Program-made: the position numbers and the translations under genes
Notes under the pieces: generated by a model
The model's database searches: none
The model's input: only the letters and a program-made list of their open reading frames with translations
What the model was told of the DNA's origin: nothing
Assembly: GCF_003334765.1 (NCBI RefSeq)
Contig: NZ_QOWT01000075.1
DNA from: Escherichia coli
GTDB taxonomy: Bacteria > Pseudomonadota > Gammaproteobacteria > Enterobacterales > Enterobacteriaceae
Strand: one strand, 5' to 3'
Length of the DNA: 1,983 nt
Part shown: one piece after another, positions 1 through 1,983 of the stretch
How the letters are laid out: the number at the start of each line of letters is the position of its first letter
How positions within the stretch are numbered: position 1 is the first letter of the stretch

Positions 1-225
1 GCTCTGTATCACTGTATTGTCTTCCGGCAACTGATGAGGGCTGGCAGAAGTCGCCGGTGTTTCGGTAGCGTCACGTTCATTCACCACGCGGAGTGAATAA
101 CCGTTTTCAGCGACTTTGTTAATCAGTTCAGCGAGCTCAATACCATCGACGTCAACGACAATGCGCCCCATGTTCAGCGCCTGCGCATTAATGCTGTCGG
201 CTTCCAGCGTCAGGGCCAGTTTCAT
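1..225 (-). CDS. yeeW: YeeW-like protein, 5' portion only (75 codons; continues beyond window start)
   Basis: Manual minus-strand translation from ATG at 225..223 gives MKLALTLEADSINAQALNMGRIVVDVDGIELAELINKVAENGYSLRVVNERDATETPATSASPHQLPEDNTVIQS with no stop up to position 1. N-terminus matches my recollection of E. coli YeeW. The ATG overlaps the toxin stop as ATGA (222..225). Possible SD GGGGG about 9 nt upstream. Not in the ORF track, presumably because it is truncated by the window edge. Confidence 0.7.
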   Translation of the reverse strand, partial: MKLALTLEADSINAQALNMGRIVVDVDGIELAELINKVAENGYSLRVVNERDATETPATSASPHQLPEDNTVIQS

Positions 226-599
226 TGTTTCGCCCCCGGATGTTTACCCAGGGTAATGTTATTTACCGTTCTGTAGTTGTCGCGTGTCATCAGGCCGGTT
301 GCCCGGCGTGCCCGGAGAATATCAATGCTGTTGATTAACTGCGACGGGGCTCCTGCGCTGAATCCCGGCTGGTCGGTACGTACCAGCGCGTATTTTTCAA
401 CGAGAAAGTTCACCGCGTCACACAGTGAAATCCCTGCCTCAATATGCTGCTCAATCACACGTTCATCAGCGAACGGTGTGTCATTCAGCGTGAGGCCATA
501 GTGCTGGTCCAGCAGTCGGGTGAGCAGTGTCTGCCAGATGGTGATGGGAGACGGGCAGCCCGATGCCTCCCGTACGTGAGTGTCGGGTAATGTATTCAT
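222..599 (-). CDS. cbtA: Type IV toxin, CbtA/YeeV/YkfI/YpjF family (inhibitor of FtsZ and MreB polymerisation)
   Basis: ORF-track protein from the internal Met: MNTLPDTHVREASGCPSPITIWQTLLTRLLDQHYGLTLNDTPFADERVIEQHIEAGISLCDAVNFLVEKYALVRTDQPGFSAGAPSQLINSIDILRARRATGLMTRDNYRTVNNITLGKHPGAKQ (125 aa), close to recalled E. coli CbtA/YkfI over most of its length. Start chosen at ATG 599..597, which sits after the antitoxin stop with a weak SD (AGAGAA); the track's 160-aa version begins at a GTG at 704 inside the antitoxin gene. Stop TGA at 222..224. Confidence 0.88.
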   Translation of the reverse strand: MNTLPDTHVREASGCPSPITIWQTLLTRLLDQHYGLTLNDTPFADERVIEQHIEAGISLCDAVNFLVEKYALVRTDQPGFSAGAPSQLINSIDILRARRATGLMTRDNYRTVNNITLGKHPGAKQ

Positions 600-645
600 C
601 TTAAGTTCTCTGTAACAGGTGGTTATAAAGGGGAGATATCCGGTG

Positions 646-1023
646 TTATACGGTGGTTGCGGGCGCTGCCGGTGTCGGATAAACAGCCAGATAAACGTAA
701 CCACAGGAGCCGAGGGTGTCGGCTTCGCAGGTCAGCCCTTTCGCATACAGTGTCACGGTATGCTGATGGCGGGGATTCAGTTCACCACTGGTGAGCATGA
801 GCTCCAGTTGTTTCATCAGCAGCGGAAAGGCCTGGTCCAGGTGGTATGCATCTGCATCGCTGAACCGGCCTCTGATACCGGCGCGGTCGGCAAGGTAATG
901 CAACCGGTTACCCTTCTGCACCAGACGTGCCCCGAAACAGGGCGTCACGGTGCAGGGCAGTCCCCACCAGAGGCGGTCGTGATTGTCGTCGGGAGGCGTT
1001 GTCCCGGGGAGTGTGTCTGACAC
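646..1023 (-). CDS. cbeA: Type IV antitoxin, CbeA/YeeU/YfjZ/YafW family
   Basis: 125-aa translation MSDTLPGTTPPDDNHDRLWWGLPCTVTPCFGARLVQKGNRLHYLADRAGIRGRFSDADAYHLDQAFPLLMKQLELMLTSGELNPRHQHTVTLYAKGLTCEADTLGSCGYVYLAVYPTPAAPATTV matches recalled YeeU/CbeA closely. Start codon is GTG (plus 1021..1023 is cac), preceded by GAGGA at 1031..1035. Stop TAA at 646..648. Lies directly upstream of the toxin, as expected for this pair. Confidence 0.88.
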   Translation of the reverse strand: MSDTLPGTTPPDDNHDRLWWGLPCTVTPCFGARLVQKGNRLHYLADRAGIRGRFSDADAYHLDQAFPLLMKQLELMLTSGELNPRHQHTVTLYAKGLTCEADTLGSCGYVYLAVYPTPAAPATTV

Positions 1024-1030
1024 GATAAAG

Positions 1031-1035
1031 TCCTC
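1031..1035 (-). promoter_or_regulatory. Shine-Dalgarno GAGGA for the GTG-initiated antitoxin gene
   Basis: Plus 1031..1035 is tcctc, i.e. GAGGA on the minus strand, about 7 nt upstream of GTG at 1023..1021. Confidence 0.6.
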
Positions 1036-1072
1036 ACAGAAAATCGGTTAAGAATGGTCCGGTAGTGGCGAT

Positions 1073-1091
1073 AATTCTGCTCATCAGAATT
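1073..1091. repeat. Perfect 7-bp inverted repeat with 5-nt loop (AATTCTG ctcat CAGAATT) in the yeeT-cbeA intergenic region
   Basis: Read directly from plus 1073..1091. It sits about 50-70 nt upstream of the antitoxin start. No U-tract follows on the transcribed strand, so it is not a classic intrinsic terminator. Confidence 0.6.
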
Positions 1092-1102
1092 CCCTTCCAG
1101 AC

Positions 1103-1324
1103 TCAGTTCAGGGTGACGCTCATCAGCCGGACATACGGACCAAAACTGTCCTTACGGCGTTCTGCAAACACAGCCAGTACACCGGGAATATCCTGCACTT
1201 CACGGCCGGTATATGTATCCGTGCTACCGTGCCAGCGGTATTTACCGGTACAGAACGGAAAAAGACGGGATGCAGGATGCTGACGGTGAATACGCATGGC
1301 TTCACCACGGGTGATGATTTTCAT
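1103..1324 (-). CDS. yeeT: DUF987-family small protein (YeeT/YpjJ/YkfH-like), function unknown
   Basis: 73-aa translation MKIITRGEAMRIHRQHPASRLFPFCTGKYRWHGSTDTYTGREVQDIPGVLAVFAERRKDSFGPYVRLMSVTLN matches recalled E. coli YeeT. ATG at 1324..1322 with a canonical AGGAGG SD at 1334..1339 (9-nt spacer). Stop TGA at 1103..1105. Conserved position between the RadC-like gene and the antitoxin. Confidence 0.85.
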   Translation of the reverse strand: MKIITRGEAMRIHRQHPASRLFPFCTGKYRWHGSTDTYTGREVQDIPGVLAVFAERRKDSFGPYVRLMSVTLN

Positions 1325-1333
1325 GAGAATAGT

Positions 1334-1339
1334 CCTCCT
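1334..1339 (-). promoter_or_regulatory. Shine-Dalgarno AGGAGG for yeeT
   Basis: Plus 1334..1339 is cctcct, i.e. AGGAGG on the minus strand, 9 nt upstream of the yeeT ATG. Confidence 0.75.
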
Positions 1340-1396
1340 GAATGTGAAAGTAAGAAACAGCTGAGAAAGAGAAACTGAAGTGATATGAAGGTGATT

Positions 1397-1408
1397 GTGA
1401 CGGTGACG
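1397..1408. repeat. Tandem hexamer GTGACG x2 (minus strand CGTCAC CGTCAC) just downstream of the RadC-like stop
   Basis: Plus 1397..1408 is gtgacggtgacg. On the minus strand TCAC recurs four times within about 30 nt (CGTCACCGTCACAATCACCTTCATATCAC). Confidence 0.5.
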
Positions 1409-1410
1409 GG

Positions 1411-1887
1411 TTAAAGCAGACCGTGTTCCGCAAAGGAGAAAACCTGGCTGCCACCGACTATCAGATGGTCCGGTACCCGGATATCAACCAGGGCCAGTGC
1501 CTGTACCAGACGCTCAGTGATAAGGCGGTCTGCCTTGCTGGGGGGGACTTCACCGGACGGGTGATTGTGCGCCAGCACCACGGCAGCGGCATTGTGGTAC
1601 AGGGCGCGTTTAATCACTTCCCGGGGATGGACTTCCGTACGGTTGATGGTGCCGGTGAAGAGGGTTTCACCGGCAATCAGCTGATTCTGGTTGTTCAGAT
1701 ACAGCACCCGGAACTCTTCACGCTCCAGTCCCGCCATGTTCAGAATCAGCCATTCCCGTGCCGCATGCGTGGAGGTGAAGGCCACGCCGGGTTCATGAAG
1801 ATGGCGGTCCAGGGTTTTCAGGGCCCGCTGAATGAGGCTGCGCTCGCCGGGTGTCATCTCTCCGGGCAGAAAGGAAAGTTGTTGCAT
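1411..1887 (-). CDS. yeeS: RadC-like JAB/JAMM-domain protein (YeeS/YfjY/YkfG family; historically mislabelled DNA repair protein RadC)
   Basis: Translation MQQLSFLPGEMTPGERSLIQRALKTLDRHLHEPGVAFTSTHAAREWLILNMAGLEREEFRVLYLNNQNQLIAGETLFTGTINRTEVHPREVIKRALYHNAAAVVLAHNHPSGEVPPSKADRLITERLVQALALVDIRVPDHLIVGGSQVFSFAEHGLL (158 aa) contains the JAMM signature H-x-H-x7-S-x2-D (HNHPSGEVPPSKAD, encoded at 1528..1569). Start set at ATG 1887..1885, which has GGAGAG 9 nt upstream; the track's longer ORF starts at ATG 1902..1900, which has no SD and abuts the upstream stop. Stop TAA at 1411..1413. Confidence 0.88.
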   Translation of the reverse strand: MQQLSFLPGEMTPGERSLIQRALKTLDRHLHEPGVAFTSTHAAREWLILNMAGLEREEFRVLYLNNQNQLIAGETLFTGTINRTEVHPREVIKRALYHNAAAVVLAHNHPSGEVPPSKADRLITERLVQALALVDIRVPDHLIVGGSQVFSFAEHGLL

Positions 1888-1894
1888 TGTGCTT

Positions 1895-1900
1895 CTCTCC
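1895..1900 (-). promoter_or_regulatory. Shine-Dalgarno GGAGAG for the RadC-like gene, lying within the first-ATG codons
   Basis: Minus strand reads TGA ATG GAG AGA AGC ACA ATG; GGAGAG sits 9 nt upstream of the ATG at 1887. Confidence 0.55.
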
Positions 1901-1902
1901 AT

Positions 1903-1983
1903 TCAATCGATGATGCGCATAATGGCGCTGCATTCCGGATGCTGCAGGGCGTAATCCCGCAGCCGGTAATAATGGACCGTCAT
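1903..1983 (-). CDS. 3' end of upstream gene (26 codons plus stop); possibly a KlcA/ArdB-family antirestriction protein (YfjX/YafX-like) by synteny
   Basis: Minus-strand frame reads ...MTVHYYRLRDYALQHPECSAIMRIID then TGA at 1905..1903, with no internal stop back to the window edge. In CP4-57 and CP4-6 type cassettes the gene immediately upstream of the RadC-like gene is an antirestriction protein, but in CP4-44 it is yeeR, so the product is uncertain. Confidence is for a real coding 3' end, not for the product. Confidence 0.5.
   Translation of the reverse strand: MTVHYYRLRDYALQHPECSAIMRIID

Follow-up and report, generated by a model that had tools for sequence, protein, structure and literature searches.

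The window, meaning the whole 1,983-nt stretch of DNA that we analyzed, carries an ordinary, already described Escherichia coli island operon, and in itself contributes nothing new. Our preferred reading, which we consider reasonably probable, is that its cassette forms the promoter-distal body of an operon (DUF932-ArdB-RadC-like JAB-DUF987-CbeA-CbtA-YeeW'/DUF957, then DUF4942) and serves as an establishment-and-maintenance module of plasmid/ICE type. The six-gene order put forward in an earlier note on this DNA was recovered in full, with open reading frames and profile and structure matches placing all six genes in the claimed order on the minus strand of the window (Table 1), and chance does not account for these gene calls. 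The window was 100% identical to stretches of the annotated chromosomes from several strains, E. coli 55989, 042 and O104:H4 among them. Of 5,426 complete E. coli genomes, 4,942 carried related copies of the cassette, at 14,050 places in all (median 3, maximum 15 per genome), which, together with published accounts (PMC5371832, PMC6480617), backs the note's description of a stereotyped module carried as accessory DNA by CP4-44/CP4-57/CP4-6-like islands.

Table 1 Features of the cassette, in window positions unless marked L001
Feature	Position	Strand	Basis or remark
ArdB/KlcA-family antirestriction gene, 3' end	1903..1983	-	final 26 codons + stop, 81 nt
Antirestriction gene, full	L001 19608-20081		remainder beyond window; PGAP annotation
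RadC-like JAB/MPN gene, 158 aa (YeeS/YkfG/YfjY=LfgB type)	1411..1887	-	TIGR00608, PDB 2QLC
Spacer radC to DUF987, 86 nt, pyrimidine-rich	1325..1410	-	fold z-score +1.07
DUF987 gene, 73 aa (YeeT/YpjJ/YkfH type)	1103..1324	-	PF06174
Spacer DUF987 to cbeA, 79 nt, ordinary hairpin	1024..1102	-	fold z-score -0.95
cbeA (yeeU-type) type IV antitoxin gene, 125 aa, GTG start	646..1023	-	PF06154
Spacer cbeA to cbtA, 46 nt	600..645	-	fold z-score -0.74
cbtA (yeeV-type) toxin gene, 125 aa	222..599	-	PF06755
yeeW-like ORF, DUF5983 N-terminal domain + short linker	1..225	-	PF25638

The mobile-element hallmarks for which the flanks were to be inspected (tRNA-Phe, integrase and a directly repeated tRNA 3' end) were all present. 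A single further block separates the cassette from the attR-type end of a tRNA-Phe island of 110 kb (the EAEC T6SS/Pic/Ag43 island), which is 110,434 bp long and bounded at one end by the pheV tRNA-Phe gene and a tyrosine integrase and at the other by a 22-nt repeat that copies the tRNA 3' end, with the window lying 1,257 bp from the island end. This repeat (L001 23219-23240) is the exact point at which 55989 and 042 diverge, and across the 20 kb upstream the two chromosomes show only 34 mismatches. The same island sits beside yghD/gsp (pheV) in 55989 and beside cadC (pheU) in 042, so that tRNA, integrase, repeat and two chromosomal sites together identify a tRNA-integrated genomic (pathogenicity) island. 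The 110-kb island is not known to be self-transmissible, and neither transfer genes nor an oriT were seen beside the cassette.

A single transcription unit, as the note had suggested, is plausible because no terminator-like hairpin interrupts the cassette, its genes keep to one strand across 80 species, and paralogous blocks have been handled as operons (PMC5371832, PMC10846083, PMC6480617). Strong terminator-like hairpins occurred only before DUF932 and after DUF957, with none found from DUF932 to the end of DUF957, and in 80 CbtA loci, each from a different species of Enterobacterales, 0 of 607 cassette-gene matches lay on the opposite strand; gene order and strand are conserved across genera. 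The intergenic gaps from ArdB through the yeeW-like ORF measure 15, 86, 79, 46 and -4 nt. The spacer between radC and DUF987 showed no unusual structure and no Rfam match, and the hairpin between DUF987 and cbeA was no stronger than in shuffled sequences, with no terminator-like site called there on the coding strand. No sigma-70-like promoter was called upstream on the coding strand, and promoter-like sites did not exceed chance (4 found vs. 5.4 expected). Under our reading, transcription would start beyond the window, from control sequences that precede the antirestriction gene. An ORF-free gap of 302 nt (L001 19307-19607), also beyond the window, corresponds to the stretch in which the MqsA site of CP4-57 is described.

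CbeA matched PF06154 (8.8e-55) and the structures 2INW (4.5e-84) and 2H28 (YeeU, 1.6e-76), with YfjZ (2JN7/2EA9) also matched, and CbtA matched PF06755 (6.2e-62) over model positions 1-112 of 112. A CbtA_toxin domain, a CbeA_antitoxin domain with the YeeU fold, and an antitoxin gene upstream on the same strand identify the two genes of the window as a CbtA/CbeA type IV pair; the antitoxin gene lies directly upstream of the toxin gene, on the same strand, in 68 of 71 other-species loci. In K-12, CbtA blocks FtsZ and MreB, an effect that CbeA counteracts without binding the toxin (PMC5624674, PMC5371832); the copy in the window may behave likewise, by analogy with these homologues. The pair is described as lacking autoregulation, with low expression of the K-12 copies (PMC5371832), and CbeA-family antitoxins can be translocated via an F-type T4SS (PMC11288057). 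Within the proposed module, CbeA/CbtA would act as an addiction module retaining the island, and since it has no autoregulation, it would ride on upstream transcription.

The antirestriction gene, whose last 81 nt alone lie inside the window, encodes a PF03230 protein (1e-36) with an ArdB fold (PDB 2WJ9, 1e-106; KlcA 2KMG, 3e-22), and it also matched the PHROG anti-restriction family (4.5e-63). The solved structure 2WJ9 belongs to a near-identical ArdB, and a 2010 structure paper reportedly found that this protein and KlcA inhibit type I restriction in vivo. ArdB would be expected to shield incoming element DNA. A PADLOC search yielded no match.

The RadC-like protein (TIGR00608, 147.8 bits vs. 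a cut-off of 133.85; PDB 2QLC, 6e-25) consists of a JAB domain alone with an intact zinc site, carrying the JAMM motif H107-x-H109-x7-S117-x2-D120. Its residues H107, H109, D120 and E57 were invariant in 73 of 73 homologues, and S117 was kept in 68 of 73. The housekeeping full-length RadC (YicR equivalog, with an N-terminal HhH) was considered and rejected, as NF000642 scored 158.8 bits, below its cut-off of 180, and covered only profile positions 88-211 of 212. Judged by its sequence, the protein is best described as a short JAB-only paralogue distinct from housekeeping RadC. It may be an active metallo-hydrolase that aids establishment, either as a protease (with LfgB as precedent) or as a nucleic-acid enzyme (as predicted by the Aravind group).

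The protease precedent comes from CP4-57, where a paralogous operon was renamed lfgABCDE in 2024 and its RadC-like member LfgB (YfjY) was reported to be a protease in an MqsA-repressed operon (PMC10846083). That work, the sole experimental study assigning a role to such a paralogue, points to a host stress role through MqsA and RpoS, which speaks against the establishment reading. Taken further, it would make the cassette a domesticated host stress operon, in which oxidative, acid or heat stress leads the RadC-like protein to degrade MqsA, the repressing antitoxin, and so derepresses rpoS, the cassette being retained for its benefit to the host. The JAMM site is kept in the window's protein, and in CP4-57 the yfjXY-ypjJ-yfjZF operon was induced by H2O2 in single cells, MqsA bound 245-252 bp upstream of lfgA, deletion of lfgB caused a complemented H2O2 sensitivity, and LfgB degraded MqsA in vitro (PMC10846083); deletion of three toxins also lowers H2O2 resistance (PMC5371832). 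However, the same authors describe LfgB as very poorly soluble, used overnight incubations and did not strictly exclude contaminating proteases (PMC10846083), and EcoCyc keeps yfjY (lfgB) as uncharacterised (PMC11551758). The presence of the cassette on IncHI plasmids, in 80 species and at as many as 15 sites in one E. coli genome moreover fits element-level selection better than a single host regulon, and we regard the host-stress explanation as unlikely.

Our linkage survey, which sampled 80 CbtA loci, one per different Enterobacterales species, with RadC and CbeA counted over 71 of them, revealed a ranking of RadC = CbeA >> ArdB > DUF987 > DUF5983 > DUF957. RadC was present in 69 of 71 loci (97%) and CbeA in 68 of 71 (96%), compared with 79% for ArdB, 70% for DUF987, about 40% for DUF5983 and 25% for DUF957, so that these last four genes are dispensable to CbtA loci. 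The claim that the partner genes are almost always co-inherited with the toxin therefore holds for RadC but not for DUF987, DUF5983/YeeW or DUF957. Linked genes of this kind may reflect backbone descent and not joint function.

A rival reading is a three-component toxin system, in which the RadC-like JAB protein would partner CbeA/CbtA, for instance as a co-encoded protease responsible for antitoxin turnover or toxin processing, providing the missing activation route. RadC is about as frequent as the cognate antitoxin while ArdB, DUF987 and DUF5983 are often lost, minimal RadC-CbeA-CbtA(-DUF4942) arrangements occur, two loci carry RadC and CbtA without a detectable CbeA, the pair lacks autoregulation (PMC5371832), and LfgB is reported to degrade an antitoxin (PMC10846083). 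Yet the linkage runs one way, with RadC-like genes on 2,331 plasmids vs. CbtA on 66. Co-expression of the three upstream genes did not neutralise the toxin, five-gene toxicity equalling that of the pair alone (PMC5371832). Because the sampled loci represent one island/plasmid backbone lineage in Enterobacterales, descent and dependence on upstream transcription suffice to explain the RadC linkage without a biochemical partnership, and a three-component system appears improbable. We are similarly doubtful of its broader form, in which the RadC-like JAB protein (protease or nucleic-acid enzyme) would be an obligatory third part of CbtA/CbeA controlling antitoxin or toxin turnover, and DUF987 would have its own fold and serve separately in host takeover or anti-defence; if true, such a third part would explain how a non-autoregulated type IV system is activated.

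In our preferred establishment-and-maintenance module, DUF987 and YeeW/DUF957 would be dispensable small accessory proteins. The DUF987 protein matched PF06174 over its full length (3e-39, model 1-65 of 65), is preceded by a strong Shine-Dalgarno AGGAGG, and belongs to the most constrained gene family of the cassette, with the lowest pN/pS (0.147). Its AF2 model is of high quality (pLDDT 97.3), and a fold search retrieved relatives only from within its own family; fold searches with DUF987 and YeeW yielded no functional lead. DUF987 proteins tested as DicA antirepressors were negative. In 67 lytic Klebsiella phages, DUF987 stands by itself in the early region; from this solitary place among early phage genes, we consider it probable that the protein works on a host target soon after entry. 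Together with the occurrence of the same cassette block on IncHI conjugative plasmids, these phage contexts fit the note's establishment or anti-defence role, a reasonable inference.

The identification of the last ORF as YeeW held for its first part, a DUF5983_N domain (PF25638, 1.2e-27, residues 4-57), but the gene is a shortened allele without the full DUF5983 protein. Its ATG start and the cbtA stop share the four letters ATGA, no Pfam match to the C-terminal domain PF19419 was found past residue 57, and relative to a full-length E. albertii copy, 372 nt are replaced by 89 unrelated nt; a separate alignment (A1) agrees. The window edge interrupts the ORF, which beyond it reads on in frame into DUF957 (L001 21984-22181), with DUF4942, a match to the PHROG DNA methyltransferase family (8e-15), following downstream. 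In the PGAP annotation the yeeW-like gene is marked as a pseudogene; the short allele is nonetheless widespread and diverged, found in 3,114 genomes at 87-100% identity.

Purifying selection acts on every ORF of the cassette, with pN/pS of 0.15-0.36 for every ORF family across genera, including DUF987, DUF5983_N and DUF957. That the cassette is a decaying remnant of a cryptic element, its genes hitch-hiking without current function, is very improbable and, as far as the five complete genes go, largely refuted: the pseudogene flag and lost DUF5983 C-domain, transposase fragments and frameshifted genes elsewhere within the island, and low expression of K-12 copies (PMC5371832) are outweighed by this constraint, by invariant catalytic residues, by the integrity of the five complete genes and their 100% identity among many unrelated strains, and by the wide spread of the short yeeW allele itself.

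Few accessory blocks of E. coli are repeated as often as this cassette, which ends major pathogenicity islands and resides on IncHI resistance plasmids, and the functions of the RadC-like, DUF987 and YeeW/DUF957 proteins would reveal how islands establish, evade restriction and resist loss. The statement that these partners have no established function is right insofar as EcoCyc lists yeeS, yeeT and yeeW, like most genes of the block, as uncharacterised (PMC11551758), but it overlooks the LfgB protease report, the DUF987 antirepressor tests and the neutralisation test of the upstream genes. By-products of our analysis are a quantified linkage hierarchy, an invariant JAMM site, and DUF987 alone in phage early regions.

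Among known systems, the anti-defence islands that Samuel et al. (2024, PMC11541004) describe in the leading regions of plasmids similarly gather klcA/ardB, a methyltransferase-like gene, toxin-antitoxin genes and small ORFs on one strand; this likeness is one of gene composition. Near the cassette, which adjoins a tRNA-island att site, no oriT, relaxase, ssb/psiB, ssDNA promoter or Frpo element was noticed, and a leading-region placement would be an analogy. Closer in layout are IncHI1A pNDM-CIT and a K. pneumoniae IncFIB/HI1B plasmid, which share the ArdB-RadC-DUF987-YeeU-CbtA order and strand at 59-70% protein identity, but with spacing of about 10-25 nt, much tighter than in the window. 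The Klebsiella plasmid has DUF905 and DUF932 upstream and a full-length DUF5983 and separate-frame DUF957 downstream, while pNDM-CIT, alone of the two, carries a DNA methyltransferase downstream in place of DUF4942. The plasmid link of our preferred reading also draws on RadC-like genes at large, 71% of whose plasmids are conjugative, and on pOXA-48, where JAB and DUF4942 share a strand.

On E. coli chromosomes, CP4-57 lfgABCDE (yfjX-yfjY-ypjJ-yfjZ-ypjF) and CP4-6 yafX-ykfG-ykfH-yafW-ykfI show the same five-gene architecture near an island end and are called operons; both are paralogues, i.e., other copies, and MqsA control and LfgB protease activity are reported only for CP4-57. The nearest relative is CP4-44 of K-12, yeeS-yeeT-cbeA(yeeU)-cbtA(yeeV)-yeeW, which has the same genes, order, strand and cbtA/yeeW overlap on another island and site. 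Homology to the YeeS/YeeT/YeeU/YeeV/YeeW families, as the earlier note had it, is borne out by 73-97% identity per protein to the CP4-44-type copy: RadC (annotated yeeS) 96.8%, DUF987 (annotated yeeT) 93.2%, CbeA 90.4%, ArdB 88.1%, CbtA 84.8% and YeeW 72.7%. Both copies share the short yeeW with its tail '...TETPATxASPHQL'; in the CP4-44-type copy yeeW ends at 64 aa, followed by a DUF957 fragment and transposase remnants, whereas here it runs without a stop, past the window edge, into an intact DUF957, with DUF4942 next.

All of the window's coding capacity lies on the minus strand, and direct searches with family profiles and against the PDB bear out the six genes and their order as listed in the earlier note, provided that this strand is specified. 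From the antirestriction gene to the yeeW-like ORF the intergenic gaps are 15, 86, 79, 46 and -4 nt, the last being an ATGA overlap of the cbtA stop with the yeeW-like start. PADLOC defence models matched none of 8 proteins, NCBIfam matched the RadC-like protein only, and Rfam returned no match at E<=1 on either strand.

Genes of the cassette within the window, with the family and structure matches that identify them
Feature	Coordinates	Strand	Matches
Antirestriction gene, 3' end (last 26 codons + stop)	1983..1903	-	full gene: PF03230 1e-36, PDB 2WJ9 1e-106
RadC-like JAB gene, 158 aa	1887..1411	-	TIGR00608 above curated cut-off; PDB 2QLC 6e-25
DUF987 gene, 73 aa	1324..1103	-	PF06174 3e-39
cbeA	1023..646	-	PF06154 8.8e-55; PDB 2INW/2H28
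cbtA	599..222	-	PF06755 6.2e-62
yeeW-like ORF, start 225, running off the window edge at position 1	225..1	-	PF25638 (DUF5983_N) 1.2e-27

The RadC-like protein carries the zinc motif H107-x-H109-x7-S117-x2-D120, and its JAMM zinc site is intact, because the two histidines and the aspartate of the motif, together with E57 and E90, are unchanged in 73 of 73 RadC-like sequences. Its score against the full-length RadC equivalog model fell under the cut-off, with the C-terminal part alone matched, and the protein is a short, JAB-only one.

The six genes had been proposed to form one transcription unit, and for this copy the sequence is consistent with that proposal. A hairpin scan of the region placed strong terminator-like hairpins only after IrmA, DUF905, DUF957 and DUF4942, and detected none from DUF932 to the end of DUF957. 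Promoter-like sites were not above chance overall, and the window's coding strand had none; the DUF987-cbeA spacer did contain two in antisense orientation, which we discounted as noise of the consensus, and RNA folding of three spacers revealed nothing unusual (z-scores +1.07, -0.95 and -0.74). A gap of 302 nt with no credible ORF separates DUF932 from the antirestriction gene (positions 19307-19607 of L001, the longer stretch that holds the cassette and the right end of its island), and this gap, outside the window, is probably the operon's control region. MqsA is reported to bind the CP4-57 paralogue 245-252 bp ahead of the corresponding start codon (PMC10846083), and earlier authors have regarded the five-gene paralogues as operons (PMC5371832; PMC10846083) and the genes of strain 042 as one putative unit (PMC6480617).

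Drawing on the genes, their context, the selection acting on them and their distribution on plasmids and in phages, each of which was observed directly, we infer the roles that follow, and consider the cassette to be probably, though far from certainly, an operon that serves the establishment and maintenance of the element and descends from the backbone of a conjugative element. On entry, ArdB would counter type I restriction, and the RadC-like metallo-hydrolase would perform a proteolytic or nucleic-acid step yet to be defined. The CbeA/CbtA pair would stabilise the island and, being without control of its own, would therefore depend on upstream transcription; neither toxin nor antitoxin autoregulates, and the route of activation is not known (PMC5371832). 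DUF987, YeeW/DUF957 and DUF4942 may be optional accessories, probably acting on host factors or DNA.

To quantify co-inheritance, we anchored on CbtA: an alignment of 12 diverse toxins was run once against a collection in which each species is represented by a single genome, and this returned 80 loci in genera of Enterobacterales that range from Escherichia to Yersinia, Pectobacterium and Edwardsiella. Cassette genes at these loci were scored by tblastn, using E. coli and plasmid variants as the query panel, and none of 607 matches fell on the opposite strand. Upstream of CbtA, 71 loci had 3.5 kb of flank or more, and RadC was found there in 69 (97%), CbeA in 68 (96%), ArdB in 56 (79%), DUF987 in 50 (70%), DUF932 in 37 (52%) and DUF905 in 24 (34%); downstream, where 67 loci had that much flank, DUF4942 was found in 41 (61%), DUF5983_N in 28 (42%), DUF5983_C in 25 (37%) and DUF957 in 17 (25%), all of these counts applying to loci picked by CbtA peptide patterns within one bacterial order, where small diverged ORFs may be missed. 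The partner genes had been described as almost always co-inherited with the toxin-antitoxin pair, which holds for the RadC-like gene but not for DUF987 or the DUF5983 domains. The absence of DUF987 is real, since RadC ends about 18 nt ahead of cbeA at the loci that lack it. Some loci depart from the standard arrangement: the RadC-like gene lies directly upstream of CbtA with no detectable CbeA in Yersinia artesiana (L072, RadC ending about 43 nt ahead of CbtA) and Citrobacter sp. JGM124 (L082), CbtA is duplicated in tandem in otherwise standard cassettes of Yokenella regensburgei (L013, L019), and two CbeA genes adjoin each other in an otherwise standard cassette of Salmonella diarizonae (L022). 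Contigs labelled Collinsella, Lachnospiraceae and Chryseobacterium also carry an Enterobacterales CbtA cassette (CbtA identity to the query 92% in L007, 85% in L009 and 64-67% in L035/L036), most likely through binning or mixed-culture contamination.

The linkage of RadC to CbtA is as tight as that of the antitoxin to CbtA, and this is the one lead that we regard as worth an experiment. It also raises the reading of a true three-component toxin-antitoxin system, with RadC as a working partner, which we consider unlikely: the linkage is one-way, RadC-like genes occurring in 2,331 records of the plasmid collection (1,650 of them conjugative) vs. 66 for CbtA and 58 for DUF987, and toxin neutralisation was unchanged when the three upstream genes were added (PMC5371832).

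A host stress role, modelled on the CP4-57 paralogue, is similarly improbable in our assessment. In that paralogue, yfjXY-ypjJ-yfjZF has been renamed lfgABCDE; MqsA is reported to repress this operon, and LfgB (the RadC-like YfjY) is reported to degrade MqsA and to support survival of H2O2, acid and heat; the authors acknowledge problems of solubility and purity in the LfgB work, and cite earlier work in which overproduction led to a mutator phenotype (PMC10846083). For the DUF987 family, a 2023 preprint chose YeeT, YpjJ and YkfH as possible antirepressors by relaxed BLAST from FsoA, and 0 of the 3 derepressed dicBp or gave filamentation. Cre fusions of CbeA, YfjZ and YagB, meanwhile, were able to cross an F-type T4SS (PMC11288057). 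In the EcoCyc 2024 y-ome paper, yeeS, yeeT, yeeW, ykfH, ypjJ and yfjY (lfgB) are all still entered as uncharacterised (PMC11551758), making the claim that the partners have no established function a fair summary of consensus, although one that overlooks the lfg, antirepressor and toxin-antitoxin co-expression studies. Overall, the earlier note was correct in its observation and largely so in its interpretation; the cassette is long known and widely annotated, and earlier publications already cover both its operon status and the questions that it leaves open.

Pfam matched only the N-terminal domain of DUF5983 in the yeeW-like ORF, and we took as reference an Escherichia albertii copy in which DUF5983 is full-length (163 aa) and DUF957 comes next as a gene of its own in a different frame. 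Homology to that copy covers the first 144 nt (91%) and the DUF957 region (89%), with 372 nt between them in E. albertii replaced by 89 unrelated nt; the window's "YeeW" gene is a shortened allele. Because of this replacement, a stop-free ORF of 140 codons runs in 55989 and 042 from the yeeW start into DUF957 (L001 21759-22181, the DUF957 part at 21984-22181), which PGAP annotates instead as a DUF5983 pseudogene and a DUF957 gene. Of 5,426 E. coli genomes, 3,114 have the short junction allele, some of them in copies that bear the annotation yeeW at ~87% identity, and 3,713 have the full-length DUF5983 C-domain. We rejected a selected YeeW'-DUF957 fusion protein as unproven, since the in-frame continuity is not conserved: in a diverged CP4-44-type copy a stop ends yeeW after 64 aa, and only a fragment of DUF957 is left. 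The AF2 model of the 140-aa ORF is unreliable (pLDDT 49.7, pTM 0.41). The case for the DUF957-like family (AntiFam ANF00264) being a genuine protein, encoded consistently beside cbtA/cbeA, is made in a 2026 preprint.

Pairwise Nei-Gojobori proportions across loci gave median pN/pS values, approximate because uncorrected at a pS of ~0.6, of 0.245 for ArdB, 0.34 for RadC, 0.147 for DUF987, 0.336 for CbeA, 0.351 for CbtA, 0.33 for both DUF5983 domains, 0.358 for DUF957 and 0.221 for DUF4942. On these values all nine evolve as coding sequence, and a decaying remnant, to be weighed against this pattern on one side and the shortened allele on the other, is very improbable.

DUF987, the most constrained of the nine, belongs to a small family: at 50% identity it makes up 177 clusters in a set of 1.84 billion representatives. 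AF2 models DUF987 with very high confidence (pLDDT 97.3), its sequence has no match in the PDB below E=0.28, and its predicted fold has no relatives outside its own family in PDB, BFVD or AFDB50. The domain can duplicate within one chain, as in a 159-aa protein of two tandem units (P0154); three long repetitive matches (P0180, P0221, P0245) were disregarded, P0221, the sole one inspected, consisting of junk-like repeats. A lone DUF987 adjoins a cytosine methyltransferase on a Vibrio replicon, and 67 lytic, T7-like Klebsiella Drulisvirus phages carry a homologue at 47-50% identity in the early region, ~3 kb from the left end; KpV41, whose homologue is gp06 (L003 3001-3240), is one of the 67. 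The phage DUF987 sits by itself among small early genes, with neither RadC nor toxin-antitoxin genes nearby.

The window occurs at 100% identity in the chromosomes of several E. coli strains, among them 55989, 042 and O104:H4 outbreak strains. A search of 5,426 complete E. coli genomes placed related copies at 14,050 sites in 4,942 of them (median 3, maximum 15 per genome). 55989 and 042 share the order T6SS genes, hha, IS1 fragment, GTPase, Ag43, YeeR-like membrane protein, IrmA, DUF905, DUF932, the window genes, DUF957 and DUF4942, and are near-identical up to L001 23240. From 23241 they diverge: 55989 continues into yghD/gsp, at the pheV site, and 042 into cadC, at the pheU site. Comparing the two strains revealed that the 22 nt before the divergence, TTCGATTCCGAGTCCGGCACCA (L001 23219-23240), are the tRNA-Phe 3' end minus one G; an ungapped search for this end with up to 3 mismatches had found no match because of the 1-nt deletion. 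At the opposite end in 55989, an intact pheV tRNA-Phe is followed 197 nt on by a tyrosine integrase, giving an island of 110,434 bp whose right end lies 1,257 bp from the window's low end. With tRNA-Phe and integrase at one end and a tRNA 3'-end repeat at the other, the flanks show the mobile-element hallmarks that the earlier note expected. The repeat lacks one G both at pheV in 55989 and at pheU in 042. A hairpin directly past the pheV tRNA in 55989 (11842-11960 of L090, the stretch of NC_011748 toward the integrase end) is almost identical to the one past the repeat at the 042 pheU end; the element thus seems to carry a pheU-type terminator, a hint to its movement between the two tRNA-Phe sites. 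Also on the island are pic, two T6SS clusters and, toward the integrase end (L090 15588-26351, NC_011748 3343587-3354350), a cluster of SNF2-related protein, AAA ATPase, S8 peptidase, DNA methyltransferase and DEAD/DEAH helicase that looks like a defence system.

Comparable arrangements occur on plasmids. IncHI1A pNDM-CIT also has the ArdB-RadC-DUF987-YeeU-CbtA block, with a DNA methyltransferase further downstream, and a K. pneumoniae IncFIB/HI1B plasmid has the same block plus DUF905, DUF932, full-length DUF5983 and DUF957, in both cases with much tighter spacing. On pOXA-48 (IncL; L088 5433-10520), DUF3085, a RadC-like JAB gene, an HTH gene, DGQHR genes, DUF4942 and an Hha-family gene share a strand, and the toxin-antitoxin pair is missing; hha and DUF4942 are likewise on the window's island. 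A 2026 paper reports that DUF3085 adjoins RadC and predicts a complex of the two, and DUF4942 matches a PHROG DNA methyltransferase family. In its gene composition, this type of cassette is similar to anti-defence islands described from the leading regions of plasmids (PMC11541004).

Follow-up and report, generated by a model that had tools for sequence, protein, structure and literature searches.

A probable patchwork paralog of the K-12 cbeA-cbtA toxin-antitoxin operon in an Escherichia coli genomic island

The stretch of Escherichia coli DNA that we analyzed (1,983 bases; hereafter the window) carries all of its genes on the minus strand, among them a toxin gene that lies directly 3' of a co-oriented CbeA/YeeU-family gene, across a gap of 46 bp (Table 1). 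The first-pass annotation, made from the letters alone, had placed a CbtA/CbeA pair with a 46-bp spacer at 222-1023, and both these coordinates and the peptide that it quoted as the N-terminus of the toxin protein (MNTLPDTHVREASGCPSPITIW) proved exact. Its family assignment also holds for both proteins. In Pfam, the toxin matches CbtA_toxin (PF06755; E=6.2e-62), with residues 1-112 covering positions 1-112 of the 112-position model, and the antitoxin matches CbeA_antitoxin (PF06154; E=8.8e-55) essentially end to end, both well outside what chance would give. We took the K-12 reference loci (CP4-44, CP4-6, and CP4-57) from MG1655, and alignment showed clear similarity to all three pairs: the toxin is 85, 58, and 64% identical to CbtA, YkfI, and YpjF, respectively, and the antitoxin is 91, 62, and 66% identical to CbeA, YafW, and YfjZ. 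A search of the PDB with the antitoxin retrieved 2INW (E=4.5e-84; 97% identical), 2H28 (YeeU; E=1.6e-76), and 2JN7 and 2EA9 (both about 3e-42), while the toxin as query retrieved no related structure at any E value up to 1. RefSeq annotation of the pair in strains 55989, 042, and O104:H4 agrees, with the antitoxin (WP_001285617.1) called cbeA in 55989 and the toxin (WP_001094429.1) called 'TA system toxin CbtA family protein'; no NCBIfam model matched the toxin, the antitoxin, DUF987, or DUF5983. We put the probability at about 90% that this is a patchwork paralog copy of the CbeA/CbtA (YeeU/YeeV) family and forms an intact type IV toxin-antitoxin operon of two genes.

Table 1. Genes, modules, and recombination tracts of the window
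Feature	Position	Strand	Remarks
DUF5983 (yeeW-like) 5' remnant	28..225	(-)	RefSeq annotation in 55989
Toxin gene, CbtA family	222..599	(-)	125 aa; ATG start; TGA stop at 222-224
Tract near-identical to E. coli strain 18-4 locus (L011)	315..699	(-)	Recombination tract
Toxin N-terminal variable module, codons 1-27	519..599	(-)	
Spacer, antitoxin stop to toxin ATG	600..645	(-)	46 bp; untranslated
Dimorphic module: antitoxin codons 118-125, stop codon, and spacer	600..672	(-)	
Antitoxin gene, cbeA/yeeU family	646..1023	(-)	125 aa; GTG start; TAA stop at 646-648; ORF list
Antitoxin-core tract, nearest AGR5151 locus (L008; long spacer)	700..1023	(-)	
Shine-Dalgarno-like GAGGA	1031..1035	(-)	7 nt 5' of antitoxin GTG; direct reading TCTGTGAGGACTTTATC-GTG
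DUF987 (yeeT-like) gene	1103..1324	(-)	ORF list and RefSeq annotation
RadC/JAB-domain (yeeS-like) gene	1411..1887	(-)	NCBIfam TIGR00608, 147.8 bits vs cutoff 133.85
Antirestriction-protein gene, 3' end	1903..1983	(-)	WP_000855081.1

Downstream, the ATG of the DUF5983 remnant overlaps the stop codon of the toxin gene (ATGA at 222-225). The copy of DUF5983 in 55989 is annotated as a pseudogene that lacks its C-terminus, and intact copies elsewhere measure 489-492 bp. Two longer or overlapping reading frames were dismissed as mechanical: a 160-aa GTG-started extension of the toxin, and a 133-aa antisense ORF over the antitoxin gene. In K-12, the spacer measures 88 nt in cbeA-cbtA and 20 nt in each of the remaining pairs (PMC5371832), and the 46 nt found here simply make up a third, common length class. 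When the 46-bp spacer was folded together with its flanks, no significant RNA structure was detected relative to shuffled sequences (z=-0.26), and the 88-nt spacer of K-12 was weakly structured (z=-1.39). Rfam gave no match anywhere in the window; with folding at the level of the shuffles and Rfam empty, we do not propose a riboregulatory element in the spacer. A scan of the minus strand of the window for consensus sigma-70 promoters found none; the scan may simply have overlooked the promoter, or the promoter may be located farther upstream. Two promoter matches on the plus strand and four terminator-like matches were at chance level or within coding sequence.

Over all of its 1983 bases, the window is 100% identical to chromosomal sequence of E. 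coli strains that include 55989, 042, and the O104:H4 outbreak strains, and 39 records match its full length at 99% identity or more. Of 5426 complete genomes, 4942 contain related sequence, in up to 15 copies per genome (median 3). In 55989, the locus closes an island that also carries Ag43, an IrmA-family protein, DUF905, DUF932, and an antirestriction gene, and it abuts yghD-gsp-sslE; this Ag43-bearing island is of the 55989/042/O104:H4 type. The order of the surrounding module (antirestriction-radC-DUF987-cbeA-cbtA-DUF5983-DUF957-DUF4942) is conserved, being identical in 13 other loci, and the neighboring genes annotated in 55989 mark the pair as part of a CP4/P4-like island cargo module. 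Comparative genomics of O104:H4 likewise placed yeeV-yeeU pairs together with Ag43 on several islands of that lineage (PMC3551546). ARAGORN found no tRNA within 15 kb on either side of the locus in 55989.

The window is approximately 95% identical to the CP4-44 DNA of K-12 except in three places, namely a block at about 515-700, the region between radC and DUF987, and the 3' end of the toxin gene. The block, which comprises the C-terminal tail of the antitoxin, the spacer, and toxin codons 1-27, is 47-64% identical to K-12. The window pair departs from K-12 in its locus, in its block sequence, and in its PGAP name; on these grounds it is not the CP4-44 ortholog but a paralog of K-12 cbtA/cbeA. 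At the protein level, 13 of the 27 N-terminal toxin residues differ from K-12 CbtA, while residues 28-82 are identical (55/55). This matches what the first-pass annotation had suggested, namely a divergent N-terminus on a near-identical core. The remaining differences from CbtA fall at residues 83-85 (GAP vs CTR in CbtA) and 120-125, and the N-terminus is about equally far from YkfI and YpjF.

The contrast between the toxin N-terminus and core is mainly one of weak versus strong purifying selection. By the Nei-Gojobori method, comparison with K-12 cbtA gave a dS of 0.66 and a dN of 0.43 for toxin codons 1-27, and a dS of 0.40 and a dN of 0.015 for codons 28-119; antitoxin codons 1-117 gave a dS of 0.14 and a dN of 0.035 against K-12. 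The dS of the N-terminus and that of the core do not differ significantly (Fisher p=0.43), and the dN of the N-terminus is about 29-fold above that of the core (p=6e-12). Thus, it is strong constraint (dN/dS about 0.04), and not youth, that makes the core near-identical at the protein level. Import of the 515-700 block from a far older lineage is weakened as an explanation, since its dS does not significantly exceed the toxin-core value. These rates are what would be expected if the N-terminus had seen no recombination and if its unstructured tail had been shaped by relaxed or diversifying selection alone, in lineages that diverged once. The identity of the spacers, about 60% over the aligned columns, is likewise near the neutral expectation for a pS of 0.3-0.44, and the low predicted confidence of residues 1-12 (below) points in the same direction. 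We consider this selection-only reading possible but doubtful: it fits the comparison with K-12 but not the pattern across the family, and it is largely absorbed into the explanation that we prefer, a patchwork copy with a weakly constrained toxin tail.

The AF2 model of the toxin is weak (mean pLDDT 63.7, from a low-diversity alignment of 15 sequences); in it, residues 1-12 have a pLDDT below 50 and the first helix begins at residue 18. The variable positions of the toxin coincide with the low-confidence segments of this weak model (1-12, 73-89, and 120-125), and they also fall on the flexible N-terminal and H5-H6 loops of a published model of CbtA (PMC8828653). As modeled, the N-terminal tail of the toxin is probably unstructured. 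Two haplotypes of this weakly constrained tail are long established, and the window carries one of them.

To place the window in its family, we aligned it with 14 other loci, K-12 and 13 more, for a total of 15. These loci came from BLAST 'spread' lists for which the window and K-12 blocks had served as seeds, so the sample is non-random and haplotype frequencies in it are rough. The antitoxin tail and spacer together exist in two forms. The short form, with a 46-bp spacer, is found in 7 of the 15 loci (the window, UTI89, PE15, O157, 18-4, 298, and FDA1289), and the long form, of about 89 bp, in K-12, AGR5151, O9H10, N273, O121, CREC8, MB06233, and KY177. Across this module (Table 1), the window is 85-96% identical to the short-form loci and about 45-48% identical to the long-form loci. 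The toxin N-terminus also comes in two types: the window type occurs in 12 of the 14 other loci and the K-12 type only in K-12 and KY177, and the DNA of window codons 1-27 is 64% identical to K-12 cbtA and 88-99% identical to 12 of the 14. A search with the block alone matched 4024 of the 5426 genomes, about half of them through just the 85-nt segment of the toxin N-terminus, and 3115 records contain the K-12 block at 99% identity or more. Within this sample, the window-type N-terminus is the commoner one among island-borne copies, and the K-12 type, with R15, belongs to the CP4-44 lineage. Some of the sampled copies are decaying: the toxin of O121 is truncated, and the 5' end of the O9:H10 antitoxin gene is replaced.

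Three of the four possible combinations of spacer form and N-terminal type are present among the 15 loci, the absent one being a short spacer joined to a K-12-type N-terminus, and the long antitoxin tail and spacer are paired with a window-type toxin N-terminus in 6 of the 14 sampled loci. This bears on two alternatives. First, the antitoxin tail and the toxin N-terminus, which both vary within the one block divergent from K-12, could co-evolve as a specificity pair, and this would imply direct contact between the proteins, contrary to the type IV model. Since the window-type N-terminus pairs freely with the long tail and spacer, the modules are not co-inherited, and the adjacency of the two variable segments is explained by their being poorly constrained gene ends that flank a non-coding spacer. 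We therefore reject co-evolution of the two segments, which we regard as extremely improbable; the absence of co-inheritance is itself compatible with there being no direct toxin-antitoxin contact. Second, the selection-only reading of the N-terminus meets difficulty here, as the N-terminal types are discrete (64% vs 88-99% identity), combine with either spacer form and with various cores, and include one internal chimera, N273, which is mixed within the toxin N-terminus.

Exchange across the locus is also apparent from recombination statistics on 14 sequences, which count against selection acting alone. The PHI statistic was 0.287, compared with 0.529 +/- 0.009 in 2000 permutations (p<1/2000), all four gametes were found at 48% of site pairs, and over about 800 bp the Hudson-Kaplan Rmin reached 42. 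Along the operon, the window has different nearest relatives. The tract at 315-699 differs from strain 18-4 at only 7 of 385 positions, whereas elsewhere the same strain differs from the window at 26 of 324 positions in the antitoxin core (Fisher p=1e-4) and at 14 of 93 at the toxin 3' end (p=2e-6). The antitoxin core (700-1023) is nearest to AGR5151, with 9 differences in 324 positions versus 33 in 378 in the toxin gene of AGR5151 (p=0.0012). At the toxin 3' end (222-314), the nearest locus is KY177, followed by PE15 and O121, and not 18-4. Tract boundaries lie near window positions 700 and 315, with none at codon 27. In addition, the antitoxin dS of 0.14 is below the toxin-core dS of 0.40 (p=0.009), indicating a change of history between the two genes.

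Recombination among paralogs is well supported by these alignments, and the window pair is pieced together from three or more tracts; the mosaicism is real but family-wide. The paralog mosaicism suggested by the first-pass annotation thus stands, with one correction: recombination is evident from PHI, from Rmin, and from the switching of nearest relatives, but the argument from N-terminus versus core does not carry it, since that contrast is mainly one of constraint. Gene conversion or recombination among the several copies present in most E. coli genomes shuffles both the modules and the conserved cores. Mosaicism of P4-like elements has been noted before (PMC5371832). With recombination this intensive in the family, single-gene trees and 'ortholog' labels for cbtA and cbeA copies are unreliable.

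Decay elsewhere in the sample, together with the truncation of the adjoining downstream DUF5983 gene in the island, raises the possibility that the window copy is itself a decaying, non-functional remnant. This is very unlikely: the copy is intact and under purifying selection, with both ORFs at full length, a complete Pfam match, and a core dN/dS of about 0.04, and its sequence is 100% conserved across unrelated pathotypes.

The expected mode of action of the window pair follows by homology from K-12. CbtA of K-12 binds the H6/H7 loop of FtsZ, and this binding is abolished by F65S; it also binds the flat face of MreB, and R15C abolishes that binding and gives filaments (PMC5624674). The two activities can be separated, YkfI and YpjF work in the same way, and F65 is the FtsZ-binding determinant in all three toxins (PMC5624674). 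The K-12 antitoxin CbeA acts as a type IV antitoxin that bundles and stabilizes FtsZ and MreB filaments and does not bind the toxin (PMC5371832). In the window toxin, F65 is kept, and it is invariant in alignments of 4 and of 15 sequences. By analogy, the window toxin would bind FtsZ, through the retained F65 determinant, and probably MreB, thereby blocking division and elongation, and the co-transcribed upstream antitoxin would stabilize or bundle the same filaments rather than sequester the toxin. Indirect support for activity of related copies comes from a filamentation screen in which the UTI89 cbeA/cbtA locus was enriched 9.6-fold (PMC6206680), which suggests that copies like that of UTI89 are active division inhibitors.

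Dual targeting of FtsZ and MreB by the window toxin is uncertain, because its position 15 is Cys and R15C abolishes MreB binding by CbtA. Cys is found at this position in YkfI, YpjF, and 13 of the 15 aligned toxins, and R15 is confined to the K-12-type N-terminus in that alignment. It could be that C15 and the 12 other changes in residues 1-27 weaken or abolish MreB binding, making the window toxin a separation-of-function allele that acts mainly on FtsZ and gives filaments in place of lemon-shaped cells. The window toxin does pair C15 with a core identical to that of CbtA (28-82), R15C in K-12 CbtA ends the MreB interaction specifically, and the UTI89 homolog recovered from filamentous cells has a window-type N-terminus. 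However, YpjF natively carries C15 and yet binds MreB and blocks elongation, and C15R is without effect in YkfI and YpjF (PMC5624674), so residue 15 alone is no target switch. Because YpjF with C15 binds MreB, residue 15 is not family-defining. In the UTI89 screen, moreover, the recovered fragment included the antitoxin, and the sort did not separate filaments from other enlarged shapes (PMC6206680). On balance, we think it rather unlikely that the window toxin is such an allele, and unlikely that the widespread window-type N-terminus is a natural allele that shifts the toxin from dual to FtsZ-only inhibition. If the window-type N-terminus were such an allele, gene conversion among island copies would exchange target-specificity modules between paralogs. 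The experimental reference, K-12 CbtA, carries the N-terminus of the CP4-44 lineage with R15, and most of the sampled island-borne copies have C15; conclusions on MreB binding based on R15C may therefore not transfer to them. The effect of the C15 N-terminal haplotype on MreB targeting is the sole lead that we single out as worthwhile.

Among known systems, CbtA/CbeA (YeeV/YeeU) of K-12 CP4-44 shares with the window the two Pfam families, the antitoxin-first order, and the flanking genes (radC-like yeeS, DUF987 yeeT, and yeeW-like DUF5983). It differs in its site, CP4-44 as opposed to the Ag43 island by yghD-gsp-sslE of 55989; in its spacer, 88 bp as opposed to 46 bp; in its antitoxin tail, EMKN where the window has PAAPATTV; and in its toxin, where C15 for R15 is one of the N-terminal differences of the window and GAP replaces CTR at residues 83-85. 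PGAP/RefSeq keeps the name cbtA for the K-12 type and calls the window toxin a 'CbtA family protein'. YkfI/YafW (CP4-6) and YpjF/YfjZ (CP4-57) have the same families and operon layout, and their toxins have Cys15 as in the window, but they are more distant (58-64% identity for the toxins and 62-66% for the antitoxins), with 20-bp spacers, shorter toxins of 109-113 aa, and antitoxins without the 14-residue N-terminal extension.

The structure-only record PDB 2INW, a crystal structure of a 'putative structural protein' (YeeU homolog), is identical to the window antitoxin at 121 of 125 residues, including the PAAPATTV tail, and differs by four substitutions (L18P, K37E, A57V, and S79G). UTI89_C1148/C1149 of the uropathogenic strain UTI89 resembles the window in its short 46-bp spacer and in its window-type toxin N-terminus, which is the same except for I19V; its block shares 97% of its DNA sequence with that of the window, its toxin matches at 119 of 125 residues, and its antitoxin core is 93% identical. 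Unlike the window toxin, that of UTI89 has CTR at residues 83-85 and a C-terminus of the K-12 type, and its locus has an extra gene for a 214-aa hypothetical protein between DUF987 and cbeA. The window pair is a textbook type IV system, with nothing new in kind, and dozens of complete E. coli genomes already carry annotation of exactly this sequence.

The N-terminus of the toxin from strain N273 is chimeric, carrying residues of the window-type haplotype up to position 18 and then the 'VE' of the K-12 type at positions 19-20. The N273 toxin is a recombinant inside the 81-nt N-terminal module; it also carries a one-codon insertion in the variable loop at residues 83-85, which reads GAPS. Across an alignment of 15 toxins that includes the window copy, this loop occurs as GAP, CTR, CTH or CPR, and residue 14, adjoining the MreB-relevant position 15, is hypervariable (G, S, P, C or R). 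Both residue 14 and the loop lie within predicted flexible segments.

Some copies of the toxin-antitoxin pair are in decay. The O121:H19 toxin is cut down to 108 aa, and the antitoxin gene of the O9:H10 strain has had its 5' end replaced with sequence adjoining an AIDA-repeat pseudogene.

Coordinates of the genes and regions discussed.
Feature	Position	Strand
DUF5983 (yeeW-like) gene, downstream of toxin	window 28-225 = L001 (E. coli 55989) 16759-16956	-
RadC-like gene, mechanical ORF	window 1411-1902	-
radC-DUF987 intergenic block	window ~1325-1413	
Extra hypothetical gene	L005 (UTI89) 484-1128; L010 (N273) 346-1029; paralogous loci L013 and L015, 1-667	
N273 toxin	L010 1501-1884	
O121:H19 toxin	L014 1136-1462	
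O9:H10 strain antitoxin gene	L009 1064-1411	

Downstream, the ATG of the DUF5983 gene overlaps the toxin stop codon (ATGA at window 222-225), which suggests that the two genes are translationally coupled. In the window island this gene is a truncated pseudogene of ~198 bp; intact copies (UTI89, PE15, O157 and AGR5151) measure 489-492 bp.

Upstream of the pair, an additional hypothetical gene of 214-227 aa separates DUF987 from cbeA in some paralogous loci (those of UTI89, N273, FDAARGOS_1289 and XYEH3314). No such gene is present at the window locus, where only a 79-bp intergenic region lies between the two. The mechanical ORF of the RadC-like gene starts (ATG at 1902) 15 nt upstream of the RefSeq-annotated start (1887). 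Its protein scores above the TIGR00608 cutoff and below the NF000642 equivalog cutoff (158.8 vs 180 bits), as expected for short island-borne RadC/JAB paralogs.

The radC-DUF987 intergenic region forms a second short block strongly divergent from the K-12 cryptic prophage CP4-44, with 10-57% identity in 30-nt bins as well as indels. Because the coding stretches on either side of this block mostly show 90-100% identity to CP4-44 per 30-nt bin, the module's intergenic regions seem to have been replaced, or to be diverging, independently of its genes.

What the first reader, a model, noticed from the sequence alone, without database searches (positions are those of the whole stretch)
220..227. 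ATGA stop/start overlap couples toxin and YeeW translation
The toxin TGA (222..224) overlaps the YeeW ATG (223..225) by one codon-shifted base pair, the classic arrangement for translational coupling. This implies YeeW output is tied to toxin translation and hints that YeeW acts with the TA pair.
Basis: seen in the sequence. Interest (0 to 1): 0.3.

Follow-up and report, generated by a model that had tools for sequence, protein, structure and literature searches.

The report
Toxin stop overlaps yeeW start (ATGA)
The last bases of a CbtA-type toxin gene and the first bases of the next gene (yeeW) share the four letters ATGA; this common bacterial arrangement is strictly conserved here and probably ties YeeW production to toxin production, though in this strain yeeW is an unusual shortened, fused version.

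Summary
**Observation:** confirmed, on the minus strand. The toxin's TGA (224..222) and the yeeW ATG (225..223) form ATGA.

**Identity:** the window is 100% identical to an E. coli 55989/042/O104:H4 island: antirestriction–radC–DUF987–cbeA–cbtA-family toxin–yeeW.

**Conservation:** in 38 of 38 loci (34 distinct junction sequences, 19 genera) with a downstream DUF5983_N gene, its start overlaps the toxin TGA by 4 nt (ATGA; GTGA once; TTGA in two loci). Meanwhile:
- the toxin tail has 28 variants
- toxin length is 124–129 aa
- antitoxin–toxin spacing is 44–89 nt

A Shine-Dalgarno-like G-run sits 3–9 nt upstream in 82% of junctions, against 8% of background positions. No conserved RNA structure was found.

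**Mechanism:** coupling by termination-reinitiation is the likeliest reading. Four of five tested E. coli ATGA pairs are coupled. It is untested here.

**Pseudogene question:** here yeeW has only the N domain. PGAP calls it a pseudogene. However, the frame runs 140 codons in frame into DUF957, past the window. This fusion allele occurs in 19% of complete E. coli genomes. It is under purifying selection (dN/dS 0.38 and 0.20).

**Function:** unknown. YeeW is not required for related TA pairs.

**Verdict:** an ordinary mechanism in a conserved, unstudied instance.

The parts
222..225 (-). ATGA: yeeW start codon ATG (225..223) overlapping the toxin stop codon TGA (224..222)
   Evidence: Direct reading. 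Same boundaries in PGAP annotation of the identical 55989 sequence. TGA and the +4 A are invariant in 34 unique junctions.
233..237 (-). Shine-Dalgarno-like GGGGG inside the toxin's last codons, 7 nt before the yeeW ATG (GGAGG in most other alleles)
   Evidence: Best anti-SD duplex -8.6 kcal/mol; about 3% of positions in the locus reach -8 or better. Across 34 junctions, 82% have <= -6 kcal/mol against 8% of background positions, Mann-Whitney p ~ 1e-19.
222..599 (-). CbtA-family toxin gene (125 codons plus stop)
   Evidence: ORF. PGAP 'TA system toxin CbtA family protein' WP_001094429.1. 85% identical to K-12 CbtA.
1..225 (-). First 75 codons of the 140-codon yeeW-type frame (DUF5983_N + linker + DUF957); it runs off the window's low end
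   Evidence: Translation has no stop in the window. In the full locus the ORF is L001 9759..10181, 140 aa.
55..216 (-). DUF5983_N domain (residues 4-57)
   Evidence: Pfam PF25638 E=1.2e-27. dN/dS 0.38 among 7 alleles.
1..54 (-). Linker (residues 58-75, ATSASPHQLPEDNTVIQS) joining the N domain in frame to DUF957, which starts just beyond window position 1
   Evidence: It shows no clear similarity to the long form at this position. K-12, L005 and L090 carry a nonsense codon here ('...PHQLL*').
646..1023 (-). cbeA/yeeU antitoxin gene; 46 nt gap to the toxin gene, not overlapping
   Evidence: Antitoxin-toxin spacing is 44-89 nt across loci.
1103..1324 (-). DUF987 (yeeT) gene
1411..1887 (-). radC/yeeS (JAB domain) gene
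1903..1983 (-). 3' end of the antirestriction gene

Best explanation
The four bases ATGA (window 225..222, minus strand) are the junction of two co-transcribed genes of a CP4-44-like island: a CbtA-family type IV toxin and yeeW (DUF5983 family). A ribosome finishing the toxin stops on UGA with the yeeW AUG one base upstream. A G-rich Shine-Dalgarno-like run lies 7 nt before that AUG, inside the toxin's last codons. The most likely mechanism is termination-reinitiation: the terminating ribosome, or its 30S subunit, is held by the SD-like run and restarts on the overlapping AUG, so YeeW is made largely in proportion to toxin translation. Shown here: the overlap; its invariance across genera while everything around it varies; the conserved SD-like element; the absence of a conserved masking RNA structure; and purifying selection on the yeeW frame. 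Inferred: co-transcription, the coupling itself, and any physical or functional partnership of YeeW with the toxin. In this strain the product is a 140-aa natural fusion of the YeeW N domain with DUF957, not the canonical 162-aa DUF5983. Its biochemical role is unknown.
For: - Overlap read directly and annotated identically in 55989 and K-12.
- 38/38 loci (34 unique junction sequences, 19 genera) with an intact DUF5983_N gene have the -4 overlap: ATGA in 31 of the 34 unique junctions, GTGA in 1 and TTGA in 1 (two loci).
- In the same loci there are 28 different toxin C-terminal tails, toxin length is 124-129 aa, antitoxin-toxin spacing is 44-89 nt, and DUF5983-DUF957 spacing is 11-37 nt in varying frames.
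- K-12-type alleles changed the junction (…AAATGATGA…) yet recreated an ATGA.
- SD-like element: -8.6 kcal/mol here, the second strongest start signal in the operon, and enriched across loci.
- No sigma70-like promoter on the gene strand anywhere in the window.
- N-domain-seeded search of plasmids also finds the toxin overlapping or adjacent in nearly all of the 30 records listed, out of 34 with a match.
- yeeW N domain dN/dS is 0.38, and residues 2-18 are conserved, so the overlapping ATG is the real start.
- Literature: -4 ATGA is the commonest configuration in E. coli; 4/5 tested pairs were coupled; short overlaps are enriched among subunits of heteromeric complexes (PMC6728339, PMC10666635).
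Against: - No expression data for this pair; no paper found addresses yeeW translation.
- The strong SD would allow de novo initiation independent of the toxin. One of five tested E. coli ATGA pairs (bioBF) was uncoupled and one (menDH) only about 60% coupled (PMC6728339).
- No conserved RNA structure sequesters the start (RNAalifold 0 pairs; single-sequence z = -0.74), so nothing enforces dependence on upstream translation.
- Invariance is partly over-determined: the ATG is held by yeeW, and the +4 A by YeeW residue 2 (Lys in 30 of 34 junctions).
- yeeW decays repeatedly (K-12 nonsense allele; L029, L031, L035, L039, L041, L065), so it is dispensable in many hosts.
Confidence: 0.65

Rival explanations
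1. Independent initiation: yeeW is translated mainly by ribosomes recruited de novo by its own Shine-Dalgarno-like element. The 4-nt overlap is a compact, frozen gene arrangement with no regulatory consequence, so YeeW output follows mRNA level, not toxin translation.
For: Strong SD-like run at optimal spacing (-8.6 kcal/mol), conserved across loci. No conserved structure hides the start. bioBF is a published uncoupled ATGA pair (PMC6728339). The toxin's own start has the weakest SD in the operon (-2.9), so few ribosomes may reach the junction.
Against: The junction geometry is invariant in 38/38 loci although the toxin tail varies in sequence and length, and in-frame indels always restore termination exactly on the start. 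Most tested E. coli ATGA pairs are coupled, and SD motifs also assist reinitiation (PMC6728339). Even ~20 nt of spacing abolishes coupling (PMC10666635), which fits selection for zero spacing here.
Confidence: 0.25
2. Relic: in this strain yeeW is a dead, C-terminally truncated pseudogene as PGAP annotates it. The ATGA is a leftover, and only the separately annotated DUF957 gene (GTG start) is functional.
For: PGAP note 'incomplete; missing C-terminus'. The DUF5983_C domain is absent. Nonsense alleles of the same short form exist (K-12, L005, L090). Retention of the open frame alone is not statistically significant (P 0.19-0.63 per pair). The AF2 model of the fusion is poor (pLDDT 47).
Against: There is no stop or frameshift: one 140-codon frame. 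dN/dS is 0.38 for the N domain and 0.20 for the DUF957 part, against 0.18 for the toxin. The fusion junction is in 1036 of 5426 complete genomes at 91-100% identity. The 140/137-aa product is called as one protein in many clusters, for example P0019 with 518 members. PGAP's GTG start for DUF957 has no SD (-2.1 kcal/mol).
Confidence: 0.08
3. Chance: the ATG is not a real start, and the ATGA is a coincidence at the end of the toxin gene.
For: ATGA occurs 13 times on this strand of the window.
Against: The ORF from this ATG matches Pfam DUF5983_N from residue 4. No other start codon lies upstream in frame. The junction is conserved in 19 genera.
Confidence: 0.01

Closest known systems
E. coli gene pairs with a 4-nt ATGA overlap coupled by termination-reinitiation (hyfHI, astDB, ydbH/ynbE, menDH; Huber et al. 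2019, PMC6728339; 2023, PMC10666635)
   Same: Co-directional genes, stop and start sharing ATGA, and an SD motif inside the 3' end of the upstream gene.
   Different: Coupling has not been measured for cbtA-yeeW. The upstream gene is a toxin, and the downstream product has no known function or known complex with it.
E. coli K-12 cbtA-yeeW (CP4-44; b2005/b2006)
   Same: Orthologous locus with the same annotated 4-nt overlap; toxin 85% identical.
   Different: K-12's junction sequence differs (AAATGATGA, toxin one codon shorter). K-12 yeeW is a 64-aa remnant of the short form, with a nonsense codon in the linker and a deletion in the DUF957 part. The window's allele keeps the 140-codon frame.
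Canonical DUF5983 (162-164 aa, N + C domains) followed by a separate DUF957 gene (e.g. L008, E. coli 503829; most other genera)
   Same: Same position after the toxin, same ATGA overlap, same N domain.
   Different: The window's allele lacks the C domain (PF19419) and joins the N domain directly, in frame, to DUF957 through a linker with no clear similarity to the long form.
Type II TA operons in which antitoxin and toxin genes overlap or abut for coupled translation, and tripartite TA systems with a third protein (own knowledge; not tested here)
   Same: A short overlap links expression of two proteins of a TA locus, and a third conserved gene is present.
   Different: Here the antitoxin-toxin pair is NOT overlapping (44-89 nt). 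The overlap links the toxin to the gene after it. No evidence exists that YeeW binds or modulates the toxin or antitoxin.

Membership tests
Translationally coupled -4 overlapping gene pair (termination-reinitiation) | Two co-directional genes whose stop and start codons overlap as ATGA/GTGA | tested here: met
   conserved in 38/38 loci.
Translationally coupled -4 overlapping gene pair (termination-reinitiation) | Both genes on one transcript (no promoter or terminator between them) | tested here: inconclusive
   The overlap leaves no intergenic space, and there is no sigma70-like promoter on the gene strand in the window. Two weak terminator-like hairpins on the gene strand lie inside coding sequence and are about what chance gives. 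No transcript data.
Translationally coupled -4 overlapping gene pair (termination-reinitiation) | Translation of the downstream gene depends on translation of the upstream gene reaching the overlap | not testable with these tools
   Needs reporter fusions or ribosome profiling. The prior from the literature is 4 of 5 E. coli pairs coupled (PMC6728339).
DUF5983 / YeeW family | DUF5983_N domain (PF25638) | tested here: met
   Residues 4-57, E=1.2e-27.
DUF5983 / YeeW family | DUF5983_C domain (PF19419) | tested here: not met
   No hit. Alignment with the intact form shows the C domain is absent.
DUF5983 / YeeW family | Encoded immediately downstream of a CbtA-family toxin | tested here: met
   also PMC10790755 and bioRxiv 10.64898/2026.06.09.728211.
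CbtA/CbeA type IV toxin-antitoxin module | CbtA-family toxin preceded by a CbeA/YeeU-family antitoxin gene | tested here: met
   PGAP names; toxin 85% identical to K-12 CbtA. NCBIfam gave no hit, so family assignment rests on annotation and homology.
CbtA/CbeA type IV toxin-antitoxin module | Toxicity neutralised by the antitoxin | not testable with these tools
   Shown for the K-12 homologues (PMC5371832, PMC5624674), not for this allele.
Pseudogene | Internal stop or frameshift | tested here: not met
   Single open 140-codon frame.
Pseudogene | Truncation relative to the family | tested here: met
   C domain missing.
Pseudogene | Relaxed selection (dN/dS near 1) | tested here: not met
   0.38 (N domain) and 0.20 (DUF957 part) against 0.18 for the toxin; the linker at 0.41 has too few sites.
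Tripartite TA system (third component modulating toxin or antitoxin) | Third protein binds or regulates the toxin or antitoxin | not testable with these tools
   Only conserved linkage is available. The K-12 paralogues without yeeW are functional TA pairs (PMC5371832).

The most novel reading that the evidence does not exclude
YeeW (here hard-wired to DUF957 as one polypeptide) is a so far ignored third component of the longer CbtA-type type IV TA modules. It would be made in fixed proportion to the toxin through the ATGA junction, and would bind or control the toxin. This would fill a gap: CbeA acts on the toxin's targets, neither CbtA nor CbeA autoregulates the operon, and the activation route is unknown (PMC5371832). 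The natural N-domain-DUF957 fusion would then be a Rosetta-stone sign that DUF5983 and DUF957 work together.
Probability: 0.2. Interest if true: 0.55.

Novelty: new member of a known kind. Interest (0 to 1): 0.3.

Why it matters
The mechanism, a 4-nt stop/start overlap, is textbook and the commonest arrangement of co-directional genes in E. coli, so the junction itself is not surprising.

What is useful is that it singles out a conserved, unstudied gene. In these operons the antitoxin and toxin genes are never overlapping, whereas the toxin and yeeW always are. K-12, where CbtA/CbeA was characterised, carries only a truncated yeeW, which may be why it has been ignored.

If YeeW is coupled to and acts with the toxin, it offers a testable lead on how type IV CbtA toxins are controlled.

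There is also a practical annotation point. In about a fifth of complete E. coli genomes the 140-codon N-domain-DUF957 frame is split into a 'pseudogene' plus a GTG-started small gene, although it behaves like one coding frame.

Tried and rejected
- **NCBIfam, PADLOC and PHROGs** gave nothing informative for YeeW, DUF957 or the toxin.
- **Rfam:** no RNA family in the window.
- **Conserved RNA structure masking the start:** none (RNAalifold 0 pairs on 32 sequences; single-sequence fold z = -0.74). The 'unmasking' version of coupling is therefore rejected.
- **AlphaFold2 of the 140-aa fusion:** mean pLDDT 47, unusable, so no fold search was run on it.
- **PDB sequence-profile search:** nothing below E = 0.1.
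- **First search for related loci attempt** failed because the 17-sequence alignment was too divergent. It was redone with 6 sequences.
- **Contaminated N-domain HMM:** two or three unrelated small ORFs (L051, L052, L057) were picked up by a loose regular expression and got into the HMM. Their 'hits' are self-matches and were discarded. The tblastn results independently support the remaining set.
- **Programmed frameshift joining DUF5983 to DUF957** (bioRxiv 10.64898/2026.06.09.728211) is not supported as a general feature. The DUF957 frame is +2 in 13 loci and +1 in 7, and is open for only 3-17 codons upstream in most genera.
- **Literature searches for yeeW function or expression** found nothing relevant.

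Full report
**1. What is in the window**

- The 1983-bp window is 100% identical to a chromosomal island in E. coli 55989, 042 and O104:H4. Related DNA is found in 4942 of 5426 complete E. coli genomes.
- All genes lie on the minus strand: the 3' end of an antirestriction gene (1983..1903), radC/yeeS (1887..1411), DUF987/yeeT (1324..1103), the antitoxin cbeA/yeeU (1023..646), a CbtA-family toxin (599..222), and the start of a DUF5983/yeeW gene (225..1).
- This is the CP4-44-type module known from K-12.

**2. The observation**

- On the minus strand positions 227..220 read CAATGAAA.
- The toxin frame ends …AAA CAA TGA (224..222). The next frame starts ATG AAA CTG… (225..223).
- The two codons share two bases within a 4-nt ATGA, the standard -4 overlap.
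- PGAP gives the same boundaries in 55989 (toxin 9385..9762, DUF5983 from 9759 in L001) and in K-12.

**3. Is it more than chance?**

I collected 80 loci encoding CbtA relatives (55-92% identical) from one genome per species, plus E. coli loci at graded identity. I located each toxin stop and the next ORF.

- All 38 loci with an intact DUF5983_N gene have the start overlapping the toxin TGA by 4 nt. These give 34 distinct junction sequences from 19 named Enterobacterales genera.
- The overlap is ATGA in 31 unique junctions, GTGA in Trabulsiella L012, and TTGA in Erwinia/Winslowiella L020/L027.
- The TGA and the following A are invariant.
- Around them, 28 different toxin C-terminal tails occur and toxin length ranges from 124 to 129 aa.
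- K-12-type alleles rewrote the junction (…AAATGATGA…) yet again have an ATGA.
- As controls in the same loci, antitoxin-toxin spacing takes 12 values between 44 and 89 nt, and DUF5983-DUF957 spacing is 11-37 nt in varying frames.
- Decayed yeeW copies (L031, L041, L065) still carry the ATGA.
- Seeding instead with the YeeW N domain in the plasmid collection again finds the toxin annotated under or beside the match in nearly all of the 30 records listed, out of 34 with a match.

Caveat: part of this invariance is over-determined. The ATG is held by yeeW, and the +4 A by its second residue (Lys in 30 of 34 junctions).

**4. Signals for translation**

- A G-rich Shine-Dalgarno-like run (GGGGG here at 237..233; GGAGG in most alleles) lies 7 nt before the ATG.
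- Its predicted duplex with the 16S tail is -8.6 kcal/mol, the second strongest start signal in the operon. The toxin's own start has the weakest (-2.9).
- Across the 34 junctions, 82% reach -6 kcal/mol or better, against 8% of positions inside the toxin genes (p ~ 1e-19).
- No conserved RNA structure covers the junction.
- No Rfam family matches, and no promoter-like site lies on the gene strand.

**5. Mechanism**

- Published work shows that -4 ATGA is the commonest configuration of co-directional E. coli gene pairs.
- Four of five tested pairs are coupled by termination-reinitiation: three strictly, menDH about 60%, bioBF not at all.
- SD motifs contribute variably, and even ~20 nt of spacing abolishes coupling.
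- Such overlaps are enriched among subunits of heteromeric complexes (PMC6728339, PMC10666635).

By analogy, the best explanation is that ribosomes terminating on the toxin UGA reinitiate on the yeeW AUG with help from the SD-like run. This is inferred, not shown. The same SD could support independent initiation, which is the main rival.

**6. What yeeW is here**

- The frame from the ATGA matches Pfam DUF5983_N (residues 4-57, E=1.2e-27) and nothing else.
- The usual gene is 162-164 aa with N and C domains, followed after a short gap by a separate DUF957 gene (L008 and most genera).
- In this locus the C domain is missing, and PGAP labels the gene 'incomplete; missing C-terminus'.
- The frame has no stop. 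After an 18-aa linker with no clear similarity to the long form, it continues in frame through DUF957, giving a 140-codon ORF (L001 9759..10181). Only the first 75 codons are in the window.

Evidence that this is a live allele, not a relic:
- The fusion junction is present in 1036 of 5426 complete genomes at 91-100% identity; the long form is in 3754.
- Seven of ten alleles read keep all 140 codons. Three (K-12, L005, L090) share a nonsense codon in the linker.
- dN/dS is 0.38 for the N domain and 0.20 for the DUF957 part, against 0.18 for the toxin.
- Other gene callers predict the 140/137-aa protein in many clusters.
- The GTG that PGAP uses for DUF957 has no SD.

Weaknesses:
- Retention of the open frame alone is not significant.
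- The linker has too few sites to judge selection.
- Whether one polypeptide is made is untested.

K-12 yeeW (64 aa) is a nonsense-truncated remnant of this short form.

**7. Does YeeW act with the TA pair?**

- Linkage is strict one way: DUF5983_N always follows a CbtA toxin (PMC10790755; bioRxiv 10.64898/2026.06.09.728211).
- It is not strict the other way. Other CbtA subfamilies lack it (L018/L023/L042 go straight to DUF4942), and K-12 YkfI and YpjF have none.
- All three K-12 systems behave as TA pairs. They do not autoregulate, and their activation is unknown (PMC5371832).
- YeeW is therefore an accessory of the 124-129-aa toxin subfamily.
- Its fold gives no clue. The fusion model is poor. 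The long form's C domain is confident but has no significant structural neighbour.

**8. Verdict**

- The mechanism proposed is ordinary and plausible but unmeasured.
- The yeeW in this window is an atypical, probably functional fusion allele that the annotation calls a pseudogene.
- This is a new, conserved instance of a known kind of gene junction, with modest interest as a lead to an unstudied partner of a well-known toxin.

Noticed in passing
window 1..225 (-), continuing to L001 9984..10181: The yeeW frame is a natural in-frame fusion of DUF5983_N with DUF957 (140 aa). PGAP splits it into a 'pseudogene' and a GTG-started DUF957 gene that has no Shine-Dalgarno signal. The fusion junction is in 1036 of 5426 complete E. 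coli genomes.
   Followed up: yes
L002 7941..8135 (K-12 yeeW): K-12 yeeW (64 aa) is a remnant of the short fusion form: a GAA->TAA nonsense codon in the linker ('…PHQLL*') plus a deletion inside the DUF957 part. L005 and L090 share the same nonsense codon.
   Followed up: yes
L008-L061, region between DUF5983 and DUF957: A preprint proposes a programmed frameshift joining DUF5983 to the downstream domain. Across genera the DUF957 frame is +2 (13 loci) or +1 (7 loci) relative to DUF5983, and usually open only 3-17 codons upstream, so a conserved frameshift is unlikely. Long fused predictions (P0047, P0062) look like locus-specific frameshift or deletion products.
   Followed up: partly
window 600..645 (-) and L001 9339..9384: The antitoxin and toxin genes are not overlapping (46 nt here; 44-89 nt across loci), and the toxin start has the weakest SD of the operon (-2.9 kcal/mol). 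The toxin-yeeW pair is the only overlapping junction in the operon.
   Followed up: partly
L044, L045, L047-L050, L055, L060 (Kosakonia, Enterobacter, Phytobacter, Trabulsiella, Citrobacter): A toxin subgroup ends GGAGGGAAATAATGACG: a -1 (TAATG) overlap with a short ORF starting 'MTLALIVDDD…'. This resembles a decayed YeeW N-terminus. L048 has lost the ATG.
   Followed up: no
[not shown]
   Followed up: partly
protein hits: Proteins that NCBI names DUF957 carry no current Pfam domain. Their position matches the AntiFam entry ANF00264 discussed in bioRxiv 10.64898/2026.06.09.728211. dN/dS of 0.20 for this part argues it is real coding sequence; the identity with ANF00264 is my inference.
   Followed up: partly
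window 1887..1905 (-): An ATG at 1902..1900 directly abuts the antirestriction gene's stop (1905..1903) and opens the radC frame 5 codons upstream of the PGAP start (1887). The true radC start is uncertain.
   Followed up: no
L009, L011, L040, L069: Contigs labelled Collinsella, Lachnospiraceae, Chryseobacterium and Clostridiales carry Enterobacterales-type CbtA islands. This is probably contamination or binning errors in those assemblies.
   Followed up: no

Follow-up and report, generated by a model that had tools for sequence, protein, structure and literature searches.

The YeeW-like frame that follows the cbtA toxin gene in a genomic island of Escherichia coli is the first part of a 140-aa ORF that joins a complete DUF5983_N domain to a DUF957 domain in a single reading frame. 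The comparative evidence makes it likely, though well short of certain, that this fused ORF is a genuine and probably old gene, that the short yeeW of strain K-12 is a nonsense derivative of it, and that the pseudogene label given to the locus by the RefSeq annotation pipeline (PGAP) is a by-product of comparison with a 163-aa form of DUF5983. A broader proposal – that CbtA/CbeA type IV toxin-antitoxin modules on enterobacterial integrative islands originally had the fusion as a functional third gene, that the K-12 copy is a relic, that a mislabelled copy is present in about 900 of the 5,426 complete genomes of E. coli, and that two independent modules of DUF5983 have been shuffled within the operon – is given only slightly better than an even chance. 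The gene itself is already known: it is widespread, its exact sequence is public, and both fused and split contexts are described in a 2026 preprint. What is added here is an argument, drawn from sequence comparison, for an intact fusion of the N-domain and DUF957 rather than a pseudogene.

The operon and its open frame

Over all of its 1,983 bases the window (the whole stretch of DNA analysed) matches the chromosomes of E. coli 042, 55989, O104:H4 outbreak strains and others with 100% identity. Of the 5,426 complete genomes of E. coli, 4,942 carry copies related to the window, usually three each. The operon order is antirestriction–radC–DUF987–cbeA–cbtA–YeeW-like, and the island is integrative and bears Ag43. 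The genes of the window are:

225 downwards, minus strand: YeeW-like ORF, last gene of the operon (ORF translation)
1..225, minus strand: window part of the 140-aa ORF (L001 5803–6225), with its ATG at 225–223 and its end 198 nt beyond the window edge
222..599, minus strand: cbtA-family toxin gene (PGAP, at 6222–6599 of the locus; 222..704 in the ORF list)
646..1023, minus strand: cbeA antitoxin gene (PGAP, ORF list)
1103..1324, minus strand: DUF987 (yeeT-like) gene (PGAP, ORF list)
1411..1887, minus strand: radC/JAB-domain (yeeS-like) gene (PGAP, ORF list)
1903..1983, minus strand: antirestriction (PF03230) gene, 3' end only, with its start outside the window (PGAP)

Translation of the minus strand from 225 to 1 gives an ATG and 74 further sense codons, open to base 1 (MKLALTLEADSINAQALNMGRIVVDVDGIELAELINKVAENGYSLRVVNERDATETPATSASPHQLPEDNTVIQS), in agreement with the preliminary description, which reported a YeeW-like frame open for at least 75 codons to the edge. 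The remaining two minus-strand frames of this interval contain many stops. The probability of 75 open codons by chance is about (61/64)^75 = 0.03; chance is not the issue for this frame, which has a Pfam match and homology to K-12 YeeW. In the genomes 100% identical to the window the frame continues past the edge for 65 more codons, and neither a stop nor a frameshift lies just beyond position 1. The suggestion that this is a longer copy than that of K-12 was therefore borne out with the flanking sequence, while the suggestion that it is an intact long version was not – the ORF is without the PF19419 C-terminal domain, and its tail is DUF957.

The ATG of the YeeW-like ORF overlaps the TGA stop of cbtA in an ATGA motif (a 4-nt overlap), which suggests translational coupling. 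The linkage to cbtA recurs, as ATGA in E. coli and in Hafnia and as GTGA in Serratia, with one exception. This is a metagenomic contig (L015 1216–2518, protein P0188) on which a fused N-domain–DUF957 gene is followed by a DUF4942 gene, with no cbtA or cbeA upstream on the contig. Its layout suggests that the association of the fused gene with DUF4942 may be no weaker than its association with the toxin.

In strains 042 and 55989 the sequence beyond the window holds a DUF957 CDS and then a DUF4942 gene. A terminator-like GC hairpin with a T-run lies outside the window, about 30 nt past the stop of the 140-aa ORF (L001 5749–5775, minus strand), and is followed by a promoter-like site ahead of the DUF4942 gene. 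Terminator-like hairpins in this position suggest that the fused gene is the end of the cbeA–cbtA transcription unit. A comparable hairpin and T-run, identified by eye, lies past the fused gene of Serratia (L017, about 4395–4430). The DUF4942 gene (L001 4876–5718, minus strand) has a match to phrog_6263, a DNA methyltransferase family (E 8e-15), and to two unannotated PHROGs, and had zero matches in PADLOC. The end of the island adjoins cadC in 042, where an integrase fragment lies alongside, and the gsp/yghD cluster in 55989; these different flanks indicate that the element has inserted at different chromosomal sites.

Parts of the 140-aa product

The window encodes the N-terminal domain and nearly all of the linker:

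55..216, minus strand: DUF5983_N (PF25638), complete, residues 4–57 (model positions 1–56 of 56, E 1.2e-27, 95.8 bits)
1..54, minus strand: linker rich in Pro, Thr and Ser, about 19 aa, residues 58–75 of about 58–76 (low pLDDT, alignment)

The complete PF25638 match, together with 73% identity to K-12 YeeW, supports the YeeW-like identity first proposed for the frame. The linker region, which includes the stretch ...SPHQLPEDNTVIQSVMPLTTE..., is predicted to be disordered, and its length varies between genera. The DUF957 part, residues 76/77–140, follows in frame and lies wholly beyond the window. Residues 76–140 are the same as the PGAP CDS WP_085949090.1, 'DUF957 domain-containing protein', of 042 and 55989, which is 65 aa long with a GTG start that begins at the first base outside the window. 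This half is 94% identical to the separately annotated DUF957 protein of O157.

Domain searches beyond the N-terminal match returned little. The copy of Pfam-A that was used gave no model for the DUF957 part of the 140-aa ORF and did not find the PF19419 C-terminal domain in it, and the precomputed Pfam assignments of the 140-aa clusters list PF25638 only. Scans of the 140-aa ORF and the 163-aa form with NCBIfam and with PADLOC, for defence systems, found 0 families. Matches among PHROGs were weak or unannotated only (phrog_20979, E 0.003; phrog_5003 for the C-domain). PDB sequences searched with the protein itself and with a profile of its N-domain gave nothing meaningful, and an Rfam scan of the window gave no match. 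Neither the family matches nor the structural ones pointed to what the protein does.

The AlphaFold2 (AF2) model of the full 140 aa had a pLDDT of 58 and was left out of the fold search for its low confidence, with values below 50 at residues 45–62 and 67–76. Residues 1–60 were modelled at a pLDDT of 79 as a beta-hairpin and a helix. The DUF957 half was modelled as a helix-loop-helix (pLDDT 73–85) around a nearly invariant acidic loop, IFDNDEDxTDS. The loop lies at residues 100–112, between the two predicted helices, and its sequence, (I/F)FDND(E/D)xxTDS, hardly varies from Escherichia to Serratia. One idea is that it resembles the loop of a metal-binding helix-loop-helix, although it does not have the Glu with which a canonical EF-hand loop ends.

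Stop and sense alleles within E. coli

Three related arrangements are found after cbtA in E. coli – a short form that ends at a stop codon, the fused form of the window, and a long form with a different C-terminal half. The short and fused forms differ at the stop position:

22..27, minus strand: codons 67–68, CCG GAA (Pro-Glu) in the window and CTG TAA (Leu-stop) in stop alleles (DNA alignment, codon table)

The stop and sense alleles are just two substitutions apart, in adjacent codons, and in the stop alleles, too, the 24-nt spacer keeps the frame up to the Met of DUF957.

The YeeW of K-12 (b2006, YEEW_ECOLI, in the CP4-44 cryptic prophage) is 64 aa long, encoded by 195 bp, and ends ...HQLL-TAA. 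The statement in the preliminary description that this copy is short was correct; its alternative, that the copy is annotated as a pseudogene, does not hold, as b2006 is currently an annotated CDS with no pseudogene flag. K-12 YeeW and the window copy share the N-domain, the position right after cbtA with the 4-nt overlap, and the tail '...TETPAT(S/Y)ASPHQL'. Unlike the window copy, K-12 yeeW has a 12-nt deletion at its 5' end and a different start Met. The DUF957 gene downstream in K-12 has an internal deletion (L004 1523–1615, strain NEB 5-alpha) and is annotated as a pseudogene. In the 28Eco12 allele, which encodes 67 aa and also ends ...HQLL-TAA, the DUF957 ORF behind the stop is still intact.

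The long form (Aec77-type; WP_000976853.1 of O157:H7) is 163 aa and consists of the N-domain and PF19419 (about 96 aa, about 280 nt). It has its own stop, and a separate 65-aa DUF957 gene (Aec78-type) with an AGGA ribosome-binding site begins 11 nt downstream in another frame. The long form and the window copy are alike in the N-domain, in DUF957, in operon position and in the DUF4942 gene that follows. Between its N-domain and DUF957 the long form has a segment of about 340 nt, which encodes PF19419, the stop and the AGGA site; the window allele has about 65 nt there. An origin of the short form by clean deletion from the long form was rejected – the segment has been replaced, with no alignable remainder. 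By sequence, the window copy is best described as the short form minus its stop, joined to DUF957, and not as an 'intact' 163-aa DUF5983. Homologs are 64 or 67 aa in stop alleles, 118–140 aa in fused proteins and 161–163 aa in the long form, so the roughly 75 aa that had been allowed for as a normal length is not one.

Several proteins fall outside these three arrangements. Four proteins of 203–234 aa (P0047, P0050, P0060 and P0062, 'aec77') are long-form DUF5983 with the 3' part in another frame, running into DUF957; their possible origins are a frameshift mutation, an error of assembly, or the programmed frameshifting put forward in the 2026 preprint. The 161-aa P0082 has an N-domain of the short type, the linker and the first DUF957 residues ('VMPLTTE') joined to PF19419, a mosaic that indicates recombination between paralogous copies of the island.

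A census of the 5,426 complete genomes was made with allele-specific 34-mers, in which each 28-nt seed covers the discriminating codon; being allele-specific, the counts are lower bounds. The sense (GAA) type was found in at least 899 genomes, at 1,020 places, and a second sense allele (a GCT variant, also GAA) in 4. At least 2,348 genomes had the stop (TAA) type, and in 11 of 12 sampled rows of TAA-type matches the flanking sequence was of the K-12 variant. The PF19419 DNA segment was found in 3,817 genomes and the junction of the K-12-type internal DUF957 deletion in 3,949, one copy each. One copy per genome agrees with a CP4-44 locus that is passed on vertically and is decaying, and this decayed version comes near to being part of the core genome. 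There are 961 contigs on record with the exact 140-aa protein, under GenBank names that include 'hypothetical protein', 'Aec78' and 'phage protein', and there are many clusters of 140-aa proteins at 80–99% identity, the largest with 518 members.

Fused homologs in other genera

Among 1.84 billion representative proteins searched, there were only 201 relatives. Proteins that carry the N-domain and DUF957 in a single ORF, at 48–60% identity, were found in three other lineages. Those of Hafnia alvei are 121 aa long, with several alleles including WP_279075695.1, and are named 'YeeW-like domain-containing protein' in UniProt; those of Serratia sp. DD3 are 118 or 121 aa (WP_023491175.1) and are present in multiple copies; and a metagenomic protein is 134 aa. 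As in the window copy, the Hafnia and Serratia genes are single two-domain ORFs whose start overlaps the cbtA stop (ATGA or GTGA). The Hafnia, Serratia and window ORFs have the motifs EAD...G.I.V.(V/I)DG and WL(Q/E)DNID...(I/F)FDND..xTDS..LLP in common. The linkers of the Hafnia and Serratia proteins are shorter and are not alignable with the E. coli linker.

No in-frame ATG precedes the DUF957 part in the Hafnia or Serratia fused genes, so that DUF957 could scarcely be produced there other than in fused form, and RefSeq treats these homologs as intact proteins. For a real fused gene, the sequence evidence from other genera is stronger than that from within E. coli. The polarity of the change, with the fused state as the older one, is likewise probable from the architecture of the outgroups and not from the codon site, the outgroup linkers being unalignable.

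Serratia sp. DD3 also has a free-standing 106-aa PF19419 gene (L017; L018 2774–3094) between radC and cbeA, in the place that DUF987/yeeT occupies in E. coli. Its product is 54% identical to the C-terminal half of the 163-aa DUF5983. A free-standing PF19419 indicates that DUF5983 consists of two separable modules, and therefore that the absence of PF19419 is not in itself a defect.

Competing interpretations of the locus

In the genomes identical to the window, RefSeq/PGAP annotates part of the fused ORF as a pseudogene:

28..225, minus strand: 'DUF5983 family protein, pseudogene, missing C-terminus' (locus 6028–6225)

This label is probably wrong, judging from the sequence comparisons, but the reading behind it deserves to be weighed. 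In it, the YeeW-like ORF is a dead vestige of a gene for the 163-aa DUF5983, stripped of its C-terminal domain, DUF957 is a gene in its own right, 65 aa long and with a GTG or ATG start, and the continuity of the frame between them has no consequence. The split annotation of 042 and 55989 is consistent with such a history, as is the lack of the PF19419 region in the window allele, and the most widespread arrangement is the long form with a separate DUF957, going by the 3,817 of 5,426 genomes with PF19419 DNA. There is also a candidate start for a separate protein – an ATG at codon 77 is kept in six of seven fused E. coli alleles, and this ATG, along with the intact DUF957 behind the TAA of the 67-aa allele, suggests that DUF957 may be made alone from an internal start.

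Against the remnant interpretation, the N-domain is complete and shows the mark of constraint. Seven E. coli alleles, with protein sequences as much as about 20% apart, all have the frame open. Their dN/dS values (Nei-Gojobori) are 0.41 (N-domain), 0.18 (DUF957) and 0.59 (linker), the last from 19 codons only and underpowered. These ratios suggest purifying selection on both domains; the linker value would also fit a non-coding spacer. By eye, only a weak Shine-Dalgarno-like GAG lies ahead of the internal ATG. The seventh allele (P0041, L008 3001–3423), 79% identical to the window protein and with no DUF4942 gene downstream, has ATA (Ile) at codon 77, which removes the internal Met able to start a separate DUF957. 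The single ORFs of Hafnia and Serratia without an internal ATG, accepted by RefSeq, and the separability of PF19419 as a module also speak against the remnant, which on this evidence is considered unlikely.

A second alternative is a neutral accident. A recent change of TAA to GAA in a short yeeW like that of K-12 would by luck have put it in frame with DUF957, and the resulting fusion would be tolerated but unselected. The small distance between the alleles, with the spacer in frame in both, is in keeping with such an event, and the linker it would have created is weakly constrained. Yet the sense allele is far from a rare variant – it is present in 899 complete genomes, with alleles down to about 80% protein identity – and the same architecture at 48–60% identity in three other lineages would not be expected of a recent accident in E. 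coli. The K-12 flank variant at 11 of the 12 sampled TAA rows also counts against it, and the internally deleted DUF957 of the K-12 locus suggests that it is TAA that is the derived, decaying state. The accident is considered quite improbable, less probable than the remnant.

The reading implied by the preliminary description, an intact full-length YeeW/DUF5983 of which the K-12 copy is a truncation, has the frame open past the K-12 stop position in its favor, but with no PF19419, no alignment to the 163-aa form after residue 57 and a downstream half that is DUF957 it is rejected as very nearly untenable.

The preferred interpretation is that the fusion is a genuine gene, translated as one two-domain ORF, and that its arrangement is probably the older one. 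The yeeW of K-12 would then be a derivative of the fusion truncated by a nonsense mutation, whose DUF957 remainder has also been internally deleted, and the 163-aa form would be another combination of modules, the N-domain with PF19419, rather than the 'complete' version.

Possible function and significance

The mechanism is the weakest step of the proposal. In it, the fused gene would share a transcript with cbtA and be coupled to it in translation. A survey published in mBio in 2023 describes DUF5983 as the constant downstream partner of CbtA, a statement of co-occurrence only (PMC10790755). A recent preprint (bioRxiv 10.64898/2026.06.09.728211, June 2026) describes ANF00264, an AntiFam entry, as a confidently folding, small and probably dimeric globular domain encoded beside cbtA/cbeA. 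The contexts reported for it are fusion to DUF5983, a separate position behind a DUF5983 with an 'incomplete C-terminus', and a separate position after a non-coding gap (bioRxiv 10.64898/2026.06.09.728211). These match the locus of the window; the likening of ANF00264 to DUF957 is by context and not by the AntiFam profile. The fused examples in the preprint carry PF19419, and programmed frameshifting is proposed for them (bioRxiv 10.64898/2026.06.09.728211). The window allele, unlike those examples, is a plain in-frame ORF that needs no frameshift.

Under the proposed mechanism the fused gene would encode a small cytoplasmic protein in which, in line with the structure prediction in the preprint for ANF00264, the DUF957 half probably dimerizes. 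Such a dimer would present two N-domains on flexible linkers, and its role might be accessory, either to the island or to the CbtA/CbeA module.

The known mechanism of the toxin-antitoxin module is unchanged by these findings, and their importance is mainly for annotation: a neighbor of a well-studied toxin-antitoxin pair has been split by RefSeq into a pseudogene and a small CDS, where the comparative evidence favors one two-domain protein. As the K-12 copy of yeeW has probably been truncated to a relic, work on CbtA/CbeA in that strain may overlook a third component of the operon.

What the first reader, a model, noticed from the sequence alone, without database searches (positions are those of the whole stretch)
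1021..1035. Antitoxin initiates at GTG
The antitoxin ORF has no in-frame ATG at its N-terminus; it begins at GTG with a GAGGA site upstream. A non-ATG start on the protective component is a possible way to tune the antitoxin-to-toxin ratio. I recall the K-12 homolog using ATG, but I am not sure of that.
Basis: partly seen in the sequence, partly recalled or inferred. Interest (0 to 1): 0.25.

Follow-up and report, generated by a model that had tools for sequence, protein, structure and literature searches.

The report
Ordinary GTG start of cbeA antitoxin
The antitoxin gene really does begin at GTG behind a good ribosome-binding site, but so does its E. coli K-12 counterpart and about nine in ten related copies, so this is an ordinary, already annotated feature.

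Summary
Window 1021-1035 (minus strand) is the translation initiation region of a cbeA/yeeU-type type IV antitoxin gene: GAGGA (1035-1031), a 7-nt spacer, then GTG (1023-1021). An in-frame TAA lies 9 codons upstream. No other ATG/GTG/TTG precedes the conserved domain, and the first in-frame ATG is codon 70. RefSeq annotates this same start.

K-12 cbeA (b2004) also starts at GTG; only the paralogs yafW and yfjZ use ATG.

It is not a sequencing error. In 5,426 complete E. coli genomes, YeeU-type start regions carry GTG at 8,550 places and ATG at 703 (7.6%). Identical antitoxin and toxin proteins are encoded behind ATG in one strain and GTG in another.

Across Enterobacterales and prophage contigs, antitoxin starts are mixed: 27 ATG, 17 GTG, 12 TTG, with at least 5 switches. 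All 55 neighbouring toxin genes use ATG behind a weak Shine-Dalgarno site.

So the antitoxin's start codon changes freely in evolution. That is compatible with dosage tuning, but the natural ATG/GTG polymorphism argues against a critical role. Verdict: ordinary, already known, low interest.

The parts
1021..1023 (-). GTG start codon of the cbeA/yeeU-type antitoxin gene
   Evidence: same start annotated in RefSeq for the identical E. coli 55989 sequence and at the homologous GTG in K-12 cbeA
1024..1030 (-). 7-nt spacer CTTTATC between the Shine-Dalgarno site and the start codon
1031..1035 (-). Shine-Dalgarno site GAGGA; duplex with the 16S rRNA 3' end -5.9 kcal/mol
1048..1050 (-). in-frame TAA 9 codons upstream that bounds the antitoxin reading frame
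646..1023 (-). cbeA/yeeU-type antitoxin CDS (125 aa plus TAA); Pfam CbeA_antitoxin PF06154 covers residues 19-117
814..816 (-). first in-frame ATG of the antitoxin frame (codon 70), too far in to be the start
222..599 (-). cbtA-family toxin CDS (125 aa), ATG start at 599-597, 46 nt after the antitoxin stop; Pfam CbtA_toxin PF06755
606..611 (-). weak Shine-Dalgarno-like AGAGAA ahead of the toxin ATG (-2.9 kcal/mol)
1034..1084 (-). 16-codon upstream ORF (MSRIIATTGPFLTDFL*) whose TGA stop (1036-1034) overlaps the antitoxin Shine-Dalgarno site; probably incidental
1103..1324 (-). DUF987 (yeeT-like) gene upstream of the antitoxin

Best explanation
Positions 1021-1035 are the ribosome-binding site and start codon of a cbeA/yeeU-type type IV antitoxin gene on the minus strand. 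It sits in a CP4-44-like island with the gene order antirestriction, radC, DUF987, cbeA, cbtA, DUF5983. The 30S subunit pairs with GAGGA, and initiator fMet-tRNA reads the GTG 7 nt downstream, so the protein begins with Met (MSDTLPG...). GTG is the inherited, typical start of the YeeU clade, K-12 cbeA included. By general knowledge it gives somewhat less initiation than ATG would. In this family the antitoxin:toxin translation ratio is more visibly set by Shine-Dalgarno strength: strong for the antitoxin, weak GAGA-type for the ATG-initiated toxin. The identity of the start is shown here from sequence and comparison. The size of any expression effect and any selective value of GTG are inferred, not shown.
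For: Anatomy: GAGGA, 7 nt, GTG; an in-frame TAA 9 codons upstream; no other canonical start before the conserved WWGL motif; the Pfam domain begins at residue 19. Annotation: the same start is annotated in RefSeq for the identical 55989 sequence, and the homologous GTG in K-12. Solved structures 2INW and 2H28 were made from proteins starting MSDTLPG. Census in 5,426 complete E. coli genomes, using 31-mers in which every 28-base seed word must include the first base of the start codon: with the GAGGACTTTATC context, GTG 953 places against ATG 4; with GAGGATTTTATC, GTG 4898 against ATG 669; with TAAGGATTTTATC, GTG 2699 against ATG 30. All 17 YeeU-type loci from other collections but one (L006) use GTG. 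E. albertii carries an in-frame 4-codon deletion just after the start, which is consistent with that stretch being translated. Mean Shine-Dalgarno duplex energy is -7.7 kcal/mol for antitoxins and -3.4 for toxins. GUG and UUG initiate at 10-100% of AUG in E. coli reporters, and the product still begins with Met (10.1101/063800).
Against: No protein-level or ribosome-profiling evidence for the N-terminus was found. The structures used the annotated ORF, so they are not independent evidence. Residues 1-18 lie outside the Pfam domain and vary between clades, so the sequence of the extension itself is poorly constrained. The effect of GTG versus ATG on CbeA level was not measured.
Confidence: 0.9

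Rival explanations
1. One reading: the non-ATG start is maintained by selection because it sets CbeA synthesis, and hence the antitoxin:toxin ratio, at a particular lower or IF3-sensitive level.
For: Non-ATG starts account for 29 of 56 antitoxin genes (17 GTG, 12 TTG), against about 17% genome-wide in E. coli. All 55 neighbouring toxin genes use ATG (background). At least 5 independent switches map onto the antitoxin tree. TTG-start antitoxins have the strongest Shine-Dalgarno sites (mean -10.0 kcal/mol, against -7.4 for ATG starts), which looks like compensation. There is a precedent: the GTG start of lacI has measurable fitness effects (PMC11445065).
Against: ATG alleles make up 7.6% of YeeU-type copies in E. 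coli and occur on at least four allelic backgrounds (L006, L037, L040, L041). The identical antitoxin/toxin protein pair is found behind ATG (L040) and behind GTG (L042). One strain carries an ATG copy and a GTG copy. GTG-start antitoxins do not have stronger Shine-Dalgarno sites than ATG-start ones (-5.9 against -7.4). The counts are not phylogenetically independent. CbeA acts on FtsZ and MreB rather than by binding the toxin (PMC5624674), so a strict stoichiometric ratio is less obviously needed. No expression data exist.
Confidence: 0.2
2. The antitoxin GTG is reached mainly by ribosomes that terminate on the 16-codon upstream ORF (1084-1034), whose TGA stop overlaps the Shine-Dalgarno site. 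This would couple cbeA translation to the yeeT-like gene upstream.
For: The upstream ORF starts 18 nt after the yeeT-like stop, has an AAGGG 7 nt before its ATG, and ends inside GTGAGGA. It is intact in K-12, where TGA is replaced by TAA so that a stop is preserved, and in L004, L005 and L037.
Against: Substitutions among these copies are 5 nonsynonymous to 4 synonymous, so purifying selection is not evident. The ORF is absent where a different gene remnant lies upstream, although the last ~30 nt and the GTG are kept (L003, L007, L036, L040-L042). In L043 a 1-nt deletion fuses it in frame to cbeA. Clades with a short DUF987-antitoxin spacer have no room for it. The K-12 TGA-to-TAA change is equally well explained as GAGGA to AAGGA within the Shine-Dalgarno site.
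Confidence: 0.08
3. The annotated start is wrong, and translation begins at another codon.
For: Residues 1-18 lie outside the Pfam domain and are poorly conserved between clades. The paralogs YfjZ and YafW lack this extension.
Against: There is no ATG, GTG or TTG between the upstream TAA and codon 26. Codons 26 and 35 lie after the invariant W20-G21-L22 and have no Shine-Dalgarno site. Every clade places a start with a Shine-Dalgarno site 3-25 codons before the WGL motif.
Confidence: 0.02
4. The G at 1023 is a sequencing or assembly error for A.
For: None found.
Against: The first 17 records listed match all 1983 bases with no mismatch, and 39 records are at least 99% identical. Exact 31-mers containing this GTG occur at 953 places with the window's own upstream context, against 4 with ATG.
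Confidence: 0

Closest known systems
E. coli K-12 cbeA (yeeU, b2004) of cryptic prophage CP4-44, antitoxin of the CbtA/CbeA type IV toxin-antitoxin system
   Same: It has the same gene order (radC-like yeeS, DUF987 yeeT, cbeA, cbtA, yeeW-like). The proteins are about 91% identical. It uses the same GTG start at the homologous codon with the same 7-nt spacing, and has the same 16-codon upstream ORF.
   Different: K-12 has AAGGA instead of GAGGA. Its C-terminus differs (PEMKN against PAAPATTV). Its cbeA-cbtA spacer is 88 nt rather than 46 nt.
Shigella flexneri protein of PDB 2INW (YeeU family)
   Same: It is nearly identical over all 125 residues, including the MSDTLPGTTPPDDNHD N-terminus and the PAAPATTV C-terminus.
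   Different: Four residue differences. Only the protein is on record there, so its start codon was not seen.
K-12 paralogs yafW (CP4-6) and yfjZ (CP4-57)
   Same: They belong to the same Pfam family and sit in the same position between a DUF987 gene and a CbtA-family toxin gene.
   Different: Both start at ATG, lack the 17-residue N-terminal extension, and lie only about 20 nt after the DUF987 stop.
lacI GTG start in E. coli (start codon as an expression dial)
   Same: It is a non-ATG start on a regulatory or protective protein, where GTG lowers synthesis relative to ATG (PMC11445065).
   Different: For lacI the effect was measured in vitro and in mice. For cbeA nothing has been measured, and ATG alleles are common in nature.

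Membership tests
CbeA/YeeU antitoxin family (Pfam PF06154) of type IV CbtA/CbeA toxin-antitoxin systems | Protein matches the CbeA_antitoxin profile | tested here: met
   PF06154, E = 8.8e-55, residues 19-117 match model positions 2-100 of 101. PDB relatives 2INW, 2H28, 2JN7 and 2EA9. No NCBIfam model matched; RefSeq nevertheless names the protein CbeA.
CbeA/YeeU antitoxin family (Pfam PF06154) of type IV CbtA/CbeA toxin-antitoxin systems | A CbtA-family toxin gene lies immediately downstream on the same strand | tested here: met
   The ORF at 599-222 matches PF06755 with E = 6.2e-62, and starts 46 nt after the antitoxin stop.
CbeA/YeeU antitoxin family (Pfam PF06154) of type IV CbtA/CbeA toxin-antitoxin systems | Located in a CP4-44-type island (antirestriction, radC-like, DUF987 upstream; DUF5983/yeeW-like downstream) | tested here: met
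   RefSeq annotation of the identical 55989 locus and of K-12 CP4-44.
CbeA/YeeU antitoxin family (Pfam PF06154) of type IV CbtA/CbeA toxin-antitoxin systems | Neutralises CbtA by bundling FtsZ/MreB polymers rather than by binding the toxin | not testable with these tools
   Known for K-12 CbeA from the literature (Masuda et al. 2012, as cited in PMC5624674). Inferred here from about 91% identity.
Genuine GTG-initiated E. coli gene | In-frame GTG preceded by a Shine-Dalgarno site at 5-9 nt, with no alternative start that keeps the conserved domain | tested here: met
   GAGGA, 7 nt, GTG; TAA 9 codons upstream; next candidates at codons 26, 35 and 70.
Genuine GTG-initiated E. coli gene | Start position conserved in orthologs | tested here: met
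   The same codon is the start in all YeeU-type loci examined, as GTG or ATG. In E. coli genomes it is GTG at 8,550 places and ATG at 703.
Genuine GTG-initiated E. coli gene | Experimentally determined N-terminus or initiation-site footprint | not tested
   No such data turned up in the paper searches.

The most novel reading that the evidence does not exclude
In CbeA-family modules the antitoxin's start codon is a selected expression dial. It has switched among ATG, GTG and TTG at least five times. Non-ATG starts are about threefold commoner than the genome background, and TTG starts go with stronger Shine-Dalgarno sites. Meanwhile the toxin keeps ATG behind a uniformly weak GAGA-type site. 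Start-codon choice, and with it sensitivity to IF3, would then help set when the toxin escapes neutralisation.
Probability: 0.15. Interest if true: 0.3.

Novelty: already known. Interest (0 to 1): 0.08.

Why it matters
It matters little. The GTG start of cbeA/yeeU is already in the reference annotation of K-12 and of this exact sequence, and GTG starts are routine in E. coli at about 14% of genes. The one mildly useful by-product is a natural experiment. E. coli genomes hold hundreds of ATG alleles of the same antitoxin, some paired with identical proteins, which anyone studying toxin-antitoxin dosage could compare directly with the GTG alleles. The contrast within the family (a freely changing start codon with a strong Shine-Dalgarno site on the antitoxin, a fixed ATG with a weak site on the toxin) is a tidy illustration of how the two genes are translated unequally. 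It does not open a new question.

Tried and rejected
Sequencing error was rejected.

An alternative start codon was rejected: none exists between the upstream TAA and codon 26.

RNA structure hiding or exposing the start was rejected. The -67 to +54 region folds no better than shuffled sequence (z = +0.65).

No known RNA family matches the window at E <= 1 on either strand.

A promoter or antisense promoter at the site is not supported. There are two weak sigma-70-like matches on the plus strand, against 1.6 expected by chance.

The AUGUG/GUGUG dual-frame initiation described in PMC9841429 does not apply, because the site reads GUGUC.

The upstream ORF as a conserved leader peptide is not supported across contexts.

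NCBIfam gave no model for the antitoxin, the toxin or the DUF987 protein; Pfam did for the antitoxin and the toxin.

Literature searches for a study of the yeeU/cbeA start codon found nothing specific. One search call failed on term length.

The metagenome scan was not used, because the E. coli genome census already answered the question.

Full report
**What is in the window.** All genes lie on the minus strand. The window is 100% identical to a chromosomal island of E. coli 55989, 042, O104:H4 and other strains. RefSeq annotates that island as antirestriction protein, RadC family protein, DUF987 protein, CbeA antitoxin, CbtA-family toxin and a truncated DUF5983 protein.

In window coordinates:
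- The radC-like gene ends at 1411.
- The DUF987 (yeeT-like) gene is 1324-1103.
- The antitoxin is 1023-646.
- The toxin is 599-222.

Pfam confirms the two central genes. CbeA_antitoxin PF06154 matches with E = 8.8e-55 over residues 19-117, and CbtA_toxin PF06755 with E = 6.2e-62. Solved structures of near-identical proteins exist: 2INW from Shigella and 2H28, K-12 YeeU.

**The observation.** On the minus strand, 1035-1031 is GAGGA, 1030-1024 is CTTTATC and 1023-1021 is GTG.
- The reading frame is closed by TAA at 1050-1048, nine codons upstream. None of the codons in between (CCG ATT TTC TGT GAG GAC TTT ATC) is ATG, GTG or TTG.
- Downstream, the next in-frame candidates are GTG at codons 26 and 35 and ATG at codon 70.
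- All three lie after the invariant W20-G21-L22 motif where the conserved domain begins.

So GTG 1023-1021 is the only start that yields a complete antitoxin, and RefSeq annotates exactly this start (L001 6961).

**The K-12 comparison.** K-12 MG1655 cbeA (yeeU, b2004) is annotated from a GTG at the homologous position. Its sequence reads TAAGGATTTTATC GTG TCAGACACACTC. It fits the two K-12 paralogs, yafW and yfjZ. Both start at ATG, and both lack the 17-residue N-terminal extension.

**Population census.** I used 31-base megablast queries in which every possible 28-base seed word contains the first base of the start codon, so only places with that base can be reported. Counts are places in 5,426 complete E. 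coli genomes.

| Upstream context | GTG places | ATG places |
|---|---|---|
| Window type, GAGGACTTTATC | 953 | 4 |
| GAGGATTTTATC | 4898 | 669 |
| K-12 type, TAAGGATTTTATC | 2699 | 30 |
| Total | 8550 | 703 (7.6%) |

A fourth pair of queries was anchored downstream of the start. It gave 4190 places with GTG and none with ATG.

Fetched examples show that the ATG alleles are intact genes next to intact toxin genes, on several allelic backgrounds (L006, L037, L040, L041).
- L040 (ATG) and L042 (GTG) encode the identical antitoxin WP_001295723.1 and the identical toxin WP_000854765.1.
- Strain SK1144 carries one ATG copy and one GTG copy.

The G at 1023 is therefore real and is the majority state. 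The ATG swap proposed as an experiment already exists in nature and is tolerated.

**Family-wide pattern.** Two scans gave 56 loci with an assignable antitoxin start: one genome per species and viral/prophage contigs.
- Antitoxin starts are 27 ATG, 17 GTG and 12 TTG, each with a Shine-Dalgarno site 5-9 nt upstream.
- GTG marks the YeeU clade (N-terminus SDTL...).
- TTG marks at least two other clades (SKKTTITTHD..., SNKTPTA...).
- On a neighbour-joining tree, at least five switches are needed.
- All 55 toxin genes found beside these antitoxins start at ATG (33, 22). They sit behind a weak GAGA-type site.
- Mean duplex energy with the 16S rRNA 3' end is -3.4 kcal/mol for toxins and -7.7 for antitoxins.
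- By start codon, the antitoxin means are -10.0 kcal/mol for TTG starts, -7.4 for ATG and -5.9 for GTG.

These counts are not phylogenetically independent. For comparison, E. coli genes overall use AUG, GUG and UUG at about 83%, 14% and 3% (10.1101/063800).

**How it most likely works.** The 30S subunit binds GAGGA, and initiator tRNA reads GTG, so the protein starts with Met. This is established knowledge; quotes mass-spectrometry support for Met at GUG and UUG starts. In reporters, GUG gives 10-100% of the AUG level, so GTG probably lowers CbeA synthesis modestly compared with an ATG allele.

Shine-Dalgarno strength is the more consistent difference between the two genes of the module. That step is shown by sequence only. 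Expression levels are inferred.

Whether GTG is kept by selection is open. The excess of non-ATG starts on antitoxins and the strong Shine-Dalgarno sites of the TTG-start genes point toward tuning. The frequent ATG alleles with identical proteins point toward near-neutrality. A further neutral reading is that the N-terminal extension (residues 1-18, outside the Pfam domain and variable in length between clades) is weakly constrained, so start sites and start codons turn over easily.

CbeA is reported to protect by bundling FtsZ and MreB rather than by binding CbtA (PMC5624674). That makes an exact antitoxin:toxin stoichiometry less obviously necessary.

**Surroundings.**
- A 16-codon ORF (1084-1034, MSRIIATTGPFLTDFL*) begins 18 nt after the DUF987 stop and ends in a TGA that overlaps the Shine-Dalgarno site.
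- It is intact in K-12 (with a TAA stop), L004, L005 and L037.
- Its substitutions are 5 nonsynonymous to 4 synonymous.
- It is missing where another gene remnant lies upstream, and in one prophage contig it is fused in frame to cbeA.
- I regard it as probably incidental.
- The start region has no unusual RNA structure (z = +0.65).
- No Rfam family matches the window.
- Promoter-like matches do not exceed chance.

**Comparison with what is known, and verdict.** This is a member of the CbeA/YeeU family in a CP4-44-type island, with the same GTG start as the K-12 reference gene. The feature is already annotated and is of a common kind. Interest is low. The only mildly new points are the natural ATG/GTG polymorphism and the start-codon asymmetry between antitoxin and toxin across the family.

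Noticed in passing
window 1034-1084 (minus strand): A 16-codon upstream ORF (MSRIIATTGPFLTDFL*) starts 18 nt after the DUF987 stop. Its TGA stop (1036-1034) overlaps the antitoxin Shine-Dalgarno site. It is kept in K-12 with a TAA stop, but it is absent in other upstream contexts, and in L043 a 1-nt deletion fuses it in frame to cbeA.
   Followed up: partly
window 597-611 (minus strand), and the toxin genes of L002-L066: The toxin gene uses ATG in the window and in all 55 related loci. It always sits behind a weak GAGA-type Shine-Dalgarno site (about -3 kcal/mol, against about -7.7 for the antitoxin). This is a consistent translational asymmetry within the module.
   Followed up: partly
window 222-225 (minus strand): The toxin stop and the start of the DUF5983 (yeeW-like) gene overlap as ATGA, which suggests translational coupling. 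RefSeq marks that DUF5983 gene as a truncated pseudogene in the identical 55989 locus.
   Followed up: no
window 600-660 versus L002 2982-3069: This allele has a different antitoxin C-terminus (PAAPATTV, as in Shigella 2INW) and a 46-nt antitoxin-toxin spacer, compared with PEMKN and 88 nt in K-12. The 3' end of cbeA and the spacer appear to have been exchanged between alleles.
   Followed up: no
L003, L004, L006, L007, L036: YeeU loci that are 90-94% identical to the window are filed under Collinsella, Lachnospiraceae, Arthrobacter and Mesorhizobium assemblies. They sit on contigs of 464-2781 bases; two record titles give coverage of 0.7x and 1.5x. This is very likely E. coli contamination or mis-binning rather than true hosts.
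   Followed up: no
L040-L042 (about 1362-1523): In many E. coli islands a roughly 160-nt remnant, or in L041 a full 214-aa copy, of a hypothetical gene lies between the DUF987 gene and the antitoxin. Only the last ~30 nt before the start codon are shared with the window. That marks the upstream edge of the conserved initiation region.
   Followed up: partly
window 1887-1902 (minus strand): The longest radC-like ORF starts at ATG 1902, directly after the end of the antirestriction gene at 1903. RefSeq starts radC five codons later, at 1887 (MQQLSF...). The true start is unresolved.
   Followed up: no
L031 (about 1486-1560): This Kosakonia antitoxin homolog seems to have its ATG in a different frame from the rest of the gene, so it is probably a frameshifted pseudogene.
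   Followed up: no

Follow-up and report, generated by a model that had tools for sequence, protein, structure and literature searches.

The closest described relatives of the protein considered here are YeeT of Escherichia coli K-12 (CP4-44) and its paralogues YpjJ (CP4-57) and YkfH (CP4-6), which belong to the same Pfam family (DUF987). YeeT also comprises 73 aa and is encoded at the same place as the gene studied here, between a RadC-like gene and a gene for a YeeU-family antitoxin. The paralogous K-12 block yfjX-yfjY-ypjJ-yfjZ-ypjF has been treated as one operon that is repressed by MqsA; its RadC-like product, LfgB, reportedly acts as a JAB protease on MqsA, which it cleaves, and the study describes no ypjJ phenotype (PMC10846083). 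Cloned five-gene blocks of CP4-6 and CP4-57 showed the same toxicity as toxin and antitoxin alone, the three upstream genes (including those for YkfH and YpjJ) did not neutralise YkfI or YpjF, and the operon was autoregulated by neither toxin nor antitoxin (PMC5371832). In a relaxed BLASTP search, YeeT, YpjJ and YkfH were short-listed as weak FsoA-like candidates; when induced, none of them derepressed dicBp-lacZ, i.e. they were inactive against DicA, and YeeT and YpjJ caused neither filamentation nor growth inhibition (bioRxiv 10.1101/2023.04.14.536235). No functional study of a DUF987 protein was found in the literature on DUF987, yeeT, ykfH or the early genes of Drulisvirus, in agreement with the original prediction that no function is established.

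Here we describe the DUF987 gene in a stretch of E. coli DNA of 1,983 nt (referred to as the window) and compare its protein, its ribosome-binding site and its gene neighbourhood with those of other members of the family.

Gene block and identity of the DUF987 gene

Over its whole length, the window matches a genomic island of E. coli 042 and of many other strains with 100% identity. According to the RefSeq annotation of the identical E. coli 042 island, all genes of the window are located on the minus strand and are transcribed in the order antirestriction, RadC-family JAB, DUF987, CbeA, CbtA-family toxin and truncated DUF5983 pseudogene. The features are:

1903..1983, minus strand: antirestriction (KlcA/ArdB-type) gene, 3' end only, as the window edge truncates this first cistron (annotation)
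1411..1887, minus strand: RadC-like JAB/MPN gene, YeeS-like, 158 aa, upstream cistron (TIGR00608, annotation)
1325..1410, minus strand: intergenic spacer between radC and the DUF987 gene, 86 nt, holding the Shine-Dalgarno sequence (sequence)
1334..1339, minus strand: Shine-Dalgarno sequence AGGAGG, with a 9-nt spacer to the ATG at 1324 (duplex energy)
1103..1324, minus strand: DUF987 (YeeT-like) coding sequence, 73 aa, stop codon included (ORF, Pfam, E. coli 042 annotation)
646..1023, minus strand: cbeA, YeeU-family type IV antitoxin gene with a GTG start, next downstream cistron (annotation, ORF)
222..599, minus strand: cbtA-family toxin gene (annotation, ORF)
28..225, minus strand: truncated DUF5983 (YeeW-like) pseudogene with a 4-nt overlap with the cbtA stop (annotated as incomplete)

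The antirestriction gene is annotated at positions 13903-14376 of locus L001 (1903-2376 in window numbering), with its last 27 codons inside the window, and the incomplete DUF5983 pseudogene at L001 12028-12225. The RadC-like protein matches the NCBIfam profile TIGR00608 (E = 3.6e-43) with residues 36-158 at profile positions 96-218 of 218 and, by this match, lacks the N-terminal part of canonical RadC. In the E. coli 042 annotation, the island continues upstream of the block with DUF932, DUF905, IrmA, Ag43 and a GTPase, and downstream with DUF957, DUF4942 and an integrase remnant. Neither a sigma-70-like promoter nor an intrinsic-terminator-like site was found on the minus strand of the whole window, and PADLOC returned no match for the DUF987 protein or any of the seven neighbouring proteins (eight block proteins in total).

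Positions 1103..1324 of the minus strand hold a single intact ORF of 73 aa with an ATG start. Its product matches Pfam DUF987 (PF06174) from end to end (residues 1-65 to positions 1-65 of the 65-position model, E = 3e-39) as well as phrog_14887 (E = 1.5e-36), and is 93% identical to K-12 YeeT. The predicted YeeT-like ORF of 73 aa is thereby borne out: it is a real, intact YeeT/DUF987 gene and the third cistron of a co-directional block in a genomic island. By its sequence, the gene was already known, since it is an exact copy (100% identity) of the gene annotated in E. coli 042 as 'DUF987 domain-containing protein' (WP_000692350.1), a member of a known family.

Close copies of the gene were found in 4783 of the 5426 complete E. 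coli genomes (88%) at 12,726 places; the median genome has 2 copies, and the maximum is 14. Across species, no other gene of the block is as constrained as DUF987. The mean pairwise amino acid identity was 85% for DUF987, 66-74% for the antirestriction, RadC, CbeA and CbtA proteins and 81% for DUF932, with the reservation that the species loci were picked by DUF987 similarity, which may somewhat inflate its apparent conservation. The dN/dS ratio was 0.067 for DUF987 vs 0.13-0.20 for RadC, CbeA and CbtA at similar dS.

Protein properties and predicted structure

AlphaFold2 modelling with a 41-sequence alignment (pLDDT 97.2, pTM 0.84) predicts that DUF987 is a compact single-domain alpha/beta protein with an orphan fold. 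The predicted topology consists of a strand (residues 2-4), a helix (6-15), a second strand (20-23), a long loop with the motif GKYxWxG, and a hairpin (49-59/62-71) whose tip carries ERRxDxxGPY. The model gave no significant match to any PDB fold, a sequence search of the PDB returned chance-level matches only (E of at least 0.28), and no NCBIfam family matched DUF987, CbeA or CbtA. One natural protein contains two DUF987 domains in tandem, an arrangement that hints at a dimer.

The family motifs MKI..K.EA, GKYxWxG, AVxxERRxDxxGPY and LM[CS], defined with an alignment of 41 members of 34-71% identity (A3), are all present in the window protein. The same holds for the eight residues that are at least 90% conserved in this alignment (A9, Y29, G40, A51, R57, D59, G62, Y64), of which the most conserved (Y29, R57, D59, G62 and Y64) are situated in the loop or at the tip of the hairpin. 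The window protein has a pI of 10.3 and a net charge of +6, and the family is basic throughout (median pI 9.4, 39 of 41 members above 7.7); DUF987 is therefore not an acidic DNA mimic of the Ocr/ArdA type.

Ribosome-binding site and spacers

The hexamer AGGAGG occurs once in the window when both strands are considered. It is located at 1339..1334 of the minus strand, just outside the ORF coordinates 1103-1324, and is followed by a 9-nt spacer (ACTATTCTC) and the ATG of the DUF987 gene, as the original prediction had it. The predicted duplex energy with the 3' end of the 16S rRNA is -10.3 kcal/mol for DUF987, -6.4 for radC (start at 1887), -5.9 for cbeA and -2.9 for cbtA, so that the site is indeed the strongest in the window among the four starts scored, the start of the DUF5983 pseudogene being left out. 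A 9-nt spacer is functional in E. coli, but close to the upper limit of common spacings, so that 'optimal' in the original prediction was slightly generous. Since the chance expectation of AGGAGG in 1983 bp is 0.68, and at least one copy was present in 100 of 200 shuffled sequences, its count is no signal above chance, and only its placement in front of a conserved start is meaningful.

The exact hexamer is specific to the lineage. K-12 yeeT has CAGAGGT and a 62-nt spacer, as against the perfect AGGAGG and the 86-nt spacer of the window gene, and AGGAGG is present at only 6 of the 78 loci of other species; the full radC-DUF987 intergenic variant of the window occurs in only about 814 of the 5426 complete E. 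coli genomes. At these 78 loci, which represent other Enterobacterales species and at which the starts of the neighbouring genes were assigned heuristically, the mean Shine-Dalgarno energy was -8.1 kcal/mol for DUF987, -5.0 for RadC, -6.2 for CbeA and -2.9 for CbtA, and among the 21 loci that allowed placement of all four starts, the DUF987 site was the strongest at 17. Judged from these sequences, a strong Shine-Dalgarno sequence is a conserved tendency of the DUF987 gene, though the exact hexamer is not. In the window, it is an ordinary feature.

The gap between radC and DUF987 has a median length of 13 nt in other genera, with an overlap of the two genes at 17 of 78 loci, and the gap between DUF987 and cbeA has a median of 23 nt. 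In most of these genera, the Shine-Dalgarno sequence of DUF987 is embedded in the end of radC. In the lineage of the window, the spacers flanking the gene are 86 nt (radC side) and 79 nt (cbeA side) long, and DUF987 therefore has a free-standing Shine-Dalgarno sequence. Sequestration of this site by RNA structure was considered and rejected, as the 86-nt spacer forms only a weak local hairpin and has no significant structure (z = 0.65). An Rfam scan of the window (E <= 1) gave no match.

Synteny in the close lineage and in the wider family

In the best 80 species loci from GTDB contigs (one genome per species, 66-92% identity to the window protein; Enterobacteriaceae, Erwiniaceae, Yersiniaceae, Hafniaceae, Pectobacteriaceae, Morganellaceae and Budviciaceae), the order RadC, DUF987, CbeA (and CbtA) was found at every locus with enough flanking sequence, usually preceded by DUF932 and the antirestriction gene. 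The same block is present on IncHI-type plasmids and in Klebsiella islands; the array of pNDM-CIT also contains a methyltransferase gene and a gene of the PAPS-reductase family.

A profile search of 1.84 billion representative proteins recovered 232 clusters of DUF987 proteins (50% identity), many of which are full-length proteins with only 34-63% identity to the window protein. The genomic context was recovered for 13 distant lineages, two of which (lineages 12 and 13) are represented by contigs too short to judge. The contexts include:

Lineage 1: about 69 genomes of lytic Klebsiella phages (Drulisvirus), in which DUF987 precedes the primase gene and is surrounded by small genes without known function, about 3 kb from the left genome end
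Lineage 2: phage-like contig with dCMP deaminase, DUF987 and YuA_Gp49
Lineage 3: IMG/VR phage contig with HNH endonuclease, metallophosphoesterase, DUF987 and dUTPase
Lineage 4: phage-like contig with helicase and family-A DNA polymerase, then DUF987
Lineage 5 (L087): Vibrio fluvialis plasmid with DUF987 directly followed by an orphan C5 methyltransferase
Lineage 6 (L120): marine element with HipBA, C5 methyltransferase, DUF987 and a PAPS-reductase-like gene
Lineage 7: abundant metagenomic element with DUF987, one further gene and a 565-aa methyltransferase-like plus DUF4942 protein
Lineage 8: element with DUF987, DUF2201, DUF4942 and integrase
Lineage 9 (L105): integrase and DUF987, with a C5 methylase about 2 kb downstream
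Lineage 10 (L104): tandem-domain DUF987, followed by Mrr-like, RadC, HipBA and methylase genes
Lineage 11 (L107): RadC, DUF987, ArdC, an unannotated gene, KlcA-like, RadC and MazEF

Orphan DNA methyltransferase or DUF4942 genes stand beside DUF987 in six of the 13 lineages. An orphan C5 methyltransferase gene immediately adjoins DUF987 in L087 and L120 and is located nearby in L104 and L105, and methyltransferase-like plus DUF4942 proteins are encoded near DUF987 in L092 and L098. Scans of IMG/VR with DUF987 yielded mostly Drulisvirus contigs, and no island gene was found in the DUF987 region of Drulisvirus.

Searches with HMMs built from the canonical neighbours detected CbeA, CbtA and DUF932 in none of the 13 distant lineages, and RadC in only two (adjacent in L107, nearby in L104). 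Co-occurrence with CbeA/CbtA, which holds for all close loci, thus extends to 0 of 13 distant ones, and the RadC adjacency that is universal in the close lineage is not a consistent property of the family. The converse was also observed: 27 Aeromonas plasmids encode YeeU-family antitoxins with neither DUF987 nor RadC, in one example in the leading region by traM/traI, and a Plesiomonas plasmid carries antirestriction, CbtA and RadC genes and lacks DUF987. DUF987 and its canonical neighbours are thus separable cassettes that mobile elements have combined in various ways. The invariant position between the RadC-like gene and the antitoxin gene that was originally predicted holds for the close Enterobacterales lineage (80 loci and the plasmids), but not for the family as a whole. 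The functional partnership with RadC or CbeA that had been deduced from it is unsupported by the distant lineages, 13 of which lack CbeA/CbtA and 11 of which lack RadC; DUF987 is common outside this context (13 independent lineages, including about 69 lytic phage genomes).

Possible relations to the neighbouring genes

The gene order has nevertheless suggested a role linked to RadC, in which DUF987 would serve the neighbouring RadC-like JAB metalloprotease as an accessory subunit or as a regulator. For instance, it might provide in trans the nucleic-acid or substrate binding that the short RadC proteins of mobile elements lack, or keep the protease inhibited until it is needed. RadC precedes DUF987 at all 80 close loci and on the plasmids, and the short gap (median 13 nt, overlap at 17 of 78 loci) fits translational coupling. 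A RadC gene is also located directly upstream of DUF987 in L107, whose protein is about 36% identical and which lacks CbeA/CbtA, and within 1.3 kb in L104. The RadC protein of the window, which covers only positions 96-218 of the 218 of TIGR00608, lacks the N-terminal domain, and DUF987 is basic. There are precedents in DUF3085, encoded beside a plasmid-borne RadC with which it is predicted to form a complex (PMC12826799), and in the paralogous RadC protein LfgB, which is a reported protease (PMC10846083). These points are opposed by the 11 of 13 distant lineages, among them the approximately 69 lytic phage genomes, that have no RadC gene within several kb, and by the fact that RadC-family genes are far more widespread than DUF987 with its 232 clusters.

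Co-folding of YeeT with YeeS, which had been suggested as a check, gave no confident docking. The fused chain RadC-(GGGGS)6-DUF987 was modelled by AlphaFold2 with a pTM of 0.53 and a mean pLDDT of 75.8, and the five models were inconsistent (60-76); we estimate a pTM of about 0.45-0.5 for two independent domains and about 0.7 for a confidently docked pair. The result lends no support to a complex, and it is weak evidence, as the alignment was shallow (25 paired sequences), the chains were artificially linked and the models came without PAE. The correlation of pairwise distances (mirror-tree) between DUF987 and RadC (0.51) was no higher than for other neighbours, and that between DUF987 and CbeA was 0.47; the method is uninformative here because the known pair CbeA-CbtA reached only 0.28 and the correlation decays along the operon. 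Long 'RadC-DUF987 fusion' proteins were discarded as Rosetta-stone evidence; they are chimeras or read-throughs with one breakpoint, in mostly single-member clusters (at most two members). A RadC-linked role appears unlikely on balance, but since the adjacency is universal in the close lineage and often coupled, and recurs in L107, it is still viable.

Very improbable, in contrast, is a role of DUF987 as a third component of the CbtA/CbeA type IV toxin-antitoxin system, be it as co-antitoxin, chaperone or omega-like regulator. It would suit a small, basic protein whose gene is located directly upstream of cbeA at every close locus (median gap 23 nt). However, co-expression of the five-gene blocks did not change the toxicity from that of toxin and antitoxin alone (PMC5371832), and as regards neutralisation this role is largely refuted. 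Moreover, CbeA and CbtA are missing from all 13 distant DUF987 lineages, YeeU-family antitoxins occur without DUF987 on the 27 Aeromonas plasmids, the predicted fold is not a ribbon-helix-helix or helix-turn-helix, and the distance correlation with CbtA (0.19) is the lowest in the block.

Two further readings do not involve the neighbouring proteins. DUF987 may be a small nucleic-acid-binding regulator of the transcription or translation of its own element rather than of a host target, in line with its conserved positive charge, its high conservation and its strong expression signal (the Shine-Dalgarno sequence). This seems quite unlikely, since no DNA- or RNA-binding motif is recognisable in DUF987, structural comparison returned nothing significant, and the surroundings of the gene contain no conserved cis element, Rfam match or significant RNA structure; a common cis target is also unlikely because the surrounding genes differ completely between lineages.

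According to the other reading, DUF987 would be a prophage antirepressor of the Rem/FsoA/GfoA type that inactivates an Xre/DicA-type repressor. The resemblance to Rem is confined to a short local hairpin motif (AVxVE...Y..MC), to which the weak FsoA-like BLASTP hits add some weight (bioRxiv 10.1101/2023.04.14.536235). Homology to the Rem family was rejected by hhalign, which compared alignment A3 with Rem and with the Rem family alignment and returned probabilities of 0.7-1.0%. The failure of YeeT, YpjJ and YkfH to derepress dicBp (bioRxiv 10.1101/2023.04.14.536235) also speaks against an antirepressor, and occurrence in strictly lytic phages and beside methyltransferase genes would be unexpected for one; we consider this reading highly improbable.

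Discussion

The explanation that we favour, with a probability of roughly 0.4, regards DUF987 as an autonomous binder, produced in abundance, that belongs to the establishment and anti-restriction gene arrays of mobile elements. DUF987 would be a self-contained cassette of such arrays, which are carried by islands, IncHI-type plasmids and ICE-like elements and also occur in the early region of lytic phage genomes. The arrays include KlcA/ArdB, ArdC, orphan methyltransferases, RadC-like JAB proteins and addiction modules, with the early-injected region of podophages as their counterpart. Most likely the protein would act non-enzymatically and in high copy, presumably by binding a conserved, negatively charged target, which could be either the nucleic acid that enters with the element or a conserved DNA-processing factor of the host, and this binding would help the element to establish itself. 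The strong Shine-Dalgarno sequence would provide the molar excess over the neighbouring enzyme and toxin that a binder requires.

Several observations are consistent with this proposal. The autonomy of DUF987 is supported by the 13 distant lineages without CbeA/CbtA, the 11 without RadC, and the partners that occur without DUF987. A high output is suggested by a Shine-Dalgarno sequence that is predicted to be the strongest in the window and, on average, across the 78 loci. By guilt by association, the KlcA-type antirestriction gene in the same block and the ArdC, KlcA-like and MazEF genes around DUF987 in L107 point to establishment, and the small size, the lack of an enzyme-like fold, the positive charge, the constraint and the strong Shine-Dalgarno sequence fit an abundant stoichiometric binder. 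The argument thus joins guilt by association with physico-chemical reasoning, and we infer early expression, the mode of binding and the target from it; in Drulisvirus, expression may be 'early' judging solely by gene position. Operon status (PMC10846083), non-toxicity (bioRxiv 10.1101/2023.04.14.536235) and the lack of toxin neutralisation (PMC5371832) were taken from the literature.

Two points count against establishment by binding: the very strong conservation is atypical of an arms race with variable immune proteins, and the islands that carry the E. coli copies are largely cryptic and may have lost the ability to transfer. Tentatively, and with less confidence, DUF987 could represent a new anti-defence or establishment family with an orphan fold, common to lytic Klebsiella phages (early region), conjugative plasmids, ICE-like elements and enterobacterial islands, that neutralises a conserved DNA-targeting function of the host or shields incoming DNA by stoichiometric binding. 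If so, the up to 14 DUF987 copies in a single E. coli genome would be remnants of that role.

There is nothing new in the window itself, where the DUF987 gene is annotated and its Shine-Dalgarno sequence is ordinary, and the picture at the level of the family is a reasonable experimental lead rather than a discovery specific to the window. It is of interest because DUF987, present in 88% of the complete genomes, is among the most widespread uncharacterised genes of E. coli and is under the strongest constraint in a block whose discussion is usually confined to its toxin-antitoxin pair. Its occurrence beside orphan methyltransferase genes and in the early region of lytic phage genomes shifts the question from a third toxin-antitoxin component to an establishment or anti-defence factor.

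Comparison with known systems

A counterpart outside the islands is the Drulisvirus protein KpV41 gp06 (YP_009188748), a full-length homologue of the window protein (47% identity, E = 7e-22) that belongs to the same PHROG (phrog_14887) and has the same conserved motifs. The setting differs, as Drulisvirus comprises strictly lytic podophages of 44 kb in which the gene is one of the small early genes, and no homologue of RadC, CbeA, CbtA or the antirestriction protein is present. The genes for KlcA/ArdB, ArdC and orphan methyltransferases share neighbourhoods and co-directional arrays with DUF987, and presumably also its timing and purpose; DUF987 has no sequence or fold similarity to any of them. 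DNA mimics of the Ocr/ArdA type are strongly acidic, whereas the DUF987 protein of the window is basic (pI 10.3).

Like DUF987, DUF3085 is a small protein encoded beside a RadC-like gene of mobile elements and has been proposed to be a complex partner (PMC12826799), but it belongs to an unrelated family, and most of the distant DUF987 members have no RadC. The regulators omega (of omega-epsilon-zeta) and PaaR2 also comprise about 70 aa, and in their three-gene toxin-antitoxin loci they share an operon with the antitoxin and toxin genes, which they directly precede; the predicted strand-helix-strand-loop-hairpin of DUF987, however, is not of the RHH/HTH type, and most of the family occurs without a toxin-antitoxin pair. 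The antirepressors Rem (PF27490), FsoA and GfoA resemble DUF987 in being small and prophage-borne and are set apart from it by an hhalign probability of 1%.

The spacing of the genes around the DUF987 gene sets the E. coli lineage of the window apart from other genera. The relevant segments of the window are:

1024-1102, spacer between DUF987 and cbeA (79 nt)
1103-1324, minus strand, DUF987 gene (YeeT-like, 73 aa)
1325-1410, spacer between radC and DUF987 (86 nt), with the AGGAGG at 1334-1339
1411-1887, minus strand, RadC-like gene

At 78 loci from other genera, by contrast, the median spacers were only 13 nt (radC-DUF987) and 23 nt (DUF987-cbeA), and 17 radC/DUF987 pairs overlapped. The free-standing AGGAGG of the window therefore looks like a substitute for the translational coupling of the two genes.

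The same region contains the junction of several long DUF987 proteins (P0121, P0123-P0125 and P0127-P0129), which are chimeras. Their N-terminal parts come from differing proteins, among them products of island genes (Ag43, DUF932, an antirestriction protein and one membrane protein), and all share a single junction, ...GPSDS(R/W)WQ(P/S)GFLL.... This stretch corresponds to the 3' end of radC (window positions ~1411-1454, minus strand) read in an alternative frame and continuing through the spacer into DUF987. The combination of one breakpoint with many different partners suggests either a hot spot of deletion or recombination, or chimeric assembly where a conserved repeat occurs.

Other architectures were also encountered among the distant members of the family. 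A protein of 159 aa (P0141, L104:7001-7480) consists of two tandem DUF987 domains, which hints that DUF987 functions as a dimer; its gene is followed downstream by genes for Mrr-like, RadC, HipBA and C5-methylase proteins. Two further distant members (P0189 and P0206) carry a Lys/Glu-rich C-terminal extension of ~75 aa, possibly a coiled coil.

DUF4942 proteins were found repeatedly in the neighborhood of DUF987, in three unrelated contexts: the loci of two distant DUF987 lineages (L092 and L098) and the island of E. coli 042 (L001). The linkage of DUF987 to DUF4942 could thus be more general than that to RadC or CbeA.

DUF4942 proteins near DUF987
L092:7912-9609, 565 aa, two genes 3' of DUF987; N-terminal part DNA-methyltransferase-like (phrog_799, E = 7e-7)
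L098:9463-11169, 568 aa, ~2 kb downstream of DUF987
L001:10876-11718, 280 aa, at the end of the E. coli island

The DUF5983 (YeeW-like) gene at window positions 28-225 is a truncated pseudogene, with a 4-nt overlap between its start and the stop of cbtA; intact versions of 163 aa are present on Klebsiella plasmids. The window also contains an open reading frame of 133 aa antisense to cbeA (619-1020, plus strand) and several further antisense frames of 60-74 aa, all of them probably artefactual products of GC-rich codon usage. Two promoter-like matches on the plus strand (1017-1075) were at chance level only in a scan of the window.

On the Aeromonas salmonicida plasmid pAsa5 (L101; NC_009350), a YeeU-family antitoxin gene, the unannotated gene downstream of it and an antirestriction gene directly adjoin traM/traI, i.e., the plasmid leading region; neither DUF987 nor RadC was found at this locus. 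The IncHI array at L116:35732-36223 (pNDM-CIT) carries the canonical block and also encodes DUF3085, DUF957, a PAPS-reductase-family protein, an orphan DNA methyltransferase and a RES-Xre pair. DUF3085 has recently been put forward as a partner of RadC (PMC12826799).

The predicted RadC-like protein of the window lacks the N-terminal domain of chromosomal RadC, as its match to the canonical RadC profiles is confined to the C-terminal JAB part (positions 96-218 of 218). According to a published report (PMC10846083), a paralogue, YfjY/LfgB, is a protease and cleaves the antitoxin MqsA.

Follow-up and report, generated by a model that had tools for sequence, protein, structure and literature searches.

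In the window analysed here, a stretch of 1,983 nucleotides of Escherichia coli DNA, the RadC-like gene and yeeT (DUF987) are separated by an 86-nt spacer, which carries tandem hexamers, is derived in origin, varies in repeat number among homologous loci, lacks significant predicted structure and is compositionally extreme. Our leading, still tentative interpretation is that it is a single-stranded, G-poor leader for independent initiation of yeeT translation, which would have replaced coupling to radC. The spacer would then be the untranslated yeeT leader inside one radC-yeeT-cbeA-cbtA mRNA: an ancestrally tight, translationally coupled radC/DUF987 junction would have been pulled apart in one Escherichia lineage of CP4-44-like islands, and a low-complexity C/U- and C/A-rich segment would then have expanded via small tandem duplications (CGTCAC, TTTCTC), the outcome being an unfoldable G-poor RNA tract directly upstream of a good Shine-Dalgarno sequence (SD). 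Such a tract could be a landing pad for 30S subunits, making the yeeT start independent of radC translation, and we infer that it enhances or permits this initiation.

Locus and anatomy of the radC-yeeT spacer

All genes of the window lie on the minus strand. The RadC-like gene, encoding a JAB-domain protein, occupies positions 1411-1887 (stop codon TAA at 1413-1411), with an anti-restriction gene upstream of it, only the start of which falls in the window; it is followed downstream, on the same strand, by yeeT (1103-1324, ATG at 1324-1322), cbeA (646-1023), cbtA (222-599) and a truncated yeeW/DUF5983 (to position 225). In strain 042 the anti-restriction gene ends at 1903, and the radC reading frame has two start options, ATG 1902 (163 aa, MERSTMQQL...) and 1887 as given in RefSeq (158 aa). 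E. coli 042, 55989, O104:H4 and other strains contain the window with 100% identity. In 042 and 55989 radC, DUF987, cbeA and cbtA are annotated in a row, and the matching locus in those strains is a CP4-44-like island, which adjoins cadCBA and carries agn43, irmA, DUF932 and the anti-restriction gene upstream of the window. Relatives of the module were found in 4,942 of 5,426 complete E. coli genomes at a median of 3 places per genome. This island module unites anti-restriction, radC, DUF987, cbeA and cbtA genes, and ~90% of complete E. coli genomes have it, mostly more than once.

The genes from radC to cbtA, placed on one strand with neither promoter nor terminator between them, are consistent with transcription as one mRNA. 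On the coding strand no sigma-70-like promoter was detected in or near the spacer, either in the window or in K-12, and the spacer itself contains neither an intrinsic terminator nor a start codon for a small ORF on that strand. A 9-codon antisense ORF (MKVIVTVTG) was dropped from consideration, as it is not kept in the 62-nt spacer type described below.

The spacer fills exactly the 86 nt between the radC TAA and the yeeT ATG (1325-1410, minus strand), its transcript being composed of 33% C, 37% U, 20% A and 10% G. Read in the direction of transcription, it contains first a C/A-rich block of YCAC motifs (1380-1408), common to the 56-, 62/68- and 80/86-nt spacer types, in which TCAC occurs at transcript positions 5, 11, 17 and 28 and the hexamer CGTCAC is repeated twice in tandem (1397-1402 and 1403-1408; GTGACG on the plus strand), one unit being present or absent among homologous spacers. 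Further downstream lies a type-specific pyrimidine tract (1340-1379), predicted to be single-stranded and barely alignable with the 62/68-nt type; this type-specific centre holds a second exact tandem hexamer, TTTCTC x2 (1363-1374; GAGAAA x2 on the plus strand), overlooked in the original prediction made for this DNA. The yeeT SD, AGGAGG (1334-1339; CCTCCT on the plus strand), stands 9 nt upstream of the ATG. The tandem GTGACG, the AGGAGG site and a purine-rich plus-strand tract at 1341-1380 had all been predicted and are in place, the tract being 80% purine and the richest 40-nt stretch in the window. Of the four "phased" TCAC motifs that had been proposed, the number was confirmed (GTGA starts at 1380, 1391, 1397 and 1403, with a fifth copy at 1344), but not the phasing, since the spacing of 11, 6 and 6 nt follows no single phase.

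The repeats exceed what chance would produce. Five TCAC in the spacer have P<2e-4 against mononucleotide shuffles and P=0.036 against dinucleotide shuffles, and two separate tandem-hexamer loci within 86 nt appear in 0.08% of dinucleotide shuffles (P=8e-4). Together with the strand bias and the presence of the YCAC block in all three long-spacer types, these values uphold the earlier view that the region is more than random spacer. No further copies of the spacer were found within 20 kb of the island.

The repeats had also been likened to an iterated protein-binding site, for which we found no support. A regulator acting on DNA (e.g., the direct-repeat response regulator CreB) at an internal promoter for yeeT-cbeA-cbtA appears very improbable to us. 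The TCAC/YCAC motifs at 6- and 11-nt spacing are indeed kept in all long-spacer types, and the K-12 sequence TTCACaaccacATCAC resembles TTCACnnnnnnTTCAC, which we take to be the CreB "cre tag", K-12 CP4-44 matching it at 9 of 10 positions. However, the half-sites of the window version begin with A/G instead of T, and the number of motifs, their spacing (6/6/11 in the window, 6/5/12 elsewhere) and their individual bases vary, copy number and repeat bases doing so even within types and the block itself being polymorphic in the 62/68-nt type. The lack of a promoter-like site on the coding strand speaks against such a regulator as well, and the in-silico GalR site of this region lies inside yeeS, outside the spacer (PMC5110547).

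Derived origin and repeat variation

In distant relatives 8-15 nt separate the radC stop from the DUF987 start, or the two genes overlap, and the stop codon adjoins or overlaps the SD. Such short junctions occur in K-12 CP4-6 (ykfG-ykfH), K-12 CP4-57, E. coli strain A23, a Citrobacter-type locus, Klebsiella oxytoca and others, and since the divergent relatives have 8-15-nt or overlapping junctions, the long spacer is a derived insertion in one Escherichia clade. The K-12 junctions ykfG-ykfH and lfgB(yfjY)-ypjJ share with the window homologous genes in the same order, the SD core GAGG and the start ATGAAAAT, but comprise 8 nt, with the stop overlapping the SD, whereas the window has 78 extra nt from stop to SD. 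The long spacer is confined to the DUF987 clade starting with MKIITRGEAM, which was found in E. coli, E. albertii, K. oxytoca plasmid DNA and one protein record named K. pneumoniae. The hairpin-forming yeeT codons 4-8 (1302-1314; ATC ACC CGT GGT GAA = ITRGE) are specific to this clade, the short-junction DUF987 clade having ISKRQ in their place, so that the spacer and the first yeeT codons change together.

Junctions were collected from complete E. coli genomes, viral contigs and metagenome contigs, and the 124 spacers beginning with TAACCC were taken for comparison; a contig scan with a single protein query returned only 4 loci. The spacers are 62 nt (n=73), 68 nt (~40), 86 nt (n=11) and 63, 80 and 85 nt (one each) in length, and a 56-nt form is located on an IncF plasmid. 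The 62- and 68-nt forms differ by one CRYCAC unit and the 80- and 86-nt forms by one CGTCAC unit; repeat number thus varies from one to two, recurrently, within both types, with the motif block retained, and three copies were never seen among the 124 spacers. In this recurrent variation of tandem hexamer copy number between homologous loci the spacer is like the simple-sequence-repeat contingency loci; unlike them, it never has a long array and lies outside ORFs and promoter spacing, its one or two untranslated units differing from the many units and on/off switching of phase-variable repeats. The ends are common to all long forms (5' CCCGTCAC(CGTCAC)AAYCAC...ATCAC and 3' TTCAG(G)AG(G)) and the centres are unlike between types, as past the first 20 nt 22 of 500 shuffles align as well as the 86- and 68-nt forms do. 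Across 817 complete genomes there is almost no variation in the 86-nt type (806 records at or above 99% over 106 nt), and it looked stable in a sample of 60 records from these carrier genomes, which contained one 105-nt match and no 80-nt form.

Growth of the spacer by slippage or small tandem duplications is indicated by its tandem hexamers and by centres that indels have scrambled. This bears on an alternative which we consider somewhat unlikely, namely that the insertion is neutral filler, a slippage-prone, harmless, low-complexity segment in which the SD-proximal bases alone are constrained and the strand bias was inherited from repeated duplication of pyrimidine-rich units. The copy-number polymorphism of the hexamers, the scrambling of the centres in three types and the fact that the relatives work without the tract are in agreement with it, but the three independently rearranged types all keep G at 8-10% and stay unstructured, and the near-invariance of the 86-nt type is likewise unfavourable to it. 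If the spacer is filler, it is a tidy case of intergenic growth by hexamer slippage.

Two coding explanations of the spacer were rejected. The junction lengths of 8, 11, 56, 62, 68, 80 and 86 nt all leave a remainder of 2 when divided by 3, and past the radC stop its frame meets no further stop until a TGA that shares bases with the yeeT ATG (ATGA). Frame conservation of this kind, however, would be expected by chance (~0.4) where purines are scarce, and neither the 15-nt nor the overlapping junctions conform to it. An N-terminal extension of YeeT was set aside as well, the longer DUF987 proteins being C-terminal extensions or having unrelated upstream contexts; the spacer variants fall at first and second codon positions of the putative extension frame.

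Several irregular loci were met during the comparison. In E. coli A23 (L014, NZ_CP028752.1, 1499-2321) an IS1A insertion leaves only the last 22 codons of the radC-like gene, and despite it the 8-nt junction and the DUF987-antitoxin-toxin genes are intact. In three islands (L007, L008 and L013, positions 1-559) an unrelated "hypothetical protein" replaces cbeA downstream of yeeT, so the radC-spacer-yeeT unit is carried with differing downstream cargo. Proteins 94-100% identical to E. coli YeeT are also encoded on short contigs of a Mesorhizobium caraganae assembly (L003, 464-bp contig) and a Lachnospiraceae MAG (L005), which look like E. coli contamination or mis-binning. Among the YeeT proteins, variants (P0001, P0033, P0039) with an internal duplication (120 aa) or with a 26-residue insertion resembling the alternative-frame ORF 1123-1308 of the window are likely local duplications or frameshifted assemblies.

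Constraint, folding and composition of the spacer

Within types, the spacer is far less diverse than the 4-fold sites of the genes on either side (0.014 vs 0.08, 0.032 vs 0.11 and 0 vs 0.09). The spacers fall into discrete types, but the flanks (radC and yeeT, loci L006-L149) form a mosaic across them: the 86- and 62/68-nt types have 0 fixed differences at 4-fold sites of the flanks, and of the 23 4-fold sites that segregate in the 86-nt type, 20 are shared with the other type, which suggests frequent recombination among paralogous islands. Since the flanks can gain diversity by recombination and the type-specific centre cannot, the spacer-versus-flank comparison is not clean for the 86-nt type, and the combination of an invariant spacer with variable flanks was rejected as proof of selection on this type; such confounding works in favour of neutral filler. 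In the 62/68-nt type, a 35-nt core that stops just past the SD contains 1 site with pi>0.1, as compared with 5 of 24 sites outside the core and 30% of the 4-fold flank sites. This core reaches ~25 nt upstream of the SD and has polymorphic sites on both its sides, which argues against filler constrained at the SD only; the 6 nt between SD and ATG vary freely, and the repeat block ranks with the most polymorphic portions of the spacer. The conservation pattern fits a translation-initiation region and provides moderate evidence of selection.

The 92-nt leader has an MFE of -4.4 kcal/mol, its centroid is empty and its z is +1.09, 172 of 200 shuffles folding at least as well; longer contexts gave z of -0.16 and +0.59, and significant structure was found in none of the three spacer types. 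The mean P(unpaired) at -60..-21 is 0.73, compared with 0.21-0.53 for the other leaders examined. Rfam searches of the window and its K-12 homologue gave chance-level matches only (E 2-9, far below gathering scores), to eukaryotic lncRNA and snoRNA models and, elsewhere in the window, to Pseudomonas P26. These results contradict the structured leader of the original prediction, and we regard a structured leader, riboswitch-like element or sRNA gene as exceedingly improbable. Weak local SD hairpins of 5-6 bp are what could be adduced for it; in the 62/68-nt type the candidate SD hairpin has no compensatory changes, the rare variants TTCCGTC and CAAAGG breaking its pairs, and the test for compensation between types is hampered by their being too different for alignment.

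Pyrimidine-rich S1 contact regions upstream of the SD are translational enhancers, and the spacer has a single-stranded pyrimidine-rich tract directly 5' of its SD. The interpretation as a leader for independent yeeT initiation is favoured also by the composition being kept across types while the sequence is not: all three long types (56, 62/68 and 86 nt) have C 33-38% and G 8-10%, the centre always being C/U-rich. Such likeness could, on the other hand, have been inherited via duplicated pyrimidine-rich units. Also unfavourable to this interpretation is the C content of 33%, which is more usual for a Rho-loading site than for an A/U-rich E. coli enhancer. Finally, deleting or randomising everything upstream of -20 leaves the predicted SD accessibility unchanged (0.41 vs 0.40 +/- 0.06), so an insulator holding the SD open is unsupported by in-silico deletion, and this result is in line with neutral filler. 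Neither TSS, 3'-end, Rho, GcvB or translation data at yeeS-yeeT nor any discussion of the radC-yeeT junction was found in the literature and readable supplements.

ACA-motif and C/A-rich translational enhancers upstream of the SD serve as a precedent for the leader (PMC3879156). Like the enhancers of yifK and dppA (PMC3879156), the spacer combines a single-stranded purine-poor tract directly upstream of the SD with CAC/ACA repeats in flexible position; unlike them, it lacks ACA enrichment and above-chance pairing with GcvB and is intercistronic and lineage-specific. Specifically, the window spacer has 2 ACA (P=0.28 against mononucleotide and 0.84 against dinucleotide shuffles), and the 3-4 copies in the 62/68 types are not significant against dinucleotide shuffles. 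The same likeness raises the question of whether the spacer is a target of a GU-rich sRNA, e.g., GcvB, a silencer of C/A-rich enhancers, or of a sequence-specific RNA-binding factor, which we judge to have little chance of being correct. The known GcvB targets are C/A-rich enhancers (PMC3879156), and the 62/68-nt type contains CACAACCACAUCACACC, which is predicted to pair with GcvB R1 (-19.9 and -23.8 kcal/mol). However, these duplexes are no better than those of dinucleotide shuffles (fractions 0.27 for the 62-nt and 0.13 for the 68-nt form), and the best R1 duplex of the 86-nt type bypasses the C/A block (fraction 0.57).

The composition of the spacer is an extreme one: it holds the most purine-rich plus-strand 60-nt stretch of the 20 kb parent locus (0.75 vs a mean of 0.50, sd 0.07), and of all 78-nt windows on the 20-kb transcript strand, the one whose C/G is highest (4.8 vs a median of 1.0) falls on it. 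The latter value is favourable to a Rho-loading (rut-like) intercistronic attenuator, in which naked C-rich, G-poor RNA after the radC stop would let Rho load and, if translation of yeeT is not prompt, terminate transcription inside or beyond that gene, thereby limiting read-through into the cbeA/cbtA toxin-antitoxin genes. This we consider rather unlikely, neutral filler being about as likely as a Rho-loading site. With C 33%, G 10% and 0.22 YC per nt, the spacer equals or surpasses the annotated lambda rutA-rutB stretch in composition (C 32%, G 11%, 0.15 per nt) and, as in lambda tR1 (cro-cII), is unstructured and placed directly after a stop codon, before the next start; the coupled relatives with short junctions are devoid of such a tract. 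The likeness is nevertheless compositional only: the spacer is shorter than lambda tR1 and has no boxB/nut, its similarity to rutA and rutB is at chance (P 0.1-0.98), little RNA is free (62-86 nt between the terminating and the initiating ribosomes), and the 86-nt type has a strong SD (AGGAGG). Relative to the ~70-80 nt of a rut site, the 56-86 nt from stop to SD are marginal, while composition and lack of structure fit.

A more speculative proposal, to which we attach a low probability, is that the spacer types (56, 62/68 and 80/86 nt) represent alternative alleles of an RNA element dedicated to control; by loading Rho and/or ribosomes, this switch would set what share of the transcription and translation coming from the anti-restriction/radC genes arrives at CbeA/CbtA. 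Each type is near-invariant while the flanks recombine freely, and were the types such alleles, each could give a different set-point or answer a different trans-acting factor. The spacer is best filed as an ordinary lineage-specific unstructured leader/enhancer or rut-like tract, outside the curated RNA families and representing no new element class. Should the tract adjust translation or Rho-dependent polarity, the uncoupling of the downstream genes from radC in one lineage would be accounted for, and the tract would offer a simple experimental handle; whether functional or filler, it is a modest, local finding, which bears on how cbeA/cbtA toxin-antitoxin expression is set in widespread islands.

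Minor features within radC and antisense to yeeT

Inside radC, a perfect 6-bp hairpin, GGTGAAGAGGGTTTCACC, is located at ~1654-1673, within a region (~1649-1706) that gives the weak Rfam P26 match (E 5.1). The counterpart of this hairpin in K-12 yeeS is GTGAAGAGGGTTTCAC, listed as an in-silico GalR site (PMC5110547).

On the plus strand, antisense to yeeT (window positions 1017-1075 and 1302-1324), two promoter-like sites were noticed, CTGACA-16-GAAAAT and TTAAGA-16-GATAAT, along with a terminator-like hairpin, TCACCACGGGTGA followed by TGATTTTCAT, whose end coincides with the yeeT start codon. Of these, the hairpin and the first of the promoter-like sites are also present in K-12 CP4-44 (L015, 1619-1592 and 1340-1328). 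Taken together, these elements could outline an antisense RNA of ~250-300 nt over yeeT, their counts being near chance for scans of this kind.

Follow-up and report, generated by a model that had tools for sequence, protein, structure and literature searches.

An island-borne, YeeS-type RadC-family protein of Escherichia coli carries a complete JAMM motif and is a predicted zinc-dependent hydrolase

Introduction

The closest relatives of the protein described here are encoded at three paralogous loci of E. coli K-12, YeeS (b2002) on the cryptic prophage CP4-44, YkfG on CP4-6 and LfgB (YfjY, b2644) on CP4-57. LfgB was reported to break down the antitoxin/regulator MqsA, and also alpha-casein, in vitro; it reportedly protects cells against H2O2, acid and heat, and the deletion phenotype was complemented (PMC10846083). 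K-12 RefSeq names it 'CP4-57 prophage protease'. The evidence for its protease activity is nevertheless weak, because the assays relied on overnight incubations of a poorly soluble protein, contaminating proteases were, in the view of its authors, not strictly excludable, and the main text contains neither an active-site mutant nor a chelator control (PMC10846083). The CP4-57 copy was described as belonging to a yfjXY-ypjJ-yfjZF operon (PMC10846083), and co-expression of upstream genes left the toxicity of the linked CbtA-type toxins unchanged (PMC5371832). Two further relatives are the chromosomal RadC/YicR protein (UPF0758), which has a JAB domain of the same kind in its C-terminal part, and the RadC homologue of Chlorobium tepidum, 2QLC, a structural-genomics entry (36-38% identity to our protein) to which we found no function attached in database and literature searches.

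RadC was named in 2003 as a JAMM-motif protein with function unknown, in a study of the archetypal AfJAMM that defined the motif as E-x(n)-H-S/T-H-x7-S-x2-D and allowed that Asn may stand for the inter-histidine Ser/Thr in distant relatives (PMC300881). In AfJAMM, zinc is bound by H67, H69 and D80, the catalytic water is held by E22, and S77 is next to the oxyanion hole. E22 is a strand residue, both histidines belong to strand beta4 and helix alpha2 contributes D80; the protein was inactive on the substrates tested (PMC300881). A first-pass annotation of the DNA studied here, made from the letters alone, recognised a complete JAMM signature in a RadC-like gene, predicted a catalytically competent protein and remarked that peptidase and nuclease roles had both been proposed for such proteins, and both hypotheses are indeed to be found in the literature. 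In the present study, this gene and its product were compared with the systems above.

Results

The window, by which we mean the whole 1,983-nucleotide stretch of E. coli DNA under analysis, is 100% identical over its entire length to several E. coli chromosomes, including that of strain 042, where RefSeq lists the same CDS as "radC: RadC family protein" (WP_001388380.1; 16411-16887 of L001, the 042 island locus). Of 5426 complete E. coli genomes, 4942 contain related sequence, with a median of three sites per genome. The window has five genes, complete or partial, all on the minus strand; they are given below with the basis of each assignment.

222..599, minus strand: cbtA-family toxin gene (annotation)
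646..1023, minus strand: cbeA, type IV antitoxin gene (annotation)
1103..1324, minus strand: downstream DUF987 gene of YeeT/YkfH/YpjJ type, 73 aa (annotation, PHROG 14887)
1411..1887, minus strand: radC CDS, RadC family (YeeS-type), 158 aa plus stop codon at 1413..1411 (ORF list, RefSeq, YeeS identity)
1897..1900, minus strand: GGAG, Shine-Dalgarno-like, 9 nt ahead of the ATG at 1887 (read from the sequence)
1903..1983, minus strand: antirestriction gene upstream (3' part), ending 15 nt ahead of the start of radC (RefSeq; L001 16903-17376)

The ATG at 1887, with its GGAG, is the start used by RefSeq and by the K-12 paralogues, and the CDS is enclosed in a longer minus-strand open reading frame, 1902..1411. 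The in-frame ATG that opens this frame (1902..1900, minus strand) abuts the TGA (1905..1903) of the upstream antirestriction gene, an arrangement that allows either a 163-aa form or translational coupling.

The encoded protein is 97% identical to YeeS, 82% to YkfG and 72% to YfjY/LfgB, and the window gene is an orthologue of E. coli K-12 yeeS. YeeS aligns over 148 aa and its annotated start lies 10 codons later than that of the window protein; T, G and N of YeeS are replaced by P115, A130 and S147 in the window protein, and the motif differs by one spacer residue. The yeeS locus has the same downstream neighbours (DUF987/yeeT, cbeA, cbtA and a yeeW-like gene), whereas its upstream gene is yeeR in place of the antirestriction gene of the window. 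The LfgB locus keeps the order antirestriction (lfgA/yfjX), radC-like, DUF987 (ypjJ), antitoxin, toxin, and every JAMM residue of LfgB is identical, but LfgB is a paralogue, not an orthologue, and it is for LfgB that MqsA cleavage and stress phenotypes were reported (PMC10846083).

A DUF987 gene neighbours the radC-like gene at all three K-12 loci, and the order (antirestriction)-radC-DUF987-cbeA-like-cbtA-like is common to 042, the three K-12 loci and one E. coli plasmid. The 042 island further carries Ag43, DUF932, DUF905 and DUF4942 genes and an integrase remnant beside cadC. Within the window, the CbeA/CbtA-family type IV toxin-antitoxin pair is complete (222-1023, minus strand), its genes standing 46 nt apart; the start of a DUF5983 (yeeW-like) gene at 28-225 (minus strand), which the annotation calls a truncated pseudogene, shares 4 nt with the stop of cbtA. 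Antisense to cbeA lies an unannotated ORF of 133 aa (619-1020, plus strand), probably a by-product of coding-strand composition. An Rfam scan of the window gave no match.

Intergenic gaps are short along the minus-strand gene row. A promoter scan of the window returned no minus-strand promoter and a terminator scan no minus-strand terminator-like site between genes, the two minus-strand terminator-like matches lying inside cbtA and inside the DUF5983 pseudogene; this outcome fits an operon weakly. The radC-like gene probably shares one transcript with the antirestriction, DUF987 and CbeA/CbtA genes.

The profile search suggested by the first-pass annotation placed the protein in the Pfam RadC-like JAB family (PF04002, E=4.1e-44, model positions 2-121 of 121), with a weak direct match to Prok-JAB (PF14464, E=8.9e-4, residues 56-132). 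The subfamily cutoff of TIGR00608 was passed (147.8 bits against a curated 133.85), while the score against NF000642, the NCBIfam equivalog of YicR type, was 158.8 bits, below its cutoff of 180, and covered only model positions 88-211. Both models were matched solely through their C-terminal halves, which indicates that the protein lacks the N-terminal, HhH-bearing domain found in chromosomal RadC; a Pfam search of the window protein likewise gave no match to UPF0758_N, a domain present in just 2 of 89 close homologues. Assignment to the housekeeping radC/yicR group was thus rejected, on the equivalog cutoff and the missing HhH domain. The protein is a stand-alone RadC-type JAB/MPN+ domain borne by CP4-type integrative islands, a short mobile-element form unlike full-length RadC/YicR, and is divided as follows.

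1777..1887, minus strand: short N-terminal region, residues 1-37, replacing the HhH/UPF0758_N part of full-length RadC/YicR
1417..1776, minus strand: RadC-like JAB (MPN+) domain, residues 38-157
1717..1719, minus strand: codon of E57, predicted general base holding the catalytic water (invariance, strand start in the model, kept in 2QLC)
1528..1569, minus strand: JAMM motif HNHPSGEVPPSKAD, with predicted zinc ligands H107, H109 and D120 and predicted oxyanion-stabilising S117 (translation, invariance, AfJAMM alignment)

The family is very large, and a cutoff of E<=0.001 yields 40,315 cluster representatives (clusters counted at 50% identity), against 20,848 at E<=1e-10. Among solved structures, a sequence search matched 2QLC (E=6e-25), and a profile of 89 RadC sequences run against PDB sequences reached 2QLC only and no JAMM enzyme; the link to JAMM enzymes was therefore made by fold comparison and by direct comparison with AfJAMM. 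Identity to AfJAMM (1R5X), PfJAMM1 (5LD9), Rpn11, Csn5, AMSH, BRCC36, Cap3 and BilC is only 9-20%.

Minus-strand translation of 1528-1569 gave exactly the peptide HNHPSGEVPPSKAD of the first-pass annotation, and the fit to H-x-H-x7-S-x2-D that it had claimed falls on H107, H109, S117 and D120. The window, read in all six frames, contains this pattern once, and only 90 of 200,000 shuffled versions of the protein contained it; a chance origin is ruled out because of homology (PF04002, E=4.1e-44; 2QLC, E=6e-25). Together with the upstream glutamate, the complete E-x(n)-H-x-H-x7-S-x2-D motif of the published definition (PMC300881) is present as E57 ... H107-N-H109-x7-S117-x2-D120. The "conserved glutamates upstream" of the earlier annotation are there as E55, E57 and E58 in 'LEREEF', but E57 alone is invariant among 89 homologues.

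Misalignment of the histidine, serine and aspartate residues with the catalytic positions of JAMM enzymes had been named as the observation that would overturn the motif. With a RadC-type profile (A2) as hhalign query, and an AfJAMM sequence checked to be identical to 1oi0_A/1r5x_A, the local alignment (E=4.4e-4) instead pairs H107 with H67, H109 with H69, S117 with S77 and D120 with D80, and also H141 with H91. Extended and global alignments had near-zero confidence upstream of HxH, and E57 is the presumed counterpart of AfJAMM E22 on account of its invariance and its place as first residue of a core strand. A comparison with human PSMD14/Rpn11 (sequence verified) was discarded, since hhalign returned a meaningless alignment with a probability of 0.06.

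Conservation was assessed at two depths. H.H.{7}S..D was found in 241 of the 260 fetched homologues, the other 19 being fragments, frameshift products or chimeras. Among 89 homologues sharing 43-82% identity, E57, F59, G79, R89, H107, H109, S117, D120, D140 and H141 do not vary, and the window protein has the whole family signature HNHPSG-x3-PS-x2-D together with the Glu upstream of it and the DH pair on its C-terminal side. Comparisons of the window gene with its K-12 paralogues gave dN/dS values of 0.08-0.15 and dS values reaching 1.3. A complete JAMM site in a protein that is not a degenerate relic, as first proposed, is supported by the invariant catalytic residues and by this purifying selection, and the reading of the gene as a decaying relic was rejected on the same grounds. 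An intact motif is the family norm and is not distinctive of the window copy; RefSeq, Pfam and UniProt already record the gene together with its family and JAMM motif.

Three of the invariant residues lie outside the canonical JAMM motif, namely R89 (1621-1623), D140 (1468-1470) and H141 (1465-1467), all on the minus strand. At P115 (1543-1545, minus strand), the spacer reads EVPPSKAD, whereas nearly all E. coli clusters have EVTPSKAD (113 against 1); the position is variable across the family and we infer no functional effect.

AlphaFold2 gave a confident model of the protein from the 89-sequence alignment (pLDDT 90.4, pTM 0.82). It has the MPN (deaminase-like) fold and is folded like 2QLC, the family member of solved structure, with one predicted helix (13-30) in the N-terminal region. 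The model places E57 first in strand 57-64, ends strand 102-108 with HxH and has S117/D120 at the head of helix 118-132, a predicted layout that matches that of AfJAMM.

Homologues turned up in 2331 plasmid records, of which 1650 are typed as conjugative. On the pOXA-48-type IncL/M plasmid NZ_CP071260.1 (L007 5433-11376), a 59%-identical JAB gene is accompanied by DUF3085, HTH, DGQHR, DUF4942 and Hha genes; genes for DUF4942 and Hha also occur on the E. coli 042 island (L001 13876-14718 and 30588-30800). These occurrences suggest a gene set common to CP4-type islands and conjugative plasmids. Distant homologues in metagenomes sit on contigs of 1-3 kb with uninformative contexts. On one 3.1-kb metagenomic contig (L005), a short RadC homologue of 48% identity (936-1466) is separated by ~700 bp from a divergent SSB gene (2159-2602), a neighbour that, on this one short contig, would fit a context of ssDNA entry.

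Discussion

The window protein is very probably a zinc-dependent hydrolase of some kind, working by the canonical JAMM mechanism. By analogy with AfJAMM and with Csn5 mutants, H107, H109 and D120 would hold one Zn2+, E57 would position and deprotonate the metal-bound water and S117 would stabilise the tetrahedral intermediate, a site that would make the protein an active metallohydrolase. To our knowledge, all characterised JAMM enzymes are (iso)peptidases. Peptide-bond hydrolysis of a protein target, the activity reported for the 72%-identical LfgB on MqsA, is the most likely chemistry, and on balance a probable one.

The structural neighbours are metalloproteases and not nucleases, both in our fold comparison and in a 2025 review. 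The main competing proposal is that the same metal site processes nucleic acid. The protein would then be a nuclease or DNA-end-processing enzyme acting on island or host DNA, for example on ssDNA during transfer or establishment, alongside the antirestriction protein. Several observations point that way. RadC-type JAB domains are fused to HhH, ArdC-N, DnaG-type primase and DinG/Rad3 helicase domains, occupy the position that a 3'-5' exonuclease takes in sister helicases and have been argued to be without a ubiquitin-tail groove (Iyer et al. 2011, 2017; PMC3239186, PMC5512222). Proteins of the deaminase-like fold mostly act on nucleotides, and cytidine and DNA deaminases are among the weaker fold matches; PHROGs assigns the category DNA, RNA and nucleotide metabolism. 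The plasmid distribution described above and the adjoining antirestriction gene are in keeping with action on DNA, and the DNA damage on YicR overproduction and the mutator phenotype on YfjY overproduction (the latter as cited in PMC10846083) are explained more easily by it. Overall, we consider nucleic acid processing unlikely, while taking it as the foremost alternative to peptide-bond hydrolysis.

A role that is chiefly non-catalytic could also be envisaged, in which the protein, with its site preserved, binds or regulates, for instance, the DUF987 protein or the CbeA/CbtA module. Many MPN-fold proteins are scaffolds, and Rpn8, CSN6, Abraxas and eIF3f/h are among the fold matches obtained here; these, however, have lost the JAMM residues, whereas in the present protein all five are invariant and under strong purifying selection. 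A DUF987 gene follows every enterobacterial copy, and an AlphaFold3 complex has been predicted between a plasmid RadC and the neighbouring DUF3085 protein (PMC12826799). DUF987 and DUF3085 show no similarity to one another, and a shared partner family was rejected at the sequence level, while the toxicity of the linked toxins, unchanged on co-expression of upstream genes (PMC5371832), is a further point against regulation of that module. A mainly non-catalytic role is accordingly given a low probability.

About as low do we place a counter-defence (iso)peptidase of the mobile element, one stripping ubiquitin-like or CD-NTase conjugates of Bil, Bub or CBASS-Cap2 type systems or cleaving another host immunity protein at element entry or induction, since the protein resembles Cap3, BilC and BubCD no more closely than it resembles any other JAMM enzyme, RadC-type domains are said to be without a Ubl-tail groove (Iyer et al.), the PADLOC defence models gave no match, RadC goes unmentioned in a plasmid leading-region study and in an anti-defence annotation survey, and the E. 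coli 042 annotation has no Ubl or E1/E2 gene nearby.

Peptide-bond hydrolysis by the RadC-type domain remains the preferred reading, and protein against nucleic acid hydrolysis is the real question for domains of this type; the window offers no special leverage on the substrate, and what it contributes is a YeeS-type copy confirmed as intact and under selection. As a broader and quite speculative idea, to which we attach little probability, the short HhH-less RadC-type JAB proteins of islands and conjugative plasmids may be establishment or counter-defence enzymes, with a component of host immunity, or a conjugate of protein-DNA or Ubl type, as substrate and a small lineage-specific partner. 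The substrate would be one encountered on entry of the element into a new cell, and the partners would be DUF987 here and DUF3085 on IncL/M plasmids. If this were true, R89, D140 and H141 would define a substrate pocket unlike that of the ubiquitin-type JAMM enzymes. Being intact and selected, the YeeS-type copy is a reasonable subject for mutant and biochemical work.

Follow-up and report, generated by a model that had tools for sequence, protein, structure and literature searches.

The start codon of an island-borne RadC-like gene at its junction with an antirestriction gene in Escherichia coli

Homologous junctions in E. coli K-12

The closest described counterparts of the gene examined here are three paralogs in E. 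coli K-12, one in each of CP4-6, CP4-44, and CP4-57. Our window (the whole 1,983-nucleotide stretch of E. coli DNA that was analyzed) carries a RadC-like gene directly downstream of an antirestriction gene, with two in-frame candidate start codons, which we call ATG1 and ATG2, and a third ATG further into the gene, ATG3. The K-12 pair yafX and ykfG (b0247, CP4-6) resembles the pair in the window in its gene order, in the layout of its junction (a TGA stop codon, 15 nt containing a Shine-Dalgarno [SD] sequence, and an ATG), and in the length of the downstream product (158 amino acids [aa]), the first 60 residues of which are 83% identical to those encoded in the window. Unlike the window, K-12 ykfG has CCG after the stop codon, hence no start ambiguity, and its SD sequence is AAGGAG.

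By sequence, the nearest K-12 relative is yeeS (b2002, CP4-44), which is 98% identical over residues 9 to 60. It differs from the window in that a deletion joins yeeR to approximately codon 11, and its start is ATG3, overlapping the yeeR stop codon as ATGA. Neither the antirestriction gene nor the junction at issue is present at the K-12 yeeS locus. The yeeR/yeeS junction (positions 6290 to 6330 of locus L003, GAGGAGAGATGACG), with its ATGA overlap, corresponds approximately to window positions 1866 to 1850. Relative to E. coli 042, the deletion in K-12 runs from the 3' part of the membrane-protein gene through the IrmA, DUF905, DUF932, and antirestriction genes into radC, of which roughly the first 10 codons are gone. 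Because of this deletion, the 148-aa YeeS is no guide to the natural start of the family.

The third K-12 pair, lfgA (yfjX) and lfgB (yfjY, b2644, CP4-57), is a homologous pair in a homologous operon, also with a short gap between stop and start. Its points of difference from the window are a TAA stop codon, an 8-nt out-of-frame spacer, a tandem ATGATG, and an SD sequence (AAGGA) that overlaps the stop codon; the identity of LfgB to the window protein, about 76%, applies to residues 19 to 59 only. This junction (positions 8376 to 8392 of locus L004) has a small start ambiguity of its own at the tandem ATGATG. The paralogous K-12 cluster has been reported to form one operon, with a kanamycin insertion in lfgA being polar on lfgB, and the same study describes LfgB as a protease and the antitoxin MqsA as a protein that it degrades (PMC10846083).

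Among co-directional E. coli gene pairs in general, distances peak at +9 to +12 nt, a spacing in which an SD sequence fits but a promoter or terminator does not, and such pairs nearly always share one transcript (PMC10666635). At this spacing, the second gene of the pair is believed either to initiate on its own or to be coupled at low efficiency (PMC10666635). With 15 nt (14 nt in some alleles) between stop and start, the junction in the window lies slightly beyond this peak, inside the +11 to +20 nt range.

The window, its genes, and the anatomy of the junction

The window matches the chromosomes of several E. coli strains, 042, 55989, and O104:H4 among them, at 100% identity over its full length. 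Of 5426 complete E. coli genomes, 4942 have related copies, at a median of 3 per genome and roughly 13,900 places in all. All genes in the window lie on the minus strand. The gene order in E. coli 042 is Ag43, membrane protein, IrmA family, DUF905, DUF932, antirestriction, RadC family, DUF987, CbeA antitoxin, CbtA-family toxin, and DUF5983. Within it, the portion antirestriction-radC-DUF987-cbeA-cbtA has the same order and orientation as in K-12 CP4-6, CP4-44, and CP4-57, and, judged by this arrangement, the gene run is the right-hand module of CP4-type islands. Elsewhere in the window, the stop codon of the cbtA-family toxin gene and the start codon of the DUF5983 gene share an ATGA (positions 222 to 225, minus strand), a 4-nt overlap that represents a classic termination-reinitiation layout. 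The DUF5983 gene is annotated in E. coli 042 as an incomplete pseudogene lacking its C terminus.

The RadC-like protein matches Pfam PF04002 (RadC) over residues 43 to 162 of its 163-aa form (E = 4.5e-44) and scores above the cutoff of TIGR00608 (147.7 versus 133.85 bits). Its sole solved relative is the JAB domain of the RadC homolog in PDB entry 2qlc (E = 6.7e-25). The JAMM metal-binding motif of JAB/JAMM domains, HxHx7Sx2D, is present in the translation as HNHPSGEVPPSKAD. The full-length RadC equivalog NF000642 (PRK00024) was matched below its cutoff (158.9 versus 180 bits) and only over profile positions 88 to 211 of 212. Based on these profile matches, the protein is an island-borne, N-terminally short RadC-like protein and is distinct from the housekeeping RadC. 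Either candidate start lies about 40 residues upstream of the JAB domain, and the catalytic function is therefore not at stake in the choice between them.

On the minus strand, the junction reads ...ATC ATC GAT TGA ATG GAG AGA AGC ACA ATG CAA CAA CTT..., with the upstream open reading frame (ORF), ATG1, and ATG2 in one common frame. [quoted passage not shown] The frame runs from window base 1983 to ...AIMRIID* and ends at the TGA at 1905..1903. ATG1 (1902..1900) abuts this stop codon, and its G doubles as the first base of the SD core. The SD element, GGAGAG (1899..1894), is followed by the 6-nt gap AGCACA (1893..1888) and then by ATG2 (1887..1885), so that the spacer between the TGA and ATG2 spans 15 nt (1888..1902). 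From ATG2, the gene comprises 158 codons plus a TAA stop codon (1411..1887; WP_001388380.1 in E. coli 042); from ATG1, the ORF extends over 1411..1902 and encodes 163 aa beginning with MERSTMQQLSF. Translation from ATG1 would yield the tryptic peptide STMQQLSFLPGEMTPGER, and translation from ATG2 would yield the N terminus (f)Met-QQLSFLPGEMTPGER or QQLSFLPGEMTPGER.

The original prediction had pointed to two candidate ATG codons, a GGAGAG before the second, and a difference of five residues (MERST) between the products. All three elements are borne out by the strand read and the ORF list, and the positions it gave for the TGA, ATG1, and ATG2 agree with our reading of the minus strand. A third in-frame ATG, ATG3 (1857..1855), was absent from it; this codon specifies an internal Met, number 11 in the 158-aa protein and number 16 when the long ORF is counted from ATG1. 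By our own rough estimate, the chance of an in-frame ATG in a five-codon spacer is about 5/64, or about 8%, and the presence of one is thus unremarkable by itself.

Conservation of the candidate starts and the choice between them

We compared junctions from IMG/VR viral contigs, from five E. coli genomes across the identity range, and from the three K-12 paralogs. Those of the same architecture amount to 36 loci, which represent 22 distinct 240-nt haplotypes; they form a convenience sample rather than a census, and the loci from viral contigs carry no host labels. The TGA stop codon, the upstream C terminus (...RIID*), and ATG2 are unchanged in all 22 haplotypes. ATG1 is present in 6 of the 22 (10 of 36 loci), all in a single lineage with the spacers ATGGAGAGAAGCACA, two single-base variants of ATGGAGAGAAGCACA, and ATGGAGGCAGGGACA. 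Elsewhere, the triplet at the position of ATG1 is CCG, ACG, AAG, GCA, CCA, or ACA. When the N termini of these orthologs are aligned, ATG2 is found in 36 of 36 junctions, whereas ATG1 is restricted to its one lineage and its frame is lost in 14-nt spacers; the orthologs do not begin at yet another position. This alignment, which the original prediction had proposed as a check, therefore indicates ATG2. The original prediction thus stands in its anatomy, and the choice of start, which it left open, is settled by the ortholog N termini in favor of ATG2.

The spacer itself occurs in 14 distinct sequence forms, two of which are 14 nt long (L087, AAGGGGCCGGAACA; L089, GCAGGAGCGGGACC). In both of these loci, radC is intact and is annotated by PGAP at 158 aa despite the shorter spacer, and an in-frame extension is impossible because 14 nt shifts the upstream stop codon out of frame. 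L087 encodes the same first 60 RadC residues as the window (100% identity), yet its 14-nt spacer is without ATG1 and departs from the 15-nt spacer of the window at many positions. L087 is the most telling single case for ATG2. The 14-nt spacers (positions 682 to 695 in both L087 and L089) co-exist with 15-nt spacers in otherwise near-identical gene pairs, which indicates that the distance between stop and start varies by no more than 1 nt, whereas the sequence of the spacer is nearly free save for the SD core.

Patterns of divergence on the two sides of ATG2 are distinct. The spacer, with a mean pairwise identity of 53%, behaves as noncoding DNA; the 72 nt of coding sequence on either side are more alike, at 85% for the end of the upstream gene and 83% for the stretch that begins after ATG2. 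In codons 2 to 10, one change between the two main clades alters the residue (CAA/AAA, Gln/Lys), and the others (CAA/CAG, CTG/TTA, and GGA/GGC) are synonymous; because the differences are mostly of the latter kind, the stretch downstream of ATG2 appears to be translated. Even the distant paralogs (yfjY/lfgB, L040, and L041) start 0 to 2 codons from the site aligned with ATG2, 8 to 13 nt past the upstream stop codon.

Ribosome-binding signals were assessed as predicted pairing with the 3' tail of 16S rRNA. In the window, the values are +0.3 kcal/mol for ATG1, -6.4 kcal/mol for ATG2, and -2.6 kcal/mol for ATG3. The value for ATG2 corresponds to a moderate SD sequence, one that about 1 in 10 window positions equals. 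Among the spacer variants, an SD core (GGAG, AGGAG, GAGG, or GGGG) is found at a constant distance from ATG2 in 14 of 14, and the predicted pairing ranges from -6.0 to -10.8 kcal/mol. Only ATG2 has the form of a canonical SD-led start, in which a purine-rich core complementary to the anti-SD sequence lies about 5 to 9 nt before the codon and is shared by relatives, as ATG1 has no SD sequence and the GGAGAG before ATG3 abuts it without a spacer. Because ATG1 and GGAG share a G, the last base of the one and the first of the other, a ribosome paired with the SD sequence could not place ATG1 in the P site, and the overlap makes the two modes of initiation mutually exclusive. We also considered a hairpin, seen in the minimum-energy fold, that would occlude the SD sequence by pairing GGAGAG with CUUUCC (radC codons 4 to 6) and that, if real, would make coupling obligatory. 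This candidate was rejected: its z score is -0.35, with 65 of 200 shuffles folding as well, and the consensus fold over 20 relatives reaches only -3.1 kcal/mol, with G-U/A-U wobble and no convincing covariation.

We next estimated how common ATG1 is in complete E. coli genomes, using counts of BLAST places for 49-nt junction queries with 1 to 3 mismatches tolerated; the counts are thus approximate haplotype frequencies. The two ATG1-type spacers gave about 3300 places (ATGGAGAGAAGCACA, query L086) and about 3000 places (ATGGAGGCAGGGACA, query L088). For the spacers without ATG1, there were 1329 places for the 14-nt form of query L087, 39 for that of query L089, and 539 for the ykfG type (query L002), or about 1900 for the three types counted together. 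The 14-nt spacers make up about 1370 places, a figure that may take in 15-nt AAGGGGG variants such as L012. ATG1 is, by these counts, not rare: it is fixed in the most successful E. coli lineage of the gene and missing from the sister lineages. Junctions of the ATG1 type are carried by E. coli 042, 55989, O104:H4, and O157:H7. The overall distribution is as common descent would give, and it bears no sign of selection for ATG1.

From these observations, we infer that the RadC-like gene starts at ATG2 (1887..1885) and encodes a 158-aa protein beginning with MQQLSF, a reading to which we assign a probability of roughly 0.87. The SD sequence would lie in an untranslated 15-nt spacer, the only conserved content of which is the GGAG core (1899..1896), 6 to 8 nt before the start. 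Pairing of a 30S subunit with this core would bring ATG2 into the P site, and the subunit could be either newly recruited or kept once translation of the antirestriction gene has ended at its TGA, 15 nt upstream. ATG1 would be incidental to one lineage: it overlaps the SD sequence (as ATGGAG), has no SD sequence of its own, and is probably dispensable for expression. The persistence of ATG1 in a successful lineage is a point against this reading, as is the moderate strength of the SD sequence before ATG2.

In a rival reading, both starts would be used, with most initiation at ATG2 and a substantial minority of terminating ribosomes (say, at least 20%) reinitiating at ATG1 to produce a 163-aa isoform in which MERST has no selected function. 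We regard this as unlikely, though it has several observations in its favor. [quoted passage not shown] Some E. coli gene pairs reinitiate without a contribution from an SD sequence (PMC6728339), and ATG1 is retained in both of the common spacer haplogroups, ATGGAGAGAAGCACA and ATGGAGGCAGGGACA. However, removal of the SD sequence lowered reinitiation in four of five E. coli gene pairs (PMC6728339), a result that counts against a start with no SD sequence such as ATG1, and the overlap of ATG1 with the SD sequence of ATG2 would set the two modes of initiation in competition for the same bases. The putative extension also varies at two of its five residues between the ATG1 haplogroups (MERST versus MEAGT), although identity is at least 95% over the 60 residues that follow, and ATG1 is missing from the sister lineages. 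A stronger version, in which ATG1 is the main start in its lineage and the 163-aa protein is made by strict termination-reinitiation, seems to us quite improbable. It would account for the abutting stop and start, it corresponds to the longest ORF, and it was adopted in the submitter annotations CBG37327.1 and EGT68666.1. Yet a preference for the longest ORF is a matter of annotation convention and provides no evidence, and re-annotation by PGAP shifted the start to ATG2. ATG1 is, moreover, unconserved and without an SD sequence, its frame is lost in the 14-nt variants, and the spacer evolves like noncoding DNA.

A start at ATG3 (1857..1855), giving the 148-aa protein annotated for K-12 yeeS (b2002), is hardly credible. 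The annotation of yeeS and the GGAGAG that precedes ATG3 speak for it. Nevertheless, this GGAGAG leaves no spacer before the codon, the pairing energy within the allowed range is only -2.6 kcal/mol, the codon is ATA in four haplotypes (8 loci), the nine codons upstream show protein-level conservation with changes that are synonymous, and K-12 yeeS is what a deletion has left, joined to yeeR and stripped of all of the upstream sequence. We rejected ATG3 as a start because of the ATA variants, the synonymous changes in the codons before it, and the deletion in K-12. The names ykfG, yfjY, yeeS, lfgB, and RadC are absent from the TRAINSPOTTER N-terminomics supplements. Start-site data from K-12 could not discriminate between ATG1 and ATG2, as K-12 ykfG lacks ATG1.

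Annotation, coupling, and the shared reading frame

The start at ATG2 is already known through RefSeq annotation, and the question addressed here is an ordinary start-site question. ATG2 is the annotated start in all seven RefSeq records that we fetched, including the curated record of K-12 ykfG. At least 1000 contigs carry the 158-aa form, compared with 2 for the 163-aa form, which comes from the annotations first submitted for E. coli 042 (CBG37327.1) and O104:H4 C227-11 (EGT68666.1). These 163-aa models in older GenBank records are better read as 158 aa. The importance of this correction is limited to annotation hygiene, and expression or tagging constructs would best be cloned from ATG2, advice that is timely given the reported action of the K-12 paralog LfgB/YfjY as a protease on MqsA. 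The junction may also serve as a small example of a seeming upstream start that is really a by-product of an SD sequence and its flank.

The antirestriction and radC genes must be co-transcribed, because the gap between them is 15 nt and no promoter-like or same-strand terminator-like site was found near the junction; the sole terminator-like site lies on the opposite strand, downstream of radC. As to translation, the original prediction held that either start would give coupling to the upstream gene, which goes beyond the sequence evidence: ATG1 has no SD sequence, and ATG2, at +15 nt (+14 nt in some alleles), falls in the range of +11 to +20 nt, for which reinitiation was left undecided (PMC10666635). 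Only the unconserved ATG1 lies inside the coupling range of -8 to +10 nt. In native E. coli pairs, termination-reinitiation fell by 40 to 80%, depending on the gene, when the gap was +14 nt, and for short-spacer pairs with an SD sequence, independent initiation was considered likelier, or at least as likely (PMC10666635). Translational coupling of radC to the upstream gene is plausible, and ATG1 may be used at a low level in this allele.

Where the spacer is 15 nt long, as in the window, a single frame holds both the antirestriction and the RadC-like ORF, and the TGA is the only stop codon between them. Occasional readthrough or loss of this TGA could in principle yield an antirestriction-JAB fusion or, in a milder form of the same idea, ATG1 could give rise to a regulated isoform that is five residues longer; we consider either outcome very doubtful. 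A conserved in-frame readthrough fusion was rejected, as the frame is broken by the 14-nt spacers and by the 8-nt spacer of yfjX-yfjY. The antirestriction and RadC-like proteins showed no similarity to each other by BLASTP (best E = 0.064). The 90%-identity protein cluster that includes the RadC-like protein has 11,164 members; its representative is an antirestriction protein, as are many of its members. This mixed membership suggests either bridging fused ORFs, in which the in-frame TGA was lost or misread, or a clustering artifact.

What the first reader, a model, noticed from the sequence alone, without database searches (positions are those of the whole stretch)
1903..1983. Upstream gene is probably an antirestriction gene, giving the cassette an anti-defence context
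If the truncated gene ending at 1903 is KlcA/ArdB-like, as in CP4-57 and CP4-6 type cassettes, then the window begins inside an anti-restriction/establishment block. The 27 visible codons are too few for me to assign the family without a search.
Basis: inference. Interest (0 to 1): 0.4.

Follow-up and report, generated by a model that had tools for sequence, protein, structure and literature searches.

The report
Known ArdB anti-restriction gene tail

Summary
The observation and the interpretation both hold. On the minus strand, window 1983..1906 reads MTVHYYRLRDYALQHPECSAIMRIID, followed by TGA at 1905..1903. These 26 residues alone match the C-terminus of PDB 2WJ9, the E. coli CFT073 ArdB, 26/26 at E = 2.4e-13.

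The window is 100% identical to many complete E. coli genomes, including 042, 55989 and O104:H4. In those genomes the ORF continues to 157 aa. That protein:
- matches Pfam PF03230 "Antirestrict" over the whole model (1e-36);
- is 95.5% identical to ArdB-CFT;
- is 66-70% identical to the K-12 paralogues YfjX (CP4-57) and YafX (CP4-6);
- is acidic (pI 4.7).

Published work showed that ArdB-CFT, YfjX and YafX all relieve type IA-ID restriction in vivo.

The proposed refuter, a YeeR-like upstream gene, is a deletion variant specific to K-12 CP4-44. The window contains sequence that this deletion removes.

ArdB lies 15 nt upstream of radC and probably heads the operon. The "anti-defence/establishment" context is reasonable: the module also carries DUF905, DUF932 and a methyltransferase-like DUF4942, and plasmid leading regions contain ArdB and DUF905 homologues. 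That part remains inference.

Verdict: already known, low interest.

The parts
1903..1983 (-). Last 26 codons plus TGA stop of a 157-aa ArdB/KlcA-family anti-restriction gene. The full gene would span window 1903..2376 and is cut by the window edge. The fragment holds the invariant positions R140, H146, E148, A151, I152 and the terminal D157.
   Evidence: Translation. 26/26 identical to the 2WJ9 C-terminus, E 2.4e-13. Full-length Pfam PF03230 match at 1e-36. Alignment A1.
1888..1902 (-). 15-nt ardB-radC spacer, ATGGAGAGAAGCACA on the minus strand, carrying a GGAGAG Shine-Dalgarno-like motif 9 nt upstream of the radC ATG at 1887. No terminator-like site lies here, so the two genes are probably co-transcribed.
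   Evidence: Sequence. Terminator scan. RefSeq radC start.
1411..1887 (-). RadC-like JAB-domain protein, 158 aa, the YeeS/YkfG/YfjY(LfgB) paralogue group.
   Evidence: RefSeq annotation in exact-match genomes. PHROG 10276 at 1.2e-35.
1103..1324 (-). DUF987 protein, 73 aa, YeeT/YkfH/YpjJ-like.
   Evidence: PHROG 14887 at 1.5e-36.
646..1023 (-). CbeA/YeeU-family type IV antitoxin, 125 aa, GTG start.
222..599 (-). CbtA-family toxin, 125 aa.
1..225 (-). N-terminal fragment of a DUF5983 (YeeW-like) gene. Its ATG overlaps the cbtA stop (ATGA at 222-225). It continues in frame into the DUF957 gene just outside the window, giving a 140-aa fused ORF.
   Evidence: translation. PGAP annotates it as a pseudogene plus DUF957.

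Best explanation
Window 1903-1983 (minus strand) is the 3' end of an intact ardB gene of the ArdB/KlcA family (Pfam PF03230). The gene belongs to the widespread CP4-type island module of E. coli, seen here as the allele carried by strains 042, 55989 and O104:H4. ArdB is the first gene of a probable ~2.6-kb transcription unit: ardB, radC-like JAB, DUF987, cbeA, cbtA, then a DUF5983/DUF957 fusion. Most likely mechanism: when the island DNA enters a new host unmethylated, ArdB blocks the endonuclease activity of type I restriction-modification enzymes but not their methyltransferase activity. It does so regardless of their recognition sequence, and without acting as a DNA mimic. The incoming DNA is then methylated rather than cut, and the CbeA/CbtA module afterwards helps retain the element. 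Shown here: gene identity, family membership, intactness, gene order, and near-identity to a solved and assayed protein. Shown in the literature on orthologues: in vivo relief of type IA-ID restriction with little anti-modification, no dependence on ClpXP, and direct in vitro inhibition of one type I enzyme by R64 ArdB. Inferred: activity of this exact allele, co-transcription with radC, and expression during island transfer.
For: The 26-aa tail is 26/26 identical to the 2WJ9 C-terminus, E 2.4e-13. The window is 100% identical to E. coli 042 and 55989, where the ORF is annotated 'antirestriction protein' at window-equivalent 1903-2376. All 25 exact-match records listed reappear covering 100% of the window plus the rest of ardB, at 99.4% identity or better. 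The full protein matches Pfam PF03230 at 1e-36 over model 1-92/92, PHROG 10132 at 4.5e-63, PDB 2WJ9 at 7.5e-107 and KlcA 2KMG at 2.3e-22. It differs from 2WJ9 residues 25-181 at 7 of 157 positions (95.5% identity). That 2WJ9 core has a computed mass of 17,832 and a length of 157, matching ArdB-CFT in Table 1 of PMC2836571. The protein has pI 4.74. ArdB-CFT gave anti-restriction factors of 710, 54, 199 and 1174 against type IA, IB, IC and ID systems, with anti-modification of 6 or less (PMC2836571 Table 2). ArdB acts independently of the recognition site and does not affect BREX or type III systems (PMC10149784). R64 ArdB inhibits BlihIA in vitro, and deleting its C-terminal D141 abolishes activity (PMC12429846). 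The terminal Asp is invariant in my 7-sequence alignment and lies within the window. The ardB-radC gap is 15 nt with no terminator-like site. The CP4-57 paralogue set yfjXY-ypjJ-yfjZF is described as one operon (PMC10846083).
Against: Only 81 nt of the gene lie in the window, so the rest is inferred from identical genomes. This exact allele has not been assayed. NCBIfam returned no model hit, even at E of 1 or less. The simple sigma-70 scan found no consensus promoter in the 301-nt gap upstream of ardB, so expression in situ is unproven. The biochemical mechanism of ArdB is unresolved in the literature: EcoKI is not inhibited in vitro (PMC2836571), while BlihIA is (PMC12429846). These islands are largely cryptic and non-self-transmissible, so the occasion on which ArdB acts is inferred.
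Confidence: 0.93

Rival explanations
1. The ArdB homologue is intact but has been domesticated. It would serve host stress physiology as part of an lfg-type operon (MqsA-regulated, oxidative-stress protection) rather than anti-restriction.
For: In K-12 CP4-57 the paralogous operon (lfgA = yfjX) is induced by oxidative stress and bound by MqsA, and deleting lfgA sensitises cells to H2O2 (PMC10846083).
Against: The same paper could not complement the lfgA deletion with LfgA. It attributed the phenotype to a polar effect on the downstream protease LfgB. YfjX itself relieved type I restriction 10- to 6160-fold in vivo (PMC2836571 Table 2). The two roles are not mutually exclusive.
Confidence: 0.05
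2. The gene is a silent relic. It would be an intact-looking but unexpressed or inactive ArdB copy in a decaying cryptic island, with no current function.
For: The module shows decay elsewhere: a DUF5983 pseudogene/fusion, an integrase remnant and IS1 fragments. No consensus promoter was found upstream.
Against: The ORF is full length in every exact-match genome inspected. Substitutions relative to the paralogues are mostly synonymous. It is 95.5% identical to an orthologue that is active in vivo. The invariant residues, including the terminal Asp, are kept.
Confidence: 0.05
3. The upstream gene is a YeeR-like membrane protein, as in K-12 CP4-44, and not an anti-restriction gene.
For: K-12 CP4-44 does have yeeR directly upstream of, and overlapping, yeeS.
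Against: The YeeR tail ...KIREGKVEER* is unrelated to the window tail. Homology between CP4-44 and this island breaks at window position 1863. The stretch 1864-1983 lies inside the ~3.57-kb segment deleted in CP4-44. In strain 042 the yeeR-like gene sits 2.5 kb further upstream.
Confidence: 0.005

Closest known systems
ArdB-CFT (ORF14 of PAI II, E. coli CFT073; NP_752219; crystal structure PDB 2WJ9)
   Same: 157 aa with 150 of 157 residues identical. The last 65 residues (93-157), which include everything visible in the window, are identical. Same pI. Same island type.
   Different: Seven substitutions: V12A, S13C, D18G, S25T, L26I, G90D and N92T. Five lie in the N-terminal region upstream of the Pfam domain, which starts at residue 62. 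Two lie in the acidic loop. The 55989 allele also carries V53I. This allele has not been assayed itself.
YfjX/LfgA (CP4-57) and YafX (CP4-6) of E. coli K-12
   Same: Same family. Same position directly upstream of a RadC-like gene, DUF987 and a CbeA/CbtA-type TA pair. The tails match at 24/26 and 20/26 residues. Both proteins relieve type I restriction in vivo (PMC2836571).
   Different: 70% and 66% protein identity, 152 aa, with divergent N-termini. The TA paralogues differ (YfjZ/YpjF and YafW/YkfI).
Plasmid ArdB/KlcA/YubI (IncI, IncF and IncP leading-region proteins; KlcA NMR structure 2KMG)
   Same: Pfam PF03230. Shared invariant residues, including the terminal Asp. Located among establishment genes such as a DNA methylase, SSB, PsiB and DUF905.
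   Different: Only 29-39% identical and about 141 aa. In the plasmids inspected (L007-L009) they are not adjacent to RadC or CbtA. They sit on conjugative plasmids rather than chromosomal islands.
ArdA and Ocr DNA-mimic anti-restriction proteins
   Same: Small acidic proteins of mobile elements that relieve type I restriction.
   Different: Unrelated fold and family. ArdA and Ocr mimic DNA and also block modification. ArdB is not a DNA mimic and leaves modification largely intact (PMC2836571, PMC10149784).

Membership tests
ArdB/KlcA (Pfam PF03230 Antirestrict) | Significant full-length match to the family profile | tested here: met
   PF03230 at i-Evalue 1e-36, query 62-157 to model 1-92/92. 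PHROG 10132 'anti-restriction protein' at 4.5e-63. The test used the 157-aa ORF from genomes 100% identical to the window. The 26 aa in the window are too short for the Pfam tool, but alone they hit 2WJ9 at 2.4e-13.
ArdB/KlcA (Pfam PF03230 Antirestrict) | The ArdB/KlcA fold (solved structures 2WJ9 and 2KMG) | tested here: met
   Assessed by sequence only: 95.5% identity to 2WJ9 over all 157 residues, and E 2.3e-22 to KlcA 2KMG over residues 17-157. At this identity no separate structure prediction was needed, and none was run.
ArdB/KlcA (Pfam PF03230 Antirestrict) | Small (about 140-160 aa) acidic protein | tested here: met
   157 aa, pI 4.74, 19 D+E against 9 K+R.
ArdB/KlcA (Pfam PF03230 Antirestrict) | Conserved C-terminal segment ending in an Asp that is required for activity in R64 ArdB | tested here: met
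   R140, H146, E148, A151, I152 and D157 are invariant across 7 chromosomal and plasmid homologues (A1). The loss of activity in ArdB deltaD141 is as stated in PMC12429846. Treating D157 as equivalent to R64 D141 rests on alignment to a 141-aa IncI-type ArdB, not to R64 itself.
ArdB/KlcA (Pfam PF03230 Antirestrict) | Relieves type I restriction in vivo with little or no anti-modification | not testable with these tools
   Shown for the 95.5%-identical ArdB-CFT and for YfjX and YafX (PMC2836571 Table 2). Not shown for this allele.
ArdB/KlcA (Pfam PF03230 Antirestrict) | Carried by a mobile element among establishment or anti-defence genes | tested here: met
   The module sits at island ends beside cadC with an integrase remnant in 042, and beside yghD in 55989. 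It carries DUF932, DUF905, a TA pair and a methyltransferase-like DUF4942. ArdB and DUF905 homologues also lie in an IncI plasmid region with a DNA methylase, SSB and PsiB/PsiA. Whether the neighbouring genes are themselves anti-defence genes is not established.
   The YeeR tail ...KIREGKVEER* shows no resemblance to the window tail. The CP4-44 junction is a deletion endpoint at window 1863.
ArdA/Ocr DNA mimics | Match to the ArdA profile or a DNA-mimic fold | tested here: not met
   The Pfam scan returned only PF03230 plus an insignificant Defensin-like hit. PDB hits were only 2WJ9 and 2KMG.

The most novel reading that the evidence does not exclude
In chromosomal islands, ArdB and the RadC-like JAB protease 15 nt downstream might be a functionally coupled pair. 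[quoted passage not shown] It might act, for example, by processing HsdR or a regulator. My data show only tight adjacency and very frequent co-occurrence. Plasmid ArdBs lack an adjacent RadC, and R64 ArdB inhibits one type I enzyme directly in vitro (PMC12429846). Both facts argue against this reading.
Probability: 0.03. Interest if true: 0.6.

Novelty: already known. Interest (0 to 1): 0.08.

Why it matters
It matters little as a discovery. The gene family, its structure, its in vivo activity and this gene order (ardB, radC, DUF987, cbeA, cbtA) are all published, and RefSeq already labels the gene 'antirestriction protein'. The practical value is annotation. The window can be read with confidence as the tail of an ArdB-led operon in a CP4-type island module, and the toxin-antitoxin cassette next to it belongs to a mobile-element establishment and maintenance block. 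One fact worth noting is how common the module is: about 89% of complete E. coli genomes carry at least one ArdB tail of this type, and one genome carries 13. That is relevant to how permeable E. coli type I restriction barriers really are.

Tried and rejected
- **NCBIfam.** A scan of the full protein and of the 26-aa tail gave no family even at E of 1 or less. I treat this as a gap in that library, because Pfam, PHROGs and PDB all give strong hits.
- **Promoter and terminator scan (L001 11700-15600).** It found no consensus sigma-70 site in the 301-nt gap upstream of ardB. The overall promoter count was at the shuffle expectation: 3 found against 2.8 expected. The ardB promoter is therefore not located.
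- **Frpo-like single-strand promoter.** I folded the 301-nt upstream gap as ssDNA to look for one. The z-score was -2.78, with a weak centroid and no -35/-10 pairing evident. This is too weak to claim, and I did not pursue it.
- **Upstream gap against plasmids.** The few matches are mostly the same island module in records filed as plasmids, several of them 0.8-4.9 Mb long; none of the rows shown is an IncF or IncI plasmid.
- **Rfam.** A scan of 14 kb around the window found nothing in the window and only IS102/IsrC upstream of agn43.
- **Literature search for 'ArdB' plus 'D141A'.** It found nothing. The deltaD141 statement comes from the discussion of PMC12429846 instead.
- **YeeR alternative.** Rejected.
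- **Alternative radC start.** An ATG at 1902 abuts the ardB stop (TGAATG). I consider it less likely than the annotated ATG at 1887, which has a GGAGAG motif upstream.
- **Searches not run.** I did not run the large protein-database, metagenome or structure-prediction searches. The identity was already settled by 95.5% identity to a solved, assayed protein.

Full report
**1. What is in the window**

All plausible genes lie on the minus strand. From the window's high end they are:

| Window coordinates | Feature |
|---|---|
| 1983..1903 | truncated ORF |
| 1887..1411 | RadC-like JAB protein |
| 1324..1103 | DUF987 protein |
| 1023..646 | CbeA/YeeU-family antitoxin |
| 599..222 | CbtA-family toxin |
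| 225..1 | start of a DUF5983-like ORF |

The finding concerns the truncated ORF. The reverse complement of 1903-1983 translates to MTVHYYRLRDYALQHPECSAIMRIID*, which is 26 sense codons plus TGA.

**2. Is it more than chance?**

An open frame of 26 codons is not informative by itself, because + frame 0 is also open over the same 81 nt. The evidence is homology.

- The 26-residue peptide alone hits the C-terminus of PDB 2WJ9 with 26/26 identities, E = 2.4e-13. It hits the C-terminus of KlcA (2KMG) at E = 0.037.
- Against the K-12 paralogues, nucleotide differences in the tail cluster at third codon positions. For yfjX, 8 of 11 differences are there, with 8 synonymous and 2 non-synonymous codon changes. 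For yafX, 13 of 20 are there. This is the signature of a coding sequence under purifying selection.

**3. Extending the gene**

The window is 100% identical to many complete E. coli chromosomes, including 042, 55989 and the O104:H4 outbreak lineage. In 042 and 55989 the ORF continues to 474 nt and 157 aa (window-equivalent 1903..2376). RefSeq calls it 'antirestriction protein'.

All 25 exact-match records listed also cover 100% of the window plus the rest of ardB, at 99.4% identity or better. Whichever of these genomes the window came from, the upstream gene is the same.

The 96-nt stretch of ArdB tail plus spacer occurs at 12,955 places in 4,832 of 5,426 complete E. coli genomes (median 2 per genome, maximum 13). 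All 40 rows sampled from the top to the bottom of the ranking are annotated as antirestriction protein.

**4. Family tests on the full-length protein**

- Pfam PF03230 'Antirestrict': i-Evalue 1e-36, covering model positions 1-92 of 92.
- PHROG 10132 'anti-restriction protein': 4.5e-63.
- PDB: 2WJ9 at 7.5e-107 and KlcA 2KMG at 2.3e-22, with no other structures.
- NCBIfam: nothing.

The protein differs from 2WJ9 residues 25-181 at 7 of 157 positions, none of them in the last 65 residues.

The 2WJ9 core is 157 aa with a computed mass of 17,832. This equals the 157 aa and 17,832.1 Da listed for ArdB-CFT (NP_752219, ORF14 of PAI II of CFT073) in Table 1 of PMC2836571. I therefore equate 2WJ9 with ArdB-CFT. 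The PDB record itself only says 'intergenic-region protein'.

The protein is acidic, with pI 4.74. It is 70% identical to YfjX, 66% to YafX and 29-39% to the plasmid proteins ArdB, YubI and KlcA. R140, H146, E148, A151, I152 and the terminal D157 are invariant, and all lie within the visible tail.

**5. The stated refuter**

K-12 CP4-44 has yeeR directly upstream of yeeS. The YeeR C-terminus (...KIREGKVEER*) is unrelated to the window tail.

Aligning CP4-44 to the 042 island shows homology running to L001 position 17435, inside the 838-aa yeeR-like gene, and resuming at 13863, which is window 1863. CP4-44 therefore carries a ~3.57-kb deletion. It removed the 3' part of the yeeR-like gene, IrmA, DUF905, DUF932, ardB and the first 8 codons of radC.

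Window 1864-1983 lies inside that deleted segment, so the window is not of the CP4-44 type.

**6. How it works**

*Shown in the literature for close relatives.* ArdB-CFT, YafX and YfjX, expressed at low level, raise plating of unmodified lambda on type IA, IB, IC and ID hosts. For ArdB-CFT the factors were 710, 54, 199 and 1174, with weak or no anti-modification (PMC2836571 Table 2). The same study found:
- no dependence of KlcA136 on ClpXP (tested on KlcA136 only; the authors assume it holds for the family);
- no inhibition of EcoKI by the purified ArdB proteins in vitro;
- a fold that is novel and not a DNA mimic.

ArdB works regardless of the recognition site and does not affect type III systems or BREX (PMC10149784). 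R64 ArdB inhibits the type I enzyme BlihIA in vitro, which suggests a direct mechanism. A mutant lacking the C-terminal Asp (deltaD141) is inactive (PMC12429846).

*Shown here.* ardB sits 15 nt upstream of radC, with a GGAGAG motif before the radC ATG. No terminator-like site lies between them. The first good terminator-like hairpin on this strand that lies outside a coding sequence follows DUF957. The CP4-57 paralogue set is treated as one operon (PMC10846083).

*Inferred.* ArdB is made on entry of the island into a new host. It blocks cleavage by type I enzymes while methylation proceeds, and the TA pair then stabilises the element.

**7. The 'anti-defence context'**

The ~15-kb module is nearly identical in 042 and 55989 but sits at different chromosomal sites: beside cadC with an integrase remnant in 042, and beside yghD/gsp in 55989. 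This fits a mobile island.

Besides ArdB the module carries DUF932, DUF905, the RadC-like protein, the TA pair and a DUF4942 protein with a methyltransferase-like PHROG hit. An IncI-type conjugative plasmid carries an ArdB homologue in a region with a DNA methylase, SSB, DUF905 and PsiB/PsiA. An IncF plasmid has YubI next to a methyltransferase.

Published work describes leading-region 'anti-defence islands' that combine klcA, methyltransferases, SSBs and TA systems (PMC11541004). The context label is therefore reasonable. However, only ArdB has demonstrated anti-defence activity, and the plasmid homologues inspected are not next to RadC. A 29-kb record filed as a Klebsiella oxytoca plasmid carries the same DUF932-ArdB-RadC-DUF987-CbeA cassette at 94% protein identity.

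**8. Verdict**

This is an already known, well-characterised gene in a very common E. coli module. Interest is low.

Remaining uncertainties are modest: this allele has not been assayed, its promoter is not located, and the biochemical mechanism of the family is unresolved. The only non-trivial speculation my data leave open is functional coupling between ArdB and the adjacent JAB protease, which I rate at about 3%.

Noticed in passing
window 1-225 (minus strand), continuing to L001 11803: The ORF starting at the ATG at 225 overlaps the cbtA stop as ATGA. It is an in-frame fusion of a DUF5983 (YeeW-like) N-terminal fragment with the DUF957 gene, giving a 140-aa ORF. PGAP annotates it as a pseudogene plus a separate GTG-started DUF957 gene. 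A Klebsiella plasmid copy has full-length DUF5983 (492 nt) and DUF957 as separate genes.
   Followed up: partly
L001 13864-17434 versus L003 (K-12 CP4-44) 6300/6303: K-12 CP4-44 is a ~3.57-kb deletion derivative of this island type. It fuses a truncated yeeR-like gene to a radC (yeeS) gene lacking its first 8 codons, and it has lost IrmA, DUF905, DUF932 and ardB.
   Followed up: yes
L001 and L002, positions about 10744-25983: The same module (GTPase, Ag43, yeeR-like, IrmA, DUF905, DUF932, ArdB ... DUF4942) lies at two different chromosomal sites in two strains. In 042 it is next to cadC with an integrase remnant. In 55989 it is next to yghD/gsp. The two copies are base-for-base identical from 10744 to 14219.
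   Followed up: partly
L001 14377-14677 (the 301-nt gap upstream of ardB, outside the window): The simple scan found no consensus sigma-70 promoter here. Folded as single-stranded DNA the gap gives z = -2.78, with several hairpins such as CAGTCTGTGCAGACTG. In CP4-57, MqsA is reported to bind about 245 bp upstream of the paralogue lfgA (PMC10846083). Whether this gap holds a regulated or single-strand promoter is open.
   Followed up: partly
window 1900-1905: An in-frame ATG immediately abuts the ardB stop (TGAATG). It would extend RadC by 5 residues (MERST-MQQ...). The annotated start at 1887 has the better Shine-Dalgarno motif.
   Followed up: no
L001 22220-22425 (minus strand): A full-length Rfam RF00124 IS102/IsrC sRNA match (255 bits) lies between the GTPase gene and agn43, as in K-12 CP4-44, where isrC precedes flu.
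   Followed up: no
L001 15596-15829 and L009 7407-7640: A DUF905 protein occurs both in the chromosomal island upstream of ArdB and in an IncI-type plasmid region between ssb and a ParB-like gene near psiB. This is a second family shared between the island block and plasmid leading regions.
   Followed up: no
E. coli genome collection: RefSeq now names K-12 yfjX and yfjY as lfgA and lfgB ('less fatality gene'), following PMC10846083. The lfgA deletion phenotype there was attributed to polarity on lfgB, so that name says nothing about ArdB function.
   Followed up: yes
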